From positions 1,152,001-1,216,000 of the forward strand of contig CBDCYI010000005.1 in assembly GCA_965224085.1 (NCBI GenBank): DNA of 64,000 nt, in the 5' to 3' direction. The notes under the pieces were generated by a model, which worked only from the letters and a program-made list of their open reading frames with translations, did no database searches and was not told the origin of the DNA. Below are positions 1 to 64,000 of the stretch, in pieces. Every line of letters starts with the position of its first letter. Position 1 is the first letter of the stretch. The DNA is from Candidatus Marinacidobacterales bacterium. Lineage in GTDB: Bacteria > Acidobacteriota > Vicinamibacteria > Marinacidobacterales > SMYC01. The translations under genes were made by a program, and so were the position numbers.

Positions 1-238
1 ACGGTTGCTCGCGAGCACATTTCACCCTGAGCTTTCAAACGATCGTCGCGTGCACCGGTATTTTCTGGATGAGGTCGCCTGACGACCCCATTGGCGAGAC
101 GCTTTCCTCCCATTCCGATTCAATTTGTTGGCCCGCTGTTATGTAAAGCTCTTGCCACGGCTGTAAAGGATCTGGATCGAGGCCGCCGGCGGCGTGCCTG
201 TTTTCCCTTAGATAGTGGACATTACTGTTCTCTTCGTT

Positions 239-253
239 TGGCACCAAACTTGC
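239..253 (+). promoter_or_regulatory. sigma54 (-24/-12) promoter
   Basis: TGGCAC-CAAAC-TTGC matches the TGGCAC-N5-TTGC consensus, about 130 bp upstream of the NtrC-like gene. Confidence 0.6.
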
Positions 254-380
254 GTTCAAATGAGCGATGTTCCAAAAAGAAAACCCGGCACGTTCCACAG
301 CCGCCCACCGTCCGATTTCGGACGCAAAGCACTGCGGAACCAACCGAGTCCGTCGCTCGTCTAAAGATCGATAGATCCCA

Positions 381-1736
381 GTGAAGAAACTAGAGCTGTC
401 TGAAGAGTCGATCCTCATCATCGGCAGAAGCCAAGCATCCTCGGACGCCGCCTCTACCTTGACGTCCGAATACTGGGCCGTCGAGGTCGTCGACGACTTG
501 TCCCAGGCCGAAGCCGAGCTGACCAAACAGCAGCACCAGGTCATCATTCTCGACACCGATTCCGTCAGCGAGCCGTCGTGGCGGGTGATGGAGATTCTTC
601 GGGACGGCGCGGGGCATGCTGCGATCTTGCTCCTTGTCACTCCCAATACACCGTGTGCTTCGTTCTCGAGCTATCGCCAGCGTCCGTCCGGTCTCATCTT
701 GAAACCACTCGACCGGACCGCGCTCTTGATGGCCATCGACTCGGCCCTTGTCTTTCGAAAGCTCCTCGAGGAGAACCGCACGCTTAAACGCCAGCTCGGA
801 AGCGCTGTCAGCCTCAGCGACTGGGTCGGGTGCACGCCCGAGTCCCAGGAAGTCCGTAAATCGATCGCCACCGCGGCACTCGCCACCGGCACGGTGCTCC
901 TCGCCGGCGAGGACGGCACCGGCCGACGCCTGGCCGCCCAGCTTCTCCATCGCCACGGCCGTAATCCGGGCTCCACATTTCTGCCCATGGATCTAGAAAG
1001 CCTCCCCAAAGGCGAGTTCCGCCGGCTCCTGAACGAAATCCGGGAAGCCGCGGATACGGGTCGAGGCTATTACGTGCATGGCGCCCGGCCAGGCACCCTC
1101 TACCTTGCCAAGCTAACGGCGCTCGTTCCCGAAGACCAGGCCGCTCTCAAACAGTTTCTCCACGAGCCCCTGCCATTCCGTCTCATGACATCCGCCAACC
1201 CGTCACTTCTACCTAAGCTCGGCGAGCGAGGATTCGACCCTGAAGCCTTCGACGCCGCTTCCAAAATCACGATCGAGATTCCCGCTCTTCGGGAGCGACG
1301 CGGCGACATCCCCGTTCTCATCGATCACTTTCTCAAACGATTTTGCGAGCGGCTCGAGCTCAAACCCCTGGGCATCCCATCTTCCGCCATCGACAATTAC
1401 TCGAACTACGACTGGCCCGGCAATGTCGCGGAGCTCTCGATGATGATCGAAAGGGCCGTTTCGATCGCCTCCGCAGCCAAGTTCGATGGCACAACGCTGC
1501 CCGAGCACTTCTGCGCGCCTCCGTCCTTGACCGTTCCAGGGCCGAGTCGTCTGAAAAACGTTTCCCTCCGCGATCTCATCGCCGACATCGAGAAGCGCAT
1601 CATCGTGCAGACCCTCGAGCGCGTGGAAGGCAGCCAGAAAAAGGCTGCCGAGGAGCTACGCCTTAATCCGACGACGCTCCATGAAAAGATGAAACGTTAC
1701 AAGATCTTGCCCGAGCGAAGCCGCCAGCGCGCCTGA
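381..1736 (+). CDS. NtrC-like response regulator (REC + degenerate sigma54 AAA+ + Fis HTH)
   Basis: N-terminal receiver-like domain; GEDGTGRR Walker A-like; IPALRERRGDI and YDWPGNVAEL motifs; C-terminal Fis HTH (GSQKKAAEELRLNPTTLHEKMK). Confidence 0.85.
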   Translation: MKKLELSEESILIIGRSQASSDAASTLTSEYWAVEVVDDLSQAEAELTKQQHQVIILDTDSVSEPSWRVMEILRDGAGHAAILLLVTPNTPCASFSSYRQRPSGLILKPLDRTALLMAIDSALVFRKLLEENRTLKRQLGSAVSLSDWVGCTPESQEVRKSIATAALATGTVLLAGEDGTGRRLAAQLLHRHGRNPGSTFLPMDLESLPKGEFRRLLNEIREAADTGRGYYVHGARPGTLYLAKLTALVPEDQAALKQFLHEPLPFRLMTSANPSLLPKLGERGFDPEAFDAASKITIEIPALRERRGDIPVLIDHFLKRFCERLELKPLGIPSSAIDNYSNYDWPGNVAELSMMIERAVSIASAAKFDGTTLPEHFCAPPSLTVPGPSRLKNVSLRDLIADIEKRIIVQTLERVEGSQKKAAEELRLNPTTLHEKMKRYKILPERSRQRA

Positions 1737-1793
1737 TCCCGTGGCCCGAGATTTGTGTGACGAACTACTGATACAGGGAACTGAACGGCCCAA
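1733..1793. repeat. degenerate copy of the 55-bp CTAG-bounded mini element at 12811-12865
   Basis: ggcccgagatttgtgtgacgaactactgatacaggga aligns with ggcccgagatatatgtgacgaaccacgaatacaggga; it starts at the stop codon of the preceding gene. Confidence 0.6.
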
Positions 1794-1813
1794 GCAACTT
1801 TTTTAACCCACCA

Positions 1814-1843
1814 TTGACAAGTCGCGCTTTACGCGATTAGACT
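1814..1843 (+). promoter_or_regulatory. sigma70-like promoter for pal
   Basis: TTGACA-N18-TAGACT upstream of pal. Confidence 0.5.
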
Positions 1844-1970
1844 ATCGCTCCAATCGAGGGTCCTACCTCGTTGGCTCAGTTGACGACACGCTTCTCGACA
1901 ATCCATGGATATAGACTGCGCGATGGACGAGAGAAGCAAGATGAACAAGAATCGCGCAGGAGGTGAGCAA

Positions 1971-2534
1971 GTGAAAAGATCTTGGATGGCCTCCCTGGGA
2001 TTGCTCCTAATCGCCCTCACGCTCGTCTTGGGACTGGCCGGTTGTGGAAAGGAACCACCGCCACCGCCACCACCACCACCGCCGCCGGAGGAGCCACCGC
2101 CACCACCGCCACCGCCGCCACCGCCGCCACCACCACCACCGCCGGCGCCGACGGACGCAGAGCTTTTTCAGCGGGCGTCGGTCGCAGAGCTGCAGCGCAA
2201 CCTCAGTGACGTCTATTTCGACTACGACCAGTCGGATTTGAGGGACGATGCACGCGCGTCGTTGTCGAACAACGCGGACTGGCTCAAGCTCAGCTACAAC
2301 ACCGCCGTCATCGAGGTGGAAGGGCATTGCGACAACCGCGGGACCGAGGGGTACAACCTGGCCCTTGGCGAAAGACGTGCTCGCGCCACCGTGGAATACC
2401 TGCAGTCGCTCGGTATCCCTGCGAATCGGCTCAAGATGGTGAGCTATGGCGAGGAGCGGCCGCAATGCACCGACGAGAACGAAAGCTGCTGGCAGCGCAA
2501 TCGCCGCGGGCACATTCGGATAGACGCTAAGTAA
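1971..2534 (+). CDS. pal: peptidoglycan-associated lipoprotein (Pal/OmpA C-like) with polyproline linker
   Basis: GGAGG RBS before GTG at 1971; lipobox LAGC; VYFDYDQS, IEVEGHCDNRGTEGYNLALGERRA, SYGEERP and NRR motifs. Confidence 0.9.
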   Translation: MKRSWMASLGLLLIALTLVLGLAGCGKEPPPPPPPPPPPEEPPPPPPPPPPPPPPPPPAPTDAELFQRASVAELQRNLSDVYFDYDQSDLRDDARASLSNNADWLKLSYNTAVIEVEGHCDNRGTEGYNLALGERRARATVEYLQSLGIPANRLKMVSYGEERPQCTDENESCWQRNRRGHIRIDAK

Positions 2535-2540
2535 ACCTGG

Positions 2541-2573
2541 AGAGTCCCGTGACGCTTTGCGTCGCGGGACTCT
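2541..2573. terminator. hairpin between convergent pal and glutaredoxin-like genes
   Basis: agagtcccgtgacgc-ttt-gcgtcgcgggactct inverted repeat. Confidence 0.55.
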
Positions 2574-2591
2574 TCATGAGGCATTCAGCAT

Positions 2592-2846
2592 TCAGGTCTC
2601 TTTTCGGAGGCGCTCCCTCAGATCTGTGGCCTTTGCGCGGTGTTTGAAGGCTTGGCTTCCGTTCACGAAGAGCACCGGGACGTCTTCGCCGTACCTCTTT
2701 TCTAGGGCCGGGTCCTTTGAGATGTCGATCTCTCGTAGGTCGATGTTTAGGCCCTTAGAGGCTTCCTTTAGGGCTTGCTTCATCTTGTCGCACAGCCGGC
2801 AGCCTGGCCGGGTCAGGAGCTCGATCTCTATCGGGGGGGCGCTCAT
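2592..2846 (-). CDS. glutaredoxin-like protein (DUF836 type)
   Basis: MSAPPIEIELLTRPGCRLCD CxxC motif; EIDI..DPAL..RYGEDVPVL; ATG overlaps the pyrF stop. Confidence 0.8.
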   Translation of the reverse strand: MSAPPIEIELLTRPGCRLCDKMKQALKEASKGLNIDLREIDISKDPALEKRYGEDVPVLFVNGSQAFKHRAKATDLRERLRKET

Positions 2847-3553
2847 GCGTTTTCTAGCTCGTCTCGGATCTTTTTTGCGGCGTCGCGCGGATCGCTTTGC
2901 CGCGTGATTGCGCGGCCAACCACGATGTAGCGGGCGCCGTCGCGTGCGACTTTGGCAGGGGTTGCGACGCGTTTTTGGTCGTGGCTCGCGGCCGCCCAAG
3001 CGGGACGGACGCCCGGGACGAGCACATCGAGCTGACCTTCGGTCGCTTCGCGCACCGCTCGGACCTCGAGAGGCGAAGCCACCACACCATCAAGGCCCGA
3101 GGCCGCCGCGAGCCTCGCGAGACGCACGACCTGATCCTCGCTCGAGCTCACGATACCCACTTCGCGCAAGTCGTCATCAGCAAGGTGCGTCAGTACGGTG
3201 ACACCGAACACGCGAGGCCCCGTTGTGCCCATAACGATCGACGCGCACTTTCGCGCGGCCTTAGACGCCGCCTCCATCATCGCGCGGCCTCCCGCCGCGT
3301 GCACGTCGACGATAGGCACGCCTGCGCTCGCCGCGACGGCGACCGCTCCCGCCACTGTGTTCGGTATATCGTGGAACTTCAAATCGAGAAAAACCCGGCT
3401 CGCCGTCAGCTCTTCGAGAATGCGCGGGCCAACCGCGGTGAAGAGCTCTTTGCCGACCTTGAATAAATCAACCACGTCCGACAGCTCGTCTCGAAGTCGC
3501 AACGCCTTGTCGAGCGAGTCGACATCGACCGCGACGATGAGCTCCGTCGTCAT
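2843..3553 (-). CDS. pyrF: orotidine-5'-phosphate decarboxylase
   Basis: MTTELIVAVD, FKVGKELF, FLDLKFHDIPNTV, VTVLTH, VPGVRP, VVGRAIT. Confidence 0.95.
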   Translation of the reverse strand: MTTELIVAVDVDSLDKALRLRDELSDVVDLFKVGKELFTAVGPRILEELTASRVFLDLKFHDIPNTVAGAVAVAASAGVPIVDVHAAGGRAMMEAASKAARKCASIVMGTTGPRVFGVTVLTHLADDDLREVGIVSSSEDQVVRLARLAAASGLDGVVASPLEVRAVREATEGQLDVLVPGVRPAWAAASHDQKRVATPAKVARDGARYIVVGRAITRQSDPRDAAKKIRDELENA

Positions 3554-4470
3554 GAAAGGACACCGCCTGTCAGCTCCGAAATCGACTCGACGTCGTGGCG
3601 CTCGCAATAGGCCTCGAGCCCGTCCAGCGTGCACCGCCACACGGACGGGTCGACGAAGCTCATCGTGCCGATTTGCACCGCCGAAGCACCCGCGAGGATG
3701 AACTCGAGCGCGTCTTCGTGTGACGTGATTCCCCCGATCCCGATGATGGGGATATTCACAGCTCTCGCTGTCTGGTAGACCATCCGCACCGCGATGGGAC
3801 GGATAGCGGGACCGGACAGCCCCCCCACGACGTTCGCGAGGCGGGGACGACGGCTCTCCACGTCGATCGCCATGGCCGGCATCGTATTGATGAGTGAGAC
3901 CGCGTCCGCGCCGGCCGCTTCGACACTCCGCGCCACCACCGTTATGTCGGTGACGTTGGGACTGAGCTTGGGGATGATCGGAAGCTTCGTCTGCGCTCGA
4001 ACCGCCGCGGTCACCCGCGCCGCCATGTCCGGATCGCATCCGAAGAGAATCCCGCCCTCTTGGACGTTGGGGCAAGAAATGTTCATCTCGATGGCATGGA
4101 CGCCGTCGACGCCGTCGAGGATATGCGCAAGCTCTTGGTATTCCTCCAAAGTGTTGCCGCAAATGTTGACGAGGACGGTCGTCCCGAGCTCACGAAGCCG
4201 AGGCATTTTTTCGTCGATGAAGCGCCGGATACCCACTTCTTGAAGGCCGATCGCGTTCAACATCCCCGAAGGCGTTTCCCAGATCCGAGGAGGCGGGCAG
4301 CCTTCGCGAGGCTCGAGGTAGAGGCCTTTTACCGCGATGCCGCCAATGGCTTCGTAGTCGACAACGTCGAGATATTCGGTCCCGTAACCGAAAGTGCCGC
4401 TCGCAGCGATGAGCGGGGTTCGGAACCGGAGGCTTTTGAACGACACGCTCAGGTCGGGTTTTACCGTCAT
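3550..4470 (-). CDS. pyrD: dihydroorotate dehydrogenase B, catalytic subunit
   Basis: AASGTFGYG, MLNAIGLQ, EMNISCPNV, KLSPNVTDI, GGLSGPAIRP. Confidence 0.95.
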   Translation of the reverse strand: MTVKPDLSVSFKSLRFRTPLIAASGTFGYGTEYLDVVDYEAIGGIAVKGLYLEPREGCPPPRIWETPSGMLNAIGLQEVGIRRFIDEKMPRLRELGTTVLVNICGNTLEEYQELAHILDGVDGVHAIEMNISCPNVQEGGILFGCDPDMAARVTAAVRAQTKLPIIPKLSPNVTDITVVARSVEAAGADAVSLINTMPAMAIDVESRRPRLANVVGGLSGPAIRPIAVRMVYQTARAVNIPIIGIGGITSHEDALEFILAGASAVQIGTMSFVDPSVWRCTLDGLEAYCERHDVESISELTGGVLS

Positions 4471-5252
4471 AGCGGGTGTGGGTCGCGCTCCCACGCGATG
4501 ACGCTTGCATCGAAGACGGGACCTTCAGTGCAGGAGCGCACATACGCGCTCGTATAGACGACACAGCCGAGACAGCACCCCATACCGCAGCCCATGCGCC
4601 GCTCGAGCGAGACCTCGTGGGGGACACCTTTGGCCGCGGCGAGCTCGGCGACGCTCAACAACATGGGCGTCGGTCCGCAGGAATAGAGCTGGGTCTCGCC
4701 ATCGAGCGCGTCGTCGACCAGCGCTGTGACACGGCCCATGGTGCCCACGCTGCCATCCTCGGTCGTACAGCGCACATCCATTCCGAGCGCCTCGAACACC
4801 TCGCGCAGATACAGGTCATGCGCGGTCCGGCCTCCGAGTAGAACGAGGGCCACTTTCCCCACCGAGCTCAAAGCCCGGCAAAAGGCGACAAAGGGGGCGA
4901 TACCCACCCCGCCCGCGACGACGACAGGGCGTTTGGCATCGGGCGGCATCGAGAAAGCGGAGCCGAGGGGTCCTAGACAATCGGCCTCGTCGCCCGGAAG
5001 GAGCCGCGCCAGAGCGCGCGTACCCCGTCCTACCTCTTTCACGAGCAAACTGAACCGCCCAGCTGCGACATCGGCGTCGCAAAACGAATAGGGGCGGCGG
5101 AGCAACAGGCCGTCGTCGCTAGGCAGGCGCAGCATCGTGAACTGCCCCGGTCGGAACTCGTTCGCAAGAAAGTCGGATTCGAACTCGAGAAGGCTGGCAT
5201 CCTGCGAGAGGGCACGCCGCTCCAAAAGCTTAGCCCTCACGTCCCGTCTCAT
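4467..5252 (-). CDS. pyrK: dihydroorotate dehydrogenase electron-transfer subunit
   Basis: PGQF, LRRPYS, GGVGIAP, CGPTPML and the 2Fe-2S motif ERRMGCGMGCCLGC..C. Confidence 0.93.
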   Translation of the reverse strand: MRRDVRAKLLERRALSQDASLLEFESDFLANEFRPGQFTMLRLPSDDGLLLRRPYSFCDADVAAGRFSLLVKEVGRGTRALARLLPGDEADCLGPLGSAFSMPPDAKRPVVVAGGVGIAPFVAFCRALSSVGKVALVLLGGRTAHDLYLREVFEALGMDVRCTTEDGSVGTMGRVTALVDDALDGETQLYSCGPTPMLLSVAELAAAKGVPHEVSLERRMGCGMGCCLGCVVYTSAYVRSCTEGPVFDASVIAWERDPHPL

Positions 5253-5280
5253 CGGGGTGAGAGTATATCGCAGCGAGTTC

Positions 5281-5931
5281 TCAGGCCGCGTAGACGATGT
5301 TGTGGATGCGGCCGATCTTACCGCGCTGCGTGAGTCGGTAGAAACTCCGGAGCTCTGGAAGTAGAGCGCTCAAACGATCGCGCGCAAGGGCCGCTTGAAC
5401 GACGTGGGTGCAGTAGCGGGAGGCGAGCGAAGCCGCGGCTTTGTAACGCTCACGCGTCATCGGTTCCAGCTCGCGACGAATCTCGAAATCGCCAAAGAGC
5501 CGGTCGAGCAAATTACGGGGCACCCTGCCGTCATTCCGTGACGCCAGAAGGATCGTCGAAGTGATGAACTTGTCCACTTCTGCTTGAAGCTCGAGCTCGA
5601 GTTGGGTCACACGCCTCTCGCGCGACGCACTAAAGTGCAGATAAGCGAAATGGCTGACCTCTTCGATCGCCGTCACGAGCAGCTCGAAACTTTCGGCACG
5701 GATCGACGTCGTCAGGTCGATCTCTGAAAGCTGGTCGAGCGCCTCTTCCCCGATATAGACGCCGAGCTCGAGCTCCTCACGGCTATGCCCCTCGCGCACC
5801 ATCACGGCCGCGCGCGCTGCATCGTGGCCGAGACGCGCGCACATATCCGAAGAAATGAGAAAATCCTCGATATCGACTTCGAGCTCGAGACCGTAAACAC
5901 GATCGATGTGTCGAAAAATAGAGTCGAGCAT
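5281..5931 (-). CDS. hypothetical protein with zincin-like EEVSH...ELQAE motif
   Basis: 216-aa ORF 5 bp downstream of its partner gene; motif resembles HExxH..ELQAD of YpfJ-like metallopeptidases (inference). Confidence 0.7.
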   Translation of the reverse strand: MLDSIFRHIDRVYGLELEVDIEDFLISSDMCARLGHDAARAAVMVREGHSREELELGVYIGEEALDQLSEIDLTTSIRAESFELLVTAIEEVSHFAYLHFSASRERRVTQLELELQAEVDKFITSTILLASRNDGRVPRNLLDRLFGDFEIRRELEPMTRERYKAAASLASRYCTHVVQAALARDRLSALLPELRSFYRLTQRGKIGRIHNIVYAA

Positions 5932-5936
5932 AGTCT

Positions 5937-6513
5937 TCAGTGCACCTGCTTGGCCGATCGATCGAGAAGGATCCCCTCACGCTCGAGAAGCCGCCTGCTT
6001 CGCTCGCTTCCCGATTCGAGCCAACGCCCGTATAGGCGCAAAATCGAAGGTGCATCGGTGATCGCACTTTCTTCACTGACCTCGTGCAAAACGTCCACGA
6101 AGCGGCGAAATTTCTTAGAGAGCTCTTCGAACATCGCCGCGGCGTCGCGAGGGCTGAGCTCTGGGGCGCGCCCATAAGCAGAACCTCCCATGCGCATATA
6201 GTAGTCGAGCTCGACACGGCGGCGCACGATGCTGTCGGCAAAAAATCCGGAAACGAAGAGCGCTACATCGCCGGTGAGCTTGAGTTTTGTGAAACGCTCG
6301 CTGCCGCAACTCCTAAGAGCCTCGCAATAGAGTTCGGCGAGTGTCGCTTCAGGACCCGCCTCACACTGTTCGATCGCGACGAAGTTATCGAGGAGCTTCA
6401 CGAGATAGAAGGAGGAGAGCTCGCTCGATCGAAAATTCTGGCGGGCCATCACCTTCTCCACAACCTCCCTGAAATATTCGATCGGAGTCTCTGAGTGAAG
6501 TAGCCTGTCCATG
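5937..6513 (-). CDS. hypothetical protein
   Basis: AAAGGAGG RBS before MDRLLHSETP; helical protein with GDVALFVSGFF..YY..MG..AY. Confidence 0.75.
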
Positions 6514-6628
6514 ATGTTGCCTCCTTTCGAGCTAGCTGACCTTGATTCTTTTGAATGCAATTTGCGTGCACAACGAGGCGTAACGGGGACGCGAGCAGAA
6601 GCTGTTGAAAAGACAATTGAACCTTAAT

Positions 6629-6825
6629 TACAGTTTTCTCGATGGTTGAACGGGTGACAAAAACTGTCCCAAAACGGGTCGCAAAGATCAAAAGATGTCG
6701 ACTAGCAGTCTAGGGAGACAGAGTGCTACAGTTTTCTCGATGGTTGAACGGGTGACAAAAACTGTCCCAAAACGGGTCGCAAAGATCAAAAGATGTCGAC
6801 TAGCAGTCTAGGGAGACGAGTGCTA
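6629..6825. repeat. 98-bp direct tandem duplication containing CIRCE
   Basis: tacagttttctcgatgg...gagtgcta occurs at 6629 and 6727; copies differ by one base in the CIRCE spacer. Confidence 0.9.
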
Positions 6826-6826
6826 A
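6800..6826 (-). promoter_or_regulatory. CIRCE element (HrcA operator)
   Basis: minus strand TTAGCACTC-N9-GACTGCTAG versus consensus TTAGCACTC-N9-GAGTGCTAA; a second copy at 6702-6729 has an N10 spacer. Confidence 0.7.
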
Positions 6827-6879
6827 TTCATCGCGGTATCGGCGACGTTCAGGATTCAGCACTCAAGAAATGTTTGTGG

Positions 6880-8499
6880 CTACTCGACAAACGTGACTTT
6901 GTTGATGTCGGCGAGGGTGGTGATGCCAGCGAAGACTTTTTCGAGCGCTTGCTTGCGCAGGGACGTCATGCCACCGTCCTCGGCCGCGTGTTTGAGCTCA
7001 GCGCTGCTGCGTCTTTCGAGAATCAGCTGACGCAGACGATCATTGAGACTCAGAAGCTCGCACACCGCCGTGCGTCCATAAAAGCCTGTTCCGTGACATT
7101 TGTAGCATCCGCGACCGACGAAGAACCCGCGATCGCGATCGGCGCTCTCGAGCCCCGACAGCTCGAGCTCCGCCGAGCTCACGGTAGCCGGCTCACGACA
7201 TTCGCCGCAAATGCTGCGCACGAGACGCTGCGCCATGACGCAATTCAGCGCGGACACGAAGTTGTAAGGCTCGACGCCCATATGCAAGAAACGGCCGATG
7301 ACATCGAAGGCGTTGTTCGCGTGAACCGTCGTGAACATGAGGTGGCCCGTCAAAGCCGCCTGCACCGCGATCTGCGCGGTCTCGCCATCACGCACCTCAC
7401 CGACCATGATCGTATCCGGATCGTGACGCAGCACCGACCTCAAGCCGCGAGCGAAAGTCAATCCTTTCTTCTCGTTCACGGGGATCTGCGTGATGTTGGG
7501 CAGCCGATACTCGACGGGGTCTTCGATGGTGACGATCTTCTCTTCCGGTGTTGCGATCTCGGAGAGCGCCGCATAGAGCGTCGTCGTCTTACCGCTTCCG
7601 GTCGGTCCGGTAACGAGCACCATGCCATAGGGCTCGTGGATGAACTTTCGAAATCGCTTCAGCTCGTGATCCCGAAACCCGAGGAGCTCGAGCCGAAGTT
7701 CCGAGAACTGCTCGCTGATGGACTCCTTGTCCAGGATCCGTATGACGACGTCTTCGCCATAGATACTCGGCATGATCGAGACGCGGAAGTCGATCGGGCG
7801 CGATCGAATCTTGAGCTTGAAGCGGCCATCCTGGGGGATCCGTTTCTCGGCAACGTCGAGCTCCGCCATAACCTTGAGCCGCGAAACGATCGCCCTGTGG
7901 TGCTGGCGGTCGACGGGATCCATCGCGGGGTAGAGAACCCCATCGATACGGTACTTCAGCAATACTTTCTCTTCTTTGGTCTCGACGTGAATGTCGCTCG
8001 CGCGGCGCTCGATACCGTTGAGCAAGAGGGAGTGGACGAGTTTGATGATGGGGCTCGACGTCTCAGACGTCGCTTCGAGCTCTTCGTGTTCGTTGTCGTC
8101 TTCGGAGACGAGCTCGAGCTTGAGCTCCTCGGAAGCTTTGTCGAGCAGGAAGCTCGAGCCTCGGTTGCGTTTCAGGATCGCTTCGATTTGAAACGCCGCT
8201 GCAACTTCGATCTCGAGCGGCCGGCCCAGCGTGAGCTCGAGCTCATCGAGCTCTCGATAGCGCTCGGGCTCCGCCACCGCCACCACGACGCTTCCGTCCT
8301 GCTCCCGAAGCGGGACGACCCGGTAGCGCAGAATGGAGTCCAGGGGGATCTGCTGCCACACGGATAGGTTCTCGCGAAAAAGTGCGAGGTCGACGAATGC
8401 GAAGCCGAGGTGGTGGGCGAGGCGCTTCGCGTTCGCGAACTCTTCCTCTTGCGCCGCGGCCCCGGTATCCTGCCCGAGGGCGCTTTCGGTCTCGCTCAA
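6880..8499 (-). CDS. GspE/PulE/PilB-family secretion or pilus assembly ATPase
   Basis: ASDIHVE, RIPQDGR, GPTGSGKTTTLY, TIEDPVEY, LRHDPD, MVGEVRD, TGHLMFTTVHAN, CxxC..CxxC. Confidence 0.93.
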   Translation of the reverse strand: MSETESALGQDTGAAAQEEEFANAKRLAHHLGFAFVDLALFRENLSVWQQIPLDSILRYRVVPLREQDGSVVVAVAEPERYRELDELELTLGRPLEIEVAAAFQIEAILKRNRGSSFLLDKASEELKLELVSEDDNEHEELEATSETSSPIIKLVHSLLLNGIERRASDIHVETKEEKVLLKYRIDGVLYPAMDPVDRQHHRAIVSRLKVMAELDVAEKRIPQDGRFKLKIRSRPIDFRVSIMPSIYGEDVVIRILDKESISEQFSELRLELLGFRDHELKRFRKFIHEPYGMVLVTGPTGSGKTTTLYAALSEIATPEEKIVTIEDPVEYRLPNITQIPVNEKKGLTFARGLRSVLRHDPDTIMVGEVRDGETAQIAVQAALTGHLMFTTVHANNAFDVIGRFLHMGVEPYNFVSALNCVMAQRLVRSICGECREPATVSSAELELSGLESADRDRGFFVGRGCYKCHGTGFYGRTAVCELLSLNDRLRQLILERRSSAELKHAAEDGGMTSLRKQALEKVFAGITTLADINKVTFVE

Positions 8500-10144
8500 C
8501 CGCCTTGTCCTTTCTTTTCGCGTGATGACGATTCGACTTCATGCTAGACGCCCGGACGACGCCCTGTCAAACCGCGAACGCCCGTAACCTTATGACTGCG
8601 CGCCGCTTTGACATTCCTCGGTGCCAGTGCGACAATGCTTGAAACTCTCCCGCGGGACCCCTCTCGACAACGTGTATTCGGGGTTTCGTCGCCTGGTTCG
8701 ACGATCGAGACATGGATTTCCTGAAGAGCTTCCTTCCAGCGCCCGTCGTAGACGTTCTGCTGGTCATCATCGTCGTCTACGTCGCCATCAAGAAAGGGAT
8801 CCAAAAGCTTCAGGACACTGGCCACTGGGACCGCCTCCTCGAAAAGCTTCCCGGGGCCGAGCAGCTCCAGCTTCGGCGCTTCGAGGGGGAGATCAAACGG
8901 CTCGAAAAAGGGGGTGACCTCGCGGGGGCGGCACGCCTCTACGAAGAGGCGGAGTGGTACCCCGAGGCCATCAACATGTATATCCAAGCCGAGGAATACA
9001 ATTCCGCCGCCGCGCTCCACGAGGAGCTCGAGCAGTGGGAGCGCGCGGCCGACATGTACTTCCAAGGAGAAGATTGGAAACGCGCTGCGCAAATGCTCGT
9101 GAAAGTCGGCAAACATGCTGAAGCTGCCAAACACTACGAGCAGCACGGACAGAAGATCGACGCCGCCAAGCTCTACTTCGACGCAGCTCTCTACGACAAA
9201 GCCGCCGAGCTCTACGAAGACGTCTCCTATTTTCCGCAAGCCGCGAAGTGCTTCGAGAAGCTCGGGGAACATGTCAAAGCAGCCCAGAACTACGAGCAGC
9301 AGTGGTCAGCATCGAGTTCCGCTGGAGGTGGGGGGCTCATCGCCGCAGGCTCCGATCGAGAATCCAGGATCGCCCTGCACGCGGGAAAGCTCTACGAGAA
9401 AGGTGGCGCGCCCGAGCGGGCCGCCGAGCTCTACAAGCGAGCCGGTCTCTCGCAGCAGGCGGCGGAGCTCGCCGCCAAGGAGGGTCGCTACCTGGACGCC
9501 GCGGAGATGCTCCTCAAAGAGGAGAACCTGAAAGGCGCGGCCGAGATGTTCGAAAAAGCCGGTAAGAACGAGCGGGCGGCCCTATTGCACGGAGAGATCG
9601 CCTTTCACGCCGGAGATAACGCCGCGGCCGCCGACCATTTCCTCAAAGGCGGTGACAATCCGCGTGCCGCGGAGCTCTACGAATCCGTGGGCGATCTGGA
9701 AGGGGCCGCGCGATGCTATGAGAAAGGCGACGCGCCTCTACAAGCGGCAGGGGTTTATCTGCGTGCTGGCGAGAAACAAAAAGCCGCTGTGATGTTTGAG
9801 GAAGGGGGCGACCGCGAGCAGGCCGCGAAGCTCTACGACGAGATCAAGGACTACTCGAAGGCCTCTGAGCTCTACGAACAGAGCGGACGCTTTTGCGAAG
9901 CAGGCAAGCTGGCAAAGCAGCAAGGCGACGGCGACCGCGCCATTCAGCTGCTGCAGCAGATCGACGGAAGCCACGATCACTATGACGACGCCACGCTCGT
10001 GCTAGCGCGCTTGTTCATCGAGAAGAACATGCCCGCGCTCGCCGTGGACAAGCTCGAGTGATGGGATGGACTCCTCCGCTGACATAGACGGCATCGATGT
10101 GCCAAAGTCAGTCGAAAGAACGCATCGAAAAAGGAGGAGTCCGA

Positions 10145-11179
10145 ATGAAAGATACGACGATCGCTGTGGATCTTGCAAAGAACGTCTTCGAGATTGCCAT
10201 CTCGCGCGAAGCGGGGAAGGTGTCCAAGCAACTCCGTGTGAGTCGACCCAAGTTGGTGTCGTTTTTTGCGAAACAGAGCGCTGCCACCGTGCTTCTTGAA
10301 GCCTGCGGCTCGGCTCACTTCTGGGCAAGGACGTTGCAACGGTTGGGACACGACGTCGTCCTGCTCCCACCTCACCTCGTAAGGCCGTATCGACGCGGGA
10401 GCAAGAACGACCGCGCGGACACCAAAGCTTTGCTCGAGGCTTACCGGAACGAGGAGATTCTTTCGGTGCCCATCAAGTCCGTGCGCCAGCACACCCTCGC
10501 CGCGCTCCATCGCCTACGCTCAGGATGGCTCTCCACACGGACCGCACGCATCAATGCCGTACGCGGGATCCTGCGCGAGCTCGGACTCTTCATCCCCAAG
10601 GGCGCTCACTTCGTCGTGCCCGCCATCTCCGAGCTCGTCGAAGACGCTGATTCTGATTTGCCCGACGTGCTCCGTCCGCACCTGCGTGATGCGTGCTCCG
10701 AGATTCGAGAGCTCAAGGACAAGTGCGCTGGCATCGAGCACGAGCTCAAGGCGCTCGCCAAGCAGCTTCCTGAGGTGCAACGACTTCTCACCATTCCCGG
10801 CATCGGACTTCTGACCGCGACCGCCATCGTCGGCTTCGTTGGGGATCTGCGCCGCTTCCCATCGGGACGCCGCTTCTCGAGTTACCTCGGCCTCGTTCCC
10901 AAAGAGAACTCCAGTGGTGACATTCGCCGCCTCGGGCGCATCACCAAGCGTGGCGACTCCTACCTCCGTACGCTCCTCACGCAGGGCGGACGCGCCGTGC
11001 TCCGAGCGGCCAACGTCAGCAAGAGCCCGCCCGACAAGCTCCGCGCCTGGGCGCGGAAGGTCCACCGCTCGCGGGGACACAACAAAGCCGCGATTGCTGT
11101 CGCCAACAAACTCGCCCGGATAGTCTGGGCCGTCTCCACCCGCGAGAGTGAATTCCAGTCGGTGCCCGCGGCCGCATAG
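10145..11179 (+). CDS. IS110-family transposase (DEDD RuvC + Tnp serine domain)
   Basis: AAGGAGG RBS; AVDLAK, LEACG, KNDRAD, TIPGIG, YLGLVP..SSG, GRITKRG, AVANKLAR. Confidence 0.95.
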   Translation: MKDTTIAVDLAKNVFEIAISREAGKVSKQLRVSRPKLVSFFAKQSAATVLLEACGSAHFWARTLQRLGHDVVLLPPHLVRPYRRGSKNDRADTKALLEAYRNEEILSVPIKSVRQHTLAALHRLRSGWLSTRTARINAVRGILRELGLFIPKGAHFVVPAISELVEDADSDLPDVLRPHLRDACSEIRELKDKCAGIEHELKALAKQLPEVQRLLTIPGIGLLTATAIVGFVGDLRRFPSGRRFSSYLGLVPKENSSGDIRRLGRITKRGDSYLRTLLTQGGRAVLRAANVSKSPPDKLRAWARKVHRSRGHNKAAIAVANKLARIVWAVSTRESEFQSVPAAA

Positions 11180-11243
11180 AGGCTCCACTTTCGTGTTTTC
11201 CTTCTTCCCTTCCAACAGAGGCTGCGACGATACCCATCCAACT

Positions 11244-11587
11244 GATGGCGTACCGGTCGGACCGGCGCGGGGTCAAGCCGATAGCAACACTGGCCCTCAG
11301 AGGTCGCTCAAAGTGATTGGCTCCTCGCGCGCGGATTTTCCGTCATGGCCCGGAGCACCCAAGACGCTCCTCACTGAGGCCGTAGATATGTTTGCAGTCT
11401 GACCCACTCGTCACCGATGGCGTACCGGTCGGACCGGCGCGGGGTCAAGCCGATAGCAACACTGGCCCTCAGAGGTCGCTCAAAGTGATTGGCTCCTCGC
11501 GCGCGGATTTTCCGTCATGGCCCGGAGCACCCAAGACGCTCCTCACTGAGGCCGTAGATATGTTTGCAGTCTGACCCACTCGTCACC
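11244..11587 (+). ncRNA. putative seekRNA/bridge-RNA region, two identical tandem 172-bp copies
   Basis: copies at 11244-11415 and 11416-11587, downstream of the IS1111-type transposase; contain tagcaac (complement of target flank) and agatatg (donor junction). Confidence 0.65.
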
Positions 11588-11605
11588 GATTTGGACGAGC
11601 AGCTC

Positions 11606-11743
11606 TGAGGAAGACTTTTTTGAGAAAGGTGTTGATTGAGGAGTCCAGATATGAGGAAGACTTTTTTGAGAAAGGTGTTGATTGAGGAGTCCAGATATGA
11701 GGAAGACTTTTTTGAGAAAGGTGTTGATTGAGGAGTCCAGATA
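11606..11743. repeat. 3 x 46-bp perfect tandem repeat of the IS right end
   Basis: tgaggaagacttttttgagaaaggtgttgattgaggagtccagata at 11606, 11652 and 11698. Confidence 0.95.
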
Positions 11744-12810
11744 CGGTTGCTAGGTGGCCTACAAATCAGCGGCAAGACCCTCGAGCACTTCTACTGTCTT
11801 GGACGCGCTTTCGAAGAACTCGGCAAGACATCCCAGGCGATCGACACATTCCGGAAAGTGCTGACCGAGCGCTACGGCTACGAGGATGTGGAGCAGCGTA
11901 TCGCCCGTTTGAGCGCACTTGGCGCCGACGCCGAGCCGCCGACCCAAGCGGCTCCTCCGACCCAACCCGCACCTCCTTCGGCCCAACCCGCACCTCCTGC
12001 GGCTCCTCCGGCCCAACCCGCACCTCCTGCGGCACCCGTCGTGCCGCGGCAAGCAGAAGCGTCGTCTCCTATTAAGCTCGGCGAGCTTCTTGGAAAGGGG
12101 CTTCTCGGAACCACCCACAAAGGAATCGATACCCGCAATCAGAGCCCCGTCATCGTCAAGCTTCTACGCCAGGACCTGATCGCAAACCAGAGCATCCTGC
12201 AGCAGTTCATCGCGGAGGCCAAGCTCGCCCGAAGCCTCGAACATCCGATTCTCGTCCGCTTGCTCGGCCTCATCCAAGTTCGCGGCACGCGGGCCGCCGT
12301 CACGGAGTACGTGGACGGGTTCAGCTTGTCCACGTTCCTCGAGCGCAATAAACGCGTTTCGGTCAAACAGGGGATGGATCTTCTTACTACATTGGCAGCC
12401 GCGATCAATTACGCGCATGATAGAAAACTCCTTCATCGTGATTTGAAGCTCACCAACATCTTGATCGGAGCGAGCGGAAAGCTCAAGCTCACCGGGTTCG
12501 GCATGGGCGCGCTGAGGGTGGCTCAGCTCGGAAGAGCGGATGGCTACCCGGCCCCGGAGTTTCTGAGCGGCGCCGCCATCGGCCCTCGATCCGACATCTA
12601 CTCCCTGGGCGCCGTCATCTTCCACGCCTTAACGGGCGACAACCCAGCGAGCGAAGAGGCCTCCAAGAACGGGGTGCCGCCGCTCCGACAGCTATGTCCC
12701 GACGCGTCTGCGACATTCGAGCAAGTTCTCGCGCGTTGCCTCACAAACGACCCCGCCGGCCGCTTCGCGTCAGCTCAAGAAGTTATCGTCGCTCTCCAAG
12801 CCGCCCCTGC

Positions 12811-12865
12811 CTAGTCCCTGTAAGGGCCCGAGATATATGTGACGAACCACGAATACAGGGACTAG
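12811..12865. mobile_element. 55-bp CTAG-bounded miniature inverted-repeat element
   Basis: perfect 12-bp inverted repeat ctagtccctgta / tacagggactag; its left TAG is the kinase stop codon. Confidence 0.65.
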
Positions 12866-12885
12866 CAGGCTGTTATAGTCGGCGC

Positions 12886-13542
12886 GTGGCGATATGCTGG
12901 TCTTGCAACAAAGTCAGAGGAAAACGCGCCTGTCCCGCTCACGGTGGCGAGCCCATCTGCTCCAAATGCTGCGGCACGAAGCGGCAACTTGAGATCCAGT
13001 GTCCGAGCGATTGCATTTATCTGAAGGGCGCCGACGCCGGCTGGCGGTCGGCGTCGCGCCAAAAAGAGGAGGCGCGCTTCATCGCCTGTTTTTTCCAGCT
13101 GAGTGAGCCGCAGCTCGTTTTCTCCCTTTTCGTCCACCATCTCATCTTCTCGGCCGGTACGAGATTCGTATCCCTCTCGGATGACGAGCTCGAGGACGTC
13201 CTCAGGACCGCGCGCAAGACGCTCGAGACCTTCACAAAAGGCATCGTCTACAGCCATCCCGCGCGCTCGCCTGGGCTCGAAAAGCTCGCCGATTGGCTGG
13301 CCAAGCTTCTCTCGGAACGCGCCCAAATCCAGAGCGCTCCGGAAGCCTCGGACGCCGATGTCGTCCAAGTGCTGCAAACGATCGAACGGGCCGTCGAAGT
13401 ACATGCCGCGCACGGGGCAAAACGCGGCAGCTATCTCGAGCTCGCAGGGCAGGTATTCGCGTCAAGCCTCGAAGGGGCTCCGCCCCTCGAGCTCCCGAGC
13501 GAGCTCGACGAGCCGCCCGGTGGCTTGATTGTGACGCCTTGA
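12886..13542 (+). CDS. hypothetical protein with N-terminal Cys-rich zinc-finger-like domain
   Basis: CWSC..KRACPA..ICSKCCG..R..CPSDCIYL. Confidence 0.75.
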   Translation: MAICWSCNKVRGKRACPAHGGEPICSKCCGTKRQLEIQCPSDCIYLKGADAGWRSASRQKEEARFIACFFQLSEPQLVFSLFVHHLIFSAGTRFVSLSDDELEDVLRTARKTLETFTKGIVYSHPARSPGLEKLADWLAKLLSERAQIQSAPEASDADVVQVLQTIERAVEVHAAHGAKRGSYLELAGQVFASSLEGAPPLELPSELDEPPGGLIVTP

Positions 13543-13607
13543 GGCGCGCGATCTGGGATATACTAAAGTACACTCTTTCTTCTTAACTTCCTGCAGCGAG
13601 GCGGGCC

Positions 13608-15727
13608 TTGGTCGAGATCAGTCATCGTGAACGGGTAGTTCGGGCCAAAATCATTTACTACGGTCCGGCGGCCGGCGGCAAGACGACGAACCTCGTCGTA
13701 TTGCACCGTCGAGCCAACCCGAAACGTCGCGGAGAAATGGTCTCGGTCAACTCGACCCAGGACCGGACGATTCTTCTCGATCTGCTCCCAATGAAGACGC
13801 CCGCTTTTCGCGGCTACGAGCTCCGATTCCAGGTCATCGCCGTTCCGGGGCAGAGAATGTACGCGGCGAGCCGGAAGCTGCTTTTGAACGGGGCCGACGC
13901 CGTCGTTTTCGTCGCCAACTCGGCCGCGGATCGCTGGGAAGAAACCATTCGTAGCCTGCGCGAGATGAATCAGAACCTGCTCGCGCATGGTCTCGACCCG
14001 ACGACGATTCCTGTCATCTATCAATACAATAAGAGGGACCTCCCGGAGGTCACGCCGCTCGGAGCGATGGACCGTACGCTGAATGCGCGTAAAACGAAGA
14101 GCTTTCCGGCCGTCGCGATCCGAGAGGAAGGCGTTCTCGCTACCTTCGCCGCCGCTTTGGAGCTGACGATGGACGACATCGCGACACGCTTCAAGCTCGG
14201 CGCCAACCTGCGAAACGCGCGCTCCGTCGACGAGTGGACCGCCGAGTCGATGCGCGCCATGTTCGCCTGGCGGTCAAGTGATTCCGATGAGTTCGGCGAC
14301 CCAGACGCAGCCGCCTCCAAAATGGCGGCACACCCGCGCCACCAACTCCTGAAGCCGACATCGAGCCACTGCCACGTGTCGCGGTCAAGGTGCCTGTCGC
14401 TCGCTCGGTGGAAGGTGCCACTTCGCCTTCCGCTGTGACACCCGCGAGCGATCCACAGGCTGCCGAGGCGCTCGTCGACAGCTACGCCCAGGCCGCAGCG
14501 GAACTGACTTCCGCCCTCGAGGACATGCGCGATCAGCGCGACCTCGTGGACAAACAATTGACGGATGTCGACGCTCCGGCTCGAGCGTCCCAAGCGCTGC
14601 TGGGGGGCACGCCTCCCGACGAAGTCTTGAGAGCGCTCGTCATGCAGCTCGCCGAAGCCTTCGGTGCGGTCAGCGGGTCGCTCTCCTTGATCCGCCACGA
14701 CGGCGAGCTGCAACCCGTCGTGCTGCACGGCCTTCAGCGCGAGCCGCTCGTTTCGATGGCCGACGAGTCCCAACGCCCACTCGGCAAGGCACTCGCCGAA
14801 GGCGCAAAGTCGCTCGTGTTCATGATGGGGGATCCGGGCCCGCTCGCTCAGGTTTTGGAGCGAAGCGGTGGCAAGCTCACAGCGATCGTGGCGATCCCCG
14901 TCAGAACGTCCCGTCAACAACTCGGGCTCTTGAGTTTCTATTTGCCCCCGGAGACGGCGCCTCCGCGCGCCGACGCCATCGATCATCTTGACAAATTGGG
15001 CCGTGCCGTCGCCGCCGTTCTCGAGCTCGCCGCGGGAGACTTGGCCAAAGATCGCCTCGCTCAAGCCGAGCGTTACGCTCTTATCGGCCGGCTCGCCGAG
15101 CAAGCCATCGTAGAGATGGGGCCCCCTCTCGACCGGCTGTTTTCGACTTTGGGTCGGCTGCGAACGCAGCCAGAAGGTCCGGATTGGCTCGGAAACGAGC
15201 TTTTGGGCATGGGAAAAGAGCTGTCCCGAACGAAACGTTTTCGCGACGCGGTCCTCGAGTTCATGGTCGGCCAGCCGCCGGCGATGGATCTCATTTCGCT
15301 CGGTCCCGTTTTCCGGAGCGTCCGCGCGTGGACCGCGGATAGCCTCGAGCGTCACGCCGTGCGCTTCGAGACGACGGAGCTCGCACCGACGGATCGGGTT
15401 CGAGCCGACGCGTTTTTACTTCGCTCCGCGCTCTCGGCGCTTGTCGAGCGCGCCGAGCACGACTTGAGCGGACATAATGGCGGCCTCATCCGACTCTCCG
15501 CCCACATCGAAGAGGGCAAAGCGTATATCCAAGTCACCGACAACGTGGCCCGCGTCCGTCAAACGCGAGACGGCGGCGAAGAATATGTCGCCTGGGCGCT
15601 CGATCGCAACGGGGCGAGCTGGCCTATGTCCTTCGTGAGTAATGTCGTCGAATATTTTCAAGGCGAGTGGACCTCCGCCGCCACCGAGCAGGGCAACGAG
15701 CTCACGCTGATTCTTCCGGCGCAATAA
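13608..15727 (+). CDS. MglA-like small GTPase fused to GAF and degenerate histidine-kinase-like domains (frameshift near 14320)
   Basis: KIIYYGPAAGGKTTNL, DRT.LLDL, VPGQ, ADAVVFVA, QYNKRDLP; one extra A in the run at 14319-14322 joins it to ORF 14390-15727. Confidence 0.75.
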
Positions 15728-15840
15728 CCATCCTTCGTCAACCGCCGGACGCAAAAGCTTCCGCGCGACTATAGGCGCTACCCTTGCCGCGACTCTCTAA
15801 CGTGGCGTAACATGGACGCGGCAATTCTTTTCAGGCCCTC

Positions 15841-18708
15841 ATGAGTGATTCCTTTTTTCGACGTGTGCTCGGCTCGGTAGTGACGTTTCGCGAAGGCGAG
15901 GCGGGTACCGGGGTCCTCATGTTCATCTATTCCTTCCTGGTAATGACCGCCTACAACATTATCAAACCTTCTGCGGCTTCGACGTTCATTGCCGACGTGG
16001 GCGCGAGATATGTGCCCTACGCGTTTCTCATCGCGGGCGTTTCGATAGGCTTCATTCTGAACTATTACGGCCGCGCCGTAGGCAGGATTCCGAAGGCCTG
16101 GGTATTGCCGGGCACCCAACTCGTCCTCATTCCGCTCCTAGTCGGTTTCTGGTTTCTCTTCAGCCTCGACCAGCCCTGGATGTCCGCACCCATCACCGCC
16201 ATTCCGCGCCTTCCGGCGATGGAAGAGGCGTGGACGGCGTCCAAGCTGCTCTCGGCGGCGTTTTTTTTCTTCGGGCGCCTCCTCCTAGGGATCTTCCTGA
16301 TCAGCCAATTCTGGACGCTGGCGAACGACATCTACGATCCGCGGCAAGCGAAGCGAGTCTTTGGCTTCATTGGGGCAGGCGCGACGGTCGGGGGCATGAT
16401 GGGCTCAGGGCTCACGTCGCTCCTCTCCGTGCCGCTCGGCACCGTGAACCTCATCTTGCTCAGCGCCGGAATCCTCGCGGTTTGTTTCGTTCTCGTACTC
16501 CAGATCCAAAAACGATCGGCGATCGAGACGGACGCCTCGTTCGAAGTCAAGGACACCGTGGGCGGCGGCGAGGCAGTGGCGATGCTGCGCCAATCGAAAC
16601 ACTTGCAGCTCATCGCTCTCATCATCGGCTTTGGCGCGCTCGGTGCGGCCACGCTCGAGCAACAACTTTACCTGGTCTCGGAAGCCCAAGGCGACAACCT
16701 CGACGGCATCACAAGTTTTCTAGCGTCGATCACTTTCTATATCTCTTTCATCGGCCTCGCCATTCAAGTCTATTTCACACCCCGCATCTACAAGATATTC
16801 GGAATCGGCGTTGCGTTGGCGCTTCTACCGGTAAGCTTAACCGCGACCGCTATTCTCGTCATTTTCAACCAAGGGCTCTGGACTTCGGCCGTCGCTCGCG
16901 TCACCGATGGCTCGCTCCGCTACAGTATCGACAAGACGACGCGCGAGACGCTTTTTCTGCCTCTCCCGGCCAATATCAAGCTGAAAGCGAAGTCCTTCGT
17001 CGACGTGGTCGCGGACCGTTTCATTGGCAAAGGCCTCGGCTCGATCATCCTCCTGGTGGCGCTGAACGTTTTCGGCGCGGCGTGGTGGCAGTTGAGCTAC
17101 CTGATTCTCGGCTATGCCGGCCTATGGCTCATCCTGACGCGTCTTGCCAAGCGTGAATACATGGCCACGTTTCGACGCAGCATCGAGACGCTGTCACTCG
17201 AGCCCGAAAGGCTCTCGCCCCAATCGGGCGACTTGGCGACGGTGGAGACCCTCGTGGAGGAGCTCGGAAGTCCGGACGCCCAGCGAGTGCTGCGCTCGAT
17301 CGAGCTTCTCGAAGCGCTCGAGAAACACAACTTGATTACACCGCTCCTGCTCCATCACGACTCTCCCGAAGTACGCTCGCGCGCCCTCGAGGCCATCCAA
17401 AACGCGCGCCCCGAGCTCGTGCAACGCTGGCTGCCTTCGGTCGAGCAATCTCTGAAAGACGAGGATCCCGGCGTGCGCGCCGCCGCCGTAGAGGTGTTGG
17501 CCTCCGTCCACAACCGAGATGCCCGCGAGATGATGCGGCCTTATCTCGAGGACAGCGACCCGCGTATCGTCGCGACGGCCGCGGTCGCGCTCGCCGAAAG
17601 CGACGAGGAGGCCGACCGACGGGTCGCGGAAGAAACGATCGTGCGGCTCACTTCCGACGGTCGCGAATCGGCGGTCCCGGCTCGGCGGGAAGCCGCGCGC
17701 GCCATCACCCGCACGACGGACCCTCGTTTCCGGCGGCTCCTGATCCCGCTCTTGAACGATCCGGATATCTCTGTCGCGCGCGAAGCCATAAGAAGCGCGC
17801 GCCTTTTGGACGACGCTGATCTGCTCTTCGTGCCGGCACTCGTTTCACTCCTGGGAGACCGGCGTCTCAAGAACACGGCGCGTAACGTCTTGGTGAGCTA
17901 CGGCGAGGAAGTGATTCCGACCCTCGCGTTTTTTCTCCATGACGATAACGAAGACCCATGGGTGCGCCGCCACATTCCCGGGACGCTCGCGGCCATTCCC
18001 TCGGAGGCCTCGGTCGCCGCGCTCTCAGGATGCCTCGGGACGGAAGACGGCTTCATACGGTTCAAGGCCATCAAGGCGCTCGAGACGGTGCGGCGCGATA
18101 ACTCCAGGCTCGCCATCGAGGCCAAGCTCATCGAAGCGCTCCTCGAGAAAGAGACCCATCATTACTATCGCTACCTCGGTATCGACTACGACCTGTTCGA
18201 AAGAGGCGGATTGTCGCGGGATTTCCTGCTGAGCCAGGCGGCGAAAGAAAAGCTCGAGCGCGGCATGGATCGCGCGTTCCGACTCCTCAGCCTCTTGTAC
18301 GACTGGGGGGACATCCGAGCCGCGCGATGGGCCATCGAGCGAGGCGCCCCGCGCGATCGCGCGAGCGCCATCGAGTTTCTCGACAACACGCTGTCGAGCA
18401 ACTTGCGAAAAACGTTTCTCCCTTTGATTGACGAAGGCCCGCTTGAGGAGAAAGTGCGCAAGGGCAACGTCCTCCTCAGGACCAGAGTTCGGAATGTCGA
18501 AGAGGCTTTGACGCGCCTCATCTACGACGAAGACGTCGTTATCGCCGCGACCGCCATCGACTTGGTGCGCGAGCTGAAACTCTGGTCGCTAGCGAACGAC
18601 CTAACGAAAGTTCTGGAATTTCGAGATGCGCGCGATTTTGCCGTGTTCGAATCGGCATCCGAAGCGCTCGCTGCTTATCATCTGAGCGAGAGCCCGCATG
18701 CAGTTTGA
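15841..18708 (+). CDS. Npt1/Npt2 (NTT/TLC-like) MFS transporter fused to HEAT repeats
   Basis: multiple TM helices, FWTLANDIYDPRQAKRVFGFIGAG, LRYSIDKTTRE, KAKSFVD; C-terminal HEAT repeats (DEDPGVRAAAVEVL). Confidence 0.85.
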   Translation: MSDSFFRRVLGSVVTFREGEAGTGVLMFIYSFLVMTAYNIIKPSAASTFIADVGARYVPYAFLIAGVSIGFILNYYGRAVGRIPKAWVLPGTQLVLIPLLVGFWFLFSLDQPWMSAPITAIPRLPAMEEAWTASKLLSAAFFFFGRLLLGIFLISQFWTLANDIYDPRQAKRVFGFIGAGATVGGMMGSGLTSLLSVPLGTVNLILLSAGILAVCFVLVLQIQKRSAIETDASFEVKDTVGGGEAVAMLRQSKHLQLIALIIGFGALGAATLEQQLYLVSEAQGDNLDGITSFLASITFYISFIGLAIQVYFTPRIYKIFGIGVALALLPVSLTATAILVIFNQGLWTSAVARVTDGSLRYSIDKTTRETLFLPLPANIKLKAKSFVDVVADRFIGKGLGSIILLVALNVFGAAWWQLSYLILGYAGLWLILTRLAKREYMATFRRSIETLSLEPERLSPQSGDLATVETLVEELGSPDAQRVLRSIELLEALEKHNLITPLLLHHDSPEVRSRALEAIQNARPELVQRWLPSVEQSLKDEDPGVRAAAVEVLASVHNRDAREMMRPYLEDSDPRIVATAAVALAESDEEADRRVAEETIVRLTSDGRESAVPARREAARAITRTTDPRFRRLLIPLLNDPDISVAREAIRSARLLDDADLLFVPALVSLLGDRRLKNTARNVLVSYGEEVIPTLAFFLHDDNEDPWVRRHIPGTLAAIPSEASVAALSGCLGTEDGFIRFKAIKALETVRRDNSRLAIEAKLIEALLEKETHHYYRYLGIDYDLFERGGLSRDFLLSQAAKEKLERGMDRAFRLLSLLYDWGDIRAARWAIERGAPRDRASAIEFLDNTLSSNLRKTFLPLIDEGPLEEKVRKGNVLLRTRVRNVEEALTRLIYDEDVVIAATAIDLVRELKLWSLANDLTKVLEFRDARDFAVFESASEALAAYHLSESPHAV

Positions 18709-19600
18709 GCTCCTAGCACCCGTACCCGCTGTGGCGCTCGCGCGCAAGCTGCGCGAGATTCCGCTTTTTCGATTCGCTTCTGTCGCTGAGCTGTTCCGCG
18801 TTGCCGCGATCGCGCAACAAGTGCGCTATGACGAGAATTCGAAAGTGCAAGACCGCGGCGCCCAAGCAGCTTATATCCAGGTGCTGCTCGAAGGCGCTTT
18901 CGAAGTGACCACGGAGCAGCAACAGATTGAACGCGTGGAGCCACCAGCCATGCTCGGCTTTCGCGAAGTCGTCGGAGGAACGACCCTCCAGACCGACGCC
19001 ACGGCAGTGTCGGACTCCATCGCCCTCGTCATGGCCGCAGAGGAGTTTCGCACGATGCTTTCGGCGAATATCGAGCTCGCCCAAGGACTGTTTCGCATGC
19101 TGCTCGAAGAGACCGAGGCCGACCCCGCGCCCAGCAGGACCCGAGCGTTGCAGGAGCTACAAGCACCGGAGCCGGGAGGCGAGTTAAAGTCCGTCGACAA
19201 AGTGTTGTACCTCCAAAGCCTTCCGGTTTTCGAACGCGCGCGCGCGGACGAGCTCTACGAGCTCGCCGCCATCACTCGCGACGTCGTGCTCGAGCCCGAC
19301 AAGACGCTCTTCTCGGAAGGTCATCCTTCCTCGATCTGGCTCCTGCTCGCGGGTGACGTCACTCTCGAGTCCAGAGACGGCGAACAGAAGGGGACGGCAA
19401 GCACCGGTGACGGCATCGGCGTCCACGAGACTCTCGCGGGAGCAGACTGGTCTTCGCGGGCGCGGGGGACCTCCGCGGGCAGAGCTCTTCAGGTCGAGCG
19501 CGATGCTCTATTTGAACTTCTTTCCGATCGCATGGAGTTACTTCAAGGCATTTTCGGCGCAATCCTCCGCGGAGCCAAGCCTGAGAAACAAGACGGGTGA
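18698..19600 (+). CDS. tandem cyclic-nucleotide-binding domain protein
   Basis: two cNMP-like repeats (LREIPLF..IQVLLEG; LQSLPVF..LFSEG..IWLLLAGDV); overlaps the upstream stop. Confidence 0.8.
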   Translation: MQFELLAPVPAVALARKLREIPLFRFASVAELFRVAAIAQQVRYDENSKVQDRGAQAAYIQVLLEGAFEVTTEQQQIERVEPPAMLGFREVVGGTTLQTDATAVSDSIALVMAAEEFRTMLSANIELAQGLFRMLLEETEADPAPSRTRALQELQAPEPGGELKSVDKVLYLQSLPVFERARADELYELAAITRDVVLEPDKTLFSEGHPSSIWLLLAGDVTLESRDGEQKGTASTGDGIGVHETLAGADWSSRARGTSAGRALQVERDALFELLSDRMELLQGIFGAILRGAKPEKQDG

Positions 19601-19607
19601 ATCGGCT

Positions 19608-21323
19608 ATGAAACGAACTCTCTCGCACTTTTTCACTCTCACGCTTCTCTGCTCGACGCATATCGTGATCGCTCTCACGAGCGACGCGGAGTGGGAGAAC
19701 GTCGAGCGCATCGTTGCGTTAGGGGATATCCACGGAGGGTATGACAACCTCGTCTCCGTCCTTCAGAATGCCGAGCTCATCGATAACAAGCTTCGCTGGA
19801 TCGGGGGCGAAGCCCACCTGGTGCAAAATGGCGACATCGTGGATCGCGGTCCGGAATCACGTAAGGCGATGGAACTCTTGATGAATCTCGAGGAAAAAGC
19901 CGAGGATGCCGGCGGACGCGTTCACGTTCTCATCGGCAATCACGAAGTGATGAACGTCGTCGGCATTCTCGACCTCGTCTCAGACAAGGAATATGCGGCT
20001 TTCGTGGACCGCGATTCGCGCAAAACGCGCGACAAGACCTTTGACCGCTTTTACGATCAAATGCGGCGCGAGGCAAAGACAAACAATGAGGACGTCCTGC
20101 CGATCGGCGAAGCGAGAAAGAAGTTCGAAGAAGACTTCCCACTCGGCTACATCGAGCACCGGCGCGCTTTCGGCAAGGATGGCCGCTATGGCCGCTGGAT
20201 CGCGACGCACAACACCGCGATCAAGATCAACGGCATTATTTTCTCGCACGGTGACTGGAGCGAGGAATTCTCGAAGCGCGAAATCGACGAAGTGAACAAG
20301 CAGGTGCGTCAGGAGCTTTCGGGTGAGCTTCCCGTCGAAGGTGGCATCATTTTCGATGTAATGTCCCCTTTACAATATCGAGGCTTTGCCAATACGAATT
20401 TGACGGTCGCGGCACAGCAAGCCGAGGAGCCGCGCATCGACCGCGCTCTCGCGAATCTCGGTGCGAGCCGCATGGTAGTCGGCCACACGCTCACGCGAGG
20501 TATGATCGAGTCGCGCTTCGGGGGAAAACACATCAGCATCGATGTCGGCATGCTCAATCTCTATCGGGGTGGCCATCGCATCGCGCTCGAGATCGAAGGC
20601 GACGAGTTCCGGGCGATCCACGATGGCGGCAAAGTCCCCATCCCGTTGAATCTCGACGAGAGCACGCTCGACGACTACGTGCGCGCTATAGCCAAAGTCG
20701 ATCCGACGAACGTCGACGTCCAGCTGAAGTTCGTCGATATGCTCGGTTGGGAAGCGCGAAGCGACGCGAGCGCTGTGATCTTGGAAAGACTATTCGAGCA
20801 AAAGCCAGACCACGTTCCCCTTCGCTACCGCGATCTTCTTGGAATCCACTACCTCAACAAAGGCGACGAGGCGAAGGCCGAAGAGCAATTCCTGCTCTAT
20901 ATCGGCAGCCTCTCCCAGCTCGTGGAGAGGAACCCGGCCAACGTCAACTTGGCCAACTTGCTCGCGCGCCTTTGCGTCGACAAAGGTCTCGAGCTCGAGC
21001 TCGCCGAGGAAACGATTCGGGACGCTGTCGCGCGGACGCCCTCGAGCGTCAATTTCCAGCTAACTCTGGCTCGCGTGCATCTCGCGAAAAATGCCTATCG
21101 CAAAGCGTTGTCCGTTTTGACGACTTTTCCGGAAGCGAGCGGCGTGGACTACGACGTGCACTATTTTACCGGGCGCGCCTATTTGGGTTTGGACGACCGT
21201 GAGAAAGCGAAAACGGCGTTCGAAAACGCTGTCGACGCCGAGCCTTCGCGTGACGAAGCGAAAAGGGAACTGAAAAAATTGGAGGGGATATCGGAGGAAC
21301 CGCCGGCCCTCGACGAAAGATGA
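19608..21323 (+). CDS. exported metallophosphoesterase (Shewanella-like phosphatase type) with C-terminal TPRs
   Basis: signal peptide; GDIHG, GDIVDRG, GNHE, FSHG, VGHT, IDVG motifs; TPR tail. Confidence 0.85.
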   Translation: MKRTLSHFFTLTLLCSTHIVIALTSDAEWENVERIVALGDIHGGYDNLVSVLQNAELIDNKLRWIGGEAHLVQNGDIVDRGPESRKAMELLMNLEEKAEDAGGRVHVLIGNHEVMNVVGILDLVSDKEYAAFVDRDSRKTRDKTFDRFYDQMRREAKTNNEDVLPIGEARKKFEEDFPLGYIEHRRAFGKDGRYGRWIATHNTAIKINGIIFSHGDWSEEFSKREIDEVNKQVRQELSGELPVEGGIIFDVMSPLQYRGFANTNLTVAAQQAEEPRIDRALANLGASRMVVGHTLTRGMIESRFGGKHISIDVGMLNLYRGGHRIALEIEGDEFRAIHDGGKVPIPLNLDESTLDDYVRAIAKVDPTNVDVQLKFVDMLGWEARSDASAVILERLFEQKPDHVPLRYRDLLGIHYLNKGDEAKAEEQFLLYIGSLSQLVERNPANVNLANLLARLCVDKGLELELAEETIRDAVARTPSSVNFQLTLARVHLAKNAYRKALSVLTTFPEASGVDYDVHYFTGRAYLGLDDREKAKTAFENAVDAEPSRDEAKRELKKLEGISEEPPALDER

Positions 21324-21390
21324 GACCGCGGCCCGCCCTCGCCGCCACTATCATGGTTACGGTGGAACGGCGGGCCGAACTCTCGATGCT

Positions 21391-21690
21391 CTACTTTTTC
21401 GGCGGAACGACCGCGTCCTTGCAAGCCTTCGCGACGCGGAACTTAACGACCGTCTTCTTCGGGATCTGAATCTCCTCGCCCGTTTGAGGATTACGTCCCT
21501 TCCGCGCATTGCGGATGGACTTCACGAGCTTCCCGATACCGGGAATGACGAACTGGCCCGTTCTTTTGGTCTCCTTGACCGCCAGCGCAGCGAACTCTTC
21601 GATCCACGCGGCTGCTTGCTTCTTCGGGACCTGCATGGTCTCGGCAAACGTGGCCACGATTTGAGTCTTCGTCATTGGTTTTGTCGCCAT
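21391..21690 (-). CDS. hup: HU-family DNA-binding protein
   Basis: MTKTQIV..IPGIGKL..RNARKGRNPQTGEEIQIP. Confidence 0.93.
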   Translation of the reverse strand: MATKPMTKTQIVATFAETMQVPKKQAAAWIEEFAALAVKETKRTGQFVIPGIGKLVKSIRNARKGRNPQTGEEIQIPKKTVVKFRVAKACKDAVVPPKK

Positions 21691-21998
21691 TCCTCAAATC
21701 TCCTTTTTCGTTTATGGGAACTTCCTAGTGGCAGCATCCTGTGACAACGTGGAGCTTGGATCGGACGTTTACGTCGCTGCGCAGCCGCCTTTCCCTCGCG
21801 CCATGAAAATTCCGTTTTGTAAAAGAAATCGACCGTTTATCAATCGCCGGCTATTCTAATCCCGTTCTTTCCATTGCGCAAGCGAGAAACGCGAAAAACC
21901 CGCTAAAAACGGTACTTTTTTGCGTTTTTTGCTCGACGTCACGCGATAAGGCCGCATGGAGCATGTCGTCGACGCTCTCGTCGCGGTGCATGAGCTCG

Positions 21999-24719
21999 TT
22001 ATCTCAATCTAGCGAGCTCCGAAGCGCTCAGCTTCGCCGCCGGTCCCTGTACGAGCGCGTTGAAGAGCAACTTGAACGCCGCCGGTGTTTGCGTTCGAAA
22101 ATCCACTTGGCTCCCGAGCGCCACGACGCTTCCTTGCCCGACGTCGAAAGCGACGACACTCGCTTGATCGCGAAGAAGCTCACCGCCGAGAAGCCATCCG
22201 CTTGCGACGAGGTCCTCTTCGTCTGGATATTTGGACACAACCTCGGACGGAATTTCGAAATCGGGCTTGAGGCGATAGGCCTGATCGTGGCGGAAGAAAA
22301 CGGGCCAGCGCTCCGGCATGCCGAAGGCGATCGGATGGTTCGGGTTGTATTCTTGCTCCAGCAGCGACCCGGGGCAGTAGAAAACAGAAGTCGGATCGAC
22401 GACCCGGCCTTCGATCGCTTTGATGAGCTGCGCCGGGCTCTCGAAAGCCTCCTTGAACATGCGATCCGCTTCGCGTGCGGAGACCGAAGGGCGCGGGTCG
22501 GCGGGCTCCGGCCCACGTCGGCGGCGACGAGGTGCCTCCGGAAGAACGGGCTCGATAGGCAGGTCGAGCAGATCGCGGGCGGTTGCGACGGCGTTTCCTA
22601 TCGCGACGAGGGTGCCGCCATTTTTTACGAACTGACCGAGACGCTTCCAACCGGCTCGACCGATCCCATAGGCCCATCGCCACTCCTCGGAATGGCGAGA
22701 CGGCGATAATCCGTTTACCATTCGCTGCTTGGTCGTTCCCGCCGGCAGCAGAATGACGTCATATTTCTCCGCGAGGTCCGCTTCGAAATCCGTCGAGGAC
22801 ATGACCGCGTGATCGAACTCGTATTGTTCGAGCAGCCACATGAGCCAACCGGCCGGCATGTTGTTGGCGGCCCTGTAGAGACCGACTCGCGTCGGGCGCT
22901 TCATGCGAAAGCCTTCGACCCGCGCCGCCCGATCCGAGGCCAACACGGGAAGGCCGGTCTCCTTCGCGACCGACTCGAGAACGGACAGGGCTTTGCCGGT
23001 CGGAGGCACGAGCCAGGCGCCCGGGGCAACGATCTCGCCGGACAGCTCGAGCTCCGACCCCGCACGAAAGACCGGGACCCCTTCTTTCGAGAAACGATTG
23101 AGCGCGAGAAATCCGGCGTTCGAATCCGGCGGGACGACGTAGGCCCATTTGGGCCGGCCCGGCATCGGTAAGAGCGCCGGCTCCACTTTGTCGACGCTCG
23201 TAGTCGAAACGCGTAGCGGCTCGTCAATCTGCTCAACGGTAACACCCATCAAGTATCCGAGCGTATGCGCGGTCACGTCATAGGGAGGAATGGGCGGTCC
23301 GCCAGGGTAGTAGCGGAGATCGGGATATTCCTGCACTTCGAGCATCGTTTTTGCGAAAGCGCCGTAGGGTTGGTCGAGGGGAATAACCCAAGAGCCCTCC
23401 GGAAAGTCCCTTCCGTCCGCGTGGAAGGGCGAGCTCGCCCGATGAATCTCGACCTCGCCCGTGTCCAAGATGTCGAGCAATAGGAGCGTCGCGTAGGGAT
23501 CACGCTGCTCGTTCGGAATAACGAAGGCAAAAGGCGGCTCGTCGTGCTCCACCCAGTCGCGATGGATGTTGTAGAAGTTCTCGAGCCATGTTGTGCGATA
23601 TTTCGCGAGATGGGTGAGGCCTCCGAAAACGGCCGTGATGCCGTAATCCACGATCTGTCTGAGCCGCCATTCCGTTTCCGTATAAGGCCGCGGGAAGTTC
23701 CACCGTTTCTGTTGAGGGCCGAGCGGTTGGCCGTTCGGGCTCACAAAGGGGTCGGCGATATTAGCACTCGCGATCTCGGTGAGGATGCGCGGCTGGCCAT
23801 GATAGACCATGTATTGGCGCGCCGGCGTCCAGAGATCGTATTGGGTGTCGTAAGTGACGCCGTCTTTGCCGGCCGCGATGAGAGCGCCCGCCATCGCTAG
23901 ACCGAGCTGCGCTTGTTCTTCCACGATCAAAGGATGAATGTTTCCATCATAGGGGTCCTTGAACGGCGGAACGAAAATGCGGGCGCCCGTCGGGCCCATC
24001 TGATGCATGTCGTGCGTGACCGTCGGCTTGTAGACGTTTTGCACTTTCTCCAAATTGAGGCGCGTCTCGACTTGCGTGAACATGAACCAGTCGCGGTTGT
24101 CATCGTGGCCGACATATTTGTGATAGAGGTCCGGATAGACGCGGTCGTAGGGCGTATCTTTCGTTTCGTACCAGTGGTCGATGACCATCACCTGACCGTC
24201 CGGATTTTGGGAAGGGACGTAGAGAAGAACGGTGTTGTCGAGGATCTCCTGGATCTTTTTGGAGTCCTCGGTGGCTAAACGATGGACGATGAGCGGCACC
24301 GCTTGCCCGTTGCCGACTTCCGTCGAGTGGATCGTGGCGTAGAGGAAGTAGAACGGACGACCTTCTTCCGCCAGAGCCATCGCCTCGCTCTCGTCTAGAC
24401 CTCGAGGATCCGCCAAGCGCCGGTTGATCTCGACGAGGCGATCGAGACGGGCCAGGTTCTCCGGCGAGCTGATCTTGAGGAGCACATAAGGGTTGCCTTC
24501 GGTCGTCTTTCCGAGCTCCTCGTAGAGCACCCGATCCGATTCCCCCGCCACGTGCTGCAAATATTCGAGCACTTTGGGATAGCGGGCCATCTCGCCGTCC
24601 GTACCGAGACGAAATCCAAAGAACTCTTCGGGCTCCTGGATGGATTGTGCGGCGGCGGTAACGCTCATTACCGTCATCGCGATAGCCGAGAGCGCGAAAG
24701 AGCGAGCTATGCGGGACAT
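21999..24719 (-). CDS. secreted M14-family zinc carboxypeptidase-like protein
   Basis: signal peptide; IHSTE, NPDG, HDDNRD, HDMHQMG; C-terminal GATase-like domain. Confidence 0.85.
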   Translation of the reverse strand: MSRIARSFALSAIAMTVMSVTAAAQSIQEPEEFFGFRLGTDGEMARYPKVLEYLQHVAGESDRVLYEELGKTTEGNPYVLLKISSPENLARLDRLVEINRRLADPRGLDESEAMALAEEGRPFYFLYATIHSTEVGNGQAVPLIVHRLATEDSKKIQEILDNTVLLYVPSQNPDGQVMVIDHWYETKDTPYDRVYPDLYHKYVGHDDNRDWFMFTQVETRLNLEKVQNVYKPTVTHDMHQMGPTGARIFVPPFKDPYDGNIHPLIVEEQAQLGLAMAGALIAAGKDGVTYDTQYDLWTPARQYMVYHGQPRILTEIASANIADPFVSPNGQPLGPQQKRWNFPRPYTETEWRLRQIVDYGITAVFGGLTHLAKYRTTWLENFYNIHRDWVEHDEPPFAFVIPNEQRDPYATLLLLDILDTGEVEIHRASSPFHADGRDFPEGSWVIPLDQPYGAFAKTMLEVQEYPDLRYYPGGPPIPPYDVTAHTLGYLMGVTVEQIDEPLRVSTTSVDKVEPALLPMPGRPKWAYVVPPDSNAGFLALNRFSKEGVPVFRAGSELELSGEIVAPGAWLVPPTGKALSVLESVAKETGLPVLASDRAARVEGFRMKRPTRVGLYRAANNMPAGWLMWLLEQYEFDHAVMSSTDFEADLAEKYDVILLPAGTTKQRMVNGLSPSRHSEEWRWAYGIGRAGWKRLGQFVKNGGTLVAIGNAVATARDLLDLPIEPVLPEAPRRRRRGPEPADPRPSVSAREADRMFKEAFESPAQLIKAIEGRVVDPTSVFYCPGSLLEQEYNPNHPIAFGMPERWPVFFRHDQAYRLKPDFEIPSEVVSKYPDEEDLVASGWLLGGELLRDQASVVAFDVGQGSVVALGSQVDFRTQTPAAFKLLFNALVQGPAAKLSASELARLR

Positions 24720-24891
24720 AGGGCGGTCTCCTCGTCACGAATGTGGACGCTATGGGTCGACAGCATATTTCGACCAGCACCGAAAATCAACGCCCGGCAG
24801 GAACCCTCCGCCGCAGGAAAAAGCCATTGCATCAACGTTAGGCTTGCTAGAATGTGTCGTTCTCAATGAACAAAAGGGACAAAGGAGGAGC

Positions 24892-25581
24892 ATGGCAAGC
24901 TTGCAAGAACGTCAAAACGCGCATCACAACGTTCTACGCCATTTCGTCGAAAAGGGCCACGCGCCACTCTACACAAAATTGGCGGAAACACTCAGCGTCG
25001 CCCCCGATACCGCGAGGCGGCTTCTGCGCGAGACCACGGTCGAAAGCCCTTTCTCGTTCGCTTGGCTCACGCCGGACACCGACTTCGTAGGCGCATGGGC
25101 ACCTTTTTCCAACCTTCCGAGCCATAACGCTATCAGCGTCGAGGGGGTCCAGAAATGGTATGGCCAGTGAGGGATCGAAGCGCTGGCCGTGAGCCAGCTC
25201 TTCCCCGGTAAAGAGGTCACGATCGACACCCGCTGCTTGGAATCAGGCGACCCCATTCGGATCCGCATGCGCGACTCGGACGTGCTGGAGGTCACTCCCG
25301 AGACCGCCGTCGCCCACGCCAATGTCATGATGGATAAATGGGGCCAGCCCTCGTGGGCGTTCACGTGAGCTCGCATGAATCTCTTCCGGTCGGAAGAGAG
25401 CGTGCGCGCGTGGGCGGATTTCGACCCCCAGACGGACAAAGCCATCAAACCCGTCCGCGAGTGGGCGGGGATGGTGACGGGAGCGCGTGTGTTTCAAAAG
25501 CGGCTCGAGAACGACTTCGTCGAGAAGAGCGAAGAATACGCCACCGAAGCCCTGGGAGCACTCGGCAACGCCTTGAGCTGA
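24892..25581 (+). CDS. MerB-like (alkylmercury lyase fold) selenoprotein with two in-frame UGA codons
   Basis: GGAGG RBS; 229 aa on read-through of TGA at 25168 (KWYGQUGIEAL) and 25366 (AFTUARMNLFRS); RCLESGDPI Cys between them; SECIS-like hairpin after each UGA. Confidence 0.85.
25171..25206 (+). promoter_or_regulatory. bacterial SECIS-like hairpin 1
   Basis: ggg..gaag.gctggc-CGTGA-gccagc.cttc.ccc; loop begins 17 nt after UGA with G at loop position 2. Confidence 0.7.
25369..25406 (+). promoter_or_regulatory. bacterial SECIS-like hairpin 2
   Basis: cgcatg..tctcttcc-GGTC-ggaagaga..cgtgcg; loop begins 19 nt after UGA. Confidence 0.75.
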
Positions 25582-25646
25582 CGAAAGCGCCGCGATGACG
25601 CTCTTCGCCTATATCTTCGGTTGGGGTGCTCGATCGGCACAGACAG

Positions 25647-28600
25647 CTAGCGCCGCCCGAGTAGCTGTTCTACGGTTAGCAACCTGCCGTTGACGATCAC
25701 GACCTCCGTCGTCCTCAAGTTCTTGATGTCGTCGGTCGGATCACCCGCGAGAAGCACGAGGTCGGCGATTTTGCCCTCTTCCACCGTACCCAACTCGTCG
25801 TCAGCGCCCAAAGCCTCGGCGGCCCGTCCGGTCGCGCTCCGTATCGCTTCGATCGGACCGAGCCCCGCCTCAGAAAGCTGCTCGATCTCGAGGAGCAGGC
25901 TGAACCCGTAAGGAATGAGGGGCGAGTCGGTGCCGACGATGATCCGCGCGCCGCGCTCGCCGAGAGCGTCGACAGTGCTAAAAATTGGCGCCATGATGGA
26001 AAAGGATGCTTGCACGTCACCCGGAGGGGAGGCGGCCAGGAAACGGTTTTTGGACCACGGAGGGAACAGTACGACGAATCGCTCATCTTCTAAAAGATTA
26101 GGCTCGCGCGCGCGTGCGAGGCTAAAGCCGCCATAGATTAGAACCGTCGGTGTGTAGTAAACGCCCGAGCGCGCCACAATCTCGATAACGTCGTCATAGC
26201 TCCGTCTCAGAGCGGTGAGCTTGGGCGAAAAGCCGCGCCTCGACGTCCCAGCGACATGCTCGATGCCGTCGACACCATAGGCCACGGCCGGGTAGAGCTC
26301 ATGCGAAGTCACGTAGAATCCTTGACGGTGCGCTTCCTCGATCACGAGCTTCTGCAGAGGGTCGGGCAAACGGACATAGGTTTTGATCAAATCGTATTGA
26401 AGATCGAAAGCCCGCTGCATTTCTTGCGCGAGCTCCTCGACGTCACCGATGGCGTGGGCACCCGTGTAGTAGATGCGGTCGCCGTCGATCGTACCCCCCG
26501 TGAAAAAAACCCGCGGTCCGACGCGTCGGTTGGACAGGATGGACTCCCGTTCCTCGAGCACCCGATAAGGGGAGTCAGCGGGCGTGCGCATCGACGTGAT
26601 GCCGTAAGAGAGCCAAACTTTGCCATGGCGCGATCCCCAAGCGGGAAGGCTCAAATGCGTGTGCATTTCGATAAGACCGGGAATGAGCGTCCGGCCGTTC
26701 CCCTCGACGGCCCGCAAATCCTCGCTGACGATCCGCCCAGTGGGGCCGATGCTCTCGATCCGATTCCCGCCGATGAGCACGTCCTGGTGCTCACGGGGAG
26801 GCGCTCCAGTTCCATCGATGATGGTGACGTCGCGCAGCAATAGTTGGCCACGCGCGGCAGGAATCTCATATTGCAGATCGAGCTCGATGCGCTCGGGCCG
26901 ACCTCCATCGAGACCGACACGCTTCAGCCCGGTCGGCGTAACGAAGAGAATCCTTTGGCTGTCAGAAAACCAACTCGGAAAGTCGACCGCCTCCCCCGCG
27001 ATTTGGCGCGGAGCGCCGCTCGGCGTGCCATCGGCGGACACCGGCAGGACCCACAACCCGCCATCCATCGCGAAAGCGAGCAACCTGCCGTCCGGGCTCC
27101 ACACCGGTCCGTCGGCGTCGCGAGCTCCGGTACTCCGATCGATCTCGTCGAGAAGACGCGACGCGCGTGTTCGCGTGTTCACGACGAGGATGCGGTTGTA
27201 GCCTTCGCGAAAGCGGGTTGATAGCGGGACGTGCACGCTCAGCGCAACGTGGATGCTATCGCTCGACCAGGTCGGCTGGCTCACGCCTCGGCGCGCCTCG
27301 GTCAGCACTTCGTTTGTGCCGGACTCGACCGACAGCACGTGCAGCCGCGCATGTTCGTCCACATAGGCGATGTGAGTTCCGTCGGGCGACCACGCGGGAG
27401 CAAGCTCCGCGCCCACATCCGTCGTGAGGCGTCGGCCGCCGTCTGAGAGCGGGCTATCGACATCTTTGACCCACAGATCCATCGTGCCGCCGCGATCGGA
27501 GCTGTAGACGATCGAGCGTGAATCGGGCGACCAGAATGGATCGCTGTCGAGGTACTCGTCGCGAGTGAGTGCTATAGGCACCCCACCCGAAGGAGACACG
27601 GTCCAGAGGTCTCCCAAAGCCGCGAACGCGATCTTCGAGCCGTCCCACGCGAGGACGGGGCGCACGAGGCCTCGAACCAGAGCGGTCGCGCCATCACGGA
27701 TCTCGACTTTCCGTCTTTCGTAGGCGGGGCGGTCGAGCGTCACCGGAACCTCGAAAGGGACCGCGCTTGGCGCGCTCCCCACAGCGGCGAGATCCTGCCG
27801 CCACAACTGGCCCGCCGCGGTGTAAACGAGCGCCGAGGCACTCACCCATTCCGCGCGAAACGGGAATACGTCCTCCAGGCCATCGACATCCTCCACGCTA
27901 CCTACGCCGTCGCCGCTAGTGAGCACGAGCACGAGGCGGCTCGCGACCGGAGCGTCGCCCATAGCATCGGCGCTCGCGGAGCCGATGTCGAGCACACGCA
28001 ACGCAATGCGGGTGCCATCCGGGCTATAGGATGGAGAGGCAATCGGCTGCTCGAAGACGAGGAGCAGAACCGGCGGCAGGGCAGGCTTCTCCGGGCTCAG
28101 GCCGAGCTCGTACAGTGCCATCCCGCCCTCCGAACGCTCCGAAACGAAAACGAGCGCGTCCCCGTTAGGCGACCACGCGGGCATATAATCGCTCGCTCCG
28201 TCCGTCGTCAGCTGGGTCAGCTCGCGGGTCTCGAGCTCGAGAATCCAAATGTCATAGTTTCCCGCGCGGTCCGACGAGAAAGCCACCCGGGTGCCGTCCG
28301 GAGAGAAGACAGGTTCGCGATCGTCGAAGCGACTCGCCGTGAGAGCCGTGAGGTTGGCGCCATCTACCCCCGCCGTATCGATCGTCCAGATGTCCCACGT
28401 CCCGTTGCGGAAGGACTGGAAGACGAGTCGCATCCCGTCGCTCGAGAAATGAGGCAGGCGATCATCACCGAGGCCGTCCGTCATCGCCGTGGCCGGTCCG
28501 CCCTCGGCGGGAAGACGCCAAAGCGTTCCCTGAAGGTCAAGGACGAAGCTGCCGTCCGCGGGAGAGAGCGCGGCCGCAAAGTTGGTCCCTTCGCGCAAAA

Positions 28601-28691
28601 CGAGATCCGTCTTCTCCGCCCGCGCGGAGCCAAGCAGGATCGAACCAAACAGGACCACGAGCCCGAAGGTCCGCATACCGCGTGAGATCAT
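25647..28691 (-). CDS. TolB/PD40 beta-propeller + amidohydrolase fusion
   Basis: repeated P.(W/F)SPDG motifs; IPGLIEMHTH, DGIEH, GTDS, GKIADLVLL. Confidence 0.88.
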   Translation of the reverse strand: MISRGMRTFGLVVLFGSILLGSARAEKTDLVLREGTNFAAALSPADGSFVLDLQGTLWRLPAEGGPATAMTDGLGDDRLPHFSSDGMRLVFQSFRNGTWDIWTIDTAGVDGANLTALTASRFDDREPVFSPDGTRVAFSSDRAGNYDIWILELETRELTQLTTDGASDYMPAWSPNGDALVFVSERSEGGMALYELGLSPEKPALPPVLLLVFEQPIASPSYSPDGTRIALRVLDIGSASADAMGDAPVASRLVLVLTSGDGVGSVEDVDGLEDVFPFRAEWVSASALVYTAAGQLWRQDLAAVGSAPSAVPFEVPVTLDRPAYERRKVEIRDGATALVRGLVRPVLAWDGSKIAFAALGDLWTVSPSGGVPIALTRDEYLDSDPFWSPDSRSIVYSSDRGGTMDLWVKDVDSPLSDGGRRLTTDVGAELAPAWSPDGTHIAYVDEHARLHVLSVESGTNEVLTEARRGVSQPTWSSDSIHVALSVHVPLSTRFREGYNRILVVNTRTRASRLLDEIDRSTGARDADGPVWSPDGRLLAFAMDGGLWVLPVSADGTPSGAPRQIAGEAVDFPSWFSDSQRILFVTPTGLKRVGLDGGRPERIELDLQYEIPAARGQLLLRDVTIIDGTGAPPREHQDVLIGGNRIESIGPTGRIVSEDLRAVEGNGRTLIPGLIEMHTHLSLPAWGSRHGKVWLSYGITSMRTPADSPYRVLEERESILSNRRVGPRVFFTGGTIDGDRIYYTGAHAIGDVEELAQEMQRAFDLQYDLIKTYVRLPDPLQKLVIEEAHRQGFYVTSHELYPAVAYGVDGIEHVAGTSRRGFSPKLTALRRSYDDVIEIVARSGVYYTPTVLIYGGFSLARAREPNLLEDERFVVLFPPWSKNRFLAASPPGDVQASFSIMAPIFSTVDALGERGARIIVGTDSPLIPYGFSLLLEIEQLSEAGLGPIEAIRSATGRAAEALGADDELGTVEEGKIADLVLLAGDPTDDIKNLRTTEVVIVNGRLLTVEQLLGRR

Positions 28692-28838
28692 CCCACCTCC
28701 TCCGAGAGAAGCTACCACAGCGGGGCGAAGCGCACCAAAATCTCACCGCCAAACCTCTGCGCTGCGGTTAGATCCAATCAAGGCAGCATGAATGGTAGAG
28801 CGGTTGCGCTTGCACGAACGACACCTTAAGGTTCGACC

Positions 28839-31058
28839 ATGGCTCGACAACTCGTCTTTATAATGGCGCTCGCGATCGTCGCCGCCGATTGCTCCCGTGC
28901 TCAAGACCGCCCACAAGGAACTAACCGGCTCTATCACGAAACGAGCCCCTACCTTCAGCTCCACGCGCAAAACCCCGTGGACTGGTATCCCTGGGGCGAA
29001 GAAGCCATCGAGCTCGCCCGGGAGCTCGATCGGCCCATCTTTCTCTCCGTCGGCTATACCACCTGCTACTGGTGTCATCGCATGGAGGAGGACGTTTTCG
29101 AGAACGAAGAGATCGCGGCCCTGATGAACGCGCACTTCATTAACATCAAAGTGGACCGCGAAGAAAGGCCGGACCTCGACGAAATCTACATGACCGCAAC
29201 GCAGCTGATCACCCGGCGCGGAGGCTGGCCGAACTCGCTCTTCCTCACGCCCGAGCTCGAGCCCTTCTTTGCGGGTACTTATTTCCCACCCGAAGACCGC
29301 GGGCAAACGCTGGGGTTTCCAACTATCCTCAACAGAGTCCACGATTTGTGGACGAACGATCGCGAGCGGCTCGAAACGAGCGCGAAACGCATCGCCGGCG
29401 CGATGGAGGGCATGATCGCCTCCCGCGACGCACCGTCGGCCGATGTACCGGCGGCCGACGGCGTCGCACTCGCCGTGGACTCTCTAAAGCAGAGCTTCGA
29501 CGAAGAGTGGGGGGGCTTTGGCCCTGCGCCAAAATTTCCCTCTCCCGCGAACTTGTTTCTTTTGCACGCGCGCGCCCTCGAGGGAGACGGCGATGCCCGT
29601 CGCATCCTCGTCGCTACGCTTCGCCACATGAGCCAGGGCGCCCTATACGACCATGTCGGAGGCGGCTTCCACCGCTACGCGACCGACCGCATGTGGCGTG
29701 TGCCTCATTTCGAGAAGATGCTCTACGACAACGCGTTCCTCGCGGAGATCTTGATCGACGCCGCGCGGCTGACCGCGGACGAGGAGCTCGCCCGCTTCGC
29801 CCGCGGAACGCTCGATTTCATCCTCAAGCGCTTGACGAACGATGTCGGCGGCTTTCGATCCGCGATCGATGCCCAGACCGACGGCCATGAAGGCGCTTAC
29901 TACGTCTGGAGCCGTGAAGAGCTCGAGACCGTGTTGAGCGCGGACGAGCTCGCGCTTCTCGGGCCGATCTTTGGCTTCGAAGGAGAGCCGAATTTCGAAG
30001 GGACGCTCTATACCGTTTATTTGACGGCACCCATTCCGGAGCATGCCGCGCGTCTCGATATCTCCCGTGAGACCCTCCTGGAGCGCATGGCGCCCGCGGT
30101 CGAAAAACTCCGGCGCGCGCGACAAGAAAGAGAGTTCCCTCTCGTCGACGACAAGGTCCTCGCGGATTGGAACGGCATGATGGTAGGGGCGATGGCGAAA
30201 GGCGGCACGTTCTTCGCGGAGCCGCGCTACCTGAAGGCCGCGGAAAAAGCCGCCGCATTCTTGCTCGATGAGCTCGAAAGCGACGAGGGCCTACTCCACC
30301 ACGCGTGGCGCAACGGTGAGAGCAAAGTCGATGCCTTTCTCGATGACTATGCGTTCCTGATGCGCGGCCTCGTAACGCTCTATCGAGAAAGCGAAAACGC
30401 GCGATGGCTCGAGGCATCGGTTAAGCTCGCCGAGGAGCTCGAATTAAGGCTGCGCGATCCCGACGGCGGTTATTTTCAAACCACCGAGAATCCGCTCAAT
30501 CTGTTCCAATCGAAAGGCGCCATGGACGGGGCCATCCCATCCGGAAACGGCACCGCCGTGCAAGCCCTTCTCGATCTCGGTGAGCTGACAGGAAAGGCCA
30601 AGTATACGGAGCGCGCCGAGGCCGCGCTTCGCGCTTTTTCAGCGGAATATTCGAAATACCCGTCCGCAACCAAGACGCTCGCTTTATCCGTCGCGCGCTA
30701 CCACCGCGCGGACGATCCCGCCTCGCTCGCGCACACGTTGGTTACGGCACGTCTCGAAAGGACGGGCGACAAGTTCGAAGTGCATCTCCAGATCCGCGAG
30801 GGCTGGCACGTGAACGCCAACCCCGCATCCTCGCCTTACTTGATCCCCACGGAAGTCCGTGGGGACGTGAGCAACGTCGTCTATCCCGATGGCGAGCATC
30901 TCGAGCTCTCCTTCACCGACGACGCTATCGCGGTGTATAGCGGCGCGGTCAAGCTGAGCGGCGAGTCATCCGGCAACAAGGTCGTCCTCGTGTACCAGGC
31001 TTGTGACGACACGCGATGCCTCTCGCCGGTCGAGAAGACTATGGAGGCCCTGCCGTGA
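28839..31058 (+). CDS. thioredoxin-domain YyaL/SSP411 (DUF255) protein with C-terminal DsbD-N-like domain
   Basis: [49 protein letters not shown]; [16 protein letters not shown]. Confidence 0.9.
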
Positions 31059-32179
31059 GAATGTTCCTGCGCGTCATTCCAGTCTGGCTAGTCTGGCTCG
31101 TCGGACTCGCCGGCCACGTTGGGGCCCCGAGCCTTCACGCGTCCGACAAAGCCGCGGCACTCGTCGAGGCTGAGCTCGCCAAAGACGGCGTCGGCGGGAT
31201 CAGTCTCGGCATCGTCCAAGGCGACGAGCTCGTCTACGAGGCCGCCTTCGGCTACGCGGACATGGAGAAAAAGATCAAAGCGACGCCGCAACACGTCTAT
31301 CGCATCGGCTCGGTAACAAAGCAATTCACGGGATTGGCGCTCTTGAAGATGTCCCATGACGGAACCGTTCACGTGAGCGATCCGGTTGAGAAACATTTTC
31401 CCGAAGTGAAGCGCGTGCGTGATCGCGACCCAGGGGCGCCGCCGATAACGCTGCTGCAGCTCGCGACGATGACGTCGGGGCTCGCGCGCGAGCCGGAAGA
31501 TCTGCCGACCTATCTCGTCGGGCCCGCCTCCGAGTGGGTCGACGTCGTCATGCGTGCGCTCCCCGCTGTGAAGTATGACTTCGCCCCCGATACGCGCTAC
31601 CAGTACTCGAATATCGGCTATGCGATTCTCGGCGCCGCGCTCGAGAGCGCGTCGGGCCGCGACTACATGGACTATGTGCGCGAGGAATGGCTCGAACCGC
31701 TCGGGATGAAAGACACCGACTTCGTGCCAAGGCCCCATTTCGAAGCGCGCATCGCGAAAGGCTATGCGGTTCGCGACGGTGAAGTCGACGCCGAAACGCC
31801 GGCCCGAGAGCACGCGGGCCGCGGCTACAAAGTACCGAACGGCGCGCTCTACTCCACCGTCGGCGATCTCGCCCGCTTCCTTTCCTTCCAGCTCGGGCAT
31901 GGTCCGAAGAATGTCCTTCCGAGCGACGTGCTCGCGGACAACTTCAGCCGTGTGAGCTCCGCGGATGGCGGTCTCAGCGCGGGCTACGGTATCGGCTTCC
32001 GCGTCGTGCGTCGCGGCGAGCGGCTCATCTTTGGCCATGGAGGCTCCGTAGCCGGCTACCGCGCCGGCGCCTACTTCGACTTAGAAAGCAAGAGAGGCGT
32101 CGTGGTCCTTCACAACGTCACCGGCGGCGACGTCGACATTACGGAGCTCGCGATGCGCGTGCTCGAGCTCGCGCCTTGA
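31055..32179 (+). CDS. serine hydrolase, beta-lactamase class C/PBP family
   Basis: SVTK (SxxK), YSN, HGG motifs; signal peptide. Confidence 0.88.
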
Positions 32180-32960
32180 TCGCCGATCTGCGTCTCGCGC
32201 TGCGCTCGCTCGCTCGCGCGCGACTCACGAGCCTCGTCGCAACCCTCGCCCTCGGACTCGGTATCGGCGCCACCGTCACCGTGTTCAGCGTCTTCGACGC
32301 CGTGTGGCTCGAACCTTTGCCCTACGACGAGCCCGATCGTCTCGTCGCGCTCCGCCTTCGCAACACGCATGGACAAGAGACCGGGATGTCCTACCCGAAC
32401 TTCGTCGATTTGCGGGACCGGGCGTCCTCGTTCGAGACGCTCTCCGCGTTCAACCTCGCCGAGCTCAACGTGATCCGGGACGGCCGGCCCGAGCTCACCG
32501 ACGCCCATCAAGTCCTAGGAGATGTCTTCGACCTCATCGGCGTCGACGCGGCGATCGGGCGCGGGCTCGTCCCGTCGGATGACGCAAGGGACGCGCCGCC
32601 TGTGATCGTTTTGGCGCATGACTACTGGACCCACGCGCTTCGGCGGCGACCCCGGCGTCGTGGGCACCACGGTCACGGTGGAAGGGGAGAGCTATCGGAA
32701 CGTGCCGAGAACGGTCTACACGATCGTGGGCGTCATGCCGAAAGGGGCCTGGTTTCGACACCGGATCGACGCGTGGATACCTTTTCGGTTGAAGGAGGAG
32801 GAGCGCAACGACCGTAGCGGTCATACGGCGTGGCTCATCGGGCGACTCGGGGACGGCGTCGAAGTGGAACCCGCGGCCTCCGAAGTGCGCACGCTCTTCG
32901 CCGAGCTGAAGCAAGATTACCCCGCCGAGAATGCCGGGCTTCGCATCGAGCTCCAACCCG
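32176..32960 (+). pseudogene. ADOP/MacB-like ABC permease, N-terminal fragment with frameshift
   Basis: DLRLALRSL..TLALGLGIGATVTVFS..PLPY.EPDRLV; frameshift near 32630 continuing FGGDPGVVG; truncated near 32960. Confidence 0.8.
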
Positions 32961-33142
32961 AAGTCGAGCTCTGCATCGACGCTGCGGAGCGCGCGGAGTA
33001 GATAGTCCAGCTCGCCCAGGATAGCCATGGGGACGATGATCGGCCCGGTCTCGTTCTGAACGATGGAACTAGCAGTCGCGTGATGAGCGTCGTCCGAATC
33101 GTAACGGGCGTAGAGCCCGCCTGTATCAGCGACGAGGCTCAT
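32960..33142 (-). pseudogene. VapC/PIN toxin, C-terminally truncated
   Basis: LVADTGGLYA..D.DDAHH..ILGELDYLL then runs into antisense permease sequence. Confidence 0.7.
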
Positions 33143-33384
33143 TGCTTGTACTTTCGCGCCGCCTCTTGCAGCAACTCCTCGGCGCGCTTCGAAACGTCCG
33201 GCCGCCCGCTTTGGTATTTTCCGATTCCAGGGGTCGGCGGACGCTCTACGTCCTTTTGGGTGTCCTCGATATACCGTCGGAGCGCTTCCCGAATGAGCTC
33301 AGCTTGGCTTCTATTCTCGACATCGGCACGGTGGCGAAGCGCAATCGCAATGTGCTCATCAATATATACCGTCGTGCGGATCAT
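33139..33384 (-). CDS. CopG/RHH antitoxin
   Basis: MIRTTVYID..SQAELIREALRRYI; ATGA overlap with the PIN gene. Confidence 0.8.
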   Translation of the reverse strand: MIRTTVYIDEHIAIALRHRADVENRSQAELIREALRRYIEDTQKDVERPPTPGIGKYQSGRPDVSKRAEELLQEAARKYKQ

Positions 33385-33444
33385 AAAAATAGCGCTAACA
33401 TATATGATGGTATATAACTTAGCGCTCGAAGCCGTGGACGCCGC

Positions 33445-34374
33445 CTATCCGAGCCGCGGGACGACGTGCTCCCTGAACTTCTCGAGCTGCGCGACCTCGT
33501 CCGTCACCGGCCACACGAGCACGCGCTTCGCTCCGGCGTCGCGATAAGCGGCGAGCTTCTTCGCGAAGAGCTCGGGAGGGCCGATGGGAAGACGCTCGCG
33601 CAACACGTCCTCCGGAGGGTTTATGGTTGGGAAGATCTTCTCGCGAAAGACGCGCTCCGCTTCGTTCCGATCGTCGCTAATGTAGAACCACATGGTTGCG
33701 ATCGCATTAGGAAAGGTCTTCGGGTCCTTGCCGTGCGTCACGAGATGCTCGCGGAGCCGCGCCATGGCGTCGGCAAACATGTCCGGCGTCGTGTTGTAGG
33801 CGGAGGCGAGCCAACCGTCTCCCAGCCGCGCCGTGCGGCGGAGACCCGCGTCCGATCCCCAACTCCCGATCCAAATAGGTGGTCCCGTCGGCTGCGCGGG
33901 ATGCGGTTCGAGCTCAATTCCTCTCGTGGAGTAGTAGCGTCCTTGGAACGGTTCGGACCCTCGCCGCCACAACGCACGAAGCGTTTGCACCGCCTCGTCC
34001 AAGCGCGCAAAGCGCTCCTCGAACGGAAGCCCCACGCAGGCGTAGTCTTTTTTGGACGAGCCGGGTCCAACAGCGACGACGAGCCGTCCACCGGAAAGGC
34101 GATCGATGGCGCCCAGCGTCTTGGCCAGCTGCACTGGGCCACGCAACACGGGAAGCGCGACCGTCGTGGCCAGGCTCACGCGCTTCGCACGATCGATGAT
34201 CGTGGCGAGCGCGGTGGGTCCGTCGAGCCAAGGCACCGAGAACACCATGTGGTCGTTGGCGCAGATCGATTGGAACCCCAAACGCTCCGCGGCCTCCGCA
34301 TATTCGAGTAGATGAGAGAGCGAGTATGGATGCCCGCCGAAATCCATCAGCGGGAGATGCGCCCCAAAATCCAA
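33445..34374 (-). CDS. LLM-class flavin-dependent oxidoreductase
   Basis: AERLGFQSICANDH, LAKTLGAIDRLSGGRL, PPIWIG, ARLGDGW. Confidence 0.88.
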   Translation of the reverse strand: MDFGAHLPLMDFGGHPYSLSHLLEYAEAAERLGFQSICANDHMVFSVPWLDGPTALATIIDRAKRVSLATTVALPVLRGPVQLAKTLGAIDRLSGGRLVVAVGPGSSKKDYACVGLPFEERFARLDEAVQTLRALWRRGSEPFQGRYYSTRGIELEPHPAQPTGPPIWIGSWGSDAGLRRTARLGDGWLASAYNTTPDMFADAMARLREHLVTHGKDPKTFPNAIATMWFYISDDRNEAERVFREKIFPTINPPEDVLRERLPIGPPELFAKKLAAYRDAGAKRVLVWPVTDEVAQLEKFREHVVPRLG

Positions 34375-34411
34375 ACCACGACCTCCGGTGAGAATGTTCC
34401 GCCGGTCAAAT

Positions 34412-34524
34412 TAAATCAACCCCCCGACTTCAGTCGGGGGAGCCTCGTCCCCTCTGGGGACTTCGACAAATCTTCTCTTCGCCTAAAGGCGAGGGTTTCC
34501 ACCATCCCCGGAAAGGGACACTAA
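34412..34524 (-). mobile_element. miniature IS200/IS605-like element (ends only, no transposase)
   Basis: hairpins cccccgact-tc-agtcggggg, gtcccc-tct-ggggac, cttcgcc-taaa-ggcgagg and atccccggaaagggacactaa, resembling IS200 end palindromes. Confidence 0.6.
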
Positions 34525-34738
34525 TGGCATCGTTGCCGTATTGCAACTAGAGGTCGAGCTCCGTCCGGACGGAGCTCACATTCCGCGTTCAGTGCGAATC
34601 GAAAACAGCTTGATACGACGCGACCTTCGAGCGGATGGCGTCGAGCTCCTCATCTGTAGGTTGCTCGGTTCGAGGGCAGCGGTAAGCTGCCGAGCTTCAT
34701 GAGGCACGCCATCAGCAAAAGCCGAGCCTTTGTGGCGG

Positions 34739-35154
34739 TCAAGTTGCTTCCTTCGATGAAGAGGTCGTTCGGATTTCCGGGCGTGACCCCTTCGTGATGC
34801 CCTCGGCCGACGCGCGCGACGGGCATGCCACGTAGCGCTGCATGCCGAAGCGCTGCATCGTCGCTTCGTCGGCCGCCGAGTAGGGAGCGTTGCCTTCGAG
34901 AACGAAGCCCGACAGGCTCGTGTCGAGAAGGCTCTTGTCGATTCGGGACATCACCTCGACGACCGCAGCTCCATCGTCCGAGAGATCGTCCGGTAGATAT
35001 CTCGCGTGCTTGACGATCGTCACCTTTGGGATCGCGGCTGGCAGAAGATGGCCTTGTGAATCGTTGATCGAAACATCGACGTGCACGATCCGACCCTCGC
35101 CGCGCCGCACACCCGAAACGCGCGCTGGGAGTTTGGTCAGGTTCACTTCGGACA
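34739..35154 (-). pseudogene. gene fragment truncated by IS, possibly asparaginase C-terminal-like
   Basis: IPKVTIVK..GFVLEGNAPY; 5' part replaced by the IS end. Confidence 0.35.
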
Positions 35155-35930
35155 GGCTTTGTTGCACGGCCCGATCGGGAGCGCGAGAATACCTCGCACG
35201 TGCCGCTTCAGGCGGCGCGATAGCTGTCCGGCATTCCCAGGACGGTGATCCGATTGAGTATGGAGCAGCCAATTTTGATCTCAATGCGCTGACTTTGCAG
35301 GTTCCGCGCCCGTAGTCGTCCACCGAGGATCGTCTTGTATCGATAGATCGCCGTCTCCACGAGACTTCGCCGGGTGTACCCCGATTCTTTCTGCCACCGA
35401 CGACGACCGATCTCGTGGATCGAGTGGATGGCCTTGTCCCGTTCGCTTTCCAACTGCATCTTTCCTACCTAATCGGGCGTTGCGCCTCGGTGGAATGATG
35501 ACCTTCGTCGGCTGATGCGAGGGATGGTTCGCAATCGCTTCATACACGGCTCTGGAATCATAGGCACCGTCTGCGGTCATGGACGCGAGCTCGTGGTGGA
35601 TCATCTGCCGGAGTCCCAGGCTGTAAACCGAGCGCACGGTGAGAGCTGTTTCGATGGCCAGGTCGGAGTAGATCTGCTGGCCACCGGGCTTGGAGCCAGC
35701 CGGTGCGTGCCACGCCGCGATCGCTTCCTCGGAGAACCAGAGCGTCAGGTCGCCTCGCCGTCGCAGCGCCCTCTCATACTCCGGCCAGTTACGAAGGTGA
35801 TAGGGTCTCTTGGTGCACTTGTGCTGGCTCCGTTTCGGATAGCGCATCGTGGCTCTCGAATCTGGGCTAACTGGAATGTGCCATGATAGCCAGTCTGTCG
35901 ATCGCAGCCGCGCAGCCGTGCACCAAAGCC
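35155..35930 (-). mobile_element. IS5-family (IS903-like) element with internally deleted transposase
   Basis: TIRs ggctttgttgcacgg / ccgtgcaccaaagcc; fragments YHLRNWPEYERALRRRGDLTLWF, ADGAYD, RRSLVETAIYRYK. Confidence 0.85.
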
Positions 35931-36330
35931 ACGAGAAGGTCGTCCGTCGCGTTTTTGGTTCAGCGTCTCTATACGGCCAGGTGATCAAGACGCGAAGAAA
36001 CGATCGTATCGTGAAGGTCGAACGAAGAGAGGTGATGGGAGCGTCGTGGCGGTTCGAAGAAGTGCTCAACAACTCCGAGGACTCGTCGACATTGAATACG
36101 TCGTTCATCGAACGGATGAATCTGACCATTCGACAGGGCGCGGCCTATCTGACTCGGAGAACGCTCTCCCATGCTCGCTCGAAGGATAAGCTCGACGAAC
36201 ATCTCGAGCTGCTGAGATGTCATTACAACTTCGTCCGCCCGCATCGCGCTCTAAAGTTCGGCGTGAGACCCGGACTCCGGCGATGCAGGCCGGACTCGCC
36301 ACCCGGCGACTCACTTTCCGCGAGGTATTC
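35931..36330 (+). pseudogene. IS1-family transposase C-terminal fragment
   Basis: LYGQVIK..NTSFIERMNLTIRQ..RRT..HYNFVRPH. Confidence 0.7.
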
Positions 36331-36439
36331 GTGTGTCTTCCGCCATCCTTATTGGTAAGCATCGGCGCGATCACGTGCGCCGTGCCGAGCCGGCCGCCGA
36401 CCGCCCCGATCGTGGACGAGCCTCTAGCGGCCTGAGTAA

Positions 36440-37037
36440 CAGTTGATGGCGGAAGCACCCGTCGAAGAGATTCGTCCCATCGCGTACCGTCCGTGGCCAC
36501 AGGCGCCTCCTGCTTGGATCGATCTCGTCGTACGAAGCGAAGTGTTCTCCGAAAAGATGGCAGAATCGATACGCGGCGCGATCTGGGAAGTCGATCCGGA
36601 TCCTTTCATTTCCACTTACGTGATGGACGACGGGCGTTCGCGCGCACGCGTTTCGCCGCGCGTCTTCTGGGGGCGTTCTCGTTGTTGGCGTTCGTGCTCT
36701 CCGCCGCGGGGTTTTCGCGATTGTGAGCTTTCAGCTCCGCCAGCGCCGGCGCGAGATGGGAATCCGCAAAGCGATCGGAGCGCGGGATCGCGATTTGAAA
36801 GGGCTCTTGCTCGCTCGCACCCTGCGCCAAACGTTCTACGGGCTAGGCCTTGGCGCCCTCGCCGCGTGGGCCGCCACCGGCTACGCCCGCGGGCTTCTCT
36901 ACGGCGTCGAGCCCATGGACGCGACATCGACGCTCGCCGCCGCCGTCGTGCTCGTGGCCGCCGCGCTCTTGGCGAGCTACCTCCCGGCGCGTCGCATCAG
37001 CCGGATTCATCCTTCCGCAGCTCTTCGGAGCGACTGA
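36440..37037 (+). pseudogene. ADOP/MacB-like ABC permease, C-terminal fragment with frameshifts
   Basis: QRRREMGIRKAIGA..LLYGVEPMD..LLASYLPARR FtsX-type terminus. Confidence 0.75.
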
Positions 37038-37860
37038 GCACCCGGCGCGCCTCTTCGACGTGCAGCGCCTCGACCATTTCGTTATCGAGCGTGGCGACGT
37101 TCTTCCCCTCGGCCATCGCTCGTTGCATGACGTCGACAATCCGACGCGCCCTTTTGATCTCCTCGGCTGTCGGAGAGAAAACGCGATTGATGACCGGCAC
37201 TTGACTCGGGTGGATCGCAGCCTTTCCGTCGAAGCCCATTTGGCGCGAGCGATAAGCACTCGCTTCGAGCCCGCCGAGATCCTTGTACTGGAACCAAGGT
37301 GTGTCGAGCGCATCGATACCGGCGGCTCGCGCCGCGTGCAGCACCTGGCTGCGCGCGAACAACAATTCTGACTCGTCGGGGAGAGGGCCCGCGCGCATAT
37401 CCTTACGATAGTCCGCAGCACCAAAGAGAAGTCCGCCGACGTTGTGCACGCGCGCCAGCGCCCGGGCTTCTAGAACGCCAGTAGCGGTCTCAATCATGAG
37501 AAACAAGGGAACGCTCGCTCCCAGTGCTTCTACAACCGTCGCCGCCCTTTTGGACGACTCCGCTTTGGGTAGAATCGCGCCTTTGGGACGGACATCCGCG
37601 ATCATGTCGATGTCGTCGCGCCCCCAAGGTGTGTCGAGGCCGTTTGCGCGGATGAAGATTTCCGAGTCGCCCCAATCGTACTTGGCGAACTTCTCGAGCG
37701 CTTGGCGCACCCGATCGCGCGCCAAAGCTTTCGAGCCGGGATGTACTCCGTCTTCGAGGTCGAGTACGAGGACGTCGGCGCCGCGAGCGCCAGCTTTCGC
37801 CATCATCCGCTGCGACGAGCCCGGGAGATAGAGGACCGAGCGACGGAGACGGGTCATCAC
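36997..37860 (-). CDS. CitE/HpcH-like CoA ester lyase
   Basis: RRSVLYLPGS, DLEDGV, ILPKAE, MIETA, FGAADY, GFDGKAAIHPSQ. Confidence 0.9.
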   Translation of the reverse strand: MMTRLRRSVLYLPGSSQRMMAKAGARGADVLVLDLEDGVHPGSKALARDRVRQALEKFAKYDWGDSEIFIRANGLDTPWGRDDIDMIADVRPKGAILPKAESSKRAATVVEALGASVPLFLMIETATGVLEARALARVHNVGGLLFGAADYRKDMRAGPLPDESELLFARSQVLHAARAAGIDALDTPWFQYKDLGGLEASAYRSRQMGFDGKAAIHPSQVPVINRVFSPTAEEIKRARRIVDVMQRAMAEGKNVATLDNEMVEALHVEEARRVLSRSEELRKDESG

Positions 37861-37969
37861 GCGATCCTATCACGCGTTTAACTTATTTGTATTCAACAGC
37901 TTGAACGTATTGCATTACATTCATTGAACCTCGGATGGGCCGATCGCGTATGACGGTGTGGAGGACAAC

Positions 37970-38525
37970 ATGAAAAAAGTTTTGATTATCGCCGTCGCAG
38001 CCTTGTTGTTGATGACGTCGCCAATTCTCGCGCAGACGCCTTGGGTTCATGTCGAAGTCGAAGAAGGCGGAGACGACAACACGCACGTCAAAGTCAACTT
38101 GCCCCTTTCGGTCGTTCAGGTCGCGCTCGAAGCCGCTCCAGAGAAGATTCTAGAAGATGGGAAAATCCACTTGCATAAGATGGACCATGATCTCGACGTC
38201 GAGGACCTTCGCAAGATCTGGGCTGAGCTGCGCGCAGCGGGCGATGCGGAGTTCGTTTCCATCGAAGGAGACGACGAGACGGTGCACGTCCGCCGGGAAG
38301 GCGATTTCATTCGCATCAACGTCGAGGAGCGCAAAGAAGGCAGCGCCGAGCAAGTCAGCGTCGAAGTTCCCGTGACCGTCGTGGACGCGCTCTTTTCTGG
38401 CGAAGGTGAGAGCTTGAACTTGCGCGACGCGCTCGAGGAGTTCAAAACCCAAAGAGGCGACATCGTTCGCGTCGACGACGGCGAGACCAAGATCCGCGTC
38501 TGGATCGACGAGGGGAACTGGAGCC
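37970..38525 (+). CDS. secreted hypothetical protein, paralog of the downstream gene (stop apparently lost)
   Basis: GGAGG RBS, signal peptide; similarity ends at KIRVWIDEG, matching EVRVWIW of the next gene; the ORF reads on to 38710. Confidence 0.65.
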
Positions 38526-39041
38526 ATGTTGAAAACCGCCGCTCTCGTTCTCGCGTCCATCCCCGTCGTGCTCGCTGCGATGCTTCTGAGCTCGAGCTCT
38601 GTCGTGGTCGATGTCAAACAGGCCGACGGTCCGCGGATAGTCGTGCCCGTACCGATCTTCGTCGCGCGCGCGGCACTCGCCTTCGCTCCGGCGGAGGCGA
38701 AGCATGTTAGCGTACCTGAGCTCGCGGAATATCGAGACGTCGCCGAAGAGATCCTGAGTGAGCTCCGCGACGCACCCGACGGTGTCCTCGTCGAAGTGCG
38801 CGAGGACCGAGAGCACGTGCTCATCGAAAAGGTCGGCAACCGTTTGGAGATCGACGTCGACACTGACGCTGAAGAAGTCTCGGTCACAGTCCCTTTCACC
38901 GTCGCTTTGGAAATCCTCGACAGCTACGACGGCGAAGCGCTCAGTAGCGCCTCCGTGCTCGCAGCTTTATCCTCAGCTTCGCGCACCGACCTCGTCCACG
39001 TGAAGACGAAGGACGAAGAAGTGCGCGTTTGGATCTGGTGA
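38526..39041 (+). CDS. hypothetical protein, paralog of the upstream gene
   Basis: shared pattern V.VP....ELR.A.D..LV.V....E.V..VRVWI. Confidence 0.75.
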   Translation: MLKTAALVLASIPVVLAAMLLSSSSVVVDVKQADGPRIVVPVPIFVARAALAFAPAEAKHVSVPELAEYRDVAEEILSELRDAPDGVLVEVREDREHVLIEKVGNRLEIDVDTDAEEVSVTVPFTVALEILDSYDGEALSSASVLAALSSASRTDLVHVKTKDEEVRVWIW

Positions 39042-39103
39042 GCTAGGCGGCAGCAGACATCCACGTCCTCCTGCGATAGACTACCCTCCGCAGGAGGACG
39101 TTC

Positions 39104-39415
39104 GTGGAGACTACGCCAGAAGAAGTCAAGCGGGACTTGGAGTCCGACAGCATACGCCTAATCGACGTTCGCGGCCCGGAGGAATGGGAGACCGCCCACA
39201 TCGAAGGAGCGAGACTGGTTTCTAAAGAACTCGCGGACGAGATGGCGAGTTCATGGGACAAAGACACCGCCATCGTTTTCTATTGCCACACCGGCGTGCG
39301 CAGCATGAACGCTGTGCACTTCTTCCGGAAGCAAGGCTTTACCAACGTCAAGAGCATGGCCGGCGGGATCGAGGCCTGGTCGCTCACCATCGACTCTAGC
39401 GTTCCCCGATATTGA
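39104..39415 (+). CDS. rhodanese-like sulfurtransferase
   Basis: LIDVRGPEEW..HIEGA, YCHTGVRS, MAGGIEAWS..ID..VPRY. Confidence 0.9.
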   Translation: METTPEEVKRDLESDSIRLIDVRGPEEWETAHIEGARLVSKELADEMASSWDKDTAIVFYCHTGVRSMNAVHFFRKQGFTNVKSMAGGIEAWSLTIDSSVPRY

Positions 39416-39506
39416 GTTCATCGAACAGCTTCTCGAGGTCGACTGCATCCGCAAAATCGAGGGCGTCTCTTGAACCTTTTTGTGCCCGCCTCCGAAGAGC
39501 CCGAAA

Positions 39507-40556
39507 TCAGCGGCCGTTTACCGCAGCACGCTCGAGGGCAAGCTCCACCACCCGCCCCACGAGATCGTCGTGGCTACGGCCCTTCTTGTGCCATGCCATG
39601 AAGAACTCGCAATCGGAAGACAGCCAGGGATTGGGATTGACCTCGAGCACGAAGATCTCGCCGCGAGCGGCCACCCGAAGATCGACTCGGCCGTAATCGC
39701 GAAGCCCAAGGACGGTATAAGCTTCGACCGCAACGTCTTGAATGCGCCGCTTGAGCGCTCGCGACAGATTCTTGGGATAGATGGGCGGCGTCTGGCCGTA
39801 AATCGCGGAGCCTCGCCACCACTTCACTTCCGCGCCGGCGATTCTCGGCACTCCCTCAGGGACGCGCGATAAGTCCAGCTCGACGAGCGGAAGCGCCACC
39901 GGCGGATCGTTCCCAATCACCGCGGCATAGATCTCGCGGCCGTCTATATAGCGTTCCACGAGCGCTGGTCCAGAAAACGTATCGTGGACGTAGCGCACGC
40001 GCTCACGCAGCGCTTTGCTGTCGTAAACGACCGAGCCCGTGTCGATCCCGATCGAGCCGTCCTCGCGCGAAGGCTTCACGATGAGAGGAAATGGCGGCGC
40101 GTGCTCGATCCGCCTCTTGCCTCGCGGAACCGTCACGAAATCCGCGGTCGGGATCCCGTGATAGCGGAGGATCTTTTTCGCCAGGGCCTTGTCTTGGCCG
40201 AGGTGAAGCGCGCGCGCGTCGGCGCCGGTGAAAGGTCGTCCCAGAAGCTCGAGATAGGCAGCGACATGCAGGTCCTTCGTATTGTCACCCGCATAGGACT
40301 CGGTCAAGTTGAACACGAGGGATGACGGTGTTCGGCCCAGCTTTTCGAGACTCTTGGCATCGCCTTCGAGAACGGAATATTGCGGCCGATAGCCGAGCCT
40401 CTCGAGCGCCCTGTAAACTTCTTCGTGGACATCCGGCTCGGGCTCAGCGGAGGCATCGGGCGCGGGCCCCAATAGCGAGCTGTGTGCGTCGTGGGGATCG
40501 TGCTCTTCGTCAGCCCACCATACTTCGTAGAGAACGGTGACTCTCTTTTTCGGCAT
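39507..40556 (-). CDS. D-Ala-D-Ala ligase family ATP-grasp protein
   Basis: VFNLTE, LELLGRPFTG, DKALAK, IVKPSREDGSIGI, ERYIDGRE, YGRVDLR, LEVNPNP. Confidence 0.85.
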   Translation of the reverse strand: MPKKRVTVLYEVWWADEEHDPHDAHSSLLGPAPDASAEPEPDVHEEVYRALERLGYRPQYSVLEGDAKSLEKLGRTPSSLVFNLTESYAGDNTKDLHVAAYLELLGRPFTGADARALHLGQDKALAKKILRYHGIPTADFVTVPRGKRRIEHAPPFPLIVKPSREDGSIGIDTGSVVYDSKALRERVRYVHDTFSGPALVERYIDGREIYAAVIGNDPPVALPLVELDLSRVPEGVPRIAGAEVKWWRGSAIYGQTPPIYPKNLSRALKRRIQDVAVEAYTVLGLRDYGRVDLRVAARGEIFVLEVNPNPWLSSDCEFFMAWHKKGRSHDDLVGRVVELALERAAVNGR

Positions 40557-40593
40557 GCGGCAACGAAAGTCTACCGCAGGAGTACGGAAGAGA

Positions 40594-41830
40594 CTAGAAG
40601 CGAACCAGCCTCGTCACTTTGACGATGAGGCTTCGGTTCTCGAGAGCCGGGGAAGCACCGGCAAGCATGAGGTTATCGTAGAACGTGAAATTACCGTCCA
40701 TACCGAACAGCCGGTTGCCGCCGGTCCCATCCCGGTTGTGGTCGCGATAGGTCCCGATGACGCCAATGTTGCTCCGCGCCAAGATGTCGCGCTTGACGCG
40801 GATGACGGAGTAGTTCGTCTGCAGGATGGAGTCGGGCACGACATCGTTCGTCGCGATGTTCAAAAAACCGAGGCTGTAAGCACCCGCGCGCCCGGTCAAA
40901 CGCCCACCTGCGAGAATCGGAACTTCCGAGCCGCCATCAAGGCCGATGCGCCGACTGAAGAACATGATGGGCGCGTCGGCCGGCCCGTCGAAGGAAAACG
41001 CACGCGTATCCCGTCCGCCAAAATTGAAAATACCTTGCCCTTCGAGAAAGAACTCGCGTTTCTCGGGAAAGAAGAGGCTGAAGCGCGTGAGGTTCACCTG
41101 GGACTCATCGGCCTCGACTTGGGCGAAATCGGTGTTGTACGTGAAGTCGAAAATGAGGCCTTTCGTCACGCCATATTTCGCGTCGAAGCCGAAATCGGCG
41201 TCGCCCGCGTTCTCGAAAGGTACGTCCGCGGTACGGTCGGTGCTCACCGAACCGGACGCGTAGGGCTTCACCTCGAGGTTCATGGAGCGCTCGGGCGTCT
41301 CGATTCCGACGAGCGTGGCGGCGAAGGACAGCTTCAAAAGACCTTGCCGATCGAACGCCGCGGGAATGGGCACGAGGTGGCTGCGCTCGTTCTTCCACTT
41401 CACCCTGCGCTCGAAGTTGATGCCCCAGAGCTGCGAGCTCCCCGCCCGATAGCGCAACGACTTGAACGGAAGCGACATCTCGAACGTCCACCCCTCGGCG
41501 AAACGGCGGGATTTCACGTACCAGATCGTGTTCCAGTCGCTGTTGACGTTGCGCTCGTCCGTAACCTGGGCATCCCAGAGCGCTCCGAGTGGGTTGCTGC
41601 GAAAGAGAAACCCGTTGCGATGGTCGTAAAAAGTATCGAGGATGACCGAGAAGCTGGAGTTCTGCCAATCGATATTGCGGTTGTCACGCCGCATCTCGTG
41701 AGCAACGATACGCTCAGGGTGAGAATCCCAGAGCCGCGCGGCAGTGTAAACACTCGTCGCATCGTAGAAAACCCAGACGTCGGTCGGCTCCGTCGCTGGT
41801 TGTCCTGCAAGAGGCTCTTGCTGCACGAAG
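40594..41830 (-). pseudogene. CBM9-like/DUF5916 protein, N-truncated with internal deletion
   Basis: NTDFAQVEAD..NLTRFSLFFPEKREFFLEG, FFSRRIGL; jumps to the C-terminal NRSLIVKVTRLVRF. Confidence 0.7.
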
Positions 41831-42860
41831 CAAGCTGAAACGCGTGAGGTTCACTTGCTGGTCGTCCGCTTCGACTTGCGCGAAGTCGGTATTGACGGTG
41901 AAGTCCGCGATGAGGCTTTTCGTGACGCGACGAAAGTTGACCGCGCCCGTACTTCGCGTCGAAACCCGCGTCGGGATCGAAATCGTTCTCGAAAGGCACA
42001 TCGGCGTCGCGGTCGGTCCGCACCGCGCCCGTCGCGTAAGGCTTGAGCTCCAGATTGAGAGAGCTCACGGGAGGCTCAACCCCGACGAGTGTCGCCGCAT
42101 AGGAAAGCTGCGTAATGCCCCGCTCGCGAAATGCGGCCGGGATCGGTGTCAAGTAGCTGAGCTCGTTCTTCGAGCGCACGACCCGACGAAAGTTGATCCC
42201 CCAAATCTGGCTCCGGCCCTGCTTGTACCGAAGCGATTTGAACGGGATCGAGAACTCGACCGTCCAGCCTTCGGCGAAACGGGCCGTTTTGACGTGCCAC
42301 ACAGTGTTCCAGTCCGAGTTGACGTTACGCTCGCCGGTGACCTGGGCGTCGTACAGCGCGCCGAGCGGATTGGTGTGGAACAAGAAGCCGTCACGACGAT
42401 CGTAGAACGTGTCGAAAATGACGGCGAAATTGTCGTTGTTGAAAATGCCCCGAGCGTCGCGTCGCAGTTCGTTGGCCACGATCTTCTCGGGGTGAGTGTC
42501 CCAGTTGCGCGCCGACACGTAGATGTTCTCTTTGTCGAACAAGACCCAGACTTCGGTCTTCTCAGTCGCCGGCTGGCCTTCGTGAGGCTCCTGTTGAACG
42601 AATCCGCTGACGGATGGGACGCGGCGGTAGATGTTCTCCTCGAGCCGTCCATCCAAAGTAATCGGGGTCTCGAGCGCGACCGCTCGAAGTGTGGCGTTAC
42701 CCTCCTCGTCGCGGGAGACGACCTCGGGGGCCATCGGGGGTGCCGGCCCGTCGATGCTGTCGACGAGCGACTCCATTTCATCATCGCCCGAGAGCGCCAG
42801 GCCTGGACACACAACGGCCAGGCAGACCACCCAGGCGCACAATTTGTTGCGTTGCATCAC
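41830..42860 (-). pseudogene. CBM9-like/DUF5916 protein, N-terminal part, frameshifted and truncated
   Basis: signal peptide, LDGRLEE, QQEP.EGQPATE.TEV, NTDFAQVEAD after a frameshift near 41930. Confidence 0.7.
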
Positions 42861-43080
42861 TTTCAGCTAGGAATAGGTCGGAAACTATCGCAGGCGGCCC
42901 CCGCTCCGTACGAGCTACCGATAAAATTATAGCAAGTCGATCGCGCTAAGTCCGAATGATCTAAAGACTTAACACCGATTTAACATTTCGGCAGGTTGGC
43001 CGACACGCAACAAATGTGCTAGATTGCGCTCGCCTTGAGCCATTCCAAGTGGTGACAGCTTAGAGAGGAAGGACAACGCA

Positions 43081-44103
43081 TTGTATAAACAATCACTGGT
43101 TTTCGTGGCCACTCTGGGGGCGTGCCTGCTCTTATACGCAGCGTGCGGCTCCGACGAGCCGTCGGGTAGCTCCCCGACGATCACCGCGCCCACGCCGCAA
43201 TCCCCGGCCAACGGCTCCACCGTCCAAAGCTCGAATCCGACTTTGACGGTCGGAAACGCTGTAGGGGCGGCCGGCCTGAGCTACCGGTTCGAAGTGGCGA
43301 CGGATTCCGGGTTTTCCACCATCGTGGCTGTGGTCGACAATGTGCCTGAAGGCTCCGGTAGCACGTCGTGGCGCGTCACGCCCGCCCTCGCCACCGGCCG
43401 TTTTTTCTGGCGCGCCCGGGCCGCAACCGGAGGGGTTCAAGGACCGTTCTCCTCGGCTGCGAACTTCGACATCCAGACCGGGTTCAACTCGCAAACGCCG
43501 ATCAATAGCATTTACGTGTCCGACCCTTTGACGACGGGTATGTCGGTCGGCGAAGTGAGCGGGGGGGAGTTCCGCGAGGGCGGTTGGTTCGTGACCGACG
43601 CGGCCTCCTACATCCGATACGAGATCCCGACGACCGCCAACGGATTCGTCGAGTTCCAAGTCACGAACCTGCGAAACCCCAACCCGCGCTCGGACAAACG
43701 CAACCTCATGATCATGTGGGACCCGACCCGCGGCGACTACACGGAGAACCCGTTCCGCGTCCATATCGCGAAGTTCGACACGAACCTCGTGTCGCGCTGG
43801 CACATGCGTCTCAGATTCATCTCGAACGGAGAAGAAACGAATACGGGGATCAACTTCTTTGACTGGGACCCCAACCACATCTACTCGTTTCGTCTGGAAT
43901 GGGGCGCCTTTCCTGCCATCGTCAGCAGCCAGCGGGCACAGGTCCGGATGGACGGCCGAGTGATCATGACGCGAAACTACGATAACCACTACCGACCCTC
44001 GACACATTGGGTCGAGCTCGGGATGGGGCCCCGCAACGAATCGCTAGAGCAAGCGCTCTTCTCGAACGTGACGATCGGCGTCCGCCAGCCCAACAGCGAA
44101 TAA
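43081..44103 (+). CDS. lipoprotein with Ig/FN3-like and beta-rich domains
   Basis: lipobox YAAC; YRFEVATDSGFSTIV..FFWRARA. Confidence 0.75.
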   Translation: MYKQSLVFVATLGACLLLYAACGSDEPSGSSPTITAPTPQSPANGSTVQSSNPTLTVGNAVGAAGLSYRFEVATDSGFSTIVAVVDNVPEGSGSTSWRVTPALATGRFFWRARAATGGVQGPFSSAANFDIQTGFNSQTPINSIYVSDPLTTGMSVGEVSGGEFREGGWFVTDAASYIRYEIPTTANGFVEFQVTNLRNPNPRSDKRNLMIMWDPTRGDYTENPFRVHIAKFDTNLVSRWHMRLRFISNGEETNTGINFFDWDPNHIYSFRLEWGAFPAIVSSQRAQVRMDGRVIMTRNYDNHYRPSTHWVELGMGPRNESLEQALFSNVTIGVRQPNSE

Positions 44104-44110
44104 CGGAAAT

Positions 44111-45697
44111 CTAATCCCTAGAGCGCTGAGGAGTCGTTTCCGCGGCGGAGGTGCCGCCCATCTCCACGACTTGGCCTGGGCTCAACCCAGCCCGCGTGAC
44201 CTCGCTGCCGTTTGGGAAACGCACGAGCAAGTCGTAGTTTCCCGCCCCATCCACGCCAAAGTGCAACCGCGCGGGGTCCTGGCTGCAATAGCCTGTCGTC
44301 GACTGCACCACGCGGTAGCCGACGAGCGCGCCGCCTTCAGAGAGAGAGACGGCGGCACCCACGGCGCCGCGCTCGCCGTTCGGCCCCGTGAGCGAAACGC
44401 CAAGCCAGTCGCCGGACGCGGTGTTGTTGCGAAAAAACGTGTTGGGACCCTGCTTGCTCGCGATGAGCAGGTCGAGAGAGCCGTTATTGTCCATGTCGGC
44501 AAAGACGGCAGAGCGCGCATCCGTCCCGATGTCCTGGAGCCCAATCCCCCGGACGCTGCGAAACGCCCCTGTCCCGTCGTTCAGATAGATGCCGGTGTCC
44601 CCCGCAAGATAGAAGTCGAGGTCGCCGTCATTGTCGACGTCACCAAAAGCGGCGGTATAGTGCACCCCCTCGAAAAGGCGCACGAGATTGAAGCGGCCTT
44701 CGCCATTGTTGCGGTAGAGCTTCGAGCCGTGGAAGCCCGTGATGACGACATCCAAATCGCCATCGTTGTCAATGTCTTTGAAGCTGTAGCCGTTCGTGCC
44801 GCGAAAATCGCTCGTCGTCTGCGCGTATTCGAGCCCGGTATACGCGGTATTTTCCACGAAACGAGGCGACTCGTTGGCGAGAATCGAGATGGAGCCAACG
44901 CCCACGCCGGGAACGTGCTCGAAAGCGCTGAGCGCGATATCGGGCTTGCGGTCCCCTGAGATGTCCACGAGCCCGAGTCCCTGATTGGCGAAAGACGGGT
45001 CGGCATCCCCTTGCAGCCGGTTCCGTGTGAAACGCATGCCGCCACGGTTCATATAGACGTTCGGGATGAAACCCTGCCAGGCCGTCACGACGATATCGAG
45101 CAGCCCATCGCCGTCGAGATCCGCCGCGCCCACGCCGCGAGGCCCGAGATCGCGTACATCGATCCCGGCACTATCCGAGATGTCTACGAAGCGCGCGCCG
45201 CCCTCGTTGCGATAGAGCCGGTGGTGGCCGCTCCACGTATGGCCGTTGAACAAATCGAGGTCGCCGTCATTGTCGAAATCGGCGAAGACGGCCGCATGCG
45301 ATTCTTCGGAGAACTCTTCCACGGTTCCGTCCTCGAGCTCGAGCGCATAGAAGCCGTCATCGGAGACGCCGGCGACCACACCGATCTCCTCGAAGCGCTG
45401 CGGGCTCCCGCCGAGGTTCCGGAACAGCAAATCCGGTCGGTTCTGCTTGGGGTCGAAAATATGGGTCACGTAGACGTCGAGCAGGCCGTCGCCGTCGATA
45501 TCGGCCACTTGGATGCCGTGCCCACCCAAATCGAGCAAGCTCGTGAACCCCGACTCGGCCGTTGCGTTGGTAAAGCCGAGGGCCGGCGGCGGATCCGTCT
45601 GGGCGTGGGCGAGCGCGGTGGGCAAGAGGATGAATAGAAGTCCCAAGACGGCGACGGTTCGGGGGACACGTCCTTTCGTCACGGATACTGGCCTCAT
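44111..45697 (-). CDS. CRTAC1-like FG-GAP/VCBS + ASPIC/UnbV protein
   Basis: repeated DxDxDGxxD and LYRN motifs; C-terminal GYCSQ..LHFG. Confidence 0.85.
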   Translation of the reverse strand: MRPVSVTKGRVPRTVAVLGLLFILLPTALAHAQTDPPPALGFTNATAESGFTSLLDLGGHGIQVADIDGDGLLDVYVTHIFDPKQNRPDLLFRNLGGSPQRFEEIGVVAGVSDDGFYALELEDGTVEEFSEESHAAVFADFDNDGDLDLFNGHTWSGHHRLYRNEGGARFVDISDSAGIDVRDLGPRGVGAADLDGDGLLDIVVTAWQGFIPNVYMNRGGMRFTRNRLQGDADPSFANQGLGLVDISGDRKPDIALSAFEHVPGVGVGSISILANESPRFVENTAYTGLEYAQTTSDFRGTNGYSFKDIDNDGDLDVVITGFHGSKLYRNNGEGRFNLVRLFEGVHYTAAFGDVDNDGDLDFYLAGDTGIYLNDGTGAFRSVRGIGLQDIGTDARSAVFADMDNNGSLDLLIASKQGPNTFFRNNTASGDWLGVSLTGPNGERGAVGAAVSLSEGGALVGYRVVQSTTGYCSQDPARLHFGVDGAGNYDLLVRFPNGSEVTRAGLSPGQVVEMGGTSAAETTPQRSRD

Positions 45698-45741
45698 TCG
45701 AGCGTTTATGATTGTGATTACGATCGGCGCGAAACTGAGCT

Positions 45742-45816
45742 TGGTGGGCGGTACAGGATTTGAACCTGTGACCACCTGGGTGTAAACCAGGTGCTCTCCC
45801 GCTGAGCTAACCGCCC
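45742..45816 (-). tRNA. tRNA-Val(TAC)
   Basis: GGGCGGTTAGCTCAGCGGGAGAGCACCTGGTTTACACCCAGGTGGTCACAGGTTCAAATCCTGTACCGCCCACCA; cloverleaf, TAC anticodon, encoded CCA. Confidence 0.97.
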
Positions 45817-45872
45817 GGTATCGGGAACTCGCAAGTATAGCAAGGATAGCGCTTTCGGTGGTGGAGCGAGCC

Positions 45873-48134
45873 TCAGAAACTGAATAGATAGGTATATTTG
45901 GCGATGAAGGCCCGATCCTTGACCACCCCGTTCTCGTCGCGGAGATCGTTGTAAACGAGGAAGATGTCCGAGAGGGGACGGTGGATGAGGTTGAAGCGGA
46001 TATTGGCGCTCCACTCTTTGCTCAAGTTGTTGTACTGAACGAGGCCGTTCAGGAACATGTTCGTGCTGAAGTTGTAGGCGAAGCGCGTCGTGAGCAAATG
46101 AGTTTTGAACGCCCCCTCCAGAAGTTCGACGTCGTTGTAGGACCAGCCGAATTGTGCCGAGATCTTTGCACCGAGCTTTGCCACGGCGCCGAGTGAGACG
46201 GATTCCCGAGTGCCCGAGTAGAAGTCGCCCGTCGAGACGCGGGCATTGCCCGAGAACATCCGGCTCGGATCCGTGAAGACCATCCCGAAGATCTCGTTGA
46301 ACGTGTAGAATCCCGCTGGGATCGTCACGTCGGGGTGGATGGGAAAGTCTTCCTGTGGTTGCTCCAAATTCGTGTTCAAGCCGAACTCGAAGAACCCGCC
46401 ATTTTGCATTCGGAGGGAAAAATGCGCGTTGAAGTATCGGCTGACCACCACGTTTTCTTGGTCGACGAAATACTCGATCTCGAAATGCGGGTTGATCTCG
46501 CGCAGAAAACCTCGCCACCACGCCGGGCGGTAGTGGTACCCGACGAGATTGCTGCTTCGCTTCACCCCGATACGCGGCGCGAAACCGATTTCTGGGTTAA
46601 AGTTGTCTTGGAGCGTCGAGATCGCGTTTCGAAACTGCCACAAGCGGCTGTCGTAGGTCCAAGCGAGCCGGCCCGCGTAATCGTCGCCGGAGCGGCCTTT
46701 GGTTGAGGTTTTCGCGATGTACGCGTTGATGTCGATCTCGGGACTGATGCGGAAGTTTCCGTCGATGCCGAAGCCTCGGTTGTAGTGGTCCGTGTTCATG
46801 TTCGAGCGATTCAGGAATATCACCCCGACATCCGAATTGCCGAAGATGTTCCGGCGAACCCGCGCCACGGTAAAGTTGTCACCGTTCGCAGAGAGCGAAT
46901 CGCCGATCAAGCCCGATACCTCGCCCGTCTGCATGTTGAGAAACCCAACATCGTATTGCCCCACGCGACCCGTCAGTCGCCCGCCTCCAATCACGGGGAT
47001 CGGAACGCCTTCTTCCGAGAGCCCGATGCGGCGGCTGAAAAAGAAAAACATGTCGTCGCCGCGGCTCTGACCGCCTCTCAAATTGGACGGCGCCGCCACC
47101 GAGCCGAACGACGCCCGAAACTGGGACAGCCGCGGGTCGGTGGGCGGGCCGAAGCGAAAGATGCCGGAGTTTTCGAGAAAAAAGTCACGCTTTTCCGGAA
47201 ACAGCAAGCTGAAGCGGGTCAAGTTGATCTGTTGGACATCCGCTTCTACTTGCGAGAAGTCGGTGTTCAAGGTGAGGTCCAAGCGGAGACCGCTTCCGAT
47301 GGCAAGCTTCGCGTCGAGACCGGCATCGAAGTTCGTGCGCGTCGCCGCCTCTGCCTCTCGCAATACGTTGCCTTTTGCGTAGGGCGTGACTTTGAAGTCT
47401 CTTTGCTTTCGGAGACCGGACAGATCTTCCAAGGTACCCGCGAGCGAGACTCTCGATAAGTCGTGGATGCGCGGGAGCGGCGCCCAGAACGAGTTCTCGT
47501 TCAAACGCCGATTACGCCTCAAGAGATTGACACCCCAGACCTGCGGGTCGGCCTCGTTGAAGCGAAGCGTTTTGAAGGGGATGGCGATCTCGGTAATCCA
47601 TCCTAGCTCTGTCACCCGGCTCTCGACGTACCACACGCCGTCCCAATTCATATTGAACTCGCGGGCTTCGTTGACGAACTGCGCGTCGAACTTCGCGCCC
47701 GCGGGGCTCGTCTGGAACATGTAGCCGTTGCGCTCGTCGTGGAAGGTGTCGAGTACGACGCCGAAGGAATCGCCCGCGCGCGCGTTGAAGTCGCGGGTCA
47801 GGTCGTTGATGACGAGCTTGTCCGGCTCGGCGTCGTAGGCGATGACACCGAAATAGAGATTCTCGTCGTCATAGAGAACGCGCACTTCCGTCTTGGCGGT
47901 GGCCGGCTCGCCTTCGCGCGGATCGTTCTGGAGGAAGTCGGTGGCGAGCGGCGCGTCGCGCCAGTCGGCCTCGTCGAGCTTCCCGTCGATGGCGATCGTG
48001 CCCGCGGCGCGTTTTGCGGTGAGACGCCGTTCGAAACGCGCTGTGTCGAAATCAACGGGTGCGCTTTCCTGCGCGCCAGAACGAGCGCTAACGGATAGCA
48101 GCAGGCAGATCGTGACGAGAGCTTTGCGGCACAT
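45873..48134 (-). CDS. CBM9-like + DUF5916 outer-membrane protein
   Basis: IDGKLDEADW, DTFHDERNG, NTDFSQVEAD..FPEKRDFFLEN; beta-barrel-like C terminus KYTYLFSF. Confidence 0.85.
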   Translation of the reverse strand: MCRKALVTICLLLSVSARSGAQESAPVDFDTARFERRLTAKRAAGTIAIDGKLDEADWRDAPLATDFLQNDPREGEPATAKTEVRVLYDDENLYFGVIAYDAEPDKLVINDLTRDFNARAGDSFGVVLDTFHDERNGYMFQTSPAGAKFDAQFVNEAREFNMNWDGVWYVESRVTELGWITEIAIPFKTLRFNEADPQVWGVNLLRRNRRLNENSFWAPLPRIHDLSRVSLAGTLEDLSGLRKQRDFKVTPYAKGNVLREAEAATRTNFDAGLDAKLAIGSGLRLDLTLNTDFSQVEADVQQINLTRFSLLFPEKRDFFLENSGIFRFGPPTDPRLSQFRASFGSVAAPSNLRGGQSRGDDMFFFFSRRIGLSEEGVPIPVIGGGRLTGRVGQYDVGFLNMQTGEVSGLIGDSLSANGDNFTVARVRRNIFGNSDVGVIFLNRSNMNTDHYNRGFGIDGNFRISPEIDINAYIAKTSTKGRSGDDYAGRLAWTYDSRLWQFRNAISTLQDNFNPEIGFAPRIGVKRSSNLVGYHYRPAWWRGFLREINPHFEIEYFVDQENVVVSRYFNAHFSLRMQNGGFFEFGLNTNLEQPQEDFPIHPDVTIPAGFYTFNEIFGMVFTDPSRMFSGNARVSTGDFYSGTRESVSLGAVAKLGAKISAQFGWSYNDVELLEGAFKTHLLTTRFAYNFSTNMFLNGLVQYNNLSKEWSANIRFNLIHRPLSDIFLVYNDLRDENGVVKDRAFIAKYTYLFSF

Positions 48135-48171
48135 AAGCGCCGCATTCTAACGGAAACACCCGTTCGGCGCG

Positions 48172-48555
48172 CTACGACTGCGAGATGCGCACCGAGCCAT
48201 CACTCGTCCGCACCTCGAATTTGTGTCCGCCGCCGTTCAAACGCGTGCTGAGCTCGCGGTTCGAGAACTCGCCTTCGACCGTGATGGGCTGGTCGATCTC
48301 GATCGACCCATCGTCGACGCGCACGCTCAACTCGGCCGCGAAGCCTTCCGGAAGCCGCAACCGAATGCGGCCGTCATCGGCCCGCGCCGACCAATCGGCT
48401 TCCATCGCGGAATCCGGCGCGAGCCGGATGTCGATGGCACCGTCCTGCGTGCTCGCGCGCAGGAGCGTGATCGTGCCCTGGACGTCCAAATCGCCGTCTT
48501 CGACGGTCGCGAAGACATCCCCACGCACGCTCTCGAGCCGCACGTCGCCGTTTCC
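48172..48555 (-). pseudogene. DUF4097 beta-strand repeat (adhesin-like) C-terminal fragment
   Basis: repeated DG.I motifs, LNGGG..VRTSDGSVRI; no proper start. Confidence 0.55.
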
Positions 48556-48900
48556 GCATCGATACGGAGCTCGCCAAACAGCATCTCGAGCACGAGGAGC
48601 GGCAGCGTCTGGGCGGCCACCGGCGCGTAGCCATCGACGATCGTGCTTTCGAGCACTTGCCGCACTTGGCCGCTCTCGCCGCGTCCGAGCCGGACGAACG
48701 CCGAGGCGACCGCGAGGCCGACGACGACTCCCGAAACGGCGCCCGTCAGGGGCAGCATGGCGAGATGAAAAAAGTCCGCGCGGAAGCCGCGGCGAAAGAG
48801 CGCTTTAGGGCGGACGGCGGGAAACGCCGTCTCGAGTAGCACGAAAAAAACGGCAGCGACGACAAATAAGGACCTCGGAGTATAGGACCGCCCGAGCCCC
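48555..48900 (-). pseudogene. membrane protein N-terminal fragment, sterol-desaturase-like
   Basis: hydrophobic LLETAFP..RRGFRADFFH; fused directly to the DUF4097 fragment. Confidence 0.4.
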
Positions 48901-48961
48901 CCCCGCCGCGGTTCAAGATTTGTGCTAGCCTATCTGTGTATAAACGGAGGGAGTCGAAAAC

Positions 48962-49477
48962 ATGCAGCCTTTATACGATCGAGAAGCAGTCCGACCGATG
49001 TGGGAAGAGCTCGCGCAATGCGGCGTCGATCCGGTCAACACACCAGACGATGTCGACGCGGCTTTGAAAGAGCCTGGAACGACGCTCGTGGTCGTGAACT
49101 CGGTCTGTGGCTGCGCCGCAGGATCCGCCCGGCCCGGTGTCACCCGCGCGCTCCAGCACGGCGTCATCCCCGATCATCTGAAGACGGTCTTCGCCGGCGT
49201 CGACCGCGAGGCCACCGAGCGAGCGCGCCACCACATGGTGGGAATCCCGCCGTCTTCGCCATCCGTCGGGCTCTTCAAAGACGGCGAGCTCGTCCACGTG
49301 CTCGAACGGCGCCATATCGAAATGATGAACGAAGAGATGGTGGCGCAAAACCTCATCGAAGCGTTCGATGAGCACTGCTCGCGCCAGGGTCCTTCGGTCT
49401 CGAAAGAGGTCTATGACGACCTAGTCACGTCGCGTCAATGCGGCTCGAGTGTCCCGCTCTTCAATCCTTTTCGATAA
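48962..49477 (+). CDS. BrxA/BrxB-family bacilliredoxin (YphP)
   Basis: VVNSVCGCAAGSARP, TVFAGVDREAT..PPSSPS..LFKDG..RRHIE. Confidence 0.92.
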   Translation: MQPLYDREAVRPMWEELAQCGVDPVNTPDDVDAALKEPGTTLVVVNSVCGCAAGSARPGVTRALQHGVIPDHLKTVFAGVDREATERARHHMVGIPPSSPSVGLFKDGELVHVLERRHIEMMNEEMVAQNLIEAFDEHCSRQGPSVSKEVYDDLVTSRQCGSSVPLFNPFR

Positions 49478-49577
49478 CGTCGCGAAAGGACACTTGTCTT
49501 CAGGCGAGGACGTTCGCCCCGGTGATCTCGATCACGGAGGCGTCGCTAAATCGTTACTTCGCAGCGATTTAGATAAG

Positions 49578-49592
49578 TGGCACTCCGTTTGC
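49578..49592 (+). promoter_or_regulatory. sigma54 promoter
   Basis: TGGCAC-TCCGT-TTGC about 40 bp upstream of the ATG at 49631. Confidence 0.65.
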
Positions 49593-49630
49593 CTCTCTTC
49601 CGGTAGCAGCCGGGGAAAAGGAGACGGAAC

Positions 49631-50155
49631 ATGAAACAACTAGCCGCTTCAATCGTAGCTATCTTCGCACTTGGCTTCGCACTGGGAAGCTTCGTGTCGG
49701 GCTCGGGTAGCGTGCCTGAACTCGAAGACGTCGAGCTTGACGCCGGGCTCGAGTCCACCGCTCTGGTGGATTGCGGCGAGGGCCGGGAAGCCCTTCTGGA
49801 GTCGGTCCGCTTGGACGGTAGAACCTCGTACAAAGTGCGCTGTGTGCCGACCGAATCCGTGCGCCGCGCCAGCGTCCCGCCGCCGGTGGTCGTACCCACG
49901 GTGGCGACGACATCGCCGCCCGCACCGACTCCGAGCGCTCCCGAGGCGCCCGAGACCACGATTAACGACCCGAACGGGCCAGAGGACGACGGACGCTCGT
50001 GGAAGGAGAGCGCCGTCATTATCGGCGGCTCGGCGGGTGCCGGCGCCGGTATTGGCGCCATCGCCAAAGGCAAGAAGGGAGCCGCCGTGGGCGCCGCTAT
50101 CGGTGCAGCGACCGGAGCGGCCTACGAGCTCATGAAGAAGGACAAGCAGAATTAA
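49631..50155 (+). CDS. glycine-zipper hypothetical protein
   Basis: AAGGAG RBS; N-terminal TM helix, Pro-rich linker, RSWKESAVIIGGSAGAGAGIGAI..GAAVGAAIG. Confidence 0.8.
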   Translation: MKQLAASIVAIFALGFALGSFVSGSGSVPELEDVELDAGLESTALVDCGEGREALLESVRLDGRTSYKVRCVPTESVRRASVPPPVVVPTVATTSPPAPTPSAPEAPETTINDPNGPEDDGRSWKESAVIIGGSAGAGAGIGAIAKGKKGAAVGAAIGAATGAAYELMKKDKQN

Positions 50156-50159
50156 CGAG

Positions 50160-50195
50160 AGGGGAGCGCGGGACTCGATCGTCCCGCGCTCCTTC
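50160..50195. terminator. hairpin between convergent genes
   Basis: ggagcgcgggac-tcgatc-gtcccgcgctcc. Confidence 0.6.
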
Positions 50196-50199
50196 GCGT

Positions 50200-50386
50200 T
50201 TAGAATCTCGACGCCGTCAACGTGATGTCGGCGCAGGACCACGCTTTTTCGAACCGCTTTTCGACTTCGTCCGCTTCGCGCGTACGGCCCTGAGCGCGTA
50301 GCGTCTGCAGCAAGCCAAAAAGAGACCAGCCATTATCCGGCCAGTTTTCGAGGCTCTCCCAATAGACCGCTTCCGCATCCTCGAGG
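50200..50386 (-). pseudogene. TPR protein C-terminal fragment truncated by IS5
   Basis: DAEAVYWESLE.WPDNGWSLFGL..RFEKAW..AD..LTASRF. Confidence 0.65.
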
Positions 50387-51473
50387 GGTGTTGTTGCACG
50401 GCCCGGAGCAAATCGCTGACCTCCCTGTGCCGGTCGGAGAGTCACCCGGCGCAGTAAGTATCGGGCATGCCGAGCGCGGTCATCTTGTTGAGTATCTCGC
50501 ACCCAATTCGGTGTTCAACTCGTTGCCTCGCCAACGTTCGAGCCCGCATCTCGGGCCCCATGATCGCCTTGTAACGATAGACCGCGTTCTCCACCATGCT
50601 TCGCTCGGTGCAGCCTGAGAGCTTGTACCATTCACGTCGGCCGTGTCTTTCGATTGCACGAATATGGCGGTCGCGTTCCCGCATGGCGGTGTTCGAATTC
50701 TGACTGAGCGTGGCGTTTCGTTGCGGCGGAATCACCACGCGCGTCCTTCGTCCAGGGCTGTGCGCTTCGATGGCTTCGTAGACCGCTTCCTTGTCGTATG
50801 CACTGTCCGCCGCCACCGACGCTATAGGTGCTTGAATCTGTGTTAGCAAAGGGGGGACTCGCGTTGCGTCGCGAGCTCGTGACGCCGTCAGTTCGGACGC
50901 AACAATGTTGCCGGTCTTGCGATCAACGGCGATGTGCAACTTGCGCCAGGCGCGCTGCTTTGGCGGTTTGCGGGTGGTTCCAACATGAATCCTCAAGCCC
51001 GTGCTATCGATCATCAGGTGGATTGGTTGATTGCTTGCGGCTTTCCCAATCCGCAGCTTCTTGCGGAGCAGCCTCGACCGCCGACACAACGTCGAGTAGT
51101 CCGGGATCTCGATACACAGCCGGAGAAGCGAGGCGATCGAGTGCAAGAAGCCTTCGGTTTGGCGGTAGGCAAGCTTGTACACCATCCGGACAACCAGGCC
51201 CGTTTCAATTGCCATCTCTGAATAGACCCGTTGACCGCCAGGCTTACCGCTCTTGTCGGCCTTCCAGTTCGCGATTGCCTCCTCGTCAAACCAGACCGTC
51301 AAATCGACCCGGCGGCGTAGCCCTTCGTTGTATTCCGCCCAGTTGGAAACGTGGTACTTCTTCTGCTTCGCGTGCTTGTACTGGCTGCGCTTGGGATACT
51401 TCATGGTCGAACATTACCTCGGCCACCACCATAGGTAGATTTCGCGCTCAGCCAAGAGCGGTGCAACAACGCC
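50387..51473 (-). mobile_element. IS5-family (IS903-like) element
   Basis: TIRs ggtgttgttgcac / gtgcaacaacgcc around an intact transposase; no target duplication seen. Confidence 0.88.
50442..51404 (-). CDS. IS5-family transposase
   Basis: NWAEYNEGLRRR.DLTVWF, PDYSTLCRR, IDSTGL, WRKLHIAVD, ADSAYD, RSMVE. Confidence 0.93.
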   Translation of the reverse strand: MKYPKRSQYKHAKQKKYHVSNWAEYNEGLRRRVDLTVWFDEEAIANWKADKSGKPGGQRVYSEMAIETGLVVRMVYKLAYRQTEGFLHSIASLLRLCIEIPDYSTLCRRSRLLRKKLRIGKAASNQPIHLMIDSTGLRIHVGTTRKPPKQRAWRKLHIAVDRKTGNIVASELTASRARDATRVPPLLTQIQAPIASVAADSAYDKEAVYEAIEAHSPGRRTRVVIPPQRNATLSQNSNTAMRERDRHIRAIERHGRREWYKLSGCTERSMVENAVYRYKAIMGPEMRARTLARQRVEHRIGCEILNKMTALGMPDTYCAG

Positions 51474-51481
51474 TCGCCGAC

Positions 51482-52699
51482 ATGAGAAAAGCCATCGATA
51501 ACGGCTACCGCGTACCGGAGTCCCATCTTCGTCTGGGTATGGCTCTCGGTATGACGGGTCGATTCGACGAAGCGCAGGGATCCCTCGACGAGGCGCTTTC
51601 TAGGGATTCCGGCCTGGCTACGGCCTATTATTACAAGGGGCTTTTTCTCTTTCAGGAAGGCGAGGCGCTCGCTGCCGGCCCGGGAAGGGAAAATCCTTAT
51701 GGGATCCACGCGCTCCGGCTACTCGAGCGTTCGCAAGCCATGACGCCCAACCCGCGAACCGCGCTCGTTCTCTCGGAGGCTTATCTGCGGGTCGGCCAGC
51801 AAATGCGCGCGCTCGAAGCGGCGGCCGAGGCGCTTCAAACGCCGCGGCTCGCTCCCGAAGCGCTTCGCTTTCAAGCCGTCGCGCACCACGAGCTTCTCGA
51901 ATACGAAGCTGCCGAGAAGACCTACCGGGCCGCCATCGAAGCGGGCGCGGACTCCGCCGAACTCTATCACGACTTTGGGAATCTCCTTTCCGTAATGGGC
52001 CGCTCGGAAGAAGCCAAAGGGATGCTCGAGGAAGCCCTTTCGCGCGACGGCGACTATCCCGGCGCGCATCTCCAGATAGGGATCGCCTACGTGAACCTTC
52101 GCGAGTTCGAAAAAGCTCTCACACACCTGGAGCGCTTCCTCGCGTTCGCGCCGGCGAGCGCGGAAGGTTGGTATCAAAAGGGCCTCGTGGAATCCAGGCG
52201 CTCGAATCCCGAGGCGGCCGTGGCCTCCTGGAGAAAGGCGCTCGAGCTCGACCCCGGCCAGTCACGACTCTTGTACCGCCTGGGCGCCGAGCTCGTGAAA
52301 CTGGGCCGCGTCGAAGAGCGCACCGCGCTCCTGACGAAGTTCGAGGAGAGGCAAAAACAAGCCGAGCTCGCTTCGCAGAGAGGCGAGGCACTTCAAAACC
52401 TCCTAATTGGCGCGCTCCAAGCGGACGACGACGGAGATGACGCACGAGCCTTCGACCTTCTCCGGCAAGCGCAACAGCTCGCCCCGGAGGATGCACGCCC
52501 CTACGTCTATACCGCTGATTTCTATTTGACGCGGGGCCAGCATTCGGACGCGAGCACAGTCCTGAACGACGGCCTCGTGCAGCTACCGGATGATCTCTCG
52601 CTCCATCAGATGCTGCTCTCTAGCTTTCAGGCGGCCGGGAACGACGCCGGAGTGGCGCGGGAGAGGGCCCGTATCCAGCAGCTCACTTCGAGAAAGTGA
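51482..52699 (+). CDS. TPR-repeat protein, probably 5'-truncated by IS5
   Basis: multiple TPR motifs; begins immediately after the IS end. Confidence 0.75.
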   Translation: MRKAIDNGYRVPESHLRLGMALGMTGRFDEAQGSLDEALSRDSGLATAYYYKGLFLFQEGEALAAGPGRENPYGIHALRLLERSQAMTPNPRTALVLSEAYLRVGQQMRALEAAAEALQTPRLAPEALRFQAVAHHELLEYEAAEKTYRAAIEAGADSAELYHDFGNLLSVMGRSEEAKGMLEEALSRDGDYPGAHLQIGIAYVNLREFEKALTHLERFLAFAPASAEGWYQKGLVESRRSNPEAAVASWRKALELDPGQSRLLYRLGAELVKLGRVEERTALLTKFEERQKQAELASQRGEALQNLLIGALQADDDGDDARAFDLLRQAQQLAPEDARPYVYTADFYLTRGQHSDASTVLNDGLVQLPDDLSLHQMLLSSFQAAGNDAGVARERARIQQLTSRK

Positions 52700-54381
52700 G
52701 CCTTTCGCGACGAGTCACTTTGGCGCTTACTGTGGGACTATGTCCCGTCGGGGGTGCCCTGGCACAGGAAGACTTGCCACGCTACCGCGACGTTGCGCGC
52801 GTCGCCGGCATCGATTTCCAGAACACCTTCGGCAGCCTCCCCAAGAAGTATCTGACGGAGACCACTGGCTCCGGCGCCGCTTTCCTCGATTTCGACGGTG
52901 ACGGCAACCTCGACGTCTACCTGGCCAATGGACGCCCGCGGGAGATAGGCACGTCGGGGGCTCCGTCACCCGTAAACCGCCTGTACAAAAACCTGGGGAA
53001 CGGAGCGTTTCGCGACGTCACCATCAAGGCAGGTGTAGGCGATAGCGGCTGGAGCGGCGGCATAGCGACGGCTGACTACGACAACGATGGAGACGTCGAC
53101 CTCTTCGTGACGAACGAGGGCGCGAACGTGCTGTTGCGTAACAACGGCGACGGCACCTTCAGCGACGTGACCATCGCGGCGGGGCTTTCCGGCGAACGCT
53201 TTAGCACAGGCGCCTCTTTCGGTGACGTCGACGGTGATGGTTTTCTCGATCTCTACATCGCGCATTACATCGCGTTCGATACGAAGCTCCTCGACAGTAT
53301 CGATCCCCGCTTCTGCCGCTTTAAAGGCATTCGCGTGATGTGCGGACCAAGAGGCCTCCCTGGAGCCCGAGACGAGCTCTATCTGAACCAGCGGGACGGA
53401 ACCTTTCGCGATGTGAGCTCAGAAGCGGGCTTGGACGGAAGTGACGGGAGGGGTCTGGGCGTTGTTTTTATCGATTTCGATGATGACGGGGATCGCGACC
53501 TCTTTGTCGCCAACGATTCGAGCCCCGATTTCCTCTACTCGAACGACGGCAGCGGTCGATTCGAGAACGTGGCTCTGTCCGCTGGAGCCGCTTACTCCAT
53601 GTACGGACGTGCCCAGGCAGGAATGGGCGCCGATGCCGGTGACTTCGACGAGGACGGCCTCGAAGATCTCATCGTCACGAACTTCCACGGTGACTACAAC
53701 GCCCTCCGCCGAAATCTCGGAAACGGTCTGTTTCAAGACGTCAGCGATCCGTCGGGCCTTTCGGAAGCGAGCTGGGACCGCCTGAGCTGGGGCGTGAAAT
53801 TTCTAGACGCCAACCTCGATGGTTTCGTCGACCTGTTCATCGTCAACGGGCACATCTATCCCGAAGTCGACGATGCTGGCATCGGGGAAAGCTACTATCA
53901 ACCCAACCAGCTGCTTCTCAACGTCCCGGGGCCAACCACGCGCATCTTCGAGGACGTTTCTCGAGACGTGGAGCTCACGCGATCCCTCTCCAGCCGGGGG
54001 ATGGCCGTCGGCGACTTCGATAATGACGGAGACTGGGATCTGCTCGTTACAAATATCAATGACAAGGCGGTTCTTCTTGAAGATCAGGCGGCTCACACGA
54101 ACCGCTGGGCTCGGCTCACGGTGATCGGAACGTCGAGCGATCGGAACGCATCGGCCGTCGCGATCCGGTACGAAGTCGAAGGCCGAGCCCATCATCGCCG
54201 GGCAGGCTCCTTCGGAAGCTATCTTTCAGCGCACGATCCGAGGGTCCTCCTCGGCTTGGGTACGGCGATGCGGCTCGACCACCTTTCGCTGCGGTGGCCG
54301 GGCGGTGACGTCCAGGAGCTTGGTCCGCTCCTGGCGGGCGAAGACGCCGTCATCGTCGAGGGTGTAGGACGAGTTAAATAG
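52696..54381 (+). CDS. CRTAC1-like FG-GAP + ASPIC/UnbV protein
   Basis: ETTGSGAAFLDFDGDG.LD, CGPRGLPG, NGHIYP, SRGMAVGDFDNDGD, SYLSAHD. Confidence 0.9.
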   Translation: MSLSRRVTLALTVGLCPVGGALAQEDLPRYRDVARVAGIDFQNTFGSLPKKYLTETTGSGAAFLDFDGDGNLDVYLANGRPREIGTSGAPSPVNRLYKNLGNGAFRDVTIKAGVGDSGWSGGIATADYDNDGDVDLFVTNEGANVLLRNNGDGTFSDVTIAAGLSGERFSTGASFGDVDGDGFLDLYIAHYIAFDTKLLDSIDPRFCRFKGIRVMCGPRGLPGARDELYLNQRDGTFRDVSSEAGLDGSDGRGLGVVFIDFDDDGDRDLFVANDSSPDFLYSNDGSGRFENVALSAGAAYSMYGRAQAGMGADAGDFDEDGLEDLIVTNFHGDYNALRRNLGNGLFQDVSDPSGLSEASWDRLSWGVKFLDANLDGFVDLFIVNGHIYPEVDDAGIGESYYQPNQLLLNVPGPTTRIFEDVSRDVELTRSLSSRGMAVGDFDNDGDWDLLVTNINDKAVLLEDQAAHTNRWARLTVIGTSSDRNASAVAIRYEVEGRAHHRRAGSFGSYLSAHDPRVLLGLGTAMRLDHLSLRWPGGDVQELGPLLAGEDAVIVEGVGRVK

Positions 54382-54391
54382 CGCTCGGACG

Positions 54392-54559
54392 CTAGTGCTC
54401 GAACCCGCTAATCCTGTCGGGTCAAGTCCTAGGCCATTTTTGGTACTGAAAAGGCGCGACGACGACGTTATATCTGGATACTTCGAGGAGGCCTAGGCAG
54501 TCAGCGCCGAAAAGGGTCAGGAATTTCACCACGACAGGATTAGCTGGTTCGGGCACTAG
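54392..54559. mobile_element. 168-bp CTAG-bounded MITE
   Basis: about 28-bp TIRs ctagtgctcgaacccgctaatcctgtcg / cgacaggattagctggttcgggcactag; the right CTAG supplies the stop codon of the adjacent gene fragment. Confidence 0.75.
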
Positions 54560-55190
54560 CGCGTCAGGCGAAGGTAGATCCGCATGTGCTCGTCGGCGTC
54601 TTCTTCGCGAAGGGCTGCGCGGTAGGCCTCCGCGATATGAAGGTGGGCCATGGCAAGGTCGGGATCCGCTTCAATGGCAGCGGCCAGGAACGATAGTGCT
54701 TCGTCGACGCGCTTCGTGCGTGTGAGTAGAAAGCCAAGGTCGCTCAGCCCCGGCGCGTGCGACGGCGCGAGAGTCACCAAACGTCTCAAGATGCGCTCCG
54801 CCGCTTCGATGCGATCTTCACCCCAGTAAACATGGCCGAGCAGATAGAGGAAGCTGCTGGTCGGTGGGACGAGAAGAAAGCGCCGTTTCCAACAGGTCGA
54901 TGGCTTCTTTGGCCAGCCCCATAAAACGCAACAAGTCCGCCCGACCGAGCACCAACGTCGTGTCGTCGGGTGCGAGCTGACTTGCTTGCTCGACCGTCTC
55001 GAGGGCTTTTTCCAGCTGGCCGTGCTGCTGATAGATCTGGGCGAGCGAGATGTAACCCTCGACCTCGTCCGGAAAGAAGAGAACGCGATTTCGATGGCGC
55101 TCGAGCGCGTCGTCGAGGGCCATGAGCTCTTCGAACTTGCTCAGAGGCTCCCGCGCTTCCGCACTTCGCCCGATACGGGTCAAGAGTGTA
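54556..55190 (-). pseudogene. TPR protein fragments
   Basis: TPR-like ORFs 54556-54789 and 54818-55183 in different frames, no intact start. Confidence 0.55.
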
Positions 55191-55219
55191 CCTAGTTGAT
55201 AATGGGCGGCCGCGAAACG

Positions 55220-55530
55220 GGGTCGTAGGGTAATCGCTTTTCCGAGGCCAAGCTCGGAGTCGAGACGCGTTGGTAGCCGTAGGCTGGCAGATGGTCCGCT
55301 CGCAGCGTATCTGCAGTGACGAGGACGATGTTCAGGCGATGGCCGCTTCGGGCGTTTTGTTCGAGAACGCTCACACGGTCGTGCCTCTCACGCTACCGGC
55401 CACACTCGTCGATGTTCACGGGAACCTTCCCGATGTATCACGGCGTGCGGGACAACGGAGGCTACTACCTGGACGAGAAACACGTCACGCTTGCTGAGAC
55501 GCTTCAAGAGAACGGTTATGCCACGGGGAG
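55220..55530 (+). pseudogene. sulfatase fragment
   Basis: [17 protein letters not shown] (frameshift) HSSMFTG..HGVRDNG..TLAETLQENGYAT; a minus-strand [15 protein letters not shown] piece is adjacent. Confidence 0.6.
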
Positions 55531-55783
55531 GCGGCGATCGAGATCAACGGGGAATTCGCGATAGGCCATCTTTACCTGGCGAAGTTCTATCTCGACACCG
55601 GCGTTCTCGACAAAGCTTACGAGCTGGCCTCGAAGGGCATCGAGCTCGGCCCCGAGCCTTCGATGGCGCCTCTGGGTCACTTCATCCTGGCCGACATCTA
55701 CAATCGCCAGGGACGCGCGGAAGAGGCGGAGCGCGAGCTCCGTGCGGCTGAGCGCGCCTCCAGGGCCCTTGAGTCCCCCTGAA
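55530..55783 (+). pseudogene. TPR C-terminal fragment
   Basis: EFAIGHLYLAKFYLD..LGHFILADIYNRQGR, typical of sulfatase-TPR tails. Confidence 0.5.
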
Positions 55784-55804
55784 TTGCGCATGCCGCAATA
55801 GCAA

Positions 55805-58009
55805 TCACTCCGGCGCCCAAACGCGCACGCGCCCGTCCCCGAGCCCCGCAACGAGAAGAGGCTCGTCGCTCGTGACCACGACCCCGGTGAACGTCTCCTC
55901 CGATCGGCCGTAGAGCGTTTGACGAGGATTCCCCGCCATGAGGTCCCAGATGAGCAAGCTGTTATCCATCGCGACGCTCGCGAGCTCGGTCCCTCCGGGA
56001 AAGTAGGCGAGCCCCGCAATCGCTTTTTTGTGCGCTGTCAGCGATTGGACTTCCTCTTGCCGATTCAAGTCGAAGATACGGATGATTCCGTCACGCGACC
56101 CGCTCGCGATCTGAGCGCCGTCCGGAGCGAGAATACAGGTCGTCAATGGCGCGCTGTGGCCTCTGAGCGTCGCCGTTAGCCGGCCCGTTTTGCTGTCGTG
56201 AACGCGCAGGACTGCCTTCGTGTTACCGGCGATGAGCTGCGCCCCGTCTTCGGAATAGAGCAGCGTGGTCACGCCCGAAGGCTGCCGGATGAGCTGCCTC
56301 TGCGCATCGCCTTGGCGAAGCAAGTCGAGGTTCCACAGCTTGACGGTGCTATCGAGAGCACAGGAGGCGAGCGTGGTGCCGTCAGGCGAGAACGCGAGCT
56401 GGCCAATCGAAGCATCGTGGCGAACGCGCACCGTGACCTGGTCCCCCATATCGAGGCTCCAGAGATGGATTTGGCCATCCACGTGGCCGGACGCAAGAAA
56501 GGCCCCGTCCGGGGAGAACGCGAGAGACGTCGCGAGCGCTTCATGGCCGGCTCGCTGATGAAGCTCCGTGCGGAAGCTCGCAACCTTTCGTCGCGAATCG
56601 ATATCCCAAAGGCGCACCGAGCCGTCGACGCCGCCAGCGGCGACGAGCTGAGGGCTTGGACCGATGGACAGTACTTGAATGCCCGGTGGCTCCCCAAAAG
56701 TCGCCGATTCGGCGAAGGTGAGCTCGGCGCGCACGCGGGTGTGACGATAAGTCTGCGGACGCAGCGAACCCGTGCGCACGCGTCCCGGCCGCGCCGGCGT
56801 GTCGAGAAGTTCCTTCAGCTCGATCGCAGCCTCGAAACTGGGCTCGACGGCGAGCACGTCGTCGACGATACGCAGGGCTGCGCTGCGATTGCCCGCCGTC
56901 AGAGCCATCCGCGCTTCGTCCACCCATCGCGCCGCGTCGAAGGACGAGGGCGGCCCCGGTTTCTGCACGATCGTCTCTTGCGCTTGCATCCGCTCGAGAG
57001 CAATCTCGATCTCGGAGACGAGATCGACGACGGATGCATGGGAAGGCTCGAGCGCCTGAGCACGCCGTGCGGCCTCGAGCGCGCGCTGGTGCTCCCCCTT
57101 TTGGAGCAAGCCCCGCGCGAGCTCGAAATTCGTCTGATAGCTGCGCGCCCTCTCTTCGTCGGGGGGCTCCGCCGAAGCGGGCGCCTTACCCATGATCTGA
57201 TCGATCGCGCGACCCAACAATGCCAGATCGCGAAAGCGTTGGTCCGGGGCCTTGCTCAAAACGCGCTCGACCAACGCTACGAGCTTGGCAGGCAAGCCGA
57301 GCGCACGAGCATCGAGGGCCTGCGGCTCGGAGTGCACGATTTGATATACGAGACCGGGAACCGTCGAGGCTGTGAACGGCCTGTCTTTGCCCAGGAACTC
57401 GTAAAGAATGACGCCGACAGCCCACATATCGGCGCGATGATCGAGCTTCGCGCCCGAGATTTGCTCCGGGGCCATGTAGTTGGGCGTTCCCATGACGAGT
57501 CCCGTTTTCGTCTTGACCCCGGAGCCTTCGCCCATCGCGATCCCGAAATCGAGTACTTTCGCGGTCCCGTCGGGCAAGACTTGGATGTTCCCGGGCTTGA
57601 CGTCGCGATGGATGACACCCCGCTTGTGGGCATAGTCGAGTCCCCGACAGATCTGAGAAACGATGTTCAACTTATCCTCGAGCCGCTCGGGCTCGCCCTG
57701 CTCCATGAGCTGCGCCAGGCTATCCCCCTCCAGAAGCTCCATCACAATGTAAGGCACACCTTGACCCTCGAGCTCCCCGAAGTCGAAGATCGTGACGATA
57801 TTGGGGTGTTGGAGCCCGGCGGCCGATCGCGCCTCCCGGTCGAACCGACCGCGCATCTCCTCTTCGATGAGAAGATCTTCGGACATCATCTTGATGGCAA
57901 CGATGCGGTGGAGAACCGGGTCGCGCGCTTTGTAGACCGTGCCCATCGCGCCACGACCCAGCTCGCCAAGCACGACGTACTTATTGATTTTTTCGGGATT
58001 CGACGGCAT
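55805..58009 (-). CDS. Ser/Thr protein kinase with TPR and WD40 repeats
   Basis: LGRGAMGTVYKA, VAIK, HRDVKPGN, DFG, GTPNYMAPE; WD40 repeats. Confidence 0.93.
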   Translation of the reverse strand: MPSNPEKINKYVVLGELGRGAMGTVYKARDPVLHRIVAIKMMSEDLLIEEEMRGRFDREARSAAGLQHPNIVTIFDFGELEGQGVPYIVMELLEGDSLAQLMEQGEPERLEDKLNIVSQICRGLDYAHKRGVIHRDVKPGNIQVLPDGTAKVLDFGIAMGEGSGVKTKTGLVMGTPNYMAPEQISGAKLDHRADMWAVGVILYEFLGKDRPFTASTVPGLVYQIVHSEPQALDARALGLPAKLVALVERVLSKAPDQRFRDLALLGRAIDQIMGKAPASAEPPDEERARSYQTNFELARGLLQKGEHQRALEAARRAQALEPSHASVVDLVSEIEIALERMQAQETIVQKPGPPSSFDAARWVDEARMALTAGNRSAALRIVDDVLAVEPSFEAAIELKELLDTPARPGRVRTGSLRPQTYRHTRVRAELTFAESATFGEPPGIQVLSIGPSPQLVAAGGVDGSVRLWDIDSRRKVASFRTELHQRAGHEALATSLAFSPDGAFLASGHVDGQIHLWSLDMGDQVTVRVRHDASIGQLAFSPDGTTLASCALDSTVKLWNLDLLRQGDAQRQLIRQPSGVTTLLYSEDGAQLIAGNTKAVLRVHDSKTGRLTATLRGHSAPLTTCILAPDGAQIASGSRDGIIRIFDLNRQEEVQSLTAHKKAIAGLAYFPGGTELASVAMDNSLLIWDLMAGNPRQTLYGRSEETFTGVVVTSDEPLLVAGLGDGRVRVWAPE

Positions 58010-58145
58010 CGCCTTGGGAACGAGTGATTCTCATTGGAGCGCGAGAAAAGCGGGCGCTCCGACCGATATTTCTATTATATCATTCGCGCCGGCCGGCTTC
58101 TCGTCGGGCTCCTGGCCGAGCGCCCGTCAGGCGCTTCTCAGGACT

Positions 58146-59186
58146 TCACGCCTGGCCTCCTAGTGTGATCTTTCGCAAGCGGCTTTGATAAGCCTCGCTA
58201 TCATAGACCTCGGGGTTCACGCAGTTGGGCGCTTTTTCGAGCTTCCCATGCGCGACGGCGTTGTCGGCGCACATGGTCGCCATCTTGTTTCGCGTGTCGC
58301 GGCTCGCCGAGGCGATGTGTGGCAGGATGACGACATTGTCGAGCTCGGCCAGTCCGGGCGCCATGGCGGGCTCGGCCTCGAACACGTCGAGCCCGGCGCC
58401 GGCAATCGCCTCGCTTCTCAGCGCGTCGACGAGAGCACGCTCGTCGACGATGGGGCCGCGAGCCGTGTTGATGAGATAGGCGGTCGACTTCATTTTCGCA
58501 AAAGCCGCCGCATTGATGAGATGACGCGTGGATGCGTTCAAATCCGTATGCACAGACACGAAGTCGCTCTCTTCGAGCAATGGATCCAGCTCGGCATAAT
58601 CGACGCCGTCCATTCCGTCGATCAAATTCTGGATGGGCGGGTCGTAGGCGAGTACCCGCATATCGAAGCCTCGAGCGCGACGGAACATGGCCTGACCTAT
58701 GCGGCCGAAGCCGATGATGCCGAGCACTTTGGGCGTTCCGTCGCCCCCCTTCGAGATATCGCCGCCCAGGAACAGACTCGGCCCCCAGATTTTGTACTTC
58801 CCCGCCCGCATGTAGCGATCGGCGGCTACGACGTTTCGCGCGACGGACATGAGCAATGTCCAAGTGAGGTCGGCTGTCGTATCGGTGAGTACACCGGGTG
58901 TGTTCGTGATGGGGAGGCCGAGCTCGGTCGCGGCCTCCACATCGATATTGTTGTAGCCCACGGCGTAGTTGGCGACGCCGCGCAGCCTCTCACCGGCGGC
59001 GAGCACGTCGCGGTCCACGGACTCCGTCAAGAGCGAGACGAGCACGTCCGCGGAGCGCACACCCGCGAGAACGCTCTCTCGGGGTACGATCGCATCTTCG
59101 ATCTCCATGGCGATGGAAAGCTCACCGGCACCCGTCAAGATCTCGAGACCGGCTTCGGGAATCTTGCGCGTTGCGAAAATCTTCAC
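58146..59186 (-). CDS. D-glycerate dehydrogenase/glyoxylate reductase family
   Basis: AVGYNNIDV, NTPGVLT, GFGRIG, INTARG, LDVFE.EP, PHIASA. Confidence 0.92.
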   Translation of the reverse strand: MKIFATRKIPEAGLEILTGAGELSIAMEIEDAIVPRESVLAGVRSADVLVSLLTESVDRDVLAAGERLRGVANYAVGYNNIDVEAATELGLPITNTPGVLTDTTADLTWTLLMSVARNVVAADRYMRAGKYKIWGPSLFLGGDISKGGDGTPKVLGIIGFGRIGQAMFRRARGFDMRVLAYDPPIQNLIDGMDGVDYAELDPLLEESDFVSVHTDLNASTRHLINAAAFAKMKSTAYLINTARGPIVDERALVDALRSEAIAGAGLDVFEAEPAMAPGLAELDNVVILPHIASASRDTRNKMATMCADNAVAHGKLEKAPNCVNPEVYDSEAYQSRLRKITLGGQA

Positions 59187-59187
59187 G

Positions 59188-60489
59188 TCAGACTCCGAGT
59201 GCTGTGGCATCTTCTTTGAACTTCTCGAACCCGGCATGATCGGAAGCCCCTTTGCGGATCCGTGCGACACCTTCCTTGATGGAGTCCATATCCGTCGCGT
59301 AGGAAAGGCGCAGAAAATGCTGGCCCTCGCTCTTCAAAACGCCGAAGCTTCGCCGATCGACGAGCGCGACGCCGCTGTAATACAAGAGAAAACGCTGAAA
59401 GAGCGTCGCCGGGCTCGTCTTGCCCCGCCTTTCCTCCGAAAGACCATCGTAGTACTCGTGGACCCCGAGCTCGGCGCAAACGCCCGAAACATTAGGAAAC
59501 ACGTAGAACGCGCCAAGAGGTTTAATGCACGTTATGCCTGGGATGTCATTGAGCGCGGGCACGACGTAGTCTCTCCGCTTCTTGAACTCCGAGATCATGT
59601 GCGCAACCACTTCGACAGTCTTCGGGTTCTCGAAAGCCTCGCGTGCTGCCTCCTGCGCGAAAGGCGGCACGCAGCTGACGGTATTGATGTTGAGCTGCTT
59701 CCACAGGGCCGCTTCCTCTTCGTTTGGCAGCACCGACCAACCGAGGCGCCAACCCGTCATGGCAAAGCCTTTCGAGTGTCCACTCGCAATGATCGTGCGC
59801 TCCTTCATTCCCGGCGCCTGAGAAATCGAGAAATGCTCGAAGCCGTCAAACGTGATGTGCTCGTAGATCTCGTCGGAATAGACCCGCAAATCGGGCTGCG
59901 CCTTCGAGCGCACGACCTCGGCAACGCTTTCGAGGATCCCTCGCGAGAGAACGCCGCCTGTCGGGTTCGACGGCGAGCACAACATGAGAAGCTTTGTCTT
60001 TGCAGTGATGAGTGCTTCGAGCTCCTCCGCCGTGAAGGCAAACCCGTTCTCTTCGCGGAGAACGAGCGGCACGGGTGTGCCGCCTATATACGTCACCCAA
60101 GATTCATAAATGGGAAATCCTGGGCTCGGATAGATGACCTCGTCGCCCGGATTGACATAGCTCATCATCGCGTAGCCGATCGCAGGCTTGGCTCCGGGGA
60201 GGATGATCACTTGATCGGCGCTCACATTGAGACCGCGTGTTTTTTTGACATGGGCCGCCGTCGCTTCGCGAAGAGGCTTGATCCCGGCGGGGTCCGTATA
60301 GTGTGTATTGCCAGCGAGAATATTGTCGATGCCTACTTGGTTGATGTGGGGCGCGCTATCGAAGTCCGGCTCGCCGATGGTAAAGCGGATGACGTCCACA
60401 CCGCGCGCTTGGGCTCGCGCCACGTCATCTCCAATCTTGAACGCATTCTCCGTACCCATGGCGGCAATTCTGTCCGCGATCACACCCAT
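59188..60489 (-). CDS. class I PLP-dependent aminotransferase (AspAT-like)
   Basis: IGEPDF, PGAK, SPSNPTG, SDEIYE, SKGFAMTGWRLG, GAFYVFP, LRLSYA. Confidence 0.92.
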   Translation of the reverse strand: MGVIADRIAAMGTENAFKIGDDVARAQARGVDVIRFTIGEPDFDSAPHINQVGIDNILAGNTHYTDPAGIKPLREATAAHVKKTRGLNVSADQVIILPGAKPAIGYAMMSYVNPGDEVIYPSPGFPIYESWVTYIGGTPVPLVLREENGFAFTAEELEALITAKTKLLMLCSPSNPTGGVLSRGILESVAEVVRSKAQPDLRVYSDEIYEHITFDGFEHFSISQAPGMKERTIIASGHSKGFAMTGWRLGWSVLPNEEEAALWKQLNINTVSCVPPFAQEAAREAFENPKTVEVVAHMISEFKKRRDYVVPALNDIPGITCIKPLGAFYVFPNVSGVCAELGVHEYYDGLSEERRGKTSPATLFQRFLLYYSGVALVDRRSFGVLKSEGQHFLRLSYATDMDSIKEGVARIRKGASDHAGFEKFKEDATALGV

Positions 60490-60675
60490 TTCTGTTCGAG
60501 CTCCTTGTGTCCAAACGGTTGATTGTAAGGCGCGGGAAGACCCGGTGACAAGCTCAGAAAGACGTCCGAAAAGAACAAGAGAACGGGGAGTTCGAGGGAG
60601 ACGGGCAACGCCTGGTCGGCGTGCGTCGAAGTGTCTATAATGGAGTTATATTCTGGAACCATCTCGGAGGCGTTT

Positions 60676-61350
60676 ATGAGATCGACACTTCTGGTGTTGT
60701 GCCTGCTCCTGCCCACCATGGGTTTCGGGCAATCTCTCGGGGAGCTCGCCAAAAAAGAAAAAGAGCGCCGGGAAAAGAACAAAGAAGAGGGCAAGGAAGT
60801 GCTCGTGATCTCCGACGACGCACTTGCAACAAAAGACGAGACGAGTTTGGAGAACGAGACTACGTCCGCGAACGCCCGGTCCTCGTCCGGGGGTACGCCG
60901 AGCCCCGGCGCAAGGCGCTCGGAAGAAGAACGTAGGGCGATCGAAAATGATCCGGAAGAAGACGCAGTCGTCGTGCCGACGCAAATCTCTGTTGATGTCC
61001 CACTCGAAGACCGGCTTCAAACGTTCAACGTTATGAAGAAAGACTACGAGCGACAAGTCAGCGAAATCGACAAAAGTATCGCCGAGAACGACGAAAGTAT
61101 CCGTCAGCTCGATGCCCGCATTGCTGCTGCGTCGGCGCTCGGAGGCGGCGGCCTACCCGTCGCGCCCCGAACCGGTACGGGCGCGGCCACTCAGCCTATG
61201 ACAGGGCAGGACGCAGCCCATCTCATCGGGGAACAGGATCGCTTGAAAGCGACCAACGAGACGCTCCGGAAGCAGAAAGACAAGCTCAAGACGGATTTGA
61301 AGGCGAAGGGCCGCGCCGCGGGCATCCCGCCGGGATATTTGCGGTTCTAA
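60676..61350 (+). CDS. secreted coiled-coil hypothetical protein
   Basis: GGAGG RBS; signal peptide; QSLGELAKKEKERR; C-terminal RAAGIPPGYLR. Confidence 0.75.
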   Translation: MRSTLLVLCLLLPTMGFGQSLGELAKKEKERREKNKEEGKEVLVISDDALATKDETSLENETTSANARSSSGGTPSPGARRSEEERRAIENDPEEDAVVVPTQISVDVPLEDRLQTFNVMKKDYERQVSEIDKSIAENDESIRQLDARIAAASALGGGGLPVAPRTGTGAATQPMTGQDAAHLIGEQDRLKATNETLRKQKDKLKTDLKAKGRAAGIPPGYLRF

Positions 61351-61412
61351 GCCTCAGTCAGAATCGTCTCTGCGGTTCAAAACGCTTCCAGGTTTTACCT
61401 GGCTGGCGTTAG

Positions 61413-63102
61413 CTAGTTCCTGTCCAGAAACACCATAACTTGTGGTGTACGAGAGGCCTATCGAAGATGTGGGTATTATACGTTTTCAGTCGGCACCTCG
61501 TAGGCTCGGAAGCGAATGAAAATCTTGGACGAAACGAGAGGCGAATCGTCAGCAATCCATGGCTATAAACGCAGTAAGAGCAATCATTATTATCGTAATA
61601 GGTGCCTTGCCATTACCAACAGGTTGCAGGTGATGATGGAACTCCATACGTAGGATTTGAAAGAAGGCAATGAGCGCCATGTGCATCGGTCGAGACCAAA
61701 GACTCGTTTCAAGAACGAAATGACGCCTTCGATTCCGCAGCGAAATCGCCGTAGGCGTTGATAGACCCAGGAACTCTTGACCATATCGGTCACCGCGAAG
61801 TGAGCCTTGGTAAAGGCAACATCTTCAACTCCCTTGCCTTTGATGGCTTCCAAGTTTGCCTTTGAAGAAAACGCGCCATCGTAGGCAACCTGGCGCGGGG
61901 CCCGTTCGTAGAGTTCGACTTGACGGTCGATCATGGTTTCCGCGAGAGTTGAATCGGACGGATTCCCATCCAAGATCACGCAATCCAAAATCATCGAGGA
62001 CGAGCCACCAGTCAAACACACCTTGTGACCGTAGAGAGTCTCGCGCCGGTCTTTGCGAATAATGTCGGTGTGTTCTTCGAAGATCGAAACGACCTTTTCC
62101 TCCGCAGGCACACGCTCTTCATCAATCACTCTACGCCGAGTTTGGTTGATGACTTTTTCGGTGAGGACGAGAAAGTGCTTAAAATCCGCGGCGATCTTCT
62201 CCGCACTCGCTCGCTTCACCGGCTCGGTCAAGCCGGACTCGTCCAACTGGTCTGCAACGCGTTGAGCGGAGCGATAGGTTTCTTCCGACACCTTCAGTAG
62301 ATCTCGATAGACGCGACGCCTTTGTTCCTTATCCTTCGCGTTTAGAACTCCCAGTCGACGTCTCTTCGCTCGACGCGTTCGATTGCCGAAGACCACTACT
62401 GTACCCAGCAGTTCGCGAGTTCGGCACATGAGGCGAGTGAGAACTCGGACGCAGTCATAAAGAAGCTCGGAGTCCGTAGGAGAATGAATATTCGACTCCA
62501 CTACCGTGCAGTCCACTCGTACTTTTCTTCCTTTTTCGATCGCGGTCTTCTCGGCAACACTCACCAACTCTCGGTTGATTTTCTCCAGCGTTTCGAACTT
62601 CACGGCTTTGATGTTTGCTGCTAGGGTCGACTTCGACGGGCTCGGCTCTATGATGCCGAGCTGGCAAAACGTCCGATAGCTTCGAGAGTCTGCCAAGTGA
62701 AACGCCAGCTCCCGATAGGTGAACTGATTCAGCTGCTTGACCAACAACGCCCGGAGAACCTGCTCCGCGCTCATTCCCCCACGACCAACATCGCTCCCTG
62801 CCGATGGGGTGACCGACCTCAGGTCTTGCAGTACCAGCTCATTGAGCTTAGGATGGGCATCGAGCAGCGATGATATCGTTTCGAGCTCGCGTGCGTGCTC
62901 CAGCTCCAGCCAGGGCTCGCGAAGGCTTGGTTGTGGGTTGATCGTTTTTCGCATTTAGGGCTGGTCTCCTTTGGAGTTAAGTCGTTTAGAATCTGCGTTT
63001 TTGTCGACTCGATACTAAACGACACTCCCTCAGAAGGCTAGCCCTAAATTTGCGATTACCCCTTTTTTCTCAACCTCTTACACCTGTCAGGACGGGTACT
63101 AG
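61413..63102 (-). mobile_element. IS element (ISNCY/IS5-like) flanked by CTAG
   Basis: ends ctagttcctgtcc / ggacgggtactag; lower GC than surroundings; single transposase ORF. Confidence 0.8.
61590..62954 (-). CDS. DDE transposase (ISNCY/IS5-like)
   Basis: RVDCTVVESNIH.PTDS, EKVVSIFEEHTDII, YGHK, YDGAFSS, FRCGIEGVISFLKR.FGL. Confidence 0.9.
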   Translation of the reverse strand: MRKTINPQPSLREPWLELEHARELETISSLLDAHPKLNELVLQDLRSVTPSAGSDVGRGGMSAEQVLRALLVKQLNQFTYRELAFHLADSRSYRTFCQLGIIEPSPSKSTLAANIKAVKFETLEKINRELVSVAEKTAIEKGRKVRVDCTVVESNIHSPTDSELLYDCVRVLTRLMCRTRELLGTVVVFGNRTRRAKRRRLGVLNAKDKEQRRRVYRDLLKVSEETYRSAQRVADQLDESGLTEPVKRASAEKIAADFKHFLVLTEKVINQTRRRVIDEERVPAEEKVVSIFEEHTDIIRKDRRETLYGHKVCLTGGSSSMILDCVILDGNPSDSTLAETMIDRQVELYERAPRQVAYDGAFSSKANLEAIKGKGVEDVAFTKAHFAVTDMVKSSWVYQRLRRFRCGIEGVISFLKRVFGLDRCTWRSLPSFKSYVWSSIITCNLLVMARHLLR

Positions 63103-63110
63103 CTATTCTC

Positions 63111-64000
63111 TTATTCCAAGAGAAGCAAGAGTCTCTCACCTGTGCCCGCATCGGCAAGCGTCACGCTCTCGCGCGCGTCGATGCGCTCCACGACGTAGCC
63201 GCCGATGTGGTCGCCCACCCGGACGAGCCGCACGGTGCCCTCATAGCGCAGCGCCGCCAGCACCCGCCGCCGCACGTCGGACTCGAGCTCGGGCCGCACG
63301 AGCACGAATCCCGTGAGCTCGGGGCTCGGTGGCGCCTCCTGAACGTGGCCCTCGGTTTTGGGAAGCTCGGGGGGCGCGGCTTCTAGCTCGGGCGCAGTCT
63401 CGGGAGGCGCGGATTCTAGCTCGGGCGCGATGTTTCCGAACGCGAAAAGATCGCGTGCGAGAGCAAGAGGCGGCGGGCGCTCGATCCATGCGGCAAGGCT
63501 TTCGACCTCGGCGGGGCCCAGAGCTATAGGAGCCGACTCCACGTCGCGCGGCCACAACGCTGACCACTGGATCGCGAGCGTGATCGTGGAGCCGGCGCTT
63601 CGAAGTGAGAACGTGTCCGTCGATAGCGGCAACTGCATCGCTTCAACGCGCGAGAGATAGCCGAAGAGCCCGCCGAGCGAGCCCTGGTAGCTGGCATTGA
63701 TGCGGTTGCCGTCGAAACCGGCTGGAAGCCTGGCAGCGGATCGAAAATCAAGCGCGCGCCGCTCGACGGCTAGACCGCGCTCGGCCTCGATCAGAACAAC
63801 GCGAAGAGGTGCTATGCCGAGAGGCTCTGCCTGAGTCTTGTCGTGCGCCAGTGCTTTGAGCTTCTCGAAGCGTTGCCGCTCGCTCGACGAGGCGCGCTCT
63901 CTCTCCACCTGATTCGAACTTGCGGCGAACTGATTGGAGAGCTCGACTTGCTCCCGGGCGACGGAACGGCTTTCGACCCAAAGCGCGCCGTTGACGACGA
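63111..64000 (-). CDS. putative T2SS/type IV pilus accessory protein (PilO/GspM-like), 5' end outside window
   Basis: open frame to the window edge; ASYQGSLGGLFGYLSRVE ferredoxin-like segment; C-terminal LVRVGDHIGGYVVERID. Confidence 0.5.
   Translation of the reverse strand, partial: VVNGALWVESRSVAREQVELSNQFAASSNQVERERASSSERQRFEKLKALAHDKTQAEPLGIAPLRVVLIEAERGLAVERRALDFRSAARLPAGFDGNRINASYQGSLGGLFGYLSRVEAMQLPLSTDTFSLRSAGSTITLAIQWSALWPRDVESAPIALGPAEVESLAAWIERPPPLALARDLFAFGNIAPELESAPPETAPELEAAPPELPKTEGHVQEAPPSPELTGFVLVRPELESDVRRRVLAALRYEGTVRLVRVGDHIGGYVVERIDARESVTLADAGTGERLLLLLE

Follow-up and report, generated by a model that had tools for sequence, protein, structure and literature searches.

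The gene at positions 24892..25581 on the plus strand of the window, namely the whole 64,000-nucleotide stretch of a Candidatus Marinacidobacterales genome analysed here, very probably encodes a genuine MerB-family selenoprotein with two selenocysteine (Sec) residues, and both metal-binding catalytic cysteines of MerB are most likely replaced by Sec in it. The reading as a whole, in which an intact gene for a two-Sec MerB-fold protein is recoded with the help of SECIS hairpins, belongs to a distinct subfamily and holds a predicted soft-metal site, is likely to be right. With regard to function, we infer an organometal lyase or a soft-metal sensor or trap.

The original prediction, made from the sequence only, had noticed that the standard ORF list breaks this locus into 24640-25170 and 25375-25581 and had proposed a single hidden frame with its own ribosome binding site, and both observations were confirmed. 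A Shine-Dalgarno-like GGAGG, read from the sequence, lies at 24884..24888 (+), the start codon ATG follows 3 nt further on at 24892-24894, and a single frame of 229 codons runs from there through the terminal TGA at 25579-25581 (+), which is included in the coding sequence. TGA codons 93 (25168..25170, +) and 159 (25366..25368, +) are the only internal stops in this frame and are both predicted to encode Sec. The ortholog in locus L018 likewise carries GGAGG 5' of its ATG, and its stop is a TAG at the same aligned residue as the terminal TGA, which is the true stop and has no stable hairpin 3' of it (z -0.12); the stop of L019 is TAG too, seven alignment columns earlier. As for a possible sequence error, TGA-93 and TGA-159 are both spanned, with 0 differences, by run contigs of two further studies. 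A consensus scan of 24700-25720 gave no promoter-like site, and the one terminator-like site in the same region is on the minus strand within the gene and does not rise above shuffled sequences. Among the 14 runs listed for the stretch there are no RNA runs.

When both internal TGA codons are read through, the product matches the Pfam MerB family (PF03243) over residues 72-190 with 80.6 bits (cut-off 27, E 1.2e-22), and the orthologs score 60-76 bits. The AF2 model of the 229-aa protein has a pLDDT of 95.5 and a pTM of 0.90, and all 11 Foldseek matches in the PDB with E <= 0.001 are MerB or MerB2 (TM 0.46-0.67), the first match after them having E 0.6; the MerB-like identity assigned in the original prediction is thereby borne out. 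The catalytic triad of MerB consists of Cys96, Asp99 and Cys159, with Asp99 serving as the proton relay. In the HMMER alignment with E. coli MerB (chain 1s6l), U93 stands opposite C96, E96 (GAA, 25177..25179, +) opposite D99, C115 (TGC, 25234..25236, +) opposite C117 and U159 opposite C159, which agrees with the earlier placement of Sec at both catalytic positions and of Glu for Asp99. The sequences around these residues, KWYGQ-U-GIE, TR-C115-LESGDPI and AFT-U-ARMNLFRS, also match the first description. Both E96 and C115 are almost invariant in a 42-sequence alignment (A4); around C115 the window's protein reads CLESG and most relatives read CLDCG. The protein is stand-alone, with no output domain. 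We also considered the N-terminal 70 residues as a DNA-binding winged helix, and this idea was dropped because the DtxR/IdeR matches in Foldseek have E >= 0.6 and because MerB itself spans these residues.

Compared with MerB of E. coli plasmid R831b (1s6l, 3f0o, 3f0p), the fold is shared over 205-226 columns with TM 0.57-0.67, and the two proteins agree in having chalcogen residues at sites 96 and 159, an acid at 99 and a Cys at 117 (MerB numbering). However, the identity is about 15-18%, Sec stands for Cys at both sites and Glu for Asp, so that the sites would be chemically analogous rather than identical, and the C-terminal helical extension of the window's protein differs. Moreover, a mer operon is absent beside the window's gene, and neither MerA nor MerT was found in the genome. 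Assignment to the canonical MerB enzyme (EC 4.99.1.2) was rejected, as the models NF009710 and NF033555 give 33.8 bits against 193 and 31.3 against 200. The best PDB match both by sequence (E 1.2e-7) and by structure (E 2.5e-9) is MerB2 (5c17), which shares the fold at 17% identity and whose Cys residues align with both Sec sites; it differs in having these Cys instead of Sec and a Ser at the Glu96 position.

The original prediction had noted that Sec-containing MerB-like families were already reported, and this is the case for SaoL, whose single Sec forms part of a CU dipeptide, whose first site has Cys with Asp, and whose hosts are anaerobes (Haft & Gwadz 2022, bioRxiv 10.1101/2022.07.06.499078). 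SaoL and the window's protein have in common the MerB superfamily, a Sec at the MerB Cys159 position and truncation at UGA in the databases, whereas the latter has Sec at both sites in the motifs F-T-U and Q-U-G-I-E, with no CU motif. The nine-gene SAO neighbourhood described there (ABC transporter, efflux pump and others) is not apparent at the window's gene, since the 12 ORFs scanned around it give no transporter match save a weak one to TLC. The SaoL model (NF040728) was rejected as well, with 32.3 bits for the window's protein against a cut-off of 140 and 22-47 bits for its relatives. Another group, the single-Sec MerB-like proteins of the same phylum (L020-L039; GNC[AI]WD ... FTU), shares the site-2 Sec and the F-R-S-E / GGUC SECIS but retains Cys and Asp at site 1 and is 24-32% identical to the window's protein; it is a separate family. 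Two Sec residues are also found in SelL, a protein of thioredoxin-like fold and eukaryote type, in which they are adjacent in sequence in a UxxU motif and form a diselenide. In both SelL and the window's protein two Sec would act at one site, but in the latter 66 residues separate them, within a metal-binding fold.

We examined 84 related loci, all of them found with a site-1 pattern that required Glu at position 96. Site 1 is TGA in 74/84 and Cys in 10/84, site 2 is TGA in 84/84 (a set partly selected via a motif downstream of site 2), and the pairs are thus U/U in 74 loci and C/U in 10; Glu occupies the Asp99 position in 84/84, as the search pattern demanded. Relatives with Cys at both sites were also found (P0084-P0086), and hence homologs with Cys or TGA at each site, by which the Sec assignment was originally to be judged, do exist; the Cys/Sec and Cys/Cys variants retain Glu96. 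Both TGA codons stay conserved among relatives as distant as about 35-40% identity. In comparisons with L018 and L042, the two closest orthologs, dN/dS is 0.08-0.21 in all three segments delimited by the TGA codons. In the nearest named relative, L040, the gene is a pseudogene that has TAA at site 1 and an insertion of 1,479 bp, so the gene can be lost. The window's gene and its relatives, which come from Acidobacteriota, Actinomycetota and varied metagenomes, make up a subfamily of their own that is widespread but lacks an annotation to that effect; its hallmarks are W-[YF]-G-Q-U-G-x-E (site 1) and U-x-x-M-N-L-F-R-S-E-E (site 2).

The genome, which is 95% complete, contains the Sec machinery that a double-Sec protein calls for, the original prediction having named selA, selB, selC and selD as the genes to look for: a tRNA-Sec with anticodon TCA (74 bits), SelA (457 bits), SelB (a wing domain of 55 bits within a 649-aa open frame) and SelD (280 bits) are all present. 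A conserved hairpin with a GU-containing loop stands behind each internal UGA and is absent behind the terminal one. The SECIS candidate after UGA-93 (25171..25206, +) has a core stem of 25182-25187 / 25193-25198 with the loop CGUGA and folds at -22 kcal/mol, and the candidate after UGA-159 (25369..25409, +), which overlaps the codons for F-R-S-E, has a core stem of 25380-25387 / 25392-25399 with the loop GGUC and folds at -30.3 kcal/mol (z -2.5). At site 2, 22 of 23 Sec forms share the stem and the GGUC loop, which both of the 2 Cys forms lack; the covariation score of 0.224 is reached by 0 of 500 shuffles, whose mean is 0.122, and slid controls give at most 0.113. At site 1, pairing extends to 94.9% of the cells in 74 Sec forms and to no more than 57% in slid controls, and about half of the ten forms with Cys there have broken hairpin arms or an altered Leu codon; most changes affect one side of the stem only, and the observed percentage paired is reached by 14 of 500 shuffles and the covariation score by 9 of 500. 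The conserved amino acids L-A-V-R-W could account for part of the nucleotide conservation at this site. A downstream stem-loop is hence clear at site 2, and at site 1 it is conserved with mostly one-sided variation. No matching Rfam SECIS family was obtained in 24000-26500 at E <= 10; a RalA match in the same region, with 13.8 bits against 170, was set aside as chance. In the recoding that we propose, SelB and tRNA-Sec would decode each UGA aided by that UGA's own SECIS hairpin, the hairpins sitting within the coding sequence about 11 nt 3' of the UGA.

Two rival explanations concern the TGA codons themselves. If these were plain stops in a decaying pseudogene, or were brought in by a sequencing or assembly error, the product would be at most 92 aa; the dead copy in L040 and the fragments reported by gene callers can be cited in favour of this. 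However, it is very improbable in view of the retention of both TGA codons in 74 of the 84 loci over such a range of identity, the low dN/dS downstream of each TGA, the restriction of the hairpins to the internal TGA codons, the relatives with Cys at both sites, and the identity of the TGA codons in contigs of independent studies. That TGA is read as an ordinary amino acid such as Trp or Gly in a variant genetic code is scarcely credible: the gene itself stops on TGA where L018 has TAG, the homologs show Cys at both sites and neither Trp nor Gly, and complete Sec machinery and SECIS-like hairpins are in place. A database entry, P0232, does translate an ortholog with W at both sites, but it is most simply explained by a gene caller choosing code 4 on a short contig.

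As to the surroundings of the gene, 12 large ORFs between 14 and 36 kb of the window were scanned and none is a mer gene (merA, merT/P or merR), in line with the earlier remark that no merA, merR or merT is nearby. MerA and MerT were sought genome-wide and merR and merP at the locus; in the 95%-complete genome no MerA lies above the cut-off (best 361.6 against 454) and MerT was not found. The neighbours in the window include an M14 peptidase, a PD40-amidohydrolase, a DUF255 thioredoxin-like protein, whose gene is 3 kb from the MerB-like gene, and a beta-lactamase-fold protein. Neither a conserved partner nor mer genes were found among the nearest 71 of 128 flanking ORFs, listed from 41 related loci, and the transporter matches among these 71 are singles only (MFS, solute-binding protein, TctC and cation-efflux family), with no recurring set like that of the SAO locus. 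Some apparent downstream ORFs at related loci belong to the MerB-like gene itself, as its fused cyclase portion. In 18/84 loci the module is joined to a class III nucleotide cyclase domain, Pfam confirming the cyclase in 8/8 fusions tested and in L041 besides, and in 4/84 to an AAA ATPase domain, with AAA found by Pfam in 3 of the 4; stand-alone cyclase genes adjoin the MerB-like gene in L105 and L114. In a quick IQ-TREE analysis the fused forms make up one clade (SH-aLRT 99) neighbouring that of the window, and the long branches (the Cys/Cys rows and L113) are of unsure placement in this tree. The fusions in the sister clade hint at a sensing role, an alternative that the original prediction did not contain.

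In the mechanism that we propose, the window's protein would be a cytosolic one of 229 aa with the MerB fold and with U93, U159 and E96, in which Sec93, Glu96 and Sec159 would form a bis-selenolate and carboxylate site capturing a soft metal or metalloid centre, such as that of organomercury or another organometal. After capture the site would, in the manner of MerB, cleave the carbon-metal bond by protonolysis via Glu96, and the metal would afterwards stay bound, as a trap or a signal, or exit by small-thiol exchange; the genome has no MerA as an acceptor, and therefore one of these two outcomes would be expected. That the predicted site binds a soft metal or metalloid is moderately probable, and that the protein is a catalytic carbon-metal lyase has somewhat less than an even chance. 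Mercury is held so tightly by selenium that product release would be hampered, which counts against a lyase, as do the lack of mer genes and of any conserved partner among the ORFs scanned nearby and the failure to find MerA above cut-off or MerT in the genome. More speculatively, the module could be a bis-selenolate site for organometals or soft metals that acts when stand-alone as a mer-independent demethylase or trap, and when fused as a Sec-dependent sensory input for cyclic-nucleotide signalling; the targets of the stand-alone form would then be methylmercury and compounds like it, in bacteria of soil, sediment and the sea.

It is also possible, though rather unlikely, that the two-Sec MerB-fold protein is not an enzyme and works as a very high-affinity sensor, trap or chaperone, with a soft metal, a metalloid or a reactive electrophile as the ligand and the occupancy of the bis-selenolate site as the output. 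The cyclase and AAA fusions, which suit a sensor better than an enzyme, their grouping in one clade beside that of the window, the adjacent cyclase genes in L105 and L114 and the absence of a product acceptor such as MerA are all in its favour. On the other hand, the window's own protein has no output domain, the fusions lie in the sister clade and outside the window's own, and the acid kept as Glu (84/84, pattern-required) fits proton transfer, but a role as metal ligand would explain it equally well. A further view, which we consider improbable, dispenses with the metal site and takes the two Sec residues to form a reversible diselenide or selenenyl species in a redox switch or oxidoreductase. 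From alignment and fold, both Sec are predicted to lie where MerB holds Hg between two Cys, the thioredoxin-like DUF255 gene is close by, and most prokaryotic selenoproteins are believed to take part in redox reactions (PMC9312934). Nevertheless, the fold and triad are of the metal-binding lyase type and the site lacks a thioredoxin-like CxxC/UxxC motif, a conserved redox partner is absent in the 41 neighbourhoods, and Glu96 persists in the Cys/Sec and Cys/Cys variants.

Returning to the preferred reading of a two-Sec soft-metal site, we found no description of a two-Sec MerB-like subfamily in the literature, where supplementary tables might list further MerB-like subfamilies. A 2026 review of prokaryotic selenoproteomes counts 119 families and subfamilies, the vast majority of them single-Sec, and in its accessible part the sole MerB-like entry is SaoL with one Sec. 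As far as the searchable literature goes, a two-Sec metal site in the MerB fold has no earlier description, MerB-like selenoproteins as such being known. If the site handles organomercury, the strong affinity between Hg and Se would be tied to an enzyme, and this enzyme would be a concrete candidate for turning over methylmercury without mer genes, a process that is still an open question in mercury cycling. The fused forms would, if the reading of them is true, be the first Sec-dependent sensory input domain for cyclic-nucleotide signalling in the literature that can be searched, and through the cyclase and AAA fusions the idea of a Sec-based sensor can be put to a direct test.

The original prediction had also expected standard gene callers to miss the gene, and indeed they split it, so that the databases hold the subfamily as 'hypothetical' fragments of 92, 59 and 68 aa. 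Among the clusters of N-terminal fragments 28 of 29 stop just before site 1, all 16 clusters of middle fragments stop just before site 2, and most of the 33 clusters of C-terminal fragments begin at the first Met past site 2; a search for proteins of near-length gave 1 match because the relatives stand truncated in the database, and the informative search was the one for shorter proteins. The subfamily is common in metagenomes, with at least 506 relatives, yet is present in the databases only as such fragments, and the conserved SECIS pair offers a simple signature for mending their annotation.

The MerB-like gene occupies positions 24892-25581 of the forward strand as a single frame, which opens with ATG at 24892 (GGAGG is read in the sequence at 24884-24888) and closes with TGA at 25579-25581. 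Its only internal stops are two TGA codons on the same strand, at 25168-25170 (codon 93, here called site 1) and 25366-25368 (codon 159, site 2), and translation with TGA as selenocysteine (Sec, U) gives a protein of 229 aa. The mechanical ORF list breaks the locus into 24640-25170 and 25375-25581, and the frame, the two TGA codons and the split ORF track are thus as the original prediction described them. At least part of the stretch is present in 13 sequencing runs from 6 studies, with no RNA run on record among them. As to whether reads might carry TGC or TGT instead, contigs of two runs, X3 record 5 (24850-25583) and X7 record 10 (24850-25383), have both TGAs with 0 differences, and these runs belong to two studies distinct from that of X2, the possible source; X7 record 11, from a co-occurring but diverged strain with 21 differences over 216 nt, likewise has 25168-25170 intact.

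The read-through product is a member of the MerB superfamily, because its Pfam match, its alignment with E. coli MerB, and its predicted structure with the matches thereof all indicate this. The Pfam MerB model matches residues 72-190 with 80.6 bits (cut-off 27, E 1.2e-22), and the best sequence match among solved structures is MerB2 5c17 (E 1.2e-7). HMMER comparison with E. coli MerB 1s6l pairs U93 with Cys96, E96 with Asp99, C115 with Cys117 and U159 with Cys159, which bears out the proposed placing of Sec at both catalytic positions and of Glu for Asp99. From 42 aligned sequences AlphaFold2 gives a confident model (pLDDT 95.5, pTM 0.90), for which Foldseek finds 11 matches at E <= 0.001, every one a MerB or MerB2 chain (TM 0.46-0.67, 193-226 columns); the match after these has only E 0.6. 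Beside the conserved Cys115, the window's clade reads C-L-E-S-G (25234-25245) and most relatives C-L-D-C-G; this clade has lost the second Cys, which makes a CxxC in the relatives.

The machinery on which such a reading depends, namely selA, selB, selC and selD, is present in the genome in full: tRNA-Sec (74 bits, anticodon TCA), SelA (457 bits), a SelB winged-helix domain within a 649-aa open frame, and SelD (280 bits). The selD match (G000:C5:1545162-1546073 of the source genome, outside the window) sits in a 774-aa open frame, the model having 311 positions; this may be a fusion, or the frame may be long just because the DNA is GC-rich.

A hairpin follows each internal UGA, its base beginning 3 nt 3' of the codon, with -22.0 kcal/mol, z -1.4 and apical loop CGUGA at site 1, and -30.3 kcal/mol, z -2.5 and apical loop GGUC at site 2; no comparable structure was found at the terminal UGA (z -0.12), and no Rfam family matched at the locus. 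The apical stem and loop of the site-2 element are encoded by the codons F-R-S-E. Of 23 Sec-containing homologs, 22 have this element and one (locus L022) has a different loop; the element is missing from both homologs with Cys at site 2. In a 23-sequence alignment, compensatory changes are seen at its pairs 16-33 and 17-32; the covariation score is 0.224, shuffles average 0.122 and never reach the observed value (0 of 500), and slid controls do not exceed 0.113. At site 1, 94.9% of cells are paired in 74 Sec forms and at most 57% in slid controls; the changes are nearly all one-sided (G.U to G-C or A-U), shuffled alignments discriminate less well (the percentage paired is equalled in 14 of 500 and the covariation score in 9 of 500), and the conserved peptide L-A-V-R-W could be the source of part of the nucleotide conservation. 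About half of the relatives with Cys at site 1 (n = 10) have broken arms or an altered Leu codon, which fits a relaxed RNA constraint, this comparison being a description and not a statistical test because the sequences are related. Window 25365-25398 alone (UGA-159 plus hairpin) is matched at 3 differences by pieces of 33-34 nt in other contigs, some of which have a higher depth (e.g. X3 record 7, depth 73.8); at the nucleotide level this SECIS seems to be shared by further genes of these samples.

Comparison with the two closest orthologs gives a low dN/dS throughout the gene: over codons 1-92, 94-158 and 160-229 it is 0.11, 0.17 and 0.13 for L018 and 0.08, 0.21 and 0.12 for L042; against the distant ortholog L019 (30-39% identity per segment) it is 0.25-0.57, with synonymous sites near saturation. 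The gene stops with TGA, L018 with TAG at the same aligned residue, and L019 with TAG seven alignment columns earlier.

The two-Sec gene belongs to a widespread family. In the phylum, 23 of 401 genomes (the source genome included) have a match, with two in-frame TGAs in 3 (the source genome; G399, 76% identity; G142, 37%), one TGA in 18 and none in 2; two unpublished genomes, G024 (locus L022) and G152 (locus L031), enter only these tallies and 2 of the 23 alignment rows, and none of the conclusions rests on them. From at least 506 metagenome relatives 80 were analysed, and site 2 is TGA in 80 of 80, a set biased to Sec there because the scan patterns included the peptide M-N-L-F-R-S-E-E; site 1 is TGA in 71 and Cys in 9. 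An exhaustive profile search of protein databases gave 960 matches at E <= 0.001, among them P0084-P0086, which are full-length, have Cys at both sites and read Q-C-G-x-E at site 1; the anticipated homologs with TGA or with Cys at both sites therefore both exist. In a collection of 5.8 billion proteins the family is present as fragments bounded by the two TGA sites, just as expected if gene callers miss the full gene. Among 82 matches (81 shorter-protein matches and P0002), 29 are N-terminal, 28 of them stopping at the residue before site 1; 16 are middle fragments, all stopping before site 2; 33 are C-terminal, the majority beginning at the first Met after site 2; and 4 are of other kinds. 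One 229-aa 'hypothetical protein' of JGI/IMG, P0232, spells out all 229 aa of an ortholog with W at both Sec sites, likely the gene caller's choice of code 4 on a short contig.

The product is neither a canonical MerB nor SaoL. On the NCBIfam MerB equivalogs it scores 33.8 and 31.3 bits (cut-offs 193 and 200), and it has Glu where canonical MerB has Asp as the acid residue. SaoL, according to Haft & Gwadz (2022, bioRxiv 10.1101/2022.07.06.499078), is a MerB-like selenoprotein of a nine-gene SAO locus of anaerobes, whose only Sec belongs to a CU dipeptide at the position of Cys159 and which keeps both Cys and Asp at the first site; Sec-containing MerB-like proteins had thus been reported already, with one Sec. 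The window protein scores 32.3 bits on the SaoL model (cut-off 140) and, unlike SaoL, has neither the CU motif nor SAO neighbours (12 ORFs, 14-36 kb of the window). None of six relatives tested passes any NCBIfam cut-off. SaoL is the only MerB-like entry in the accessible parts of the 2022 and 2026 reviews, the latter giving 119 families, most with a single Sec and a small subset with 2-3. Searches of the full-text literature, supplements and subscription journals aside, brought up neither a two-Sec MerB-like protein nor a fusion of MerB with a cyclase. With Sec at both catalytic positions, the protein is a genuine MerB-like selenoprotein of a previously unannotated kind. The single-TGA proteins of the phylum are a different family, with Cys and Asp at site 1 and Sec at site 2. 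This separate family (L020-L024, L026-L032 and L034-L039, in 18 genomes) reads G-N-C-[AI]-W-D at site 1, has Thr, Ser or Asn and not Cys before the Sec, and uses the same F-R-S-E / GGUC SECIS as the window gene; of two members tested on the SaoL model, L024 scores 47.5 bits against 140 and L020 has no match.

An architecture survey of 84 loci found 55 stand-alone, window-like forms (49 U/U, 6 C/U at sites 1/2), 18 with a C-terminal class III nucleotide cyclase (14 U/U, 4 C/U; by Pfam in 8 of 8 tested and in L041), 4 with a C-terminal AAA ATPase (U/U; Pfam AAA in 3), 5 interrupted by contig ends and 2 unclear (all U/U). The adenylate/guanylate cyclase fusions (L060:234-1412, L074:4001-5158, L041:155-1342 and 15 other loci) have a tail past site 2 that measures exactly 234 aa in 17 loci, L041 alone differing with 237 aa; the AAA fusions (L050:4001-5536, L052, L063 and L076) carry a domain of about 290 aa containing the ATPase. 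A quick maximum-likelihood tree gathers the fused forms into a single clade (SH-aLRT 99, 27 rows); the window's clade comprises L010, L018 and L042 (support 99), these two and a large stand-alone clade form one unresolved group, and Cys-at-site-1 forms occur in at least 4 places. Neither a conserved partner nor mer genes were found in 71 flanking ORFs (the nearest of 128 listed, 41 loci).

With fold, site residues, recoding signals and conservation established, the function is putative, and the protein is of real interest for selenoprotein and mercury biochemists. If MerB is a guide, both selenolates together with Glu96 would make up a site that receives a soft metal or metalloid centre; were a carbon-metal bond presented, Glu96 could supply the proton and release the hydrocarbon. 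The lack of merA, merR and merT nearby, stated in the original prediction, holds for 12 large ORFs at 14-36 kb of the window, a scan of which gave no mer gene; in the genome (95% complete) the best MerA match stays below cut-off (361.6 against 454.45), and neither MerT nor a second MerB-domain gene was found. Lacking MerA, the metal would remain bound or exit by thiol exchange.

The fusions in the sister clade suggest that occupancy of the selenolate site can act as a signal. For the stand-alone protein a lyase is the likeliest single reading, although at less than even odds, and a non-catalytic trap or sensor is only somewhat less likely. A redox role through a diselenide seems improbable, and the pseudogene and artefact readings and a variant genetic code, even taken together, are very improbable.

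The copy of the closest named relative (L040:4358-6690, Ca. Marinacidobacterales MAG OZ240210.1) is a pseudogene, with TAA and not TGA at site 1, and is split after about codon 54 by a 1,479-bp element that ends in perfect 22-nt inverted repeats (4521-4542 and 5978-5999) and encodes a DNA methylase / HNH ORF. About 10 kb downstream of the gene, at 35281-36129 (-), the window has an ORF that carries a DDE transposase domain.

Follow-up and report, generated by a model that had tools for sequence, protein, structure and literature searches.

The 64,000 bp stretch of DNA analysed (the window) contains an open reading frame of 229 codons and a terminal TGA (24892-25581, + strand, as are all features below unless stated otherwise), in which two in-frame UGA codons are present. 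It is very probably one intact gene encoding a protein with the MerB fold, both UGAs being read as selenocysteine (Sec), each by means of its own SECIS hairpin. In the translation the UGAs correspond to residues 93 (UGA1, 25168-25170) and 159 (UGA2, 25366-25368), and the start codon (ATG, 24892), both internal TGAs and the terminal TGA (25579-25581) are all in one frame. The terminal TGA is a true stop without a hairpin 3' of it, and two orthologues (L026 and L028) terminate at the same codon by TAA or TAG. No sigma-70-like promoter was found on either strand between 24600 and 25800, and no terminator was found on the + strand of this region; the two terminator-like matches in it were on the minus strand and within shuffle expectation. 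Among RNA data sets none was listed as containing the locus.

Public gene calls break the locus exactly at the TGA codons, resulting in 'hypothetical proteins' of 92, 59 and 68 residues. Open reading frames with start codons do exist at these places and are predicted by gene callers, but the existence of three separate small proteins of 92 (ATG 24892), 59 (GTG 25189) and 68 amino acids (ATG 25375) is extremely unlikely. A strong Shine-Dalgarno-like sequence, AAGGAGGA, is present 3-10 nt upstream of the first start codon (24882-24889), whereas neither of the possible starts further in, GTG 25189 or ATG 25375, has such a motif in front of it. Furthermore, in intact family members the pieces are always found in one frame and one order, joined by TGA and never by TAA or TAG, and in the predicted structure they jointly form one MerB fold.

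By its profile match and its modelled structure, the product of the single reading frame belongs to the MerB family and has the MerB fold. It matches the Pfam family MerB (PF03243) with an E-value of 1.2e-22 (80.6 bits, cut-off 27). The AlphaFold2 model of the whole 229-residue product has a mean pLDDT of 95.9, and a fold search of the PDB with the predicted structure returned MerB or MerB2 as all of the top 11 matches. In phmmer alignments to 1s6l and 5c17, UGA1 is aligned with the catalytic Cys96 of MerB, UGA2 with the catalytic Cys159, and Glu96 of the product with Asp99 of MerB. Across 43 aligned family members residue columns 93 and 159 are invariant Cys/Sec, and they are two of just four invariant columns.

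Both UGA codons are conserved. In contigs from three studies they were without variant letters, and both TGAs were retained there, also in diverged strains with 21-26 differences. Full-length orthologues with both TGAs were found in 4 of 61 related genomes (G000, G003, G005 and G011) and in 2 further genomes from a sample of 401 genomes of the phylum. Among metagenome loci bearing the family motif, site 1 was TGA in 55 of 55, a biased Sec:Cys ratio because the pattern required W-Y-G-Q-x-G-I-(D/E), which Cys forms, reading WF(G/A)QCG(V/F/L)E, cannot match. Site 2 was TGA in all 50 of these loci that extend to it. Thus every recovered member with the WYGQ-x-GIE motif (4 + 2 genomes, 55 metagenome loci) has TGA at site 1, many of the metagenome sequences being closely related (median protein identity 80%). 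Past each TGA the protein is conserved, with an identity of 68-87% for related genomes and of 43-48% for members from metagenomes.

This conservation bears on the possibility that the locus is a pseudogene, in which the TGAs are nonsense mutations and the hairpins incidental. The three short open reading frames given by public callers would fit a pseudogene, as would the decayed copies in two relatives, one in which site 1 reads TAA and the N-terminal piece is displaced (G002) and one with an unrelated N-terminus that lacks the 12 codons holding the first hairpin (G012). However, both TGAs are at the same codons in every intact member recovered, they fall on the two catalytic Cys positions, the protein downstream of each is conserved and all 229 residues are predicted to fold with high confidence. 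On conservation grounds a pseudogene is very unlikely.

The genome contains a complete Sec machinery, consisting of tRNA-Sec (74 bits, anticodon tca), selB (365 bits), selA (550 bits) and selD (280 bits), all four scoring above their cut-offs. Two other genes of this genome, fdhA for formate dehydrogenase alpha (1339 bits) and an FdhA-like gene, each contain a single in-frame TGA, and the hairpin after it has GU at nt 23-24. TGA is the commonest ordinary stop codon, ending 1242 of 2538 long frames, and the sole anticodon tca among 57 tRNAs is that of tRNA-Sec; an alternative genetic code is ruled out, as TGA is a common stop and no second tRNA reads UGA. Genome-wide, a screen of open frames listed 59 places where a hairpin of 6 bp or more comes after a TGA, among them both sites described here, fdhA and the FdhA-like gene. 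The remaining places look like chance open frames in G + C rich DNA.

Read-through of the UGAs with an ordinary residue, by a near-cognate Trp or Cys tRNA or a SelB-independent local signal, has a small probability. One public gene call (P0154) has W written at both TGA sites, but this is most likely an artefact of a gene-calling table in which TGA is Trp. Homologues have Cys and never Trp at columns 93 and 159, and no second UGA-reading tRNA is present. The complete Sec machinery, the other selenoprotein genes with similar hairpins in the genome, and the bacterial SECIS spacing and loop GU of the hairpins described below argue against it as well. The original prediction, recoding of the UGAs rather than nonsense mutation, is supported by the location of the TGAs at Cys positions of homologues and by the complete machinery.

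Two SECIS-like hairpins, one for each UGA, had been predicted from the DNA, and both were recovered with the predicted sequence, coordinates and spacing. Each begins 3-6 nt 3' of its own UGA, within the coding sequence, and each of the two structures is the minimum-energy fold in RNAfold. Hairpin 1 (25171-25206) has an inner stem of GCUGGC (25182-25187) and GCCAGC (25193-25198), closing a CGUGA loop (25188-25192) 17 nt from UGA1, and an outer stem of GAAG (25177-25180) and CUUC (25200-25203). In this genome additional pairing of GGG (25171-25173) with CCC (25204-25206) is seen. The fold has an energy of -20.5 kcal/mol and is only modestly unusual in G + C rich DNA (z -1.2 against shuffles); the hairpin has a C/U 1x1 internal loop and no bulged U on its 5' arm. 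Hairpin 2 (25372-25406) has an upper stem of UCUCUUCC (25380-25387) and GGAAGAGA (25392-25399), a GGUC loop (25388-25391) 19 nt from UGA2, and a lower stem of CGCAUG (25372-25377) and CGUGCG (25401-25406). Its energy is -25.3 kcal/mol, with a z of -1.8 against shuffles, or -3.9 when 8 nt upstream are added. No bulged U interrupts the 5' arm, where an AA is left unpaired. With the U of the UGA as nt 1, the loop GU is at nt 22-23 in hairpin 1 and at nt 24-25 in hairpin 2.

In 41 distinct sequences the 10-pair helix of hairpin 1 was 97.6% paired, and G22 and U23 were invariant (41/41). At least five phyla are represented among the 71 distinct sequences that keep the hairpin 2 core, UCUUCC-GGUC-GGAAGA; every one of the 6 pairs in this core was formed in 70-71 of them and the loop was GGUC in 70, the single exception being GGGC. 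The outer pairs of hairpin 2 are only partly kept elsewhere, pairs 7-41 and 8-40, for example, being formed in 10/71 and 19/71 sequences, respectively.

Conservation of the hairpins in TGA-bearing homologues, proposed with the original prediction as a test, was borne out, and so was their expected scarcity in Cys-encoding ones. By a rule written after the hairpins were seen, hairpin 1 (6 bp and an NGUNN loop) was present in 43 of 44 distinct sequences with TGA at site 1 and in 0 of 31 with Cys, and hairpin 2 (CUUCC-GGUC-GGAAG) in 74 of 77 distinct sequences with TGA at site 2. Hairpin 2 was found in 0 of 2 site-2 Cys sequences, both archaeal, a very small control that leaves out the closest Cys/Cys forms (P0003, P0004 and P0007). 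We also compared the TGA codons with all 178,547 TGA trinucleotides of the genome, under a stringent rule that is post hoc because it too was written after the hairpins were seen: a downstream stem of 5 bp or more whose loop has GU at its first or second position, at +21 to +23, occurs for 0.64% of them, and such a stem of 6 bp for 0.23%. Both in-frame TGAs have such a hairpin, with stems of 6 bp (UGA1) and 8 bp (UGA2), and the terminal TGA (25579-25581) does not.

Of the covariation anticipated among TGA homologues, base changes that preserve pairing were found at both sites, but classical covariation is weak at both. RNAalifold recovered the 6-bp apical hairpin 1 from 41 distinct sequences, with a covariation term of -0.26 kcal/mol. 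Pair 18-28 is GU in 34 sequences, GC in 5 and AU in 2, and pair 17-29 is UG in 36 and UA in 5; none of the 13 pairs showed a two-sided change relative to its commonest pair, and column shuffles reached the observed values in most trials. The 6-bp apical hairpin 2 was recovered from 71 distinct sequences with a covariation term of -0.08 kcal/mol. Its core is near-invariant, the base changes being one G-C for C-G swap, in a single compensated sequence, and five changes from U-A to U-G. Given the weak compensatory change, the stems rest instead on their conservation and on their association with TGA.

Almost no compensatory change, together with the overlap of hairpin 1 with the conserved peptide motif LAV(S/R)(Q/W)L, the encoding of the L-F-R-S-E motif by the DNA of hairpin 2 and the only partial retention of the outer and lower flanking stems in other members, would fit a situation in which Sec is inserted but the hairpins are kept for the protein sequence or codon usage, or in which only one of them is a recoding signal. 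Synonymous variation speaks against this. Observed synonymous codon entropy, divided by that expected, was 0.04 for codons 164-168 and 0.11 for codons 97-101 in 36 group-A genes; of all 5-codon windows these are the lowest and the second-lowest, the mean elsewhere being 0.61 (sd 0.24). Four- and six-fold degenerate third positions are frozen within the apical stems, while neighbouring ones vary freely. Arg166 (always CGG) and Glu168 were each found in all 26 rows whose site 2 is TGA but in 3 and 6 of 17 Cys rows, respectively, so they are fixed only with TGA at this site, and at Cys codons both the motifs and the hairpins are missing. Bacterial SelB requires a hairpin immediately 3' of the UGA, and no other conserved candidate structure is located directly 3' of either UGA. 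We therefore regard hairpins kept for reasons other than recoding, or a single functional signal, as improbable; most likely each hairpin directs Sec insertion at its own UGA.

In Rfam, the whole window gave no SECIS match at gathering thresholds, the sole hit being one tRNA, and 24800-25700 gave none at E-values up to 10. Weak matches to symR, twister-P5 and sot2652 (E 3.6-9) were judged to be due to chance.

A word-indexed protein search gave a single relative, a fragment ending at site 1, and further ones took an exhaustive search. The relatives include a wider sister group with one Sec, found in at least five phyla, in which only site 2 is TGA and site 1 is Cys (motif YYANCAWD ... FTU-x3-(L/F)FRSE). 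This group belongs to the same MerB-like family and has a hairpin 2 core that is identical letter for letter, but its site 1 is Cys without hairpin 1 (0/31), and the first site is followed by Asp where the gene described here has Glu. Homologues with Cys at both sites also exist, for example P0003 at 41% identity, and Sec and Cys forms are mixed within one clade (support 100/99).

For the gene described here, we infer SelB binding and Sec insertion from the sequence, and enzymatic activity and substrate from homology alone, as follows. With a UGA in the ribosomal A site, the C-terminal domain of SelB would bind the apical stem-loop through the loop GU. SelB carrying GTP and Sec-tRNA(Sec) would then deliver Sec, pre-empting termination by release factor 2. 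This would happen twice per mRNA, 198 nt apart, by means of two hairpins that are unrelated in sequence. The resulting product would have Sec93, Glu96 and Sec159 in place of Cys96, Asp99 and Cys159 of MerB, and the two Sec residues would form a diselenolate metal-binding site with the carboxylate as proton donor. In view of this predicted site, soft-metal binding and cleavage of a metal-carbon bond are the most likely functions.

A wider reading, which we offer tentatively as a possibility, combines an undescribed class of selenoenzyme, Sec/Cys swaps and a protein shaped by hairpin 2. The enzyme may be a MerB-fold lyase with a diselenolate (Sec-Glu-Sec) metal-binding pair, used by bacteria of several phyla in soils, wetlands and sediments independently of MerA and of any mer operon; methylmercury is one possible substrate, and a different organometal or an organometalloid is another. 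Sec and Cys may have been exchanged in both directions several times within the clade, and an old, constrained hairpin 2 may have fixed Arg166 and Glu168 in the motif that it encodes itself. Hairpin 2 gives a clear example of a protein motif constrained by the RNA signal that overlaps it. Sec at both ligands predicts a metal affinity, pKa and product release very different from those of MerB, and would provide a natural test case for the contribution of Sec to metal-carbon bond cleavage. The short gene also offers a pair of SECIS hairpins of unrelated sequence, and for each of them Sec/Cys relatives can be compared. The family is common in environmental DNA, and databases cut this widespread family into fragments; due to the annotation of these as 'hypothetical proteins', surveys of mercury- and organometal-transforming genes and of selenoproteomes would miss it.

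The bulged U of SECIS elements is specific to E. coli-type SelB and is not known to be general, and both hairpins are without one on their 5' arms, unlike the SECIS of E. coli fdhF. In E. coli, SelB is described as requiring the bulged U17 of the fdhF SECIS, which has G23/U24 in the apical loop (PMC8659212). Like this element, the hairpins lie within the coding sequence immediately after the UGA, and their apical loops carry GU about 22-25 nt from the U of that codon. They differ from it, and from the fdhA-type SECIS elements of the same genome, in the unrelated sequence of their stems and in the presence of two elements in one 690-nt gene. Hairpin 2 and the SECIS of the FdhA-like gene do have the loop letters GGUC in common.

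The product shares its fold with MerB (PDB 1s6l, 3f0o and 3f2f) and MerB2 (5c17), with Foldseek E-values of 1.6e-9 to 6.9e-6 and TM-scores of 0.42-0.67, at 14-18% identity. Both metal-binding residues align with those of MerB, as does the acidic residue located three positions after the first of them; MerB has Cys-Asp-Cys and MerB2 Cys-Ser-Cys, and Sec-Glu-Sec is predicted here. The NCBIfam cut-offs for MerB were not reached (NF009710, 33.8 bits against 193; NF033555, 31.3 against 200). No merA, merR, merT or merP adjoins the gene, and no MerA scored above the cut-off anywhere in the genome; the neighbouring genes encode an M14 peptidase, a PD40-amidohydrolase protein and a DUF255 thioredoxin-domain protein. 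Around 15 family loci, 34 flanking open reading frames were scanned, and these were unrelated except for synteny among close kin and included no mer or SAO genes. By score, residues and context the product is MerB-like but outside organomercurial lyase proper.

A literature search for published MerB-like or alkylmercury lyase selenoproteins found only SaoL, the MerB-like 'selenocysteine-assisted organometallic lyase' (NF040728; Haft & Gwadz, bioRxiv 10.1101/2022.07.06.499078). The tables of two reviews list one MerB-like selenoprotein, with one Sec (PMC9312934, PMC13188914), and the terms 'MerB' and 'alkylmercury' are absent from the main texts of PMC2398784, PMC5029168 and PMC13326102. According to Haft & Gwadz, SaoL is confined to anaerobes, where it is the marker of a nine-gene SAO locus, and selenocysteine is unknown in characterised mercury-resistance families (10.1101/2022.07.06.499078). 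SaoL, as described there, and the present product are both PF03243 proteins with Sec, predicted in the present case, at the region of the second catalytic Cys, and in both cases database entries end at the UGA. Nevertheless, the gene described here is not SaoL. Its product scores 32.3 bits against the SaoL profile (cut-off 140), over residues 70-145 only, and it has no adjacent SAO or transporter genes. The SaoL described in print has a single Sec, in a Cys-Sec (CU) dipeptide, whereas the present product has no CU and is predicted to carry Sec at both catalytic ligands, in the contexts Q-U-G and T-U-A.

The MerB-like reading frame runs on the forward strand from ATG 24892 to TGA 25579-25581 (229 codons plus the terminal stop), and translation of the sequence showed two in-frame TGAs, at codon 93 (UGA1, site 1; 25168-25170) and codon 159 (UGA2, site 2; 25366-25368). 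The motif AAGGAGGA is located 3–10 nt upstream of the ATG; no comparable motif precedes the internal candidate starts. The gene was covered by contigs assembled from runs of three studies (one run may be the source of the window), and no differing letter was listed at either TGA, even in contigs with 21–26 differences elsewhere. The observation was confirmed: the gene is real and intact, and each of its two UGA codons is followed by a separate SECIS-type hairpin. In 3 of the 4 runs, other contigs matched only the stretch 25365-25398, containing UGA2 and the core of hairpin 2 (33–34 nt, 3 differences, sequence unlike beyond). These are most likely other family members of the same samples.

Both hairpins of the original prediction, one after each UGA, were present letter for letter, and folding returned them as the minimum-energy structures of the 60 nt after the UGA (-20.5 and -25.3 kcal/mol). 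Their stability was unremarkable for G + C-rich DNA: compared to dinucleotide shuffles, z was -1.2 and -1.8, respectively, and -3.9 for hairpin 2 when 8 nt upstream were included. A rule tied to position (minimum stem 5 or 6 bp, GU at loop position 1 or 2, 21–23 nt after the U of the UGA) set them apart better than the folding z-scores. With this rule, which was set after the hairpins had been seen, 0.64% (5 bp) and 0.23% (6 bp) of the 178,547 TGA trinucleotides in the genome were positive; both in-frame TGAs of the MerB-like gene were positive and its terminal TGA was negative. The description of the hairpins as independent was apt, as they have no sequence in common. Hairpin 1 was restricted to double-Sec members (WYGQ-x-GIE motif, TGA at both sites), hairpin 2 being common also to a much wider single-Sec group.

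In 41 distinct sequences, the 10-pair helix of hairpin 1 (columns 10–20 with 26–36) was 97.6% paired. The whole 13-pair structure was 91.7% paired, versus 28.5–61.4% when the 3' partners were slid by 1–3 columns. The loop was CGUGA, CGUGC, GGUCA or GGUCC, with G22 and U23 invariant. Pair 18–28 was G-U in 34, G-C in 5 and A-U in 2 sequences, and pair 17–29 was U-G in 36 and U-A in 5. Pairing is retained throughout, and the changes go with a switch from Ser-Gln to Arg-Trp. Covariation, which had been proposed as a check on the hairpins, was not found in hairpin 1: no pair had changed on both sides (by the definition of the tool) and column shuffles matched the data, so formal covariation is absent.

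Hairpin 2 was compared in 71 distinct sequences from both the double-Sec family and its sister group, which has Cys at site 1 and TGA at site 2. Each of the six pairs of the core (U-C-U-U-C-C / GGUC / G-G-A-A-G-A) was paired in 70–71 of the 71. Changes in the core comprised five U-A to U-G, one C-G pair swapped to G-C and a single G-G mismatch, and one sequence had the loop GGGC. Outside the core, the additional upper pairs and the lower stem of the window are only partly shared by other members: pair 10–38 was paired in 67/71, pairs 11–37 and 12–36 each in 57/71, pair 8–40 in 19/71 and pair 7–41 in 10/71.

As predicted, the hairpins were kept in TGA-containing homologues and absent at Cys codons. 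The rule was positive for 43/44 distinct site-1 and 74/77 distinct site-2 TGA sequences, and for 0/31 site-1 and 0/2 site-2 Cys sequences. The three site-2 exceptions were the GGGC loop, the G-G mismatch and one apparent chance match of the search expression. In 36 group-A genes, codon entropy at each conserved residue was normalised to the entropy of the same residue across the whole gene. This ratio was 0.04 at codons 164–168 and 0.11 at codons 97–101, the two lowest 5-codon windows of the gene, with a mean of 0.61 (sd 0.24) elsewhere; Arg166 was CGG and Ser167 was TCG in all 36 genes. Arg166 was present in 26/26 aligned rows with a site-2 TGA versus 3/17 Cys rows (nine other residues occur there), and Glu168 in 26/26 versus 6/17. 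Codon entropy, the hairpin–TGA association and the Arg166/Glu168 pattern point to constraint at the RNA level. Since Arg166 and Glu168 are tied to the site-2 TGA, hairpin 2 apparently determines some of the residues in the peptide motif.

A match to the MerB-like gene was found in 25 of 61 related genomes. G000, G003, G005 and G011 carry full-length copies (68–87% identity) whose two TGAs fall on the same codons. In a genome of the same genus (G002; loci L027 and L049) the copy has decayed: site 1 reads TAA and the N-terminal 54 codons lie approximately 1.3 kb away, as if something had inserted, while site 2 and hairpin 2 are intact. A shortened copy in a genome of the same family (G012; L029) lacks, right after a TGA, the 12 codons holding hairpin 1 and has unrelated upstream sequence; TGA2 and hairpin 2 are retained in its C-terminal two thirds. 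The remaining matching genomes, including 15 of the 16 genomes of one genus, carry the sister form, in which site 1 is Cys (YYANCAWD) and site 2 is TGA (FTU...FFRSED). When one genome per species was scanned, 22 loci were obtained: 20 were of this Cys/TGA type, in MAGs labelled Acidobacteriota, Gemmatimonadota, Chloroflexota, Actinomycetes and Calditrichota, and Cys at both sites was seen in two archaeal MAGs. A 401-genome phylum sample contained two further double-TGA genomes, one from another class.

In metagenomes, 65 loci matched the degenerate DNA pattern W-Y-G-Q-(TGN)-G-I-(D/E), which cannot match Cys forms, and the counts do not represent a Sec:Cys ratio. Site 1 was TGA in all 55 true family members and site 2 was TGA in 50/50 with a usable site 2 (of the other five, three are at contig ends and two lose the frame earlier). 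The other ten loci (6 TGY, 4 TGA) were rejected as unrelated chance matches. On one metagenome contig (L136) a third in-frame TGA (…VAV-TGA-FRD…) is present between the usual two, approximately 33 codons after site 1; possible explanations are a sequencing error, decay of this copy and a third Sec.

An exhaustive protein search gave 305 relatives, many of which end at query residue 92 or 157–158, or start at approximately 95–101 or 162. These positions show that gene callers had broken the frame at each of the two TGAs; the fragments are named 'hypothetical protein' in the source databases. Full-length relatives with Cys at both sites were P0003, P0004 and P0007, and P0005 and P0010 have Cys at site 1 and end at site 2. 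One public gene call (P0154), a 229-residue family member, has W at both Sec positions, presumably because the gene caller used a TGA=Trp table. Double-Sec, Cys/Sec and Cys/Cys forms were mixed in one 28-row clade (support 100/99) of a 46-row maximum-likelihood tree, which was midpoint-rooted only and not read for the direction of change. The double-Sec label required at least 4 changes, so that Sec and Cys have been exchanged repeatedly.

The genome itself (6.87 Mb, 12 contigs) contains a tRNA-Sec (74 bits; anticodon tca by ARAGORN), selB (365 bits), selA (550 bits) and selD (280 bits), all over cut-offs. With the full Sec machinery encoded, the organism should be able to make selenoproteins. 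The selD match (C5:1545162-1546073, reverse strand) lies within a 774-residue open frame without internal stop; since this is much longer than the SelD model (311 positions), the frame may encode a fusion. The genome has two other selenoprotein genes, for formate dehydrogenase alpha (1339 bits; C5:2096968-2099964, reverse strand) and an FdhA-like molybdopterin enzyme (C4:1100993-1102861, forward strand); each has one in-frame TGA with a hairpin (loops GUU and GGUCU, respectively). Two further long open frames (C5:2081362-2084997 and C11:1313373-1316141, both reverse strand) each cross a TGA with similar sequence after it (TGAAGCYTCTTCTGGCG…) and a 6–8-bp hairpin; adjacent pairs of paralogous genes are a more probable explanation for them than selenoproteins. 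A reassigned genetic code was excluded, because TGA is the commonest ordinary stop of the genome (ending 1242 of 2538 long frames) and tRNA-Sec is the only one of 57 tRNAs that reads it. Retention of the hairpins at TGA, their absence at Cys codons and the complete machinery support the predicted recoding to Sec.

The read-through product matched Pfam MerB (PF03243, E 1.2e-22). The NCBIfam MerB and SaoL models matched weakly (31–34 bits versus cut-offs of 140–200), and no model in NCBIfam release 20.0 claims the protein. Its best sequence match among solved structures was MerB2 (5c17, E 1.1e-7), and alignment to MerB (1s6l) placed U93 on Cys96, E96 on Asp99 and U159 on Cys159. An AlphaFold2 model from 43 family sequences had a mean pLDDT of 95.9 and a pTM of 0.90; its 11 best PDB matches were MerB or MerB2 without exception. 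The gene is supported as a putative double-selenocysteine variant of the MerB family, and from the MerB alignment we infer a diselenolate site with Glu as proton donor that would act on a metal-carbon bond. MerA over the family cut-off was not found in the genome, and the gene is not part of a mer operon. Its neighbours, coding for an M14 peptidase, a PD40-amidohydrolase protein and a DUF255 thioredoxin-domain protein, are unrelated. The latter, two genes downstream (28839-31058, forward strand), has 739 residues and a DsbD_N-like C-terminus; other family loci showed no link between it and the MerB-like gene. Rfam matched the window at a single place, a tRNA gene (45745-45816, reverse strand; 73.9 bits).

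The evidence best supports standard bacterial Sec recoding, occurring twice in one gene. Each apical stem-loop would tether SelB with Sec-tRNA(Sec) while the ribosome holds the preceding UGA. The loop GU is at nt 22–23 in hairpin 1 and nt 24–25 in hairpin 2, spacings that bracket both the fdhA-type elements of the same genome (nt 23–24 from the U of the UGA) and the E. coli SECIS element as given in PMC8659212 (G23/U24). The bulged U described there for the E. coli element is absent from both hairpins. In the literature searched (bioRxiv 10.1101/2022.07.06.499078; PMC9312934; PMC13188914), SaoL (NCBIfam NF040728) was the only MerB-like selenoprotein; the putative double-Sec variant is widespread and mis-annotated and, as far as this search extends, undescribed in print. 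SaoL is described as having a single Sec in a CU dipeptide and as found in anaerobes only, within a nine-gene SAO locus (bioRxiv 10.1101/2022.07.06.499078); the MerB-like protein of the window has no CU dipeptide, scores below the SaoL cut-off and has no SAO neighbours.
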